This document shows, in pieces, positions 1-28,076 of a DNA stretch of 28,076 bases (within the stretch, counting starts at the first letter, position 1; each line of letters opens with the position of its first letter). Both the position numbers and the translations under genes were made by a program. The notes under the pieces were generated by a model. It worked only from the letters and a program-made list of their open reading frames with translations, ran no database searches and had not been told where the DNA came from. This DNA comes from a virus (taxonomy: Duplodnaviria; Caudoviricetes): IMG/VR virus record IMGVR_UViG_3300050004_000004, positions 1 through 28,076 of that record; one strand, written 5' to 3'.

Positions 1-1170
1 TTTGTCCATTGCCGCGTAAGTCATCCAGCCGCCCGAGTTCCACGCAACCTCCACGAGCCGGGGCGGGCTCCAGTTGGCTCCGTTGTCGCGGCTGGTGCGG
101 ATGAGAGCGTCCCCGTTGGTGCCGGTGCTGCGGTACACGCACGCCAGCGCCCCGTCGTTGACCCAGCACGTAGCGGGACGACCACTGCCCGCGAACTTAG
201 CTACGCCACCGCTCCAGTTGACGGTGTTGTCTGCCGTGGTACTGACCCCAATCTGGTTGAAGTTGCCATGGCGGTATGTCATCACACCGGTCTGGCCCTT
301 CATCGTGATGTAAGGCTCTTGCCTGTGATCACCGGCAGCTTCACCGTTGATGATCTTCACCGGAGTTGCCCACGTGGCACCCCCGTCTGTGGACTTCACC
401 GTCCAGCAGGATTCCCAGGTTTCCACGTTAGAGCGGCCGTAGAAAGGGATCACGAGTGTACCGGTGTTCAGCTCCACGCACGGAGCCGAGCAGGCCGCGC
501 GGAACATCAAGTTGTCTACGCGAACCTCAGTACTCCAGGTGACGCCCTCGTCGTCGCTGTAGCTAAAGAACACTCCAGCTCCGGGGTTGCCCGTCACACC
601 CTTGAAGTAGGTGATGTACACGCGCGTGCCGCTGCGGCTGAGCGAGAGCTGCGGGTCGCGGAAGTCAACGGACGAGACCCCGTTCCACAAAAGGAAAGAA
701 GCCGACCACGTCTTGCCCTGGTCGGTACTGGTGGCAGCCCGGAATCCACCGTCAATACTCGTGTGGCTCGCGCCAATGCGCCAAGCCATCAGGATCTTGC
801 CGTTGGGGAACACCACCACGCCCGGGAACGCAGAGTGAAACGAGTCGCCGCCGTACGGCCGAATGGGCCTGAAAGACCGAGCTCCGCCTGCGCCGCTAGC
901 CCCCGATGACTCGTAGCGCCAGTTGGCCGAACCGGTAACCCCAGTGGGGTTGATGATGCTCTGCCGCGTGTCGGTTTCGTATGCCTGGATGCCGGGGAAC
1001 AGGTTCGTGGTGGGGCGGGTTGCACTGGTGCAGATGATGCGCCCCACCGAACCGTCGAAGGCGTTCAGCGCTGCGTTCACCTTCCCTTGCAGCGCAGTGG
1101 TTGGCGACGAACCAGCGAGCGTGTCTGTGCCCTCGACGTGCGTCAGCCCGAGGCGGGGCGTTGTGGTCAT
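1..1170 (-). CDS. Tail-associated Asp-box/BNR (sialidase-like) beta-propeller protein, probable receptor-binding protein or depolymerase; 3' end runs off the window
   Basis: Not in the ORF track. Hand translation from ATG 1170 (ATGA overlap with the upstream stop) stays open for 390 codons: MTTTPRLGLTHVEG...; phage anchor-like ICTSATRP..LFPGIQAYETDT; Asp boxes STDQGKTW (706-729), SDDEGVTW (535-558), STDGGATW (370-393), degenerate TADNTVNW (214-237), SRDNGANW (70-93). Confidence 0.85.
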   Translation of the reverse strand, partial: MTTTPRLGLTHVEGTDTLAGSSPTTALQGKVNAALNAFDGSVGRIICTSATRPTTNLFPGIQAYETDTRQSIINPTGVTGSANWRYESSGASGAGGARSFRPIRPYGGDSFHSAFPGVVVFPNGKILMAWRIGASHTSIDGGFRAATSTDQGKTWSASFLLWNGVSSVDFRDPQLSLSRSGTRVYITYFKGVTGNPGAGVFFSYSDDEGVTWSTEVRVDNLMFRAACSAPCVELNTGTLVIPFYGRSNVETWESCWTVKSTDGGATWATPVKIINGEAAGDHRQEPYITMKGQTGVMTYRHGNFNQIGVSTTADNTVNWSGGVAKFAGSGRPATCWVNDGALACVYRSTGTNGDALIRTSRDNGANWSPPRLVEVAWNSGGWMTYAAMDK

Positions 1171-1370
1171 TTCGGCATCCTCAATTCCTCGGGTACGGAC
1201 TCGTCATAAATGGTGGCGTCCAGGCGGGTTATCTTCATTAGCTCCTCGCCTATCTCTACATCTGGGTCATTCATCAGCCTGGCCAGTGTTTCGTCGTCCA
1301 TGGCAACGCGATACTCCTGGCCTCCCCGGAAGAACTGCACCAGGGTCTCTTCGCCATTCTCCACGAACAT
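1167..1370 (-). CDS. 67-aa acidic hypothetical protein in the tail module
   Basis: C-terminal part of track ORF 1167..1916; ATG 1370 preceded by AGGAG, 8 nt after the upstream stop; its stop overlaps the next ATG. Confidence 0.75.
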   Translation of the reverse strand: MFVENGEETLVQFFRGGQEYRVAMDDETLARLMNDPDVEIGEELMKITRLDATIYDESVPEELRMPK

Positions 1371-1378
1371 TGCTTCTC

Positions 1379-4153
1379 CTAGAAGGGAATCACTACGAGG
1401 TGGCGCTCGCCAAACTGCGCAACGTTTACCGCGTCCAGCGAAGTGTACTTCATGGTCACGAAGTATGTGCCAGCCGCAGACAATCCCTCGAGCAGGAAGA
1501 ACTTCGTTGCGGCTATGGCACCGAACCCAGTGTCGTGAAGTCCAACGGATCGAAAGAACGAAGCGGCCAAGAAGTATCCGCTTGGCCCAGCAACATCGAA
1601 TCCAGCGTAGGCCGCGTTCGCTCCGGTGTTGTTGCACCAGGCACCCACCCCGACCAGCATCCGCAGCGTGTTGCCCACTTCTACACTCAGGGTGGGGCCG
1701 ATCGTGGCTAGGTCGCCGTAAGTGGTGGCGTTGCGGTTCTGCGTAGTGGAAACCGTTGATGCCTGCGTACCGAAGGCCATGGTGCTGACCCGCACCAACG
1801 CGCCGAGGTCGTTCACCACCTCGATGCCTTCTGGGCCACTGGCGAGCTCGCCAATGCGGGCGACGCGTGCGCCGTTGTCCTTGTACACCTGGACACCATG
1901 CCGCCCGTCGAGGCATTCCCCGACTTCCAGGATGACGTTGCCGTTGGCGTTCTTGACGGTGAGCGCACCGTCATTGATCTCGATACCACCCCGTCCGTTC
2001 ACAGTGAGCTTTCCGTCGAGATTGCTCCACCGCAACAGGTTCTGGTTCGTGGCGCTGTAGCCCTTGATGCCATCGCTAGTGATGTCCACACGAGCACCTG
2101 CGCCACCAGTGGTGATCTTGCCGCCGATCAGCCACTCCGCACTGATCGTACCGGCTGTGACCTTGTCCACCGTTAGGTTCCGAATGTACTGATTGTCAAT
2201 GAGCTCTGCGGTGGCCACGGCAGGCGGGGAGGGCTGCGACTTGTTCCCGCTCTGGTCTACTGCGATAACCCGGAAATGCATCGGTGTAGTCTGGATAACC
2301 TGGAAGCTGCCAACCACTGGGATCATGCCCGTGATCATCCCCCAGTCCGCCGGTATCTTTCCGATCAACGTGCCGTCGTTCGGTGTGTACAGCGGGTCCT
2401 CTGACCCGTGCAGTTCCAAGTGCCCTAGGTCTCTGTCCAGATTGAATTCACCGCCCGTGGAGCGGCCAAGCTTGTGCACCACCAGTACGGCCATGGGGTT
2501 CGCCGCGACCTCCGGGGCTGCGGGAGTAGCTGGTGGGAATATGTCCCGGCTTGCCTGCCACGCGTAGATGTCCGACCAGGCACCAAGGTTCGGCGGCTTG
2601 CCGTTGTCCACCGCTCGTATCTGCGCTTCGTACGTCATGCCTGGCGTCAGCTCCTGCAAGCGCCACCGAAGCACCTCCGGCGGGGCCGTGACGTACTGCC
2701 ATTCCGTTTCGATGTCTAGGACGATGGGGTCGTCAACCGTATTCAGGTCGGACATCATGTCGGAAAGCGCGTCCAGCTCCTCGAGTGTGAATTCCGTCAA
2801 TGGCGTGGCGGACTGCCGGTAGCGAATGTCGTAATAAGCCAGGTCCACCATTGTGGAGGCGTCCGTGTTCGGTGGCTTGATCCAGCTGAGTTCTGTCTCT
2901 GCCTTCGTCTCGCCGGTGATCGGTGATTGGTACTGCGCCTGAACGAACGGCAACACCCACTGCGTTTCATCTGGAACAGTGGTGTTGATGTCGGGCAACA
3001 CGATCGGGAACGTGCCGCTGCCGCCTTCGGTCAGGCTGCGGTTGTAACCGCCCACCACCAGGTTCGTGACCCCCTGCTCGGGTACGAAGTGCTTGCTTAG
3101 GTCCAGCCATTCCCCCGTGCCCGTGCGGTAGAGCACGCTCATGCGGCTCGTCACCGGCCAACTGGTTTCCGTCAGGCGCAGCTTGAACGGGTTGATGCGC
3201 ATTCCCCGGAATATCACTTCGTTGTTTACATCCAGCAGATCCATGCCGGGGTCGTAAACCCAGATGTAGTCTCCGACTGCTGCCTTGCCCTTGATGTCGT
3301 AGTCGGTGGTGCTCAACGAAAGCGCGTCCCGCGTGCCCTTGAATCTGTTCAGCTGCAGAGTGGCACGGGCGGGGGCGTTAGTCGCATCAGTGTCGCTTTC
3401 CTGAATGATGCGAACCCGCTTGACCTTGTTCCCGTGAATATCCACGAACGGGATTTCCCCTGGCGTAAGTTCCGTTTCCGCCGTGACGAACTGACCGTTG
3501 ATGCCTTGCCCCAACAACGCGACGCCTGTCGTGTAGTCCTCCACGTCCCGGTCCGTTTCCGCCAGCCCTGCTAGCCCGCGCAGGAACAGGTCGTCAACGT
3601 TGATGTCCTTGGCTACCACGACGCACTTCGGGTTCACAATGAACAGATCGGATTCCAGCCCCGCGTCGAGCGTGCCATCCCCGTTTACCCGCCAGGCATG
3701 GTCGCCGAGCGTCTGGCAGATGTAGTCGATGACGTCGCGCGGTGTCTGGTACTGAAACGTGGATGGCCCGAACGTGTCCCCGGTCACGAACAGCGTGCCC
3801 TCGGTGATGGCTCCCGACGCGGGCAACAGCTCTCGAATGACGTCGTCAAAGTCACCGTTCACTGTGACCGGATCCAGGAACACGTCGCCCTTGCCCTCAG
3901 CGTCGCCCAGCCACAGCGCCATTCCCGCGCCACCGATGGAGCGCCTGTCCGCCGTGTTGTCGCTGATTCTGGTTACTGGCCCCACGTACCGCGCAGTGCG
4001 CAGCAGGGAGTCGTCTAGTGGGGCGGGTTGACGCCCTGGCACGATGGCGATGTGACCAAAGTAGTCAATCTCCTTCCATAGCTCATCGGGCATCCCCTTC
4101 TTGAAGGTCAGTCCCCACGAACCCAGTGCCCGCAGCGTTTCCGTGACGGCCAT
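1379..4153 (-). CDS. Large minor tail protein (hub/central fibre-like) with FN3-like domains, 924 aa
   Basis: Second gene after the tape measure; FN3 signatures (ELSWIKP, YDIRYRQ, LTPGMTYEAQIRAVDN, FRVIAVDQSGNKSQPS); fibre-like IRNLTVDKVTAGTISA followed by beta repeats. Confidence 0.85.
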   Translation of the reverse strand: MAVTETLRALGSWGLTFKKGMPDELWKEIDYFGHIAIVPGRQPAPLDDSLLRTARYVGPVTRISDNTADRRSIGGAGMALWLGDAEGKGDVFLDPVTVNGDFDDVIRELLPASGAITEGTLFVTGDTFGPSTFQYQTPRDVIDYICQTLGDHAWRVNGDGTLDAGLESDLFIVNPKCVVVAKDINVDDLFLRGLAGLAETDRDVEDYTTGVALLGQGINGQFVTAETELTPGEIPFVDIHGNKVKRVRIIQESDTDATNAPARATLQLNRFKGTRDALSLSTTDYDIKGKAAVGDYIWVYDPGMDLLDVNNEVIFRGMRINPFKLRLTETSWPVTSRMSVLYRTGTGEWLDLSKHFVPEQGVTNLVVGGYNRSLTEGGSGTFPIVLPDINTTVPDETQWVLPFVQAQYQSPITGETKAETELSWIKPPNTDASTMVDLAYYDIRYRQSATPLTEFTLEELDALSDMMSDLNTVDDPIVLDIETEWQYVTAPPEVLRWRLQELTPGMTYEAQIRAVDNGKPPNLGAWSDIYAWQASRDIFPPATPAAPEVAANPMAVLVVHKLGRSTGGEFNLDRDLGHLELHGSEDPLYTPNDGTLIGKIPADWGMITGMIPVVGSFQVIQTTPMHFRVIAVDQSGNKSQPSPPAVATAELIDNQYIRNLTVDKVTAGTISAEWLIGGKITTGGAGARVDITSDGIKGYSATNQNLLRWSNLDGKLTVNGRGGIEINDGALTVKNANGNVILEVGECLDGRHGVQVYKDNGARVARIGELASGPEGIEVVNDLGALVRVSTMAFGTQASTVSTTQNRNATTYGDLATIGPTLSVEVGNTLRMLVGVGAWCNNTGANAAYAGFDVAGPSGYFLAASFFRSVGLHDTGFGAIAATKFFLLEGLSAAGTYFVTMKYTSLDAVNVAQFGERHLVVIPF

Positions 4154-5349
4154 CAGCGCCTCACCCCTTGCACCAGTTCGCTCGGTAGTCCGATGTATTG
4201 CTTTTGGAGATCGGCGGCCACGTCGCCGGTCACTGCACCGGTGCCGCCTGCCACGACGCCGACGAACGCGTCCAGCGTGGCCGCTGCGGCTCGGCTGATG
4301 CCGCCGTTGAGGTCGGCCGTGAACGTACGCGCACTGCCCACAATGTACTTGTTGCCGTCCGCGTCGTTCGCCGAGGCAACCACCGTTCCACCGAGACTGT
4401 TCACACCGGTCTCGTTCGTGGCTCGCATGATCTTCAGTGCGCCGCCGAATTCGCTCTGCACGTACACTTCCGCGAACCGGTGCCCCCGCCTTAGGGTGAC
4501 GTCCACGTACAACCGCCCCGTGGTCATGTACCGCAGCAACCGGATGGTCACCAGCCCGAAGTCATTGTTGATCAGTTCACAGTGGTCGAACGTCCCGAGG
4601 CTTGCTGCGTTGAAGGTGATGTCCCATGCCTTGGTGCGCCAAGCCCCTCCCGTGTACGCGGCCACCTCCAACACACCACCCGAGGCAAGGGGCCGTACGC
4701 GTACCAGACCGTTTGAGAGCGTCCAGCCAGTAGTTGCCAGCCTGGCACCGTCTCCGGCGCGCTCACGGCCCAGCTCGTCGGTGAAGCGCACCCGACCAGT
4801 CAGGTAACCGGCGGGGGTCGTAGCCCAGCGCGGGCTCATGGTGGCGCTGAACCCGGTGTACAACTTCAGGACCCCGTCTTCGCCCGTGCGGCTTACTGCC
4901 GTGGTGACCGTGCCATCGGTCCAGTAGCCACCGTGCACAATGGCCGGAGCATGTGTCCGGACACCCACCACAGTGAAGTCGTTGACGCGCGTGAGCGCCC
5001 CGCTGAGCCGGGACTCAACGTCCGTGTCGCTTTCAGTGCCAATCCGAGTCAGGTTCACGGTCCATTGAAATGTCCTCATGTCGTCGTCGAAATCGCGAAT
5101 GGTTCCCTGCGCGTCATCAATGGTGTAGAAGCCGTTCAGGTAATCCTTCATGCTGAACACAACGGGCACGAAGTTCCCCGCCAGTGTCAGCATGTCCTCG
5201 CGCTGCCGGACGACCGCTGCGGCAGACAGGCGGGGGATGGACTCCTGCCCCGTCAACGTCATTGAGCGTTCGCTCTCATTGCCTTGCTCGGCCACGGTCA
5301 GGTCCTCGCGAATGACCATGCGCCCCAGTTGAAGTGTTTGCGTAGGCAT
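4153..5349 (-). CDS. Minor tail protein (distal-tail position), 398 aa
   Basis: Directly after the tape measure, TGATG-coupled at both ends, beta-rich composition. Confidence 0.75.
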   Translation of the reverse strand: MPTQTLQLGRMVIREDLTVAEQGNESERSMTLTGQESIPRLSAAAVVRQREDMLTLAGNFVPVVFSMKDYLNGFYTIDDAQGTIRDFDDDMRTFQWTVNLTRIGTESDTDVESRLSGALTRVNDFTVVGVRTHAPAIVHGGYWTDGTVTTAVSRTGEDGVLKLYTGFSATMSPRWATTPAGYLTGRVRFTDELGRERAGDGARLATTGWTLSNGLVRVRPLASGGVLEVAAYTGGAWRTKAWDITFNAASLGTFDHCELINNDFGLVTIRLLRYMTTGRLYVDVTLRRGHRFAEVYVQSEFGGALKIMRATNETGVNSLGGTVVASANDADGNKYIVGSARTFTADLNGGISRAAAATLDAFVGVVAGGTGAVTGDVAADLQKQYIGLPSELVQGVRR

Positions 5350-8300
5350 CAGGCATACTCCTTGTCCAGGTTGCGCAGCTCATCCTTCAGGCGCACCATG
5401 GTTCGCCGGAATGCCACGGGGTTTGTCGGGTCCAGGTTGCCTTGTACGATCACGTCCACCTTCTCGATGATGACCGTGCGACCGCTCGTTGCCGTAGCCC
5501 CGTCGCCGCCACGCACTGGCACAGTTGCGAGGTTGTTCAGCGCCGCGTCCATCGCGAAGTTATCCGGTAGCCCAGAAGTGTTCGCCTGCAAGTTCATTGT
5601 GGTCGCCAGCGTGCCGCTGGCCCCGGTGAGCTCGGTACCAACTGCCTGCGCCATGTTGGCCGCAGCACGTACGGCCGAGGTAGCCGACGTGTCAATGCCG
5701 CGCACCAAACCGGCCACAATGTTCTCGCCAGCCTCAGCGGCCAGTTTGGACGGCGAACTAATTCCGAAGAATCCCAGGACGTTGTCCCAGGCGTCCCCGA
5801 TGATCTGCTTGAGCTTCTGCCAGATCTTGTAGGCAGCATTTCCGAGGCCGCGCACGATGCCCGCAATGAGGTCTCCAGCCCAACTGACCAGCTTGCCAGG
5901 CAATGACTTGAGGAAGTCCATTACCTTGCCAGGCAGGTCCCGGAAGTACTGAAGAACATCCCGAACGAATCCGCCAACGCCATTCGTGATATCGTTCCAG
6001 ATACCGCTGAAGAAGTTAGCGATGCCATTCCACAGCACCGAGGCGATGTTCTTTATCTCATTCCACTTTTGCGTGAAGAACCCCGTGATGGTGTTCCACA
6101 GCTCAATGGCACTGTCCTTGATCTCTGTCCAGATGCGAACGAAGAAGTTGCGAATGCCTTCCCAGAGCGCAACCGCCTGCGTGCTGATGTCATTCCAGAT
6201 ACCAGAAAGGTAAGCGCTGATGGCGTCCCAGTTCTGAATGATGAGAACAACCAGCGTGATGATGACCGCTGCGATGGCGATGAAGGGGTTGGCCATCATG
6301 ACGATGTTCAGCGCACGCCACACGATGGCCGCAGCCTGGACCGCCTTGTTAGCCGCGTATAGGCCAGCGATCACCGGGCCGAGTGCCGGTCCAAGGAATC
6401 CGATGATGTCAGCGAACACCTGGAATATCGGAGCGACCACCTGGATGGCTCCGGCGAGGTACACACCAACAGCGTCAGCAAAGGCCACAATGAACGGTTC
6501 CAGAGCAACCAGGATGTCGGCGGCTGCCTCCAAGAAGCTCATGAATACCTTGCCGTATGCCCCGCCAATGGATGCGAGGATACGACCTAGCGCCTGCAAG
6601 GATTCCTGGCCCTCCGCGCTCTTGAGGAATTCTGCTACCTGCCCCGTGAGCTCCGTGAGCGTGTTGAGCGCGCCACCGCCCGTTGTGTCCAGTGCGCTGA
6701 ACACCGAGCCGATGATTGAGCCTAGGTTCTTCAGCAGTTGCCAGAGCTCATTAGCCGTGTCCATGGCATCCTGCATCCACTGGCGTAGCTCGCCGGACTC
6801 CTTAGCAGCGTTGACGAACTCCCGGAACCGCGCTGCCGCATTGCTGGCGTTGGTGGCCATCTGGGGGAGGAATTCACTGCCCACACTGGCAATGTCCAGG
6901 AAGGCCGCGAGCAAATCCCGCACGAGCGTGCGCAGGTTGCCAACCGCCTCGCCAGTGTTGGCGAAGATGGACGCCACGTTGCTCTGCGCTTCGGTGGTCT
7001 TAAGGTACGCAACGGTTTCCTTGACAATTCCGTTGAGCCCCTTGGCAATGCCGCGCATGCCCTCGCCAAGGAGGGGGAAGTACGTGTTGGCCAGTGGCCG
7101 CACTTCTGCCGCGAGCCCAGCGAACAGTTCCTCCTGAACAGACCGCTTGAGCGCCTCCCATTCGTCCTTGAGCCCCAACACTTCCTGAACGAACGCGCGG
7201 GCACTGGGGCTCAGCTTGGCCATCGCCTCCGCGAAGGCATCGGCCGCGCCACCGCCTGCCGCTCCGGCTTCCGCCGCGTTCTCGTATGCCTCAGCGAGGT
7301 TGCGCTGCGCGTCAATGACGCCCTGCACCGCATCCGCTACCTGTCGGGCTGCGTCAACCTGTGTCTGCCGAACGTTGTCCTGCGCTTCGGCGAGCGCTTC
7401 CTGCGCCTGCACCACGGATTGCGTCGCGTCTCGCACGCCATCCTGCGCATTGACAACGGCTTCGCTGCCCGCCACCCCGGCTTCTGCCGCAGCGGTCGCG
7501 TCAACCTTGAGCCGTTCGTTTTCCTTGCGCGTCTCTTCAAGTGCCAGCTTCTGGCGCTCGTAGTTGATGGTGGCTTGCTCAACGTCGTCGGCGTTCGCGG
7601 TGGGGTCGTTGAGAACCTTCTGTAGTTCCTCGTAGGCTTCCTTGACGTCCAGCACCGCTTGCCGCTCGTCAAGGCTGCCACCGGAAAGCGCGAACCGCAG
7701 GTCCTCTAGGTCACGAACGGCTTGCTGCCGCGCCTTGTTGAGATCCTGCTGAGCTCGGATGGCGTCCCGTTGCGCGGATTGCAGGTCACGCTCTGCGTCA
7801 AGCACTTGCTTGACCGCCTGCGCCACCGACCGCGCAGCGTCTTCCTGCGTGCGCCTTAGGTTCTCTTCGGCATCAGCCAGGCTGCGCTTGGCCTCTTGGA
7901 TTGCGCGTGCTGCGGCACGCTGCGCCTTGGCGCTTGACGCTGCGGCACCACCCGCGCCCTTGGCTGCCTGCCCCGCTGCCTTGAACGCGTCTCCGATGCC
8001 ACTCATGCCAGTGGCCACGGTCCCGCCTACAGCGGCCAATGCGGCCAGTGCGCCAGCCGCCACACCAGCAAGCCCCGCCAGGCTGGCCAGGGCCACACCA
8101 AGCCCTGCAATCGTCGGCGTAGCAACAGCCGCGCCACCGATGACGAGCCGCATGCGACCGCTGAAGGTGTTGAGCAGGCTGGAGCTCCGCGCAGTGTTCC
8201 CCTGGATCTGCCGCAAGCTTTCCGCGAACTGCCGTAGCTGGCTACTGTCCACGTCCGGTGTCAGGTCCGGGCTGGGCAGGCTGTTCAACCGTTGCCGCGC

Positions 8301-8762
8301 TACCCGCAGTGCGTCCGTGTTCTGCTGGAGCCGGTTGGTTGAGTTCACTGTGGCCTGTTGGGCCGAACGTACCGCGCGCTCCGCGTTAGATACTTCCTTG
8401 GCTGTTGACGCGGAGTTCTCGCGCACCCGCTGTAGGTTTTCCTCCGCAGCGGTCAACCGTGCCCGAGCCGCGAAGGCAGAGGCAGAGGCGTCGGTTACAT
8501 CCTTTTCCAGCTTCTTTACCGTCGCCGCCATTTGCTCGGCGGAAGCGTTGTCGAACTGAAGGGACTCCGACGCTTTGCGCGCCGAGGCCGCTAAGTCCTC
8601 GTAAGATTCCTGCGACTCCTTGGTCGACTTATCGATCTTATCGCCGGACTTAGTAGCCTCGTCGCCTACGTCTTGAATGTCCTCTCTGGCATCTTCAGCG
8701 CCCGAACCATCGTAATCAATTCGGATGGTGCCATGCGCCCTTCCGAGATTGTAGTCGGGCAT
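5349..8762 (-). CDS. Tape measure protein, 1137 aa
   Basis: Long Ala-rich coiled coil, hydrophobic segments, 11-residue Trp periodicity (WDAISAYLSGI WNDISTQAVAL WEGIRNFFVRI), C-terminal FGISSPSK motif; follows the chaperone genes. Confidence 0.95.
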   Translation of the reverse strand: MPDYNLGRAHGTIRIDYDGSGAEDAREDIQDVGDEATKSGDKIDKSTKESQESYEDLAASARKASESLQFDNASAEQMAATVKKLEKDVTDASASAFAARARLTAAEENLQRVRENSASTAKEVSNAERAVRSAQQATVNSTNRLQQNTDALRVARQRLNSLPSPDLTPDVDSSQLRQFAESLRQIQGNTARSSSLLNTFSGRMRLVIGGAAVATPTIAGLGVALASLAGLAGVAAGALAALAAVGGTVATGMSGIGDAFKAAGQAAKGAGGAAASSAKAQRAAARAIQEAKRSLADAEENLRRTQEDAARSVAQAVKQVLDAERDLQSAQRDAIRAQQDLNKARQQAVRDLEDLRFALSGGSLDERQAVLDVKEAYEELQKVLNDPTANADDVEQATINYERQKLALEETRKENERLKVDATAAAEAGVAGSEAVVNAQDGVRDATQSVVQAQEALAEAQDNVRQTQVDAARQVADAVQGVIDAQRNLAEAYENAAEAGAAGGGAADAFAEAMAKLSPSARAFVQEVLGLKDEWEALKRSVQEELFAGLAAEVRPLANTYFPLLGEGMRGIAKGLNGIVKETVAYLKTTEAQSNVASIFANTGEAVGNLRTLVRDLLAAFLDIASVGSEFLPQMATNASNAAARFREFVNAAKESGELRQWMQDAMDTANELWQLLKNLGSIIGSVFSALDTTGGGALNTLTELTGQVAEFLKSAEGQESLQALGRILASIGGAYGKVFMSFLEAAADILVALEPFIVAFADAVGVYLAGAIQVVAPIFQVFADIIGFLGPALGPVIAGLYAANKAVQAAAIVWRALNIVMMANPFIAIAAVIITLVVLIIQNWDAISAYLSGIWNDISTQAVALWEGIRNFFVRIWTEIKDSAIELWNTITGFFTQKWNEIKNIASVLWNGIANFFSGIWNDITNGVGGFVRDVLQYFRDLPGKVMDFLKSLPGKLVSWAGDLIAGIVRGLGNAAYKIWQKLKQIIGDAWDNVLGFFGISSPSKLAAEAGENIVAGLVRGIDTSATSAVRAAANMAQAVGTELTGASGTLATTMNLQANTSGLPDNFAMDAALNNLATVPVRGGDGATATSGRTVIIEKVDVIVQGNLDPTNPVAFRRTMVRLKDELRNLDKEYA

Positions 8763-8770
8763 TGCGCCAC

Positions 8771-9064
8771 CTAACCCTTCGCGGGGTCTCTGTACTTACG
8801 CTCTGGCTTTTCATCGAACCAGCGGGCAAAGACGTCTTCCCTGCGCCGCTTGCGTTCCGCTTCACTAAGTGGCTTCTTGCGCTTGCCGAGGTCCATTGCC
8901 TTTTCTAGATCGGCTTCTATTCCTCGGCCGAAGTGCATAACCGCCCTATCCAGATAAAAGCTGGCGAGCCTATCGCTTCGCACGAGGGCGAGGAGCTCGC
9001 TTGGCCGCTGGCCGTACGCTTGGCTCAGGTGCCATATCTCCCACACTCTCTTCGGGTTCTTCAC
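8771..9064 (-). CDS. Tail assembly chaperone downstream (T-like) frame, probably expressed as a frameshift fusion
   Basis: Overlaps the upstream chaperone by 95 nt in the +1 frame; ends 8 nt before the tape measure ATG; YGQRPSELL motif; no well-spaced SD of its own. Confidence 0.75.
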   Translation of the reverse strand: MKNPKRVWEIWHLSQAYGQRPSELLALVRSDRLASFYLDRAVMHFGRGIEADLEKAMDLGKRKKPLSEAERKRRREDVFARWFDEKPERKYRDPAKG

Positions 9065-9557
9065 GAAACTGCTCGGCGGTCCTCACCCCCTCCATCAGCT
9101 TGTTGAATACGGCCATTTTGTCGGAGAAGGGAACAGCGTCCGTGTAGTACAACCCGGCCACCCGCTCTTCGCCCTTACCCGGCGGCAGGTGCATTTCCGG
9201 TGCGACCACACCGAGGACCATTAGCTGGTCCATCACCTCTCGGAACGACCGAGAGTTTTCCGCGTTCTTCATGATCTCCTTCATGGAGACCTCGTCCAGG
9301 TTCGGCTCGTCCGGGTCCTCACCCGCACGCTTTGCGCGTTCCCGCTGAACGCGTTGCACTGGCGTCAGGCTGGCATTCTTGGCGTGGGTGTTCATCACCA
9401 CGCTCGTAGCGAAGTCCAGCTTGTCCAGTAGCCCATGCTCGCCGAGGCTCAGCGGGTCCATCTTGCGCAGCAGGCACAGGTCACCCGAGGGCAGTTTGAA
9501 TTCGAATTCAGCTTCCGCCCATGATTTCGGGGCGTACTTGTTTTCGGTGGAAGGCAT
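8970..9557 (-). CDS. Tail assembly chaperone (G-like), 195 aa
   Basis: Between major tail and tape measure; AGGAG SD; FKLPSG N-terminal motif. Confidence 0.85.
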   Translation of the reverse strand: MPSTENKYAPKSWAEAEFEFKLPSGDLCLLRKMDPLSLGEHGLLDKLDFATSVVMNTHAKNASLTPVQRVQRERAKRAGEDPDEPNLDEVSMKEIMKNAENSRSFREVMDQLMVLGVVAPEMHLPPGKGEERVAGLYYTDAVPFSDKMAVFNKLMEGVRTAEQFREEPEESVGDMAPEPSVRPAAKRAPRPRAKR

Positions 9558-9595
9558 CTGGTGCTCCTAGTTTCCACGTTGTTAGAACGGGGTGC

Positions 9596-10468
9596 TTACG
9601 CGGTTGTGGTTGCCTGGACCGGTCCGGCCCAGTTGGATGCGCCGTTGACGGCCGTGACTGCCCGCACCCGGAACTCGTAGTTGGTGGTGGCCGTGAGACC
9701 TGTCACCGTTGCGCCGGTTGTCGATTCGCCCGTCTGGTTGGCCTCGTCCACGTCGATCCACTCGCCGAAGGCGGTACGCATCTGGATCCAGTAGTCCTCG
9801 GCCCCCGGCGAACCGTTGGCTGCGGCGACCCACGTGAGGGGAGCGGTGGTTGCCGTCTCGGTCCCGACTGCCAGGCTGGTCGGCGGGGCTTGCAGCGTCG
9901 GCAGTGTGCGCGCGGTGCCGCTGATGGCGGTCGCTGTCTCGTTGACCTCGATGCTGTACAGCAGGTCGTTGACATCGTCCAGAATCGGCAGACCCTGGCC
10001 GGACGCGTTCGTTATGAAGAACTCGCCGTCCGCGAACTCACCTTCGATGGACTCGTTGCAACGGCACCGATACACGACCGCGTGCACGTCGCCACCGCTG
10101 TCCGAGATGATCTGCCCCTCGATGAGGAAGTAGCCCCGGGAGTCGCTGGAACGCTTGTCCAGACGCCACTTCCGGTTCGGAGCGACACCGGTCTGTGTGA
10201 CTGTGCCGCCGGTCATCACCTCCCAGATCCTCAGCTTGTAGCCACCAGCCTCGAGCTCCCACTCGATGGTCGCACCGGAACCGCGAATCGCAACCACGCG
10301 GTCATCGCCGCGCAGCTCCTGGAATTCCTCGGTCTCGGAGAAGCTGAAGGTCTGCATGTTCGGCAGGTCAATGACCTCCGAGCTGAGAACGCTGCCAGCC
10401 GCATCCGCGTACGGTGTGATCTTGAGGTCACGCATACCGTACGGGAGTGCCGTTGGTGCCGTCATCAT
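9596..10468 (-). CDS. Major tail tube protein with C-terminal FN3 domain
   Basis: Synteny; LPYGMRDLKITPY and EFQELRGDD tube-like motifs; high GC3; C-terminal LTWVAA..YWIQMR..VTGLTATTNYEFRVRAV FN3 pattern. Confidence 0.9.
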   Translation of the reverse strand: MMTAPTALPYGMRDLKITPYADAAGSVLSSEVIDLPNMQTFSFSETEEFQELRGDDRVVAIRGSGATIEWELEAGGYKLRIWEVMTGGTVTQTGVAPNRKWRLDKRSSDSRGYFLIEGQIISDSGGDVHAVVYRCRCNESIEGEFADGEFFITNASGQGLPILDDVNDLLYSIEVNETATAISGTARTLPTLQAPPTSLAVGTETATTAPLTWVAAANGSPGAEDYWIQMRTAFGEWIDVDEANQTGESTTGATVTGLTATTNYEFRVRAVTAVNGASNWAGPVQATTTA

Positions 10469-10671
10469 GCCTCCCTAACTTGCATATCGATTGTTTTGTA
10501 TTCTCTTGTGCCGAGCAGTTTTCCCGTTTCCACTTCGAATCTGTGGAGAACGACTTTGCCGGGCCTCCATCCGCACCTGTCCGAACGGCACGCGATCTCC
10601 AGCACGCCTGGAGACACCACGATGCCGTGGAGCTTGGCGTGGCAACGGAGCTCGTACGTGTCCTCGGTCAT
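10465..10671 (-). CDS. 68-aa Cys/His zinc-ribbon-like protein (Com-like)
   Basis: C-terminal part of track ORF 10465..11169; ATG 10671 in ATGA overlap with the upstream stop; ELRCHAKLHG...EIACRSDRC. Confidence 0.7.
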   Translation of the reverse strand: MTEDTYELRCHAKLHGIVVSPGVLEIACRSDRCGWRPGKVVLHRFEVETGKLLGTREYKTIDMQVREA

Positions 10672-11036
10672 GGCACCCGGAAGCCCCCGTCTTGGCGCAG
10701 CACCTGGAGTGCCTGTTCCGTGAAGACGCTCTTGGGGACCTTGTGGCCGGTGCGGCGATCCCATGCCACGAGCGGCATGCCGGTGACGCCTGCCTTTTCC
10801 CAGTCCGCGACGCTGATTTCGCGCTTGCCGAATTCCCCGAGGTATTCGACCATGGGCTCTTCGTCCCTGTCCGAGAACTCCACCGGCTTGCCTGCCATCT
10901 CGGCCTTCATGGTCTCGCCGAAGGTAGCCTCGGGTGCTCCGGTACCGGGCGACGCCCCGGACCCCGCTGGCTGCGGGTCGGAAGGGAGGGAGGGCGCGTC
11001 CCTCTGTGGCGTCGGCTGGTTCCTCTTGCCTACCAT
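10668..11036 (-). CDS. Hypothetical virion-module protein, 122 aa
   Basis: AAGGAG SD; disordered N-terminal half and globular C-terminal half; coupled to the next gene. Confidence 0.75.
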   Translation of the reverse strand: MVGKRNQPTPQRDAPSLPSDPQPAGSGASPGTGAPEATFGETMKAEMAGKPVEFSDRDEEPMVEYLGEFGKREISVADWEKAGVTGMPLVAWDRRTGHKVPKSVFTEQALQVLRQDGGFRVP

Positions 11037-11044
11037 GATTCTCC

Positions 11045-11467
11045 TTACGGGGTAACGATGCTGCGGGTTGCGGTACGGAACGTGACGTACTTGACGATGG
11101 TGCTGAACCCGTCGTCAACCAGGTCGCGACTGGTGTCCACCCACGTACCTGACGTGAGTGACCAGCCATCGGAGCCAGCCAAGTGCACCACGTTTTCCAT
11201 CAATGCCTTGATCTGTTCAATGGCTAGGTCAATGAGGCTATAGTCGCGACCCCTCTCTTTCGGAATGTGAACCCAGTAGCTCACTGTCTCAACACCGGTT
11301 ACGCCGAACACCTTCTCGGTCAGGTCTACGTTGATGACGATGAACGGATTGTCACGCGGTGGCGTGTCCAGTGCATTGCTGGCCCAGACGCGGTCCTGAA
11401 TGAATCCGAGCCCCTGCATTTCCGCGTCGTCGTAAACGAGACGTGCGTAGGATTCCCGAGCGGTCAT
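11045..11467 (-). CDS. Tail terminator / tail completion protein, 140 aa
   Basis: Size and position; P..PFIVI and WVH..R.Y..ID pattern typical of tail terminators. Confidence 0.75.
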   Translation of the reverse strand: MTARESYARLVYDDAEMQGLGFIQDRVWASNALDTPPRDNPFIVINVDLTEKVFGVTGVETVSYWVHIPKERGRDYSLIDLAIEQIKALMENVVHLAGSDGWSLTSGTWVDTSRDLVDDGFSTIVKYVTFRTATRSIVTP

Positions 11468-11832
11468 GACGCCTTCTCCATTCGCTCGAAAAGCCTGCTG
11501 AGCAATCGCATGAGCTCACGGTTGGCGCGCAGCAGCCCGGGGCGCACGATGGCGTATTGACCGCTGTTGGCCACTTCCAGCCAGATGCCGTACGACACCG
11601 AGTGGCTAAGTATCATCATCCAGGAATTGCGGTCCAGCTCGTCAACGGTGGCGAACAAGCCGTTGCGTGCATTCGTGGTGCGGTCCGTCCAGCGCGCGTT
11701 GGTGCGCATCCACGTTTCGCTCCTAGCCGCCTGGTAGTCCATGGTGGCCTTGATGCCTCGTCGGGCACGGGAGTCAAATTTCTTCAGGTTGTGATCAAGC
11801 TTGTCCAGATTGATCACGAATGAATTAGACAA
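11464..11832 (-). CDS. Neck / tail-completion protein (HK97 gp10-like), 122 aa
   Basis: TTG start with GGAGG SD; ARWTDRTTNARNGL, HSVSYGIWLE and YAIVRP motifs. Confidence 0.8.
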   Translation of the reverse strand: MSNSFVINLDKLDHNLKKFDSRARRGIKATMDYQAARSETWMRTNARWTDRTTNARNGLFATVDELDRNSWMMILSHSVSYGIWLEVANSGQYAIVRPGLLRANRELMRLLSRLFERMEKAS

Positions 11833-13108
11833 TGGAACCCCTCCGCCCGTAGCTCATGACGAGGCCCTTGCGCTCGTACCCGTTGTACGGGATCACTGCG
11901 TCCACGACGTACTTCTGGCCGTTGACGTCGTACCAGTAGTCGTTTTCCTGGATGACCGAGTCCCAGTTGCCGAGCAACGTCAGGTCATACTTGCGTTGTA
12001 CGCCACCACTTCCGAAGCCTGCGCCCGACGTGGATTGCACGGGGCGTTCCGTGTGCGCCATCGGGATCAACCGGAAGCGCTGCACCGTGCGGGCAGCGCC
12101 ATCTACGAGCGTTACCGCACCCGATGGTGTTCTAGCCTCTGTCTGCGGAATGAGAGCCAGGTCAACAGGGCTGGCCTCGATGAAGGCCATGGTGTTGAGC
12201 CGCTGCATGCGCAGTTCCATGCTGGCAGTGATGCCCGTTCCCCCAACGGCTTTCGGTAGCGTCCCGGCCAACGTGGCCGTGACCGTGGTTTGTTCGCCAG
12301 CGGTGAAGCTGGCCGTAGCGCGCGGCAAAGTACCCTCGAGGGACGCTGTGCCCGCAGGGTCGGCCTGAGCGGCCAGCACGGCCCGAGGCAGCGTGCCCGC
12401 TAGGTCGGCTACGGCCAAGACCCCCGCAGTAGCCGCCACGGTGGCTTTCGGTAGGGTCCCGGCCAGCGTGGCGGTTTCTGGGCCACCCGGCAGGTCGGGA
12501 CCAGCAACCCAGTCAACCGCCGTGCTGCCCGCGCTCAGGTGGCGTGCGTTGCCGCTGATGTCGTTCAGGTTATCGATGAGCGGCCAGTCTGCCCACGCTG
12601 CGAGTACCCCAGTGGGGGAAGCCCATTCCGCTTCGATTTCAGCCTGCGTCAGCTCACCGCTCAGTACGCGCCAGTACGCCAGGGACCCCAACAGGTTCTC
12701 GCTAGAATCCCCGGTATCCCGCCCACCCAACGTGATGCCGCCCGGGGTGTTCGTGCTCACCGTCCCCGAATCAACTTCCACCGAACCGAGGGGCGTTGCC
12801 GCGTACACCTTGCCCGTCGTGCCGAGGCATGTGATGGCCACTCGACGCCATTCCCCAACAACGAAGTTGGTGGAGCTGGACACCGAGCCGCCCCCGGTGA
12901 AGTAGTTCGGCCCGCTGGTGCCGTCGCTACCCGTGCCGAAGGTGACCACGGTTCCGAAAACCGCTGTCCAGACGCGAGCCAACACCGAGAACGTATTCGT
13001 ATCCGTGTCAACACGAGCCCAGCCCAGAACCGTGAGACCACTGGCAGGGTCGGGCAAAGCTCCGGATCGGCTGACCCGGTCTGTTGCTTGTCCGAACTGC
13101 GCTGCCAC
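11825..13108 (-). CDS. LamG/concanavalin-like domain + 4 repeats + head-tail stopper-like domain fusion, 427 aa
   Basis: Likely start GTG 13108 after AGGAGG. LamG pattern (LTVLGWARV, GEWRRVAIT, ITLGG, GSLAYWRV..LTQAEI); the C-terminal ~130 aa (QRFRLIP, YDLTLLG.WD..I..NDYW, YVVDAV) occupies the stopper slot. Confidence 0.75.
   Translation of the reverse strand: MAAQFGQATDRVSRSGALPDPASGLTVLGWARVDTDTNTFSVLARVWTAVFGTVVTFGTGSDGTSGPNYFTGGGSVSSSTNFVVGEWRRVAITCLGTTGKVYAATPLGSVEVDSGTVSTNTPGGITLGGRDTGDSSENLLGSLAYWRVLSGELTQAEIEAEWASPTGVLAAWADWPLIDNLNDISGNARHLSAGSTAVDWVAGPDLPGGPETATLAGTLPKATVAATAGVLAVADLAGTLPRAVLAAQADPAGTASLEGTLPRATASFTAGEQTTVTATLAGTLPKAVGGTGITASMELRMQRLNTMAFIEASPVDLALIPQTEARTPSGAVTLVDGAARTVQRFRLIPMAHTERPVQSTSGAGFGSGGVQRKYDLTLLGNWDSVIQENDYWYDVNGQKYVVDAVIPYNGYERKGLVMSYGRRGSIV
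12239..12478 (-). repeat. Four in-frame 21-23 aa repeats A-x-L-(A/E)-G-T-L-P-(K/R)-A
   Basis: ATLAGTLPKAT, ADLAGTLPRAV, ASLEGTLPRAT and ATLAGTLPKAV seen in the translation. Confidence 0.9.
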
Positions 13109-13116
13109 TGTTCCTC

Positions 13117-13533
13117 CTAGGCGGGCTGCGTGAAGGTGCCAGCGGTCAGGTTGACGTCGAGGCCCACGCTGACCGTGGTGGTGCTCATCTCGATGTCCTC
13201 GCCACTTCCGTCCGCACCAACCGATCCGTCGATGACCGTGTTGCCGTCGGAGTCCGCGCCACGCCACCAGGTAGCCGTTCCGGCGGCCACGCCCTCGGCG
13301 GCCAGCGGTAGACCCGCGACCGCCATGCTGCCCGCGCTCGGCGCACCGAAGCCGGTTGTGGCCAATGTGAACGTGAGAAGCAACGTGTTGCCCCCGCCCA
13401 CTGCGGTGTTCGCGTTGACTGGCCGCGTGCCGCTGTACACCTTGATGGTCCCGCCAGCCGCGCCTAGGTCGAAACGCGCGGCGAGCGAGCTCAGCTGCGC
13501 GTTCTGTGTGGCCGTTGCGTACCCGAGCGTCAT
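13117..13533 (-). CDS. 138-aa Gly/Ala/Thr-rich virion structural protein (fibre/appendage subunit-like)
   Basis: AAGGA SD; IKVYSGTRP, GTATWWR, IDGSVG and C-terminal TFTQPA motifs of a widespread phage all-beta family (recognised from memory). Confidence 0.7.
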   Translation of the reverse strand: MTLGYATATQNAQLSSLAARFDLGAAGGTIKVYSGTRPVNANTAVGGGNTLLLTFTLATTGFGAPSAGSMAVAGLPLAAEGVAAGTATWWRGADSDGNTVIDGSVGADGSGEDIEMSTTTVSVGLDVNLTAGTFTQPA

Positions 13534-13534
13534 G

Positions 13535-13876
13535 TCATCCTTCTCTCACTGGCCGCACGATGCGGGTGCTGCGCGGGTAGACGGTGGTAGCGTCGCCCCC
13601 GGTGGAACTGCCGTACCGGGCGGCAAGCGCCATGTAGTGATCGAACACTTGCTGCATGTCCCGGCTCGACCCGGACTCGCTGGTACGCACCAGGTTCGCC
13701 GCCGTGGTGGCCTTCTCTTCCCAGAGGCTGGCCGCGTATGCGCGCAGGTTGTAGACGTTGTTCACAAAGTACGCTTCCGCGCCAGCCGTCAGGAGCACGT
13801 CCGTATACCCGTTGGTGTCGTTGGGTTCCGCGATCATGCGCCGCAACTGCGCGAGTTGCTCCGCCGAGAGCGCCAC
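13535..13876 (-). CDS. Head-to-tail adaptor, 113 aa
   Basis: AAGGAG SD; LRRMIAE...YTD..L, AASLWEEKA and SESGSSR motifs; position after the capsid genes. Confidence 0.85.
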   Translation of the reverse strand: MALSAEQLAQLRRMIAEPNDTNGYTDVLLTAGAEAYFVNNVYNLRAYAASLWEEKATTAANLVRTSESGSSRDMQQVFDHYMALAARYGSSTGGDATTVYPRSTRIVRPVREG

Positions 13877-13895
13877 GTGAATCTCCTTGGGTAGA

Positions 13896-13936
13896 CCGAA
13901 AGGGGCTGGCCCCGCACGCCAAGCCAGCCCCCTCCG
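13896..13936 (-). terminator. Intrinsic terminator-like hairpin after the capsid genes
   Basis: Perfect 10-bp inverted repeat AGGGGCTGGC (13901-13910) / GCCAGCCCCT (13923-13932), with only a short TTT on the minus strand, just after the stop at 13945. Confidence 0.75.
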
Positions 13937-13944
13937 GAGCTTTC

Positions 13945-14415
13945 CTAGTCCTCGCCGATGGTGTCGTCGTCGAGCTGGAGCTTGGCGACCAGGTCGTCCT
14001 TGCGGGCGTCGCCCGCGTAGCTGACCAGTTCGACGCCCTCCGCGTCACCGTCGTCTTCGTACTCCTTGCGCCGCTTGTCGAGCTCCTCCTTGAGCTGCGG
14101 CACCGTCAGCTTGCTGTAGTCCGTGGGCTGCGGACCGGACGGTGGGGGAGGGGCCACCGGACTGGACGGAGGCGACTCCGCGTCGTCCTTGTTGACCTGG
14201 ACGCCCATCTGCTGCGCGATCTTGTCGAACGCGTCCGTGTTGCGCATCTGCCTGCGCGGCACCTGTGCCCGGATGCCACGAGCCGACGGCAGGTTGGGAA
14301 CCGGCATGCCGAGGTTCTCCGCGTTGGTACGCAGGTCATCCCAGCGATCCCGGTCGACCAGGTAACGCAGTTCGTCTTCGTCGAGCCGCTTGGTGAGATC
14401 AATGTCCCGACTCAT
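13945..14415 (-). CDS. 156-aa protein with Pro-rich linker and C-terminal SAP/HeH-like motif
   Basis: ATG 14415 after GAGGAG, 1 nt past the capsid stop; DYSKLTVPQLKEEL..R...KDDLVAKL. Confidence 0.75.
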   Translation of the reverse strand: MSRDIDLTKRLDEDELRYLVDRDRWDDLRTNAENLGMPVPNLPSARGIRAQVPRRQMRNTDAFDKIAQQMGVQVNKDDAESPPSSPVAPPPPSGPQPTDYSKLTVPQLKEELDKRRKEYEDDGDAEGVELVSYAGDARKDDLVAKLQLDDDTIGED

Positions 14416-14416
14416 C

Positions 14417-15706
14417 TCACGGCTCCTCGTCGTACTCGGTGGGCTGCGTGTAGGTGCCCGATGCCGTGAGCTGGAGCACCGCACCCGCGCCACGCTTACG
14501 GATGCCGCTGCCGATGCCGCGACCGTAGTAGGCCTCGGTGAGCGGGTAGTCCGGCCGACGACCCTGGATCAGCCGCAGCCCCCGCAGTGCGGGGTTCGCG
14601 TGCTGCCGCAGCCCGACAGGGTTGTTGACGGACTCCTGGCCGCCCGTAGCGAAGGCCACGAGGTACTTCGGTGGGATGTAGTCCTCCTGAATGATCGTGA
14701 ACTCGCCGTACCGGCCGATGACCTCCATGCCAGCGATGTTCGCCGGGGGAGCCTGCTGTCCGGCGGGCAGCACGTAGTCACGCGGGACCAGGAAGGCCGG
14801 AGTGCCTTGCGCGGGAATGAAGTCCCACTTGGCCGTTCCGCCGTTCTGCACGGACTTGAACGTGCGGATGATGTCGCCCTGTTCCTTGTTGACCATCAGG
14901 ATCAGGTTGTACCCGTTGGAGCCCTTGTACCCGTGCTCGGTGAGCTTGAGCTCGAGGCCGTCGAGGTCGCCGCTGTCCACGGTGGTCGAACCGGACGTGT
15001 AGTAGTGCGTGTGCGTACCGGCGAAGGTGTTCGTGCGGTACGTCGGCGGGACCTGCCCGTCGTTGTTCCAGAACGCGTAGACGTTGTACGGCTTCTTGCG
15101 GATGACCGCCTCGCGGTTCGCCGGGTTGAACAGCGTCCACATGACCAGCTGGAACATCAGGATGCTGTCGGCCTCGAGCGCCTGCGTGTTGATGGCGTCG
15201 ACCTGTGCGGCTGGCGCGTCCGCGAGGAATTCCCACGTGAAGCGCGCACCGAGGTCGTACCAGTTGAAGTCGTATCCGAAGAACTCGATTTCACCGGCGG
15301 GGCGGTACGAGCGCGGCTTGCCGTACTCGGACGCACGCTCGAAACGCGCGTCGCTGTCGGCAGTGGCGATGCCCTCGACCGCGTCCGTGACGAACCAGCT
15401 GAGGAAGTTGATGAGCGGCTCCCGCTCACGGTTCCGCAGCGCGACCGCCTGCTGATAGGCGGACCACAGTTCGTTGGTGTCGACACCGTCGATGGTCTGC
15501 TCGATGACGTCGGCGGCTTCGTTGAAGCCCTGGTCGCCACCACCGAGAGCCAGTGCCAGCCCCAGCTTCTTGTAGAAGCTGCGCGCCAACACGTTCCGAG
15601 TGATGGTGCCGTCCGGCGACACGGTCGGCGCAGTGGACCAGGTGCCCCACGGAAGGATGATCCGCTGGTCGCGAACCAGGATCGATGACTTCTTCACGTT
15701 GATCAC
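14417..15706 (-). CDS. Major capsid protein, 429 aa, with a ~56-aa N-terminal leader
   Basis: Position, size, very high GC3; FERASEYGKP, YDLGARFTWEF and C-terminal RGIGSGIRKRGAGAVLQ; GTGA overlap with the upstream gene. Confidence 0.9.
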   Translation of the reverse strand: MINVKKSSILVRDQRIILPWGTWSTAPTVSPDGTITRNVLARSFYKKLGLALALGGGDQGFNEAADVIEQTIDGVDTNELWSAYQQAVALRNREREPLINFLSWFVTDAVEGIATADSDARFERASEYGKPRSYRPAGEIEFFGYDFNWYDLGARFTWEFLADAPAAQVDAINTQALEADSILMFQLVMWTLFNPANREAVIRKKPYNVYAFWNNDGQVPPTYRTNTFAGTHTHYYTSGSTTVDSGDLDGLELKLTEHGYKGSNGYNLILMVNKEQGDIIRTFKSVQNGGTAKWDFIPAQGTPAFLVPRDYVLPAGQQAPPANIAGMEVIGRYGEFTIIQEDYIPPKYLVAFATGGQESVNNPVGLRQHANPALRGLRLIQGRRPDYPLTEAYYGRGIGSGIRKRGAGAVLQLTASGTYTQPTEYDEEP

Positions 15707-16104
15707 GCCCCTGCCGTAGTGGACTGGGCGAAGCGCACGACCAGGCGGTCGATCTCGACCATGTGCCCGACGTACACGTTGTTCGTTGCGGTCAGGGTCA
15801 TGGTGCCTGCCGCCGTTGTGCCCAGCGCGTACACGTTGAGCCCCGCCCCGAGAGTACCCGCCACGTCGTCGTCCACGACGTCCAGGATCTCGCCTGCCGT
15901 CATGACGTCGATGGGGTGGCCTGCCTTGCGCGCGATACCGAGAGCAACGACGCCCTTCAGGCCGGACGATCCGGCCGGGTTGCCCTTGATGATCCGCCCG
16001 TTGGCGTTGAGGCTGACCGCGATGATCTTCCCGACGTCAGCGTCGAGCCAATCCGCGTTCAGCTTGGCCCGAAAGCCAATGTGAACCTGATCGAACCTTG
16101 CCAC
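15703..16104 (-). CDS. Capsid decoration/cement protein, 133 aa
   Basis: Between scaffold and capsid; GAAAGGA SD; small Gly-rich beta protein (AVSLNANGRIIKG, IDVMTAGEI). Confidence 0.7.
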   Translation of the reverse strand: MARFDQVHIGFRAKLNADWLDADVGKIIAVSLNANGRIIKGNPAGSSGLKGVVALGIARKAGHPIDVMTAGEILDVVDDDVAGTLGAGLNVYALGTTAAGTMTLTATNNVYVGHMVEIDRLVVRFAQSTTAGA

Positions 16105-16118
16105 GGTGGCAGTCCTTT

Positions 16119-16943
16119 CTACCTGTTCTTCCCGAGGGCCGGAAACCGCTTGATGAGCTCTTCATCCGAGAGCTGGCCTTTTGGCTTCGTGCCCTTGCCG
16201 TTGTTCTTGGCACTCCCGACGCCGGAACCGCTGGCACCGCGACGAGGGGGCTTCTTGTCGCCTTCCTCTTCGTCGTCACCGTCCTTTCCGGCATTCACGA
16301 GATACTTGTTGGCCTTCGCCAACGCCTTCACGACGTCGCGGATTCCCTCCACGTTGCCGTCCTCGTCGATCTCCAGGTCCTTGAGGTCGTCAGCCGCTGC
16401 CCGCTGCGCCACCTTGGGATTGTGCCACGCAATCTTCTCCTGCGCACTGGCGGTGAGGAATGCGTTGACCATGGCCACGTTCCTGAACTTTGTCTGGAGC
16501 GTGTCCCTTTCCTTGGTGGCGGTCTCGAGGTCCTTGCGAAGGTTCTCGAGCTCGGGCTTGTCCTTGCGCTCCTTCTCGTCCTTTTCTTTCTGGAGCGCGG
16601 CTGCCGTTTTCTCGGCCTCCGACCGCCGCTTGTCCGCAGCGCTCAGCCTGCGGGTAACAGCGTCGAATTCCTCCCTGGAAACGGGACCGGACTTCTTGCG
16701 CTTGCCATTGTTGCCCGCGTCGTCACCGTCGTTGTCGTCGGTGTCCTGCGCGTCATCATCGGCTTCGCCGTCGTCGTCATCCCCGCCCTCGTCGTCCGCA
16801 CCATCATCTTCCCCGTCGCCCCCGAGGAGCGGCCACACTGGAAGACCGTTGGCACGCAGGCCAACAGCCCGGAGCGGGGTACGCGTACCGGGGTAACAGA
16901 GAAGCGGGTGGAGCGGCATAGGGTCGACGAGATTCACCTTCAC
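16119..16943 (-). CDS. Scaffolding protein, 274 aa, with a 42-aa N-terminal leader
   Basis: GTG 16943 after AGGAGG; Asp-rich tract, coiled coil, KYLV motif, C-terminal ELIKRFPAL helix. Confidence 0.85.
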   Translation of the reverse strand: MKVNLVDPMPLHPLLCYPGTRTPLRAVGLRANGLPVWPLLGGDGEDDGADDEGGDDDDGEADDDAQDTDDNDGDDAGNNGKRKKSGPVSREEFDAVTRRLSAADKRRSEAEKTAAALQKEKDEKERKDKPELENLRKDLETATKERDTLQTKFRNVAMVNAFLTASAQEKIAWHNPKVAQRAAADDLKDLEIDEDGNVEGIRDVVKALAKANKYLVNAGKDGDDEEEGDKKPPRRGASGSGVGSAKNNGKGTKPKGQLSDEELIKRFPALGKNR

Positions 16944-17038
16944 GATTCCTCCTGGTTTTCGGTGTGCACTGTCACCGTGGATACGTGCGCGCAGGCACGT
17001 GGGCCTCACTGTAGCCGCCGAGAGGCATTCGGGGAAAG

Positions 17039-17956
17039 CTAGGCCACTTGGCTGGGCTTGGCCTGTCCGTATTCATCAATCAATCCGTCGAGGTAATCCG
17101 GATTGGAAACCAGGTCTAGGAAATCATCCTCGTCCATCATTTCGTTTGTCGTGAAACACAGACACTGCGGATGGGGCTTCCGGGGGAGGTCACTTGGAAC
17201 GTACAGACCGGGTCCTTTGCCCTCGCTGTGCCCTACCGCGTAGGCATCGCACTTGTCCGGTGTGGTGTGGCTGCGGGACAGGTTCCAGCGCAGTGCGGTC
17301 ACAAACGGGTTGATCTCCGCACTGGCCTTCTGCGTGGTGTGGAAGGCGTTGTTGAGCTCGGTGCGGGCTAGCCGCTTGGCCGCGTAGCTGACACCGCCCT
17401 TTGTGTTCGGATCAATCATGGGCTTCACGTCCTTGGCAATGTCCTGCCAGCTGCCGCCCTGCAGAATGACCCGGTTCACCGCTCGGTCAACAAACCCGTC
17501 CGCGAGCTGCCTAGTTCGGTACACCCGTTGAGAAAGTCCGATGCCATTCTGGCCTCGGGCGAGGTATGTGGCAACAGTTCGTCGAGCGTAGGCTCGCTGG
17601 GCTGAAACAAGCGCTTCACTGTCTCGGGCTCCCGTTGCCCGAAAAAGGATTCGCTGGAGAACAGCTTCGGCCTCGGCGGCTGCATCTGCGACAGCATTTC
17701 CAGCACTTCGAATACGCTTTCCGACATTCCGCCATAGTTCACTTGACACACCGCGCAGTTCCCTTCTGATAATGGCCAGCTGAGCACGGCGTACCACGGC
17801 TCCGATGCCGTGCCGAGACTCCAGTTTGTTGATGCGCCGTTGTGCGTCCGCCATGGCGTCCCGCAGGTCGTCAACGATGGCCACCTCGGCTACGCGCTCC
17901 CCGCGCAGGTACAGCGTCAGCGGATTGGCCCCGGGGCCAGTAAACGGGTTCGTCAC
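17039..17956 (-). CDS. MuF/SPP1-gp7-like minor head protein, 305 aa
   Basis: Directly after the portal; RLARTELNNA, SHxxxDKCD and PHPQCLC motifs; basic composition. Confidence 0.85.
   Translation of the reverse strand: MTNPFTGPGANPLTLYLRGERVAEVAIVDDLRDAMADAQRRINKLESRHGIGAVVRRAQLAIIRRELRGVSSELWRNVGKRIRSAGNAVADAAAEAEAVLQRILFRATGARDSEALVSAQRAYARRTVATYLARGQNGIGLSQRVYRTRQLADGFVDRAVNRVILQGGSWQDIAKDVKPMIDPNTKGGVSYAAKRLARTELNNAFHTTQKASAEINPFVTALRWNLSRSHTTPDKCDAYAVGHSEGKGPGLYVPSDLPRKPHPQCLCFTTNEMMDEDDFLDLVSNPDYLDGLIDEYGQAKPSQVA
17476..17751 (-). CDS. Candidate overprinted +1-frame gene inside MuF (91 aa from GTG 17751, or 83 aa from ATG 17727)
   Basis: Open +1 frame coinciding with a sharp GC3 drop in the MuF frame; SD-like AGAAGGGA 8 nt before the GTG. 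Confidence 0.45.
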   Translation of the reverse strand: MCQVNYGGMSESVFEVLEMLSQMQPPRPKLFSSESFFGQREPETVKRLFQPSEPTLDELLPHTSPEARMASDFLNGCTELGSSRTGLLTER

Positions 17957-19524
17957 ACTGGCACATCCTCGTCGGCGTCGTCTTCAGCGCCTTCCTCCTC
18001 GCGCCGGGAATCCGCCTCGGCGTCATCCTGCTCTGCATTCAGGTTCGCGAATTGCTCCGTTTCCTGAATGATGAGCTGTAGCTCGTTGTCCTCCATTTCG
18101 TACCCGGCTTCCCGCAGCAGGCGCAGGCTTGTCTGGAGGCTGATCAGTGGGGGCGTTGCCATCCGCATTGTCATGATGTCGTCCAGCAGTTGCTTGCGGT
18201 TGACCGGGATCTTGTTTCCGATGGTGGGCTGCACCACGACGGCAGGGGTGGTCACACCGCCTTCGCCCGTCATCAGCAATGGCAGCTCTTCGTACACCGT
18301 CAACCAGAAACACAGGTCGTGGAACATCTGCGCGTGCACATCTATAATGTGCTGATCTTTCGGCTTGGTGTGCGCGATCATCGGGGCCAGCTGCAAGGCC
18401 AGTGCGATGCCGGATTCCGCCGTGGCACTGTCTACCTTGCCGATGGCTGCGTCGCTGGCCCCTAGCGCGCTGCGTACCGCGTCAACGAGCCGCGTGTAGT
18501 GGTCGCCGTAGGCAGCCAGACTCGTCGCCCCAGTGATGCGCCTGAGCCCCGGAGCCTGCGTGAGAACGCGCCCTGGCCCCATGATCCAGTCGACCTCGTT
18601 GCCCGCCTCGTCGCGCGGTGCCCCGCCATCGCTGGCGTACACCCCGATGCCCTCGATGGCGAGCGTAAGGTCCTCATCGCTGATGGTTTGGTTGATGCCT
18701 AGCAACGCGGACTCCAGCCCCCGCAGTTCACTTGAGCCGAACGGGGCTGTTGGGTCGATGTTCTTCAGGTGGTACACCGGAATCGCCGGTATCTCGGCGG
18801 GCAGCGGTTCCGGGCTGAGGATCACGCTGAACGGACTTGCCGCCGTACCCGCCCACTCGTCCGGCTTGTGCAGCGCGTGGCTTCGGATGATCTCTACCTG
18901 GTTGCCCGCCTCATCGAAAACGCGCTCGTACGTCATACGGCTGACGTATTCCTGCTTGTTCACTGTGATCGGTTCGGCCAGGTGCACGCGGACGATCTTG
19001 TCCGGGTCCCCGCCCTCGACCACATCCGCTTCGTACACGGGGAAGTAGGCTGCCGGGTCCACTGCCATGATCTTGATGCGCCGCCCGATTGGCTTGGCGT
19101 CGTCCGCGATGATGTGCCACAGCCAGTCGCCTCGGTAGAGGCCCTTCAGCTTGTTGCTGCTGAACTTGCTGAGGAACTGCTCTCGTGTGAACAGTGCCTC
19201 GAAGGCAAGCTGGGCAATCTGCACGGGGCCGCTGGCCGCCGTGTCGCCAGGCTCCGCACCGGGGGCCGTGATGGTGTAGTTGAAGTCCGGTGCGGTGTAC
19301 CGGTCCACGGCATTGATGAGCGTGCGCGCGGTCGGCATGAAGATGGGGTTGTCATTGTCGCCCCGCATTACCTCCAGGAAGCCCTCTTCGGACGACCAGT
19401 AGATCTCCTCGTACTTGCCGTACGCCTGAATGCGGATCTTGTCCGCCTCCGGCACCCATCCCGGTGCCTGGCCCAACCAGGGCTCGATGGTGGACCACTG
19501 CGTGAACACCGTAGGCGAAGTCAT
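17953..19524 (-). CDS. Portal protein, 523 aa
   Basis: Size and position; FGSSELRGLE and AESGIALALQLAP motifs; acidic C-terminal tail. Confidence 0.92.
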   Translation of the reverse strand: MTSPTVFTQWSTIEPWLGQAPGWVPEADKIRIQAYGKYEEIYWSSEEGFLEVMRGDNDNPIFMPTARTLINAVDRYTAPDFNYTITAPGAEPGDTAASGPVQIAQLAFEALFTREQFLSKFSSNKLKGLYRGDWLWHIIADDAKPIGRRIKIMAVDPAAYFPVYEADVVEGGDPDKIVRVHLAEPITVNKQEYVSRMTYERVFDEAGNQVEIIRSHALHKPDEWAGTAASPFSVILSPEPLPAEIPAIPVYHLKNIDPTAPFGSSELRGLESALLGINQTISDEDLTLAIEGIGVYASDGGAPRDEAGNEVDWIMGPGRVLTQAPGLRRITGATSLAAYGDHYTRLVDAVRSALGASDAAIGKVDSATAESGIALALQLAPMIAHTKPKDQHIIDVHAQMFHDLCFWLTVYEELPLLMTGEGGVTTPAVVVQPTIGNKIPVNRKQLLDDIMTMRMATPPLISLQTSLRLLREAGYEMEDNELQLIIQETEQFANLNAEQDDAEADSRREEEGAEDDADEDVPV

Positions 19525-19880
19525 CAGTTCTCCATTTCGTATTCGTAGACGCCATTCTCAGTTGCGACGAAGAACCGCATTCCTGGCAACATGTACTTCT
19601 TGTCCGTGTCGGACGGTCCGTCGGGGCCGTGTGGGTGGGTGTGCCATATCCCGAAGATGGCCTCCTCATCCTGCATGGCCACTGCCTGCCATTCCGGGTC
19701 CATTTGCCAGCTATGTTCGGGTCTCTTGGAAACGTTCGGCACGTCGAACACGAACTGATCGGTGTCGGGATCCGCACTGTTCATTATGAACCCACAGACC
19801 TCGCGGGGATGGGCGCGAAGCGCGCGCTTCATCAGGGCTTGCTTCACGGCCTCGCTCATTGCGTGCTTTGCCAGGGTCAT
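19524..19880 (-). CDS. JAB/MPN+ (JAMM, Mov34/Prok-JAB) metalloprotease, 118 aa
   Basis: PREVCG catalytic Glu plus exact HxH-x7-S-x2-D (HTHPHGPDGPSDTD); overlaps both terL (ATGA) and portal (TGATG). Confidence 0.92.
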   Translation of the reverse strand: MTLAKHAMSEAVKQALMKRALRAHPREVCGFIMNSADPDTDQFVFDVPNVSKRPEHSWQMDPEWQAVAMQDEEAIFGIWHTHPHGPDGPSDTDKKYMLPGMRFFVATENGVYEYEMEN

Positions 19881-21319
19881 CGTGCGCTCCTTGCCCTTCT
19901 GCGCGGTGTCACCGAGCGTGGTCCGCGTGTGTGCCTGGTGTTGCGAATGACGGGCGGCATCAATGCCTTCTCGCCGAAATGCCCCCTGAAGAAACGGCCG
20001 AGCGCTTCGGGCGCGTGGTCATCCTTCTTCATCGGCTCTTCTTTGGCGTTAGCCGATTCCTCGTCCTTCGTCTTCGGGTAGCGATACGCCTCCATTTCCG
20101 AAATCAACATCTTGCATTTCGGATTGACCAGCAGGCGCGGTCGCCGGTCCGGGTGGTCGTAGTCCAGGTGCTCGTTCTCGTCCTTGAGCCATTTGCGAAT
20201 AAGCTCGAGACGTACCTTGATCTCGCCACCCGTGTCGCCCATGGTTTGCAGGCGTAGCTTCTCGGCCAGTGTGTGGCTGGCTGCGGGGTCGGCAGGGTCG
20301 GGGTAGAGCCGAGTAGCCACCCGCGTCAGCGACGCGTGTGCGGCCGACTGAGCGTTGTTCTGAAGGTCGTACGCCACCTCTTCGGGGCTGCGGTGATTCT
20401 GGTAGTACTCGTCAATGACGTGCACGTGGTCCCACGGGTCCACCTGAATGAACAGCACCACCGAAGGGTTCGTCCAGCCGTAGTCCGTGGCAAGGAATAC
20501 TGGCCATGCCGGGTTGTATTCCGCGAGGTGGCTATCGACGTGCCATTCCTCGTCCCAGTCCTTGAATACCTGCCCGACGTACTTGCCGAACTTCGCTAGG
20601 ACTTCCTGTGCCCCCATTTCCTCGGACATGCCTCGCAGCATAGAGAGGATCTCAGGGTCATCCTTGCCCAGCGGGAATACTCTCTCATTAGCGTAAGACG
20701 GAAAGCGAAAGCTTTCCCACTCCGGATCAGTACCGTGCTGACCCACGCCCCATAGGTCATAGAACCAGTTCCTTCCCTCTGGCGTGGAATTGAACTTGCC
20801 CCACCCGCGAAAGTCCGCCAGCGTCGGGCGGATGTACTGGTCCCAGATGCGCCGCTTCATCTTGGCGGCCTCGGCCATGATCACACCGGAAAGGCCCTCA
20901 CCGACCAGGTTCTCCGGATACTTGGCGGACTGCGCCTTCAGCAGGAAACGGCCACCCCATAGCGACACCTGCATGTCGCCGCCACGCGAGTCGTAATAGG
21001 TACCAGGCTTGTCGAACGGCATCTGCAATGCCTTGGCCTTGTTATGGAAGGCACGGAACTCTTTCTCCGAGTCGGTATACTGCGGACCCGTGATCCAGTA
21101 CTCGTGACGGATACCCAGCTCGGCCAGGTGGTCCTTCTGCATGTACGCCCGATAGCACTCGGGAATGAGCTCCATGCCTCCCGCCGTGGACTTGCCGGTA
21201 CGACGACCAGCGGCGACCACTTGGAACCGTGCGCGGGACGCGTGAATGCGACGTTGTGCCTTGTTCGGCACATAGCCGATTTTCGCCCACGTCTGATTCT
21301 TAGCGATCACCAATGCCAC
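19877..21319 (-). CDS. terL: Terminase large subunit, 480 aa
   Basis: Q motif (NKAQ), Walker A AGRRTGKST, variant Walker B VIMAE, C-motif STP, nuclease motifs TDYGWTNP, DPAD and DDHAPEA; AGGAG SD. Confidence 0.95.
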   Translation of the reverse strand: MALVIAKNQTWAKIGYVPNKAQRRIHASRARFQVVAAGRRTGKSTAGGMELIPECYRAYMQKDHLAELGIRHEYWITGPQYTDSEKEFRAFHNKAKALQMPFDKPGTYYDSRGGDMQVSLWGGRFLLKAQSAKYPENLVGEGLSGVIMAEAAKMKRRIWDQYIRPTLADFRGWGKFNSTPEGRNWFYDLWGVGQHGTDPEWESFRFPSYANERVFPLGKDDPEILSMLRGMSEEMGAQEVLAKFGKYVGQVFKDWDEEWHVDSHLAEYNPAWPVFLATDYGWTNPSVVLFIQVDPWDHVHVIDEYYQNHRSPEEVAYDLQNNAQSAAHASLTRVATRLYPDPADPAASHTLAEKLRLQTMGDTGGEIKVRLELIRKWLKDENEHLDYDHPDRRPRLLVNPKCKMLISEMEAYRYPKTKDEESANAKEEPMKKDDHAPEALGRFFRGHFGEKALMPPVIRNTRHTRGPRSVTPRRRARSAR

Positions 21320-21328
21320 GACTGTCTC

Positions 21329-21502
21329 CTAGGGGAATTCGTTCCAGACGTCCGTCGGGACGTAGTCGCGGTCCTGCCTGCGCCGTACGGCGGCTCGGTA
21401 GTACGACCCGAGCTTCGCGCCACGGGCAGGGTTGACAACCTCGACGCGTTCCACCGCAGGCACCAGGTTCACCTTCACGGTGACTTCTGGGCTAGTGGCC
21501 AT
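21329..21502 (-). CDS. 57-aa hypothetical protein (MATSPEVTVKVNLV...VWNEFP)
   Basis: Below the track cutoff; GAGGAGG SD, TAATG overlap, stop merges into the terL SD. Confidence 0.7.
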   Translation of the reverse strand: MATSPEVTVKVNLVPAVERVEVVNPARGAKLGSYYRAAVRRRQDRDYVPTDVWNEFP

Positions 21503-21576
21503 TACTTCCTCCTCTTGCGGTTGCGCTTCAACCGCTTGTCCCTCGGGGTGCCCTTGCTGGGCTTGCCCTTGGCCAT
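21502..21576 (-). CDS. 24-aa highly basic peptide MAKGKPSKGTPRDKRLKRNRKRRK
   Basis: AGGGAG SD; high GC3; stop overlaps the next ATG. Confidence 0.65.
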   Translation of the reverse strand: MAKGKPSKGTPRDKRLKRNRKRRK

Positions 21577-21596
21577 CACCACTCCCTATTCCTCAT
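21576..21596 (-). CDS. 6-aa mini-ORF MRNREW
   Basis: Perfect GGAGGTGA SD (21604-21611) 7 nt upstream; TGATG overlap with the next ORF. Confidence 0.4.
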   Translation of the reverse strand: MRNREW

Positions 21597-21633
21597 TTGG
21601 GATTCACCTCCAGCAATCACCAGGCACCGGAAG

Positions 21634-21663
21634 GATACCCGCGCGTACACCTGCGCGGATACC
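21634..21663 (-). terminator. Hairpin, possible weak terminator or processing site
   Basis: Minus strand GGTATCCGCGC-AGGTGTAC-GCGCGGGTATC: 11-bp stem with two G-U pairs directly after a stop codon; no U tract. Confidence 0.4.
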
Positions 21664-21908
21664 TAGCCCTTCTGGGCCAGTGCTGGCCTACGAGACGTTG
21701 CCTTGCGCCAGTTGCGCGCGGCAATGGCAATCATGCCGACGTTCAGCAGCCAGAAGCCAAACTGGCCGCTCGTGGCGGCATACCCGAGGAACACTGCGTG
21801 TGCCCCGATCAGCAGCGGCCACGCGGCAACGCGCCCTGAACCGGCCAGCCATACGCTGCCCAGTGATCCAGCCCCGACGGCCAATTGCACGATGGTTGCT
21901 ACGTTCAC
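21663..21908 (-). CDS. 81-aa three-helix membrane protein, half-size PnuC/SemiSWEET-like
   Basis: Three hydrophobic segments; WLAG.....W, YA...GQFGF and RNW motifs; GTGA overlap. Confidence 0.65.
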   Translation of the reverse strand: MNVATIVQLAVGAGSLGSVWLAGSGRVAAWPLLIGAHAVFLGYAATSGQFGFWLLNVGMIAIAARNWRKATSRRPALAQKG

Positions 21909-22015
21909 TTCTTCCTACGCTTCCTTTTCCGCTTGCGGTGCTTGGCCCAGCGACGAGCCATTCTCGGTTTGTTGGCAAACATCCACCTACGTTGTCTTTC
22001 CGACTTGAAAGGCAT
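21905..22015 (-). CDS. 36-aa basic peptide MPFKSERQRRWMFANKPRMARRWAKHRKRKRKRRKK
   Basis: GGAGGGGAG SD; fills the gap exactly, with its stop overlapping the next GTG; MPFKS..QRRW..AN.P..A.RW resembles a recurrent small phage family (from memory). Confidence 0.75.
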   Translation of the reverse strand: MPFKSERQRRWMFANKPRMARRWAKHRKRKRKRRKK

Positions 22016-22271
22016 CGCTCCCCTCCGGTATTAGCTTCCTGATTTGGGTCAACCATTCCCCGGTCGGTCCAGGCCATTCCGGCATGATGCGGCGCACGGT
22101 CATCACCATGCTGATCGCGATGAGCCGCCACTGCTCCGGGTCCTGTTCTTCCTTGGCGCGCCTGATGAGTGGCGGCAAGGTGGTGCGCAACAGCCGCCGT
22201 TGATCCCCTGACGCGTCGTGCAGGGCCGCGCCGAAGTACAACACGAACGCTGCGCTTCCACCAATGCTCAT
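21987..22271 (-). CDS. Hypothetical protein, 94 aa
   Basis: ATGA-coupled to the upstream gene; helical composition. Confidence 0.65.
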   Translation of the reverse strand: MSIGGSAAFVLYFGAALHDASGDQRRLLRTTLPPLIRRAKEEQDPEQWRLIAISMVMTVRRIMPEWPGPTGEWLTQIRKLIPEGSDAFQVGKTT

Positions 22272-23041
22272 TGTGAACGCCTTCGGCGTCGGCTGCGGGA
22301 GGGCTGGGGAGGTTCGTCGTCATCGTCTTCGGACAGTTCGAATTCCCCCTCCACGACCATGCCGCCCTCAATGCGTGCGCGCCCTGCGTTTACCTGGTCA
22401 TCGCTCACCTCGGCCACAATGCCGTCTAGAACGGTCTGCCACGGCTTGTCACCGCTGACCATGAGCCGCTCCGGCACCTTGCCCTCAATGCGCTCAACGA
22501 CCGCCTGAGCCGCCCGCAGGCGTTCACCTGGCGTGGCGAGCTGACCCACTGGGCCTCGGCCGCAGGCAATGTCGGTCATCGCCTTGATGGCTTCGGTGTA
22601 GCTGCCCAACCACAGCTCCTGACCGCGCGTCATCAGCTCGTGTAAGCACGCCTGCTGGAACTCGCGCGGCACCCACTTCGGGGGTCTACCACGGAAGCCG
22701 CCTGCCGAGTCGCGCAACCGACCGCGCACCAGCTCTTCTACGCTGAGGCCCTGCACGAACTCGGCCATGGTCATTCCGGTGTCCTTCAAGATCCTCTCCA
22801 TTCTGACCCATGCCCTGCTCATGCGCACTTTCCCTTTCAGGACCGTGCGTTGCCTTTCCGTCAACAGGTGGTGCGTCTGTGTGGGTACGCGAAAGCGCTG
22901 ACGCAGTACGCCAGCGCGTTCGATTGTTGTTCCGCCCCGCTCATCCCCGTTGTCCAGGAATTCAATCACCGGGGTCAGCGGGTCCTTCTTCCTGCGCCTC
23001 TCCCGATGACGAGCCGCCTGGCTCTTCACTACCTTCGGCAT
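22268..23041 (-). CDS. Putative terminase small subunit, 257 aa
   Basis: AAGGAGG SD; EELVRGRLRD..G.FRGRPP and RLRAAQ.VVERIEGK.PE resemble actinophage TerS-position proteins; upstream of terL. Confidence 0.6.
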   Translation of the reverse strand: MPKVVKSQAARHRERRRKKDPLTPVIEFLDNGDERGGTTIERAGVLRQRFRVPTQTHHLLTERQRTVLKGKVRMSRAWVRMERILKDTGMTMAEFVQGLSVEELVRGRLRDSAGGFRGRPPKWVPREFQQACLHELMTRGQELWLGSYTEAIKAMTDIACGRGPVGQLATPGERLRAAQAVVERIEGKVPERLMVSGDKPWQTVLDGIVAEVSDDQVNAGRARIEGGMVVEGEFELSEDDDDEPPQPSRSRRRRRSQ

Positions 23042-23393
23042 CGGCTATCTCCCTCCTTATTTCCTGCAGGCGGTTGCGGTACCACGTTGGGTCCGCGTCC
23101 GGTGTCACGTCGTCCCGTTCCAGCAATTCCTCAACCATACGAATGAGGCGGTTCACAATGCTCGGTTCACTGTGAATGTTCGTTGCGCGCAGGCGTCCGG
23201 GTAGCCCCCGGTTGTTCTTGCGTGCAGGCTCGCCCGACGCCTCCACTTCGCAGTGCTCGGCGATGCTCCGCTCGTCCTCCGGATAGGGACGAACTACGCT
23301 GCCTGCTGCCCATTCATTCATTGGCCCCTCCGGCCACTCGTACACTCGTGTCAGCCCTGCGCTGACCCTTCCGAACAGTTCACTGTGGTCCAT
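22962..23393 (-). CDS. Hypothetical protein, 143 aa
   Basis: Tiles the operon; acidic; its 3' end overlaps the putative TerS by 80 nt. Confidence 0.6.
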   Translation of the reverse strand: MDHSELFGRVSAGLTRVYEWPEGPMNEWAAGSVVRPYPEDERSIAEHCEVEASGEPARKNNRGLPGRLRATNIHSEPSIVNRLIRMVEELLERDDVTPDADPTWYRNRLQEIRREIADAEGSEEPGGSSSGEAQEEGPADPGD

Positions 23394-23416
23394 CCGGTCC
23401 CAGCGAACCCCGCGCG

Positions 23417-23893
23417 CTACAGCAACCCCTGGTGTGCGTCACACCGTGCGATGGCCGTACGTGCCCCGTGTACGTCCTGCAGGTAAGTATCGGTGTGCTT
23501 GGCCACCTCGCCGCACACGACGTAGACAGGCAGCCCGCTGCCGACCGAGCGGCCAGCCGTGATGGTGCGCTTGCCGCACTTCGGCCAGGACACAGTGAAC
23601 TTGTGGCGCGGCAGCAGCGAGGCCAACAGGTCCATGGTCTTGACGGGGTCGTACCGGCGCACTTTATCATCCCAGCCTTCGTTGCTGCGCTTGCCGTACG
23701 CGCGCCACTCCTCGTCGGTGAGCCGGGGCTCAATGCGGATAGCCCAGCCCACATCGGACCACCGACCGAGCCAACTGCACGCGGCATCCGGCGAGGCTGC
23801 AGGTACGCGGGTGGCCTTGGCGTAGTTCACTGGAATACCAGCGGCCTCGTACGCGTCTCGCACGATGGCCCCGATGTTCTTTGGCTCATTCAT
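23417..23893 (-). CDS. Hypothetical protein, about 158 aa, with Cys/His motifs
   Basis: ATG 23893 in TGATG overlap; KCGK, VCGE and RCDAH. Confidence 0.6.
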   Translation of the reverse strand: MNEPKNIGAIVRDAYEAAGIPVNYAKATRVPAASPDAACSWLGRWSDVGWAIRIEPRLTDEEWRAYGKRSNEGWDDKVRRYDPVKTMDLLASLLPRHKFTVSWPKCGKRTITAGRSVGSGLPVYVVCGEVAKHTDTYLQDVHGARTAIARCDAHQGLL

Positions 23894-24471
23894 CAGAACA
23901 ACCAATCCCCTAGGTTCCGCGCCGGACGCGGATTGAGCCGCGTCTCGTTCTCGAATGTCCGGTCACTTGAGACAGTGTCCTCACGCATGACCATCCGTGC
24001 GCTCCCGAGCATGAAGTCCACTGCCCCGGTCACGACCACTTGCCCGCGCACGAAGTACTGCGATGGGCACTCACGCAGATGCGTAGTGTCTTCGAGCGTG
24101 TGACAGCACCCGCGATACGGGACCAGCCGCAGGTGCTGTGCGTACACGGTCTGAACGTCGGGATGCCTGCGCCGCACGCCCTCCGGGCCACCGAGCAAAA
24201 CGCGACCCTCCTCGTTACGCGAGCAGGCCATGTTCTGTGGATCGTGATCACATCCCGGAACTCGGCAATAGCCCAGCCCGACCTGATTCTCGTGCCAGTC
24301 AGGATGCGTGTTCGGCGGGATACCCGCCAGCTCGCGAACGATCTCCGTGCCGGGGAACGTTACCTCCATATGCCAGTCGTGGTCATCGGAAACCACACGA
24401 TCATCCTGCGCTTCCTGCGTGGCGTAGTACTGCCTTTCCGCAAAAGGCTGTTCCCGTTCCTTATCGGCCAT
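23893..24471 (-). CDS. Hypothetical Cys/His-rich protein, 192 aa
   Basis: Coupled to both neighbours; CRVPGCDH and GCCH...HLRECP. Confidence 0.6.
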   Translation of the reverse strand: MADKEREQPFAERQYYATQEAQDDRVVSDDHDWHMEVTFPGTEIVRELAGIPPNTHPDWHENQVGLGYCRVPGCDHDPQNMACSRNEEGRVLLGGPEGVRRRHPDVQTVYAQHLRLVPYRGCCHTLEDTTHLRECPSQYFVRGQVVVTGAVDFMLGSARMVMREDTVSSDRTFENETRLNPRPARNLGDWLF

Positions 24472-24667
24472 TCTGCTTGATCCTGTCTATCCGAGCCTGC
24501 CTGCGAATGTCGTCCGCGACGGATTCAATTGACGAAGCCGGGTCTGCCGGATCAGTCAACTGTGCCAGCATCAACAGCTCGTTGCTGTCATCATTCACGT
24601 CGTGCGGCTCCGGCTGCACGAGACCCGGATAGCCACCGTATTCTGAACCGCCTCGTGGATATGTCAT
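24461..24667 (-). CDS. Hypothetical acidic protein, about 68 aa, first gene after the control region
   Basis: ATG 24667 after GAGGGG; overlaps the next gene. Confidence 0.55.
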   Translation of the reverse strand: MTYPRGGSEYGGYPGLVQPEPHDVNDDSNELLMLAQLTDPADPASSIESVADDIRRQARIDRIKQNGR

Positions 24668-24736
24668 GCCTACCAACCCCTCGTAAGAGTATCGAGTACG
24701 CCTACGCGCCTTTCGGTTCTGACGATTTCTGAACTT

Positions 24737-24764
24737 AGTTTATCACGCCCAGAATGAGGAACAA
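24737..24764 (-). promoter_or_regulatory. Candidate sigma70-type promoter for the packaging/structural operon
   Basis: Minus strand TTGTTC-16 nt-TAAACT with extended -10 TGn, in the largest and most AT-rich intergenic gap. Confidence 0.45.
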
Positions 24765-24828
24765 TGAGACCCTAACTGAGAGCAAACAATCAAACGATTG
24801 AACTAGTCCTCCCTATAGTAGAACTAAG

Positions 24829-24855
24829 TCTTTCTTTCTTTCTTTCTTTCTTTCT
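24829..24855. repeat. Tetranucleotide tandem repeat (CTTT)6
   Basis: t-(cttt)6-ct read directly from the sequence. Confidence 0.95.
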
Positions 24856-24873
24856 AGTTACTCACTTGTGACT

Positions 24874-25524
24874 TTAACTGCAAAGATCATCTTCGCTCAG
24901 CCACGGCATTCGACTCTCCATTTCCTGGAGCGCCCCGCCTAGGGCCAGCCCGCGCATCACCAGTGCCCCATAGCGGGTGGCGTCCCGTTGGTGTTCGCCG
25001 CTGGCACCGTCCGGGCCAGACCACAGGTTGTACATCCGCAACCGATGGTCCGTGAACACCTTCATAGCGTCCACAATGGAAGCCCGCACAAACGGGAAGG
25101 GAGCGCGCCACGACAACGACCTGAACATTGACTGCACCCGCACTGGCGACAACAACGTCTCATCGTCACCGATCATGCGCAGCTTGAACCCCTCCCCCAC
25201 CACGACAAACAAGTCGGACTCCCGGCCGAGGCCGAACTCCCCGTCGCCGTACATCCAGGTTCCCCGCACCAACGCCATCATCAGCTCGGCCTGCCACGGC
25301 TCCGGCCCCACAAATCGCCCCGCGCTCCAAGCCCAGCGGCTAGGGTCAACAGGCCCGAGGGCGGCTCCCCGCAGCCCGCCCGTGATCAGTGCGTCCACCG
25401 CGACTCTGCCAACAAACCAGCCCGTCGTGACCCCCTCATCGAAGGCCACGACGAACAACCGCTGCACGTCGGTCAGGGGAGCGTCCAACCCTGGCTTGAT
25501 CGTGCGGACCTGGTCGGGGATCAC
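24874..25524 (-). CDS. RuvC-like (RNase H fold) resolvase/nuclease, 216 aa
   Basis: VVAFDEGVTTGW (strand-1 Asp), VVVGEGF (Glu), EHQRDATRY (C-terminal helix Asp); GGAGGTGA SD. Confidence 0.75.
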   Translation of the reverse strand: MIPDQVRTIKPGLDAPLTDVQRLFVVAFDEGVTTGWFVGRVAVDALITGGLRGAALGPVDPSRWAWSAGRFVGPEPWQAELMMALVRGTWMYGDGEFGLGRESDLFVVVGEGFKLRMIGDDETLLSPVRVQSMFRSLSWRAPFPFVRASIVDAMKVFTDHRLRMYNLWSGPDGASGEHQRDATRYGALVMRGLALGGALQEMESRMPWLSEDDLCS

Positions 25525-25703
25525 CTCACCTCCCCGCGAAGCACCAACGATTCACGAACGACTTCCCGTGCCTCCGCCAGGTTCACGGCCATCGTGGTCG
25601 CAGCCGCAGCGTAAGCCAGCCCGTACGCGACCGCCGGTTCACCCCGCAGCGCCACCGCAGCGAACACGGCCCAGTAGGCCGAGACGGATTCATACACGGC
25701 CAA
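25521..25703 (-). CDS. 60-aa hydrophobic hypothetical protein
   Basis: Overlaps both neighbours; Ala-rich hydrophobic segments. Confidence 0.55.
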   Translation of the reverse strand: MAVYESVSAYWAVFAAVALRGEPAVAYGLAYAAAATTMAVNLAEAREVVRESLVLRGEVR

Positions 25704-26226
25704 CCACCGTCCAGTGACCCTTCGTCAGGTCCTCCGAGTTGTACGACAGCGGGAATTCCACGCTGCGCCAGGGGTGCGGGTAGTCGCTGTCGTCGTATAC
25801 CTTCACCGCACGCTCCTCGCCGTGGCCGTACGCCCTGCGGATGATCGTACCCAGCTCGTACGACGAGTCTTGCCCCGGTAAGTAACCATGCTGCGGGCAA
25901 GGGCGGGGGTCGGCCAACATCCCGGGTTTGCAGCACCAGTCCCCCGGGGACGGATCAGCCAGGAGCTCCGCCACCTGCCGCATTGTGCGCAGCCACGCCA
26001 GCAAGCCGCCTTCGGCCCCTCCCGCTGCCGCAGCGGCTTCAGAACCCGTAAGCCCCGCCCCGGTCAGCGCCTCGGCGGTCTCGCGCTTAAGCTGCGGTAC
26101 AGCGCCTTCCAGCCCAGTCGTGAGCGTGCGGTGCCAGTGCGCGACGGTTTCCCGCTGCGCGTCGCTCATGACCCGCACCAGCCGCGCCATTTGCGGGAAC
26201 TCTTCGTACCTACGAGAACGAGCCAT
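25690..26226 (-). CDS. Hypothetical protein, about 178 aa, with a CC-x9-CPQH motif
   Basis: ATG 26226 after GAAAGG; the longer track ORF lies under the upstream gene. Confidence 0.6.
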   Translation of the reverse strand: MARSRRYEEFPQMARLVRVMSDAQRETVAHWHRTLTTGLEGAVPQLKRETAEALTGAGLTGSEAAAAAGGAEGGLLAWLRTMRQVAELLADPSPGDWCCKPGMLADPRPCPQHGYLPGQDSSYELGTIIRRAYGHGEERAVKVYDDSDYPHPWRSVEFPLSYNSEDLTKGHWTVVGRV

Positions 26227-26428
26227 CGTCGATAACCTTTCTGATCGCGGCCACCGTCGGGCTGACCCCGTCCGCTTCGCACATGCTGCGCACCCGCAGC
26301 AACAGCCGCTCCATGTGCAGGTTCTGGTTGACGAGGTCCTGCACCTCGCCCGTGATCTCCCGAGTGACGGCCGCGCTGGGTGTTCCAAATGAACAGGCAG
26401 CCTGCACCTTCCGCACTAGCTCACTCAT
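26210..26428 (-). CDS. Hypothetical protein, 72 aa
   Basis: GGAGG SD; overlaps both neighbours. Confidence 0.6.
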   Translation of the reverse strand: MSELVRKVQAACSFGTPSAAVTREITGEVQDLVNQNLHMERLLLRVRSMCEADGVSPTVAAIRKVIDDGSFS

Positions 26429-26915
26429 CGAGCGCCCTCCCTATCTTGTGGGCCAGCTGGTGAACGGCCGACAGGCGCTGCCAGCCCTTCATGGCCTCCT
26501 GCACCCGACCGAGCCTGACTTCCGCCTTGCCCATGCGCTCCACGGCCATCAGCGCGGTTTGCTTCTCCAGTGTCACGGCGCGGAAGTGTTGAACGCCAAG
26601 CTGCCGCGCGTCCGTCGCCCACTTGGCCAGGCGGTCGCCGCTCGCCGTAAGTTCTTCTAGTTGACCGGGACGAGCAGAGATGTTTGCCTGCGCGTACAGC
26701 TTGCGCGCTTCCGCCATCAGGGCAATGGACAACTGCTCCGCCGACGTGCCTGGCCGCAGGTTCTGGTCGAAACCGGTAGCCAGCAACAACATCGAGTCAG
26801 CCCAGCCCTGAATGAGCTGGCCGAGACCGCCCCCGACCTCGTCGGCTGCTCGTGCTACTGCCTGCGCCAGGTGCCGCAGGTCTTCCGGGGTCACACCTTG
26901 CGCGTCAGTAGTCAC
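26421..26915 (-). CDS. Hypothetical helical/coiled-coil protein, 164 aa
   Basis: Tiles the operon; helical composition. Confidence 0.65.
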   Translation of the reverse strand: MTTDAQGVTPEDLRHLAQAVARAADEVGGGLGQLIQGWADSMLLLATGFDQNLRPGTSAEQLSIALMAEARKLYAQANISARPGQLEELTASGDRLAKWATDARQLGVQHFRAVTLEKQTALMAVERMGKAEVRLGRVQEAMKGWQRLSAVHQLAHKIGRALDE

Positions 26916-27237
26916 TGGCGTCCCCGTTCGCGTAGCGCCCCGCCAGCACGGCGGCTTCGCGGCTCAGATAGCCGCTGTGCGCCCGAATGACGTCGGGGGT
27001 ACCCAGCAACTGAACCAGCGACGCTATGCCCTCAGGGGCCGAATCAGCGTCGAGAGCGGCCACCACCAGTGCGCGCACGCGGCGGTCGCGCCGGTAGGTG
27101 GACCAGCTCGTCACGGCACCTATGGTCATCCCGCCGAGGGCTGCGCCAGCGACGCCAAGGGGGCCACCCCAGATGAACCCCATGACGACACCGCTCAGGG
27201 CCAAGGCAATCGCGAGGCAAATCCCAACCTGCTTCAC
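26905..27237 (-). CDS. Membrane protein, about 110 aa, two N-terminal TM segments
   Basis: GTG 27237 in GTGA overlap; ICLAIALALSGVVMGFIW and GVAGAALGGMTIGAV. Confidence 0.6.
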   Translation of the reverse strand: MKQVGICLAIALALSGVVMGFIWGGPLGVAGAALGGMTIGAVTSWSTYRRDRRVRALVVAALDADSAPEGIASLVQLLGTPDVIRAHSGYLSREAAVLAGRYANGDASDY

Positions 27238-27473
27238 GAGGCCACCCCCTGCCAACGCGGTACCGCCATCTCCCATTCCTGCGAGAAGTATTCCCGTAGC
27301 CGCCACCACGACTCCTCCAGGGGCCATGCGAGAGCCAGTACGACAACGCGAGCCGTATCCCGCGCGCTGACCCGGCGCAAGCCGTGGTTGCCCAGCTCCC
27401 AGTTCCGCGCCAACGCGAACAATGCGGCCACCAGATAGGACGCGACGAGTGTGCAAGCCAGTAATCCCAACAT
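27234..27473 (-). CDS. Membrane protein, about 79 aa
   Basis: ATG 27473 after AGGAG; two hydrophobic segments, LALAWPL motif. Confidence 0.6.
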   Translation of the reverse strand: MLGLLACTLVASYLVAALFALARNWELGNHGLRRVSARDTARVVVLALAWPLEESWWRLREYFSQEWEMAVPRWQGVAS

Positions 27474-27474
27474 G

Positions 27475-28076
27475 TCAGTTCTCCTGTACGCCAACGAATT
27501 GGAGCAAACCGTCTTCGGTCACGCCGACGGGGTACTCTCCGTCATTGAGGGGGAGCGTGTTCCACTCCACCCACCTGTCGAATACTTCCTGCGCCTTGCA
27601 CGCGGTGAGACAATCCACCACGTGTCCCAGCAGGCGCGGCCTTCCGTTCTCCACGATCATAAAGTGCGAGGCGGGGCGCTCCGGCGGCTTGGCGGCAACG
27701 ACGTACTGCCGTGCCACTTCCCCGCATAGCTCGTCGTACAGCTGGAGCAGAACCGGCTCCGGGCACCAGTCTTCGATCTGCTGGCGCTGCCGGTTGTACA
27801 GCTTGATGAAGTCTTCTCGCGTCATCCCCACCCGCACCAGGTCCTCCGCAGCATTGATCACATGCACCAGCTTCGGCATGATCTTGTCCACGCTGCGGAC
27901 GAACCGGGCGACGGGGTCCCGCTGGCTTTCGTATTCGCGGACCAGCCGCGCGAACCAGGGCAGGCGCTTCACGAACTGCTGGTGTAGCCGCTCGGTCGCC
28001 ACCCCTTCGCGCGCTTCCTTGGCCGCGTATTCTTCGGGCGTGATCTTGTGCGTCGGCGTGTCGCCCGCGTATACCT
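27475..28076 (-). CDS. HD-domain phosphohydrolase (YfbR/HDDC2-like nucleotidase family); 5' end outside the window
   Basis: Frame is open to the edge: (E)VYAGDTPT...KEARE..A..RL, EYE....VARFVRSVDKIMP. The HD dyad itself lies beyond the edge. Confidence 0.7.
   Translation of the reverse strand, partial: VYAGDTPTHKITPEEYAAKEAREGVATERLHQQFVKRLPWFARLVREYESQRDPVARFVRSVDKIMPKLVHVINAAEDLVRVGMTREDFIKLYNRQRQQIEDWCPEPVLLQLYDELCGEVARQYVVAAKPPERPASHFMIVENGRPRLLGHVVDCLTACKAQEVFDRWVEWNTLPLNDGEYPVGVTEDGLLQFVGVQEN

Follow-up and report, generated by a model that had tools for sequence, protein, structure and literature searches.

What does a JAB metalloprotease do in the head module of a tailed phage? The window, by which we mean the whole stretch of 28,076 nucleotides that was analyzed, comes from an actinobacterial, Patience-like phage, and such a gene lies there between terL and the portal gene (Table 1). 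To our knowledge, the known head proteases of tailed phages are serine or cysteine enzymes. The scaffold and the major capsid protein of this phage both carry N-terminal leaders that end in hydrophobic-x-Gly-Gly, and we consider it likely that the phage's own JAB cuts off both leaders during head assembly.

Table 1. Head-gene layout in the window
Feature	Coordinates	Strand	Evidence
Terminase small subunit	22268..23041	-	phrog_10899 E 4.5e-13
Terminase large subunit (terL)	19877..21319	-	phrog_2 E 7.9e-36; ATGA: terL stop/JAB start overlap
JAB/MPN+ (JAMM) metalloprotease, stand-alone, 118 aa	19524..19880	-	PF14464 (Prok-JAB) E 2.6e-14
Portal	17953..19524	-	phrog_64 E 7.3e-23; TGATG: portal start/JAB stop overlap
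MuF-like head morphogenesis protein	17039..17956	-	PF04233 weak; PHROG head morphogenesis matches
Scaffolding protein precursor, 274 aa, from GTG 16943	16119..16943	-	PF06810 E 7.3e-12; AGGAGG upstream
Scaffold leader, residues 1-42, ends WPLLGG	16818..16943	-	sequence; homologous leaders on unrelated actinophage scaffolds
Minor capsid (cement) protein, without leader	15703..16104	-	PF09956 weak; same-position annotation in relatives
Major capsid protein precursor, Patience-like HK97 fold	14417..15706	-	phrog_3990 E 7.8e-112; PDB 8giu, 8saj
Capsid leader, residues 1-57, ends LALGGG	15536..15706	-	sequence; D58 in register with Patience T20

An intact stand-alone JAMM enzyme in the head module

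As originally predicted, the JAMM gene is intact and coupled to both of its neighbors, the two overlaps being read straight from the sequence. The match of its product to Pfam PF14464 exceeds the cut-off, and the zinc site (E27, H80, H82, S90, D93) has the Glu plus HxH-x7-S-x2-D pattern by which JAMM/MPN+ enzymes are defined; these five residues do not vary in any of 18 aligned phage JABs or in any of the 40 rows of a second alignment. The nearest solved relatives are the stand-alone JAMMs 2kks, 2kcq and JAMM1 (5lda/5ld9), matched at E values of 1e-16 to 1e-12, and an NlpC/P60 domain is absent. The gene has been annotated variously as "metalloprotease," "tail protein" and even "major capsid protein" across dozens of cultured phages. 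The JAB tree was mostly unresolved, and we claim no donor.

The window capsid is a homologue of Patience gp23 and Adjutor gp17, matching PDB 8giu at E 1e-91 and 8saj at E 3e-79, and the minor capsid gene adjoins the capsid gene, which is the gene order of Patience-like phages. The gene between scaffold and portal is MuF-like and not recognizable as a protease; the PHROG label "head maturation protease" that it attracts covers only positions 19 to 301 of an 856-position profile. That no recognizable S78 or ClpP prohead protease is present, as had been claimed, held when we searched for S78, ClpP and Prp: none matched among the 30 window ORFs scanned, in two of two complete close relatives or in Patience. 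By family, PF04586 (S78) was found in 0 of 4 Patience-like records, with the positive control Zirinka matched, PF00574 (ClpP) in 0 of 4 Patience-like records and PF04327 (Prp, C108) in 0 of 5 records. The statement that no ubiquitin-like gene is visible stood as well, the ThiS and lambda-I families being absent from the 4 and 5 phage records tested.

Leaders on the scaffold and major capsid precursors

Both junctions lie where the original prediction had placed them. The scaffold leader (42 aa, with a hairpin-type motif) ends in LLGG, with G41-G42 at 16818-16823 and the acidic body beginning at D43, and the capsid leader (54 to 57 aa, the start being possibly codon 4) ends in LGGG, with G55-G57 at 15536-15544; every database homology of the capsid begins at residues 53 to 60. 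Judged from sequence, the leaders are coding and conserved at the protein level: relative to L011, codon changes are 10 synonymous and 7 nonsynonymous in the capsid leader and 12 synonymous and 8 nonsynonymous in the scaffold leader. A downstream capsid start that would bypass the leader, which the original prediction had named as a refuting outcome, was rejected on the grounds that the leader is conserved as protein in close relatives and that the junction shows no conserved start codon. Structural searches with the leader added little, the best ESM Atlas score (0.85) being uninformative and the PDB search returning chance repeat-driven matches and one weak phage capsid match, 9lw6.

The Gly-Gly motif is by itself weak evidence, because it also arises elsewhere in the window ORFs: among 8,200 residues in 28 ORFs, LGG occurs 8 times and hydrophobic-x-G-G-D/E 4 times, in the two leaders, the portal and the tape measure protein. 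The weight is carried by the position of the motif at both junctions and by the family data. JAB/MPN+ enzymes cut after the C-terminal Gly-Gly of ubiquitin-like domains. In the window phage a cut is predicted after G42 (or G41) in the scaffold, with a predicted mature capsid start at D58 (or G57).

Published data place leader loss after Gly-Gly in Patience

Patience encodes its JAB as gp19, within the head module, and has PIFGG followed by T in scaffold and capsid alike. An N terminus missing from a cryo-EM map can mean disorder, and the capsid models are to be read with that in mind. In the 2014 paper, N-terminal peptides of the scaffold gp21 start at residue 35, after Gly (11 peptides), one further peptide retains the Gly, and the supplement numbers the site 56 rather than 35 (PMC4324244). 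For gp19, particles gave 0 spectra and late infection gave 11, and the tryptic peptide of 17 residues that crosses the capsid site went undetected (PMC4324244). The Patience capsid model from cryo-EM begins at T20, directly after GG, with the end of the N-arm between two helices, and the Adjutor capsid model begins at N28, two residues past LSG-H (PMC11965321).

Because scaffold mass spectrometry and the capsid cryo-EM model both start after PIFGG, a relative does lose its leaders, and leader loss directly after Gly-Gly is supported in Patience by these two published data sets. The 2014 paper had placed the capsid cleavage at 82/83 (PMC4324244); we rejected that position, which the cryo-EM model contradicts and which a 74-residue tryptic peptide, given the spacing of trypsin sites, explains.

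JAB and leaders co-occur among relatives

Among 43 near-complete relatives, with leader classes and registers assigned by eye by a scorer who knew the JAB status, 30 had a JAB and Gly leaders on both proteins, 1 had a JAB without them, 3 had the leaders without a JAB and 9 had neither (Fisher P = 3.6e-6 before correction for kinship). With completeness of at least 84% and classes set by the scaffold leader, the corresponding counts were 30, 1, 4 and 14. The co-occurrence that had been proposed as a check was found in the raw counts but was not significant once kinship was removed (6 to 7 tree changes, median P of 0.25 to 0.5); the tree test gave 3 to 5 independent pairs on starred branches and almost none in the opposite direction. 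All four fully leaderless complete genomes lacked a JAB.

The exceptions fall on both sides. L094 bears a JAB, yet its scaffold junction is without Gly. Three relatives, L032 (93% complete), L066 (94%) and L212 (100%, with terminal repeats), lack a JAB and carry Gly leaders on scaffold and capsid alike, and in two further JAB-less relatives only the capsid has a Gly leader. A wider JAB profile found nothing in the 12 records rescanned, a set that did not include L212. Ajin and Wollypog, considered as JAB-less controls, were discarded when both proved to have divergent JABs, located upstream of terS.

The original prediction had proposed GG-specific cleavage and had named a lack of GG conservation as a refuting outcome; GG is not conserved, and the proposed specificity did not survive. 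In JAB-bearing phages, a second Gly follows the invariant one in 7 of 31 scaffolds and 13 of 31 capsids, and the three scaffolds closest to that of the window have GA in place of GG; this ruled out strict GG specificity and left hydrophobic-x-Gly as the only family-wide constant. What varies between phages is matched within them. Across 31 phages, the scaffold and capsid junctions of the same phage matched with a score of 9.48, versus -0.82 +/- 1.27 between phages (P < 5e-5), and about half of the identical residues in matched junctions use different codons. Phages grown on a single host, Mycobacterium smegmatis, carry differing matched motifs, which fits a specificity coded by the phage.

Leaders without a JAB, and the host enzyme Mec

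The leaders are not confined to JAB-bearing phages. The window scaffold leader is homologous to the N termini of scaffold or delta-domain proteins of unrelated actinophages (91 and 133 records), and the family extends to JAB-less phages and prophages of Gordonia, Mycobacterium, Tsukamurella and Streptomyces. All six unrelated phages that were tested lack a JAB and have leaders ending in GG. The original prediction had named cleavage independent of the phage JAB as a refuting outcome, and the case for dependence is weakened by these six phages and by the leader in 3 of the 12 JAB-negative near-complete relatives. Since these six unrelated phages have this scaffold leader and no JAB, a host JAB or a role other than cleavage is a live alternative.

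Mec, an actinobacterial JAB, processes the ubiquitin-like protein CysO and cleaves CysO adducts. A host enzyme, most likely Mec, might remove the leaders as Prp does in 80alpha, leaving the phage JAB as a backup or with another job. In two host genomes a JAB gene adjoins a CysO-like gene ending in LPAVAGG, and capsid leaders end in GG in 9 of 9 JAB-negative relatives versus 13 of 31 JAB-positive ones (P = 0.002) and are closer to the LPAVAGG end (mean 8.6 versus 1.0, P = 0.02), both comparisons having been made post hoc with no correction for kinship. At E 1e-20, 68 of 201 sampled Actinomycetota genomes had a Mec-like gene, a tally that takes in the unpublished G166, G186 and G244; such genes are nevertheless patchy, 133 of the 201 having no match at that cut-off and G050 having none. 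Nor does a host enzyme explain the phage-specific matched motifs, the non-GG junctions of JAB-bearing phages or the lack of a JAB in the leaderless complete genomes, and we found no documented leader removal in a JAB-less phage in the literature. We regard this explanation as unlikely. A search of the literature for Mec or CysO together with phage gave nothing relevant, with subscription journals outside its coverage. A host protein carrying the leader, as L27 does for Prp, was also sought; the scan, of low sensitivity with 39 candidates scored per genome, matched 2 of 201 genomes, and the one match examined was a prophage scaffold.

Leaders as possible assembly elements, and other candidate proteins

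The leaders might instead serve assembly or folding and be trimmed by general host proteases or, in most members, not at all, with the JAB doing another job such as counter-defense. The scaffold Gly borders a Gly/Asp-rich linker, and in some relatives the JAB is far away from the head genes. In 80alpha, the scaffold leader is needed and its cleavage is not, phages with uncleavable capsid and scaffold being viable (PMC5744158), from which it follows that cleavage may, by analogy, be dispensable in the window phage too. Against this explanation, the Patience ends are precise and the same motif stands on both proteins; counter-defense, moreover, would leave the presence of a JAB unrelated to leader class, yet JAB is missing from the phages with no leader and from those with leaders of other kinds. 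We consider it distinctly unlikely. Bacterial ubiquitin-like defense systems exist, and a counter-defense JAB might strip host ubiquitin-like tags off virion proteins.

That some other phage protein accounts for the pattern seems highly improbable. MuF-like genes are labeled "capsid maturation protease" in Ajin, and PHROG too applies a protease label; however, MuF is present in the leaderless L049, L075, L079 and L173 and undetected in the leader-bearing, JAB-positive Suzy, L085 and L167. Its distribution does not track the leaders, and we rejected it as the protease. A papain-like gene occurs in only 2 of 12 JAB-negative records and also in the leaderless L083, and was rejected as a replacement enzyme for the same reason; the Pfam scan for such an enzyme covered only 143 ORFs of three JAB-negative records under a crude gene call. 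The PHROG label "tail protein" on the JAB family would suit a tail-tip role like that of lambda K, whereas no lambda-I or ThiS-family gene was found in the complete relatives tested.

A proposed role for the phage JAB

The strongest candidate for leader removal is the phage JAB. Acting on both precursors, it would yield a mature scaffold from D43 and a mature capsid from D58, reading the leader end as a mimic of the C-terminal strand of a ubiquitin-like protein. Each phage's own JAB would set the motif, in which one Gly is invariant, the position two residues ahead of that Gly is hydrophobic, and the position after it is taken by Gly, Ala or Ser and at times by Arg, His or Phe. The enzyme would act late and then leave the particle.

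A broader reading, which we offer tentatively and would not bet on, is that a widespread, so far unrecognized class of actinophage head leaders mimics the ubiquitin-like strand and is cut by JAMMs. Temperate phages with strict Gly-Gly would rely on host Mec, and Patience-like phages on their own JAB, which would have drifted in step with the motif. If it were true, a host sulfur-carrier protease would be a phage assembly factor, and the system would parallel the Prp/CP-1 pair with a metalloprotease and be convergent with adenovirus maturation. The JAB-less leader family in any case raises the testable question of whether many temperate actinophages make use of a JAB from their host.

If the phage JAB does remove the leaders, a JAMM zinc enzyme joins the classes of tailed-phage head protease, a gene that has only such labels in dozens of cultured phages gains a function, and the hitherto unexplained start of Patience gp21 after Gly (2014) and the cryo-EM N terminus (2025) share one explanation. 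Cultured phages growing on M. smegmatis or Gordonia allow a direct test of the proposal. We found no paper linking a JAB to head maturation, subscription journals being outside the search, and the published accounts of Patience-like phages that we found do not tie the JAB to N-terminal trimming.

Comparison with known systems

The capsid, minor capsid, scaffold, portal and JAB genes, the last labeled "metalloprotease" or "protease," are common to the Patience, Adjutor, Papyrus, Suzy, Zany, Ajin and Wollypog clusters; the window differs from other Patience-like head modules in its JAB position, between terL and portal, and in its longer leaders. As in lambda, whose K protein (JAB-NlpC, with the ubiquitin-like I) is encoded in a structural operon, the JAB lies among structural genes, but it has no NlpC domain, belongs to the head rather than the tail module and has no lambda-I family partner. 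Unlike HK97 S78 or ClpP-type systems, the head module has no S78 or S14/S49 protease gene. The enzyme resembles stand-alone JAMM/MPN+ proteins (JAMM1, Mec, PF14464) in its E-x-HxH-x7-S-x2-D site and its size of ~120 aa, and it differs from them in that the phage has no ubiquitin-like gene, its putative substrates are leaders in linear form, and what follows the invariant Gly is not constant.

A close parallel is 80alpha, where the host protease Prp removes leaders with a common motif from the N termini of scaffold and capsid (PMC5744158); the phage CP-1 protease is of the same clan as Prp, C108 (PMC9405229). The window phage likewise has a leader motif shared by scaffold and capsid, covarying in 31 phages, and no HK97-type protease. 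Leader loss as in Prp systems is seen in Patience from published data and is predicted for the window phage. Prp is a cysteine protease cutting between F and A, whereas the candidate here is a zinc JAMM with a Gly-based site and a motif that varies by phage. Deubiquitinase-like capsid maturation has a precedent in adenain (C5) and the related pox and ASFV core proteases, whose capsid precursor sites are given as (M/I/L)XGG-X and (M/I/L)XGX-G (PMC7464072; PMC10318531). Both window junctions (LLGG and LGGG, each before D) and that of Patience (IFGG before T) fit (M/I/L)XGG-X; many relatives do not. Adenain has a papain-like cysteine fold, uses DNA and peptide cofactors and belongs to another, eukaryotic viral lineage, and because the sequences are unrelated, its likeness to the JAMM candidate is one of convergence.

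JAB and Gly-ended leaders in the window head module

The window spans 43% of an IMG/VR record for a linear virus sequence. The virus is a Patience-like actinobacteriophage whose head and tail genes lie here on the minus strand, with the head genes in the order terS, terL, JAB, portal, MuF-like gene, scaffold, minor capsid, and major capsid. As originally noted, the JAMM protease (JAB) gene is intact and coupled between its neighbors: its ends overlap the stop of terL and the start of portal, and residues E27, H80, H82, S90, and D93, which are invariant across 18 phage JABs, are all kept. The expected lack of an HK97/S78 or ClpP-type prohead protease was borne out: neither the window nor complete relatives yielded an S78, ClpP, or Prp family member.

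The scaffold Gly pair lies where the acidic body begins and the capsid Gly run lies at its predicted position, and both leaders (the N-terminal stretches ending in these Gly residues) are conserved at the protein level in the three closest contigs. The window capsid matches two solved structures, those of the Patience (8giu) and Adjutor (8saj) capsids, and 161 cultured phage records (Mycobacterium, Gordonia, Microbacterium, and others) match it from residue 58-60 on. The hydrophobic-x-GG-[D/E] motif alone is weak, since the window's 8,200 residues contain it 4 times. We conclude that the leader/JAB arrangement is a real feature, and its indirect backing is unusually good. Elsewhere, the head-tail connector genes are interrupted by a gene of the laminin-G/concanavalin type (PF13385) and by a virion structural gene.

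Positions of features in the window and in related records
Feature	Record and position	Strand	Detail
JAB gene	window 19524-19880	-	PF14464 match above cutoff
Scaffold start codon	window 16943		GTG
Scaffold G41-G42	window 16818-16823
Capsid G55-G57	window 15536-15544
Inserted genes	window 11825-13533
Ajin gp3	L002:706-1221		divergent JAB
Wollypog gp79	L019:4607-5560		divergent JAB
[YF]DLRxAF leader	L034, L040, L044, L045, L048, L070, L084, L204, L226		scaffold and capsid N termini
GD[IV]xGLxxxxRxxFG..M leader	L086, L185, L183, L207		both proteins
GD[IV]xGLxxxxRxxFG..M leader	L042, L056, L069, L089, L101		scaffold only
Peptidase_C1 gene	L131:17106-17825; L164; L083:3620-4369
Weak leader match	MW584153.1 16079-16162		prophi79-1

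Leader removal in Patience

In Patience, the JAB (gp19) sits in the head module, and scaffold gp21 and capsid gp23 both carry PIFGG|T. Pope et al. (2014) found that the most N-terminal gp21 peptides begin at residue 35, after Gly (11 peptides from residue 35 and one retaining the Gly), a start for which the authors had no explanation; the supplement of that paper numbers the site 56 (PMC4324244). G34-T35 is the sole Gly-Thr near the gp21 N-terminal end. The Patience capsid model of Podgorski et al. (2025) is trimmed to T20, the residue after GG, its N-arm ending between two helices, and the Adjutor model is trimmed to N28 (PMC11965321). Capsid cleavage at 82/83, claimed in 2014, conflicts with the cryo-EM model starting at T20, is accounted for by a 74-residue tryptic peptide, and was rejected; in its available text the same paper does not report the 17-residue peptide across the capsid GG site (PMC4324244). 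On the available portions of these papers, both leaders are removed in Patience, at PIFGG|T. There were 11 gp19 spectra late in infection and none in particles (PMC4324244), and the accessible text of neither paper links the protein ends to gp19 (PMC4324244, PMC11965321).

Association of JAB with Gly leaders

The viral scans took 3/3, the best 80 of 220, 10/10, the best 80 of 397, and the best 80 of 413 loci, and JAB was sought throughout 50 plus 48 longer records from them. Co-occurrence, the check named in the original prediction, was scored in Ajin, Wollypog, and 41 IMG/VR records with a completeness of 90% or more. JAB accompanied Gly leaders on both proteins in 30 records and occurred without such leaders in 1; 3 had both Gly leaders but no JAB, and 9 had neither (4 had no leader, 3 had leaders of other types, and 2 were mixed). 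The association was marked across these 43 records with kinship ignored (Fisher p = 3.6e-6), but on the capsid tree, where JAB and leader traits change 6 to 7 times each, only 3 to 5 independent pairs lie on supported branches and the sign test was not significant. At completeness of at least 84%, the scaffold-leader table was 30/1/4/14, leaving out contig L257, which has a frameshifted capsid gene, probably an assembly error, and a leader reading PIFGG|T. Rescanning 12 JAB-negative records with a wider profile turned up no JAB.

The Ajin and Wollypog JABs, annotated as hypothetical, lie upstream of terS, and in the Wollypog protein a long insertion separates the Glu from the HxH motif. Among the records under H82-H86, Beckerton, Damien, Cborch11, and Megatron06 label the JAB gene "major capsid protein," and RefSeq copies call it "tail protein"; these labels look like annotation errors.

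Specificity for GG, as first proposed, did not hold. Across the 31 JAB-bearing phages, what stays constant is a Gly and, two positions ahead of it, a residue that is mostly hydrophobic or Pro. A second Gly follows directly in only 7/31 scaffolds and 13/31 capsids, its place being taken elsewhere by Ala, Ser, Arg, His, Phe, Asn, or Gln, and the three closest scaffolds read GA. With registers assigned by eye, scaffold and capsid junctions were far more alike within a phage (score, 9.48) than between phages (-0.82 +/- 1.27; p < 5e-5, ignoring kinship), and within-phage matches often use different codons.

Leaders in phages without JAB

The window scaffold leader has matches among scaffold or delta-domain N termini in 91 records of phages from other head families; a Zirinka query gives 133. 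The leader ends in GG in IdentityCrisis, Zirinka (which carries an S78 protease), Eyre, Nesbitt, prophi91-4, and ClubL, in which JAB was not found (0/6); therefore, the leader needs no phage JAB. If their leaders are cut, these six phages speak for a host JAB as the enzyme, as does a possible host supply: in two host genomes a JAB gene adjoins a CysO-like gene with the ending LPAVAGG, and a Mec-like gene was found in 68/201 Actinomycetota genomes (including unpublished G166, G186, and G244). CysO is processed by Mec. In post hoc comparisons, the capsid leader GG is kept in 9/9 JAB-negative relatives versus 13/31 JAB-positive ones, and the JAB-negative leaders more closely resemble the LPAVAGG C terminus. 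We consider cutting by a host enzyme unlikely overall. One Nocardioides CysO-like gene (L300) runs four residues (ALPA) beyond its Gly-Gly and would therefore itself need JAB processing.

Weak matches to the scaffold-type leader were seen at the N terminus of a solved 543-amino-acid phage capsid precursor (PDB 9lw6-9lw8) and in a prophi79-1 gene annotated as tape measure protein. Two further shared leader types occur in phages where JAB was not found: a second, roughly [YF]DLRxAF, and a third, GD[IV]xGLxxxxRxxFG..M, which some phages combine on the scaffold with a leaderless or Gly-leader capsid. A papain-family (Peptidase_C1) gene, present in three relatives and in L083 located between terS and terL, was rejected as leader linked since it does not track leaders.

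Proposed processing and comparison with known systems

We favor phage JAB as the probable processing enzyme; that another phage gene accounts for the pattern is very improbable. It would be made late, together with the packaging genes, bind the leader's last strand in the way it would bind a ubiquitin-like tail, and cut each leader at the Gly junction; the cut would release the scaffold's acidic body and the N-arm of the capsid, and JAB would not be retained in the particle. By the Patience register, the cut is predicted one residue past the invariant Gly (D43 and D58 in the window); alternatively, JAB may cut directly after that Gly, with later trimming. A ubiquitin-like partner gene for the window JAB was sought and, as anticipated, not found. 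Our literature search found no paper proposing JAB as a phage head protease; in the text available, a "JAB/MPN domain protein" is merely listed for phage Nova (PMC10893344).

The suggested analogy with Prp processing in phage 80alpha stands in part: the window system works alike but differs in enzyme and site, and on both counts falls outside the Prp type. According to the available text, the 80alpha scaffold leader is needed but its cleavage is dispensable (PMC5744158), which speaks for leaders that are structural elements and a JAB with an unrelated job, a reading that we find quite unlikely. The window enzyme belongs to the stand-alone JAMM family. The predicted cut sites conform to the adenain cleavage rule, (M/I/L)XGG-X, as given in the accessible part of the source (PMC7464072). 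Adenain is a deubiquitinase-like capsid maturase of another fold than the candidate JAB, and the likeness between the two is one of convergence.

Follow-up and report, generated by a model that had tools for sequence, protein, structure and literature searches.

A probable young overprinted gene in the +1 frame of a MuF-like head morphogenesis gene of an uncultured soil phage

The DNA analysed here, a stretch of 28,076 nucleotides referred to below as the window, comes from a tailed phage and has all its structural genes on the minus strand. It originates from an uncultured soil phage: the sequencing runs containing most of the window are soil metagenomes. Four of 22 runs were compared, and these gave identical low-depth contigs, with one differing letter across 12 pieces. 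The genes are arranged in the order terminase small and large subunits, a small protease-like gene, portal, MuF, scaffold, major capsid, and tail genes. The MuF-like protein matched PHROG 17987 (E 5e-49) and PHROG 1657 (E 3e-34); it has 878 protein homologues, and in tblastn it matched 188 phage records, the best of them at 37-38% identity. Judged by this wide distribution and its intactness, the MuF reading frame is the ancestral one. The MuF of the window is a short form devoid of the toxin extension, with no PF03496 domain, and its residues 119-210 are highly conserved. The nearest named phages have actinobacterial hosts, with MuF and capsid identities below 60%, and no solved structure was found for the MuF group of the window. 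The features of the locus are as follows.

17953-19524, minus strand: portal gene
17039-17956, minus strand: MuF-like head morphogenesis gene, 305 aa, with portal on one side and scaffold on the other
17476-17751, minus strand: nested +1 ORF, 91 aa from GTG 17751, MuF codons 69-160; alternative starts GTG 17742 (88 aa) and ATG 17727 (83 aa)
17476-17478, minus strand: +1 stop TGA, overlapping the GTG of MuF codon 160 as GTGA
17760-17767, minus strand: Shine-Dalgarno (SD)-like AGAAGGGA, formed by MuF codons AGA AGG GAA, 8 nt before GTG 17751
17752-17874, minus strand: upstream +1 extension to TTG 17874, with SD-like GAGGTG (-11.1 kcal/mol), giving 132 aa
17483-17602, minus strand: near-frozen third-position block, MuF codons 119-158, encoding EPTLDELLPHTSPEARMASDFLNGCTELGSSR in the +1 frame
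17546-17574, minus strand: sigma-70-like site TTGCCA-17-CAGAAT, central in the frozen block, 9 of 12 positions matching
17566-17769, plus strand: 67-aa antisense ORF whose codon positions coincide with those of the +1 ORF

The +1 frame is open from MuF codon 23 to the TGA at codon 160, and can start at TTG 17874, GTG 17751, GTG 17742, or ATG 17727. The translation given in the earlier note, 91 aa from GTG 17751 or 83 aa from ATG 17727 with AGAAGGGA 8 nt upstream of the former, proved exact. Both starts were placed correctly, but the frame reaches further up than that note had it, to TTG 17874, and the third start, GTG 17742, had been missed. The SD-like sequence before GTG 17751 is only moderate: its energy of -5.6 kcal/mol lies in the range of the real genes (-3.9 to -12.1), and among 172 background internal +1 starts 24% equalled it in energy and 17/172 in motif. 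The ORF was called as a gene in the contig of the window (P0121) and in other clusters (P0122-P0127, P0136), a preference of the gene caller that partly restates the codon skew described below. As the caller picked the +1 ORF (83 aa) together with a 146-aa MuF tail, the full-length MuF of the window is absent from the protein collection; the databases thus misannotate the locus, reducing MuF to a 146-aa fragment. The GTGA overlap (17476-17479, minus strand), specific to this lineage and to P0125, could couple translation into the 146-aa C-terminal MuF fragment.

The MuF codons overlapped by the ORF are unusual in their third positions. The count made by hand in the earlier note, 45 of the 84 codons in 17476-17728 ending in A or T between flanks of mostly G/C-ending codons, was reproduced on recounting (flanks, 21/76 upstream and 36/145 downstream), and a change-point permutation supported it (p=0.0002). 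Elsewhere the highest 84-codon value was 30/84, in genes with a secure frame and start; left out of this comparison were four ORFs with higher A/T values (1167-1916, 10465-11169, 26905-27456, and the first codons of 11825-13267), as probable wrong frames or wrong starts. Third positions of codons 69-159 are nearly uniform in composition (T26 G18 A24 C23), against a genome-wide third-position G/C of about 77%, and none of 3000 synonymous recodings with the codon usage of the genome reached the observed A/T level. The left edge of the skew falls within codons 44-72, and codons 40-68 are only weakly skewed (9/29 A/T-ending). The right edge is supported anywhere within codons 127-159, with a best estimate of 143, so that the earlier claim that the anomaly ends at the +1 TGA (codon 160) is compatible with the interval, but the edge is not a sharp one.

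The direction of the skew depends on the amino acid. At Arg and Gly codons of the stretch, A outnumbers T by 13:2, against a background of 0.39 (p=0.0002), while at Val and Leu codons the ratio of A to T is 1:7 (p=0.08), with the rare GTA, CTA, and TTA almost unused (1/8). The choice of A at Arg/Gly would place Asp or Glu in the +1 product, and that of T at Val/Leu would place Phe or Leu there and avoid stops. Part of this pattern is also predicted by codon de-optimisation, since CGA and GGA are rare codons in the genome. The richness of the product in E, L, F, and M, to which the earlier note drew attention, mostly restates the skew, because the third position of a MuF codon is the second position of a +1 codon; only the excess of acidic residues goes further. 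The 91-aa product carries 13 D/E and 8 K/R, and the underlying MuF stretch 15 K/R and 8 D/E. Under a class-preserving null 5.8 D/E would be expected, and none of about 180 open null draws reached 13, a measure that was chosen after the sequence had been inspected. The overall +1 amino-acid likelihood was not above the same null (window, P=0.31; L010, P=0.18).

MuF loci with DNA numbered 133, or 92 after the removal of duplicates and partial matches, with a few near-duplicates remaining among the distant ones; GTDB genomes held three remote MuF loci, and a search by DNA pattern returned four stretches, three of them unrelated to MuF. Only four loci exceeded 60% identity to the MuF of the window: L010 in genome G001 (89%), L012 in G002 (73%), L011 (65%), and L093 (65%). 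The +1 stops in close homologues that, according to the earlier note, would speak against dual coding were not found over codons 69-159 in L010, L012, or L011, but L093 has one at codon 116. Under a null that keeps the amino acids and the A/T class of each codon, 0.8 open frames would be expected among these four loci, as compared to the three observed (P ~0.02 if the lineages are independent); with the same null, 4 of 88 distant loci were open, as against 3.2 expected. For the window alone the probability of an open frame is 0.06-0.18. Openness by itself is therefore modest evidence. At the protein level, +1 stops forced by Met were seen in 0/40 MuF proteins above 62% identity and in 9/57 at 40-52%.

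The skew was more informative than the openness. In local A/T excess the window ranked first, L012 second, and L010 fourth among 93 MuF sequences, the 88 distant genes having a mean of -0.015 (sd 0.07); no skew was seen in L011, despite its open frame, or in L093. Taken alone, the skew of L010, whose background is higher, is marginal (p=0.057); no boundary interval is given for it because its profile is not restricted to A/T-rich segments. G002 shares only about 0.27 of its synonymous codons with the window in this segment, and it has A or T at 22 of 40 sites that are G or C in the window (genome-wide baseline 0.14, p=4e-9), indicating that the skew was gained separately there, under a pressure that is local and persistent. 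Its skew begins within codons 24-58, upstream of its own +1 stop at codon 62, and ends within codons 177-191, with its own +1 stop at codon 177. In keeping with that, codons 160-176 are A/T-ending at 2/17 positions in the window as compared to 8/17 in L010 and 7/17 in L012 (p=0.02). Thus, in the window and in G002 the right edge of the skew tracks the +1 stop of each genome. Among the long open +1 stretches of each genome, this one ranked first for gene-like codons in the window (1/17), G001 (1/14), and G002 (1/13), and third of 12 in G004, a 54% relative. The upstream extension that gives the 132-aa form is probably outside the gene, as +1 stops occur at codon 54 in L010 and codon 62 in L012 and the skew is weak there.

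A search with the +1 product returned four candidates, all of them related: its own call (83 aa), P0122 (82%), P0123 (61%), and P0124 (62%). A profile search added P0136, the relatives then making up 5 of 2052 candidates, so that the product is called in four sequence clusters besides that of the window, five in total. The MuF codons of these relatives were inferred from protein, each +1 residue giving two bases per MuF codon; the procedure reproduced positions 2 and 3 of the window itself without error, leaving first bases ambiguous. Four of the six lineages compared were found through the +1 protein and are biased toward its conservation, whereas L010 was found independently. In five lineages (window, P0122, P0123, P0124, and L010) third positions were invariant at 32/38 sites in codons 119-158, as compared to 10/30 in codons 78-118 and 1/10 in codons 160-172. 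The pairwise comparison of the window with G001 gave the same picture, with 14 of 17 A/T-ending codons identical within the block (baseline 0.39, p=0.0004) and 13/28 A/T sites identical in codons 69-118, which equals the baseline (p=0.27). The synonymous conservation that the earlier note proposed as a check is thus present in codons 119-158, but the N-half (69-118) is without pairwise constraint. MuF residues in the segment are 87-95% identical inside the clade.

The sixth lineage, P0136, does not have the frozen block (21-24 of 38-39 sites identical) and carries radical +1 changes in it, such as DELLPH to GGRSLP. Nevertheless, 17 A/T-ending codons within codons 78-158 are invariant over all six lineages, and P0136 retains them even though it lacks the -35 box of the sigma-70-like site. 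In the +1 frame these codons contribute to L, E, Q, F, M, D, and N. In addition, the rare AGA at Arg83 is required in four lineages for +1 Leu-Glu.

The ends of the ORF vary. No start codon is common to all relatives: a start is possible at codon 69 in the window, L010, P0123, and P0124, at codon 72 in the window, P0125, L010, and L012, and at codon 77 in the window, P0125, P0122, and P0123. The products of P0123 and P0124 begin on the codon matching GTG 17751, and L010 keeps this GTG at codon 69, with AAGGA at identical spacing built from other codons (CGA AAG GAA). All nine MuF proteins of at least 84% identity have G-V, S-V, or I-V at residues 69-70, which permits a start at codon 69, while P0136 is unable to start there. 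In G002 a strong SD-like sequence (-9.5) precedes an ATG at codon 72. The position of the +1 stop is lineage-specific as well, with relatives terminating at codons 162-195.

The sigma-70-like site in the middle of the block, which the earlier note had missed, is a possible internal promoter for the scaffold and capsid genes and, as such, either a rival or an added source of constraint. It is present in the five block lineages, that of G001 among them, and absent in G002. Sites of this kind occur at chance level, with 1 found and 0.6 expected in 4.5 kb, and 2 found and 2.9 expected in 20 kb, and the only other promoter-like site with CAGAAT (24667) is not conserved in G001. Because of these counts and its absence in G002, the site cannot account for the wide skew, though it may be the cause of the frozen block. 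That a promoter coexists with an overprinted gene is possible, though we do not regard it as probable. At the RNA level no structure signal was found (z = -0.06 for the block and 0.40 for the whole ORF), Rfam gave no match at E<=1, and no 12-mer of the block recurs within the window.

The predicted product resembles nothing else in the collections searched. No family match was found in PHROGs, Pfam (one match at 0.17 was disregarded), or 50,697 phage records; Foldseek against BFVD gave 0 matches at E<=0.001 with a weak query model, and the best feature scores in the ESM Atlas, 0.82 and 0.87, were at chance level. The new frame is thus confined to a sub-clade, with no homologues outside it in any of these five resources. 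AlphaFold placed helices at residues 11-22, 42-49, and 65-83 with no compact fold, in a weak model (pLDDT 61, pTM 0.21, 8 sequences in the alignment). Substitutions in the +1 frame were not significantly conservative (z 0.3-1.3 in N-half pairs), and the +1 product of G002 is basic (23 K/R, 6 D/E) and only 20-27% identical to the family.

We consider that MuF codons 69-160 are best read as, and probably are, a young, clade-restricted overprinted gene that is translated and under selection. The dual coding for a protein of 83-91 aa proposed in the earlier note thereby gains comparative support, but with qualifications: the start is not fixed, the SD is moderate, one 65% relative has a stop, and the best-conserved part contains a promoter-like site. 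Under this reading, the late head-gene mRNA would be translated internally from a GTG or ATG within codons 69-77. The product would be small (about 90 residues), acidic, and, by prediction, loosely helical, and selection on it would hold the MuF third positions off the G/C preference of the genome. As to its role, we can only offer a rather doubtful guess: a late accessory protein with a basic partner that itself binds nucleic acid, for which the Arg-rich N-half of MuF would be the first candidate. SPP1 gp7, the studied MuF protein, is described in two papers as binding the portal, binding DNA, and being present in one or two copies (PMC6316719, PMC5576092). Given the DNA binding and low copy number of gp7, an acidic partner encoded in the same stretch could hold back a low-copy, DNA-binding MuF until it is loaded on the portal. 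The basic product of G002 does not fit such a function.

An alternative needs no second protein. A promoter would freeze codons 119-152, rare codons that slow the synthesis of a low-copy protein would give the skew, and the +1 frame would be open by composition, as an Ala/Arg-rich stretch seldom yields +1 stops. The promoter-like site is indeed centred in the block, whose size would suit a promoter and whose conservation equals that of the 5' region of the scaffold gene (96% over 102 nt), and the block decays in P0136, which has no -35 box; moreover, the openness of the window alone (0.06-0.18) and the rarity of CGA and GGA would be accounted for. However, the site occurs no more often than by chance and its counterpart at 24667 is not conserved in G001; G002 has the skew and the open frame with no such site; the skew is about 270 nt long and, in two genomes, has an edge that moves with the +1 stop; GTA, CTA, and TTA, rare as they are, make up only 1/8; and distant MuF genes have no local skew. 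We therefore regard this explanation as unlikely. The block could also have been acquired by recent recombinational exchange, with the skew left over from a donor of lower GC. No gene compared between the window and G001 has a longer run of identical codons than the 21 found here, and the conservation of MuF residues 119-210 would favour exchange. Yet five lineages with the same block differ on both sides of it, members of the clade agree at 87-95% of the MuF residues in the segment, G002 reached the skew via different codons, and no donor was found among 50,697 phage records, so that nothing points to the low-GC donor considered in the earlier note, and such an origin is very improbable.

The product might instead arise by ribosomal frameshifting from MuF, for example at CUU UUU CGG (codons 104-106, 17647-17639), yielding a short MuF isoform with a new C-terminus. 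UUU_CGN is a +1 shift motif in RNA viruses, codon 105 is TTT in all six lineages despite the rarity of this codon, and a shift there would account both for the 3' half being most frozen and for the variable start. Nonetheless, the skew begins at codons 44-72, well ahead of codon 105, the base that follows is A in P0123 and P0124, G002 has TTC, and starts with SD-like sequences are present, leaving a frameshift with a very small probability. Least probable of all is a constraint due to the antisense ORF at 17566-17769. This ORF is open in the window, L010, and L012, and the left edge of the skew in G002 (24-58) takes in the antisense stop of that genome at codon 42. However, an antisense stop is forced at codon 82 in four lineages (P0122, P0123, P0124, and P0136) and at codon 105 in two, the ATG is missing in L012 and P0136, the SD-like GAGGT abuts the ATG, and the remaining genes of the region are all on the minus strand. 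Further antisense stops at codons 124, 133, and 148 of inferred sequences were not used, as they hinge on an arbitrary choice of first base. With its forced stops and no PHROG match, the antisense ORF was rejected as a constrained gene.

Genes nested in other genes are known in phages, for example, Rz1 in Rz of λ and 18.7 in 18.5 of T7, and like the ORF of the window these are embedded out of frame in late genes of tailed phages. Rz1, for its part, belongs to the lipoprotein spanins of Gram-negative hosts. An embedded spanin of this type was rejected for the window, as the product has no hydrophobic leader or lipobox, its ORF sits within a head gene, and the neighbours are portal and scaffold rather than lysis genes.

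The closest published parallel to an overprinted gene in MuF is in mycobacteriophage Patience, where a 171-bp ORF is nested in the MuF-like gene 20 and two of its peptides were detected by mass spectrometry (PMC4324244). It has its own start with a ribosome binding site and is not conserved in Barnyard or Konstantine, and the authors consider that it may be an artefact of a non-cognate host (same source). As in the window, the gene belongs to the MuF family (37.5% identity), and the ORF is on the same strand, wholly embedded, and preceded by a ribosome binding site. In contrast, the sequences are unrelated, the ORF of Patience is in the +2 frame at gp20 codons 19-75 and that of the window in +1 at codons 69-160, and the evidence there consists of peptides, whereas here it is comparative, for a predicted gene. 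With a different frame and position, the ORF of Patience is a precedent rather than a homologue.

Viruses are known to carry overprinted accessory genes, phiX174 E and K being examples (PMC8227390). The locus resembles what is described there for de novo overprinted viral genes in having a widespread ancestral frame and a clade-restricted, fast-evolving new frame, probably accessory. It differs from E and K in belonging to a large dsDNA tailed phage of a high-GC host, with translation that is only predicted. In the overlap the codons of the new frame are as genome-like as those of MuF (0.29 vs. 0.15), contrary to what the usual criterion of codon usage expects. Phage genes nested in others have already been published, including one within a different MuF gene, and the present locus would add another case. 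For SPP1 gp7, no nested gene is reported in the available parts of the papers (PMC6316719, PMC5576092). We found no report of overprinting at the present locus in a literature search that covered mainly open-access papers.

In MuF polymorphic toxins, immunity ORFs lie downstream of the toxin gene (PMC5576092). These toxins share the MuF superfamily with the window, which, unlike them, has a short MuF with no toxin domain and an ORF nested in the N-half. A toxin immunity gene was rejected on these grounds: the MuF is of 305 aa without PF03496, and the ORF is not downstream of it. As a side observation, a C-terminal ADP-ribosyltransferase domain (PF03496) was found in 5 of the 28 closest MuF homologues (72-81% identity), namely P0018, P0022, P0024, P0027, and P0028, and also at 2908-4584 of L002, G002 being among the carriers. 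In G002 there is no in-strand ORF of at least 60 aa between the ADP-ribosyltransferase-bearing MuF and the scaffold gene. The MuFs with this domain occupy three places in the tree, which suggests repeated gain or loss.

If the overprinted gene is real, it has been caught early, in one clade of soil phages, with its start and stop still moving and its sequence fully turned over in a 73%-identical relative. The case of Patience, which its authors could not separate from noise, would then become part of a MuF pattern. One could go on to suppose that overprinted genes arise time and again in the helical N-half of MuF genes, the cases being the acidic +1 product of this clade, the basic +1 product of G002, and the +2 product of Patience, and that each product is a built-in regulator or antidote beside the packed and injected MuF or MuF-toxin cargo; we think this improbable. 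An overprinted MuF gene in itself opens no new mechanism.

Several other stretches of the window deserve mention. Over terL codons 155-240 (20599-20857, minus strand), the +1 frame of the window, G001, and G002 stays open for 86-93 codons, with a stop in G004; in the three open genomes the stretch ranks near the top for gene-like codons, and shared A/T-ending codons cluster at codons 195-230. It is possibly a second overprint or a cis element. An A/T-rich intergenic stretch at 24690-24870 has GAAA repeats on the minus strand and no blastn match in G001 or G002. A tail assembly chaperone pair (PHROG 4336 and 6778) occupies 8771-9557 (minus strand); its A/T-ending codons are conserved near codons 156-195, which is what one would expect in the vicinity of a programmed frameshift. 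Finally, 16890-16991 (minus strand), upstream of the likely scaffold start, is 96% identical to G001 over 102 nt. A GGAGG SD lies near 16950, the ORF start listed at 17009 being probably too far upstream, and the stretch is probably a conserved 5' regulatory region of the scaffold gene.
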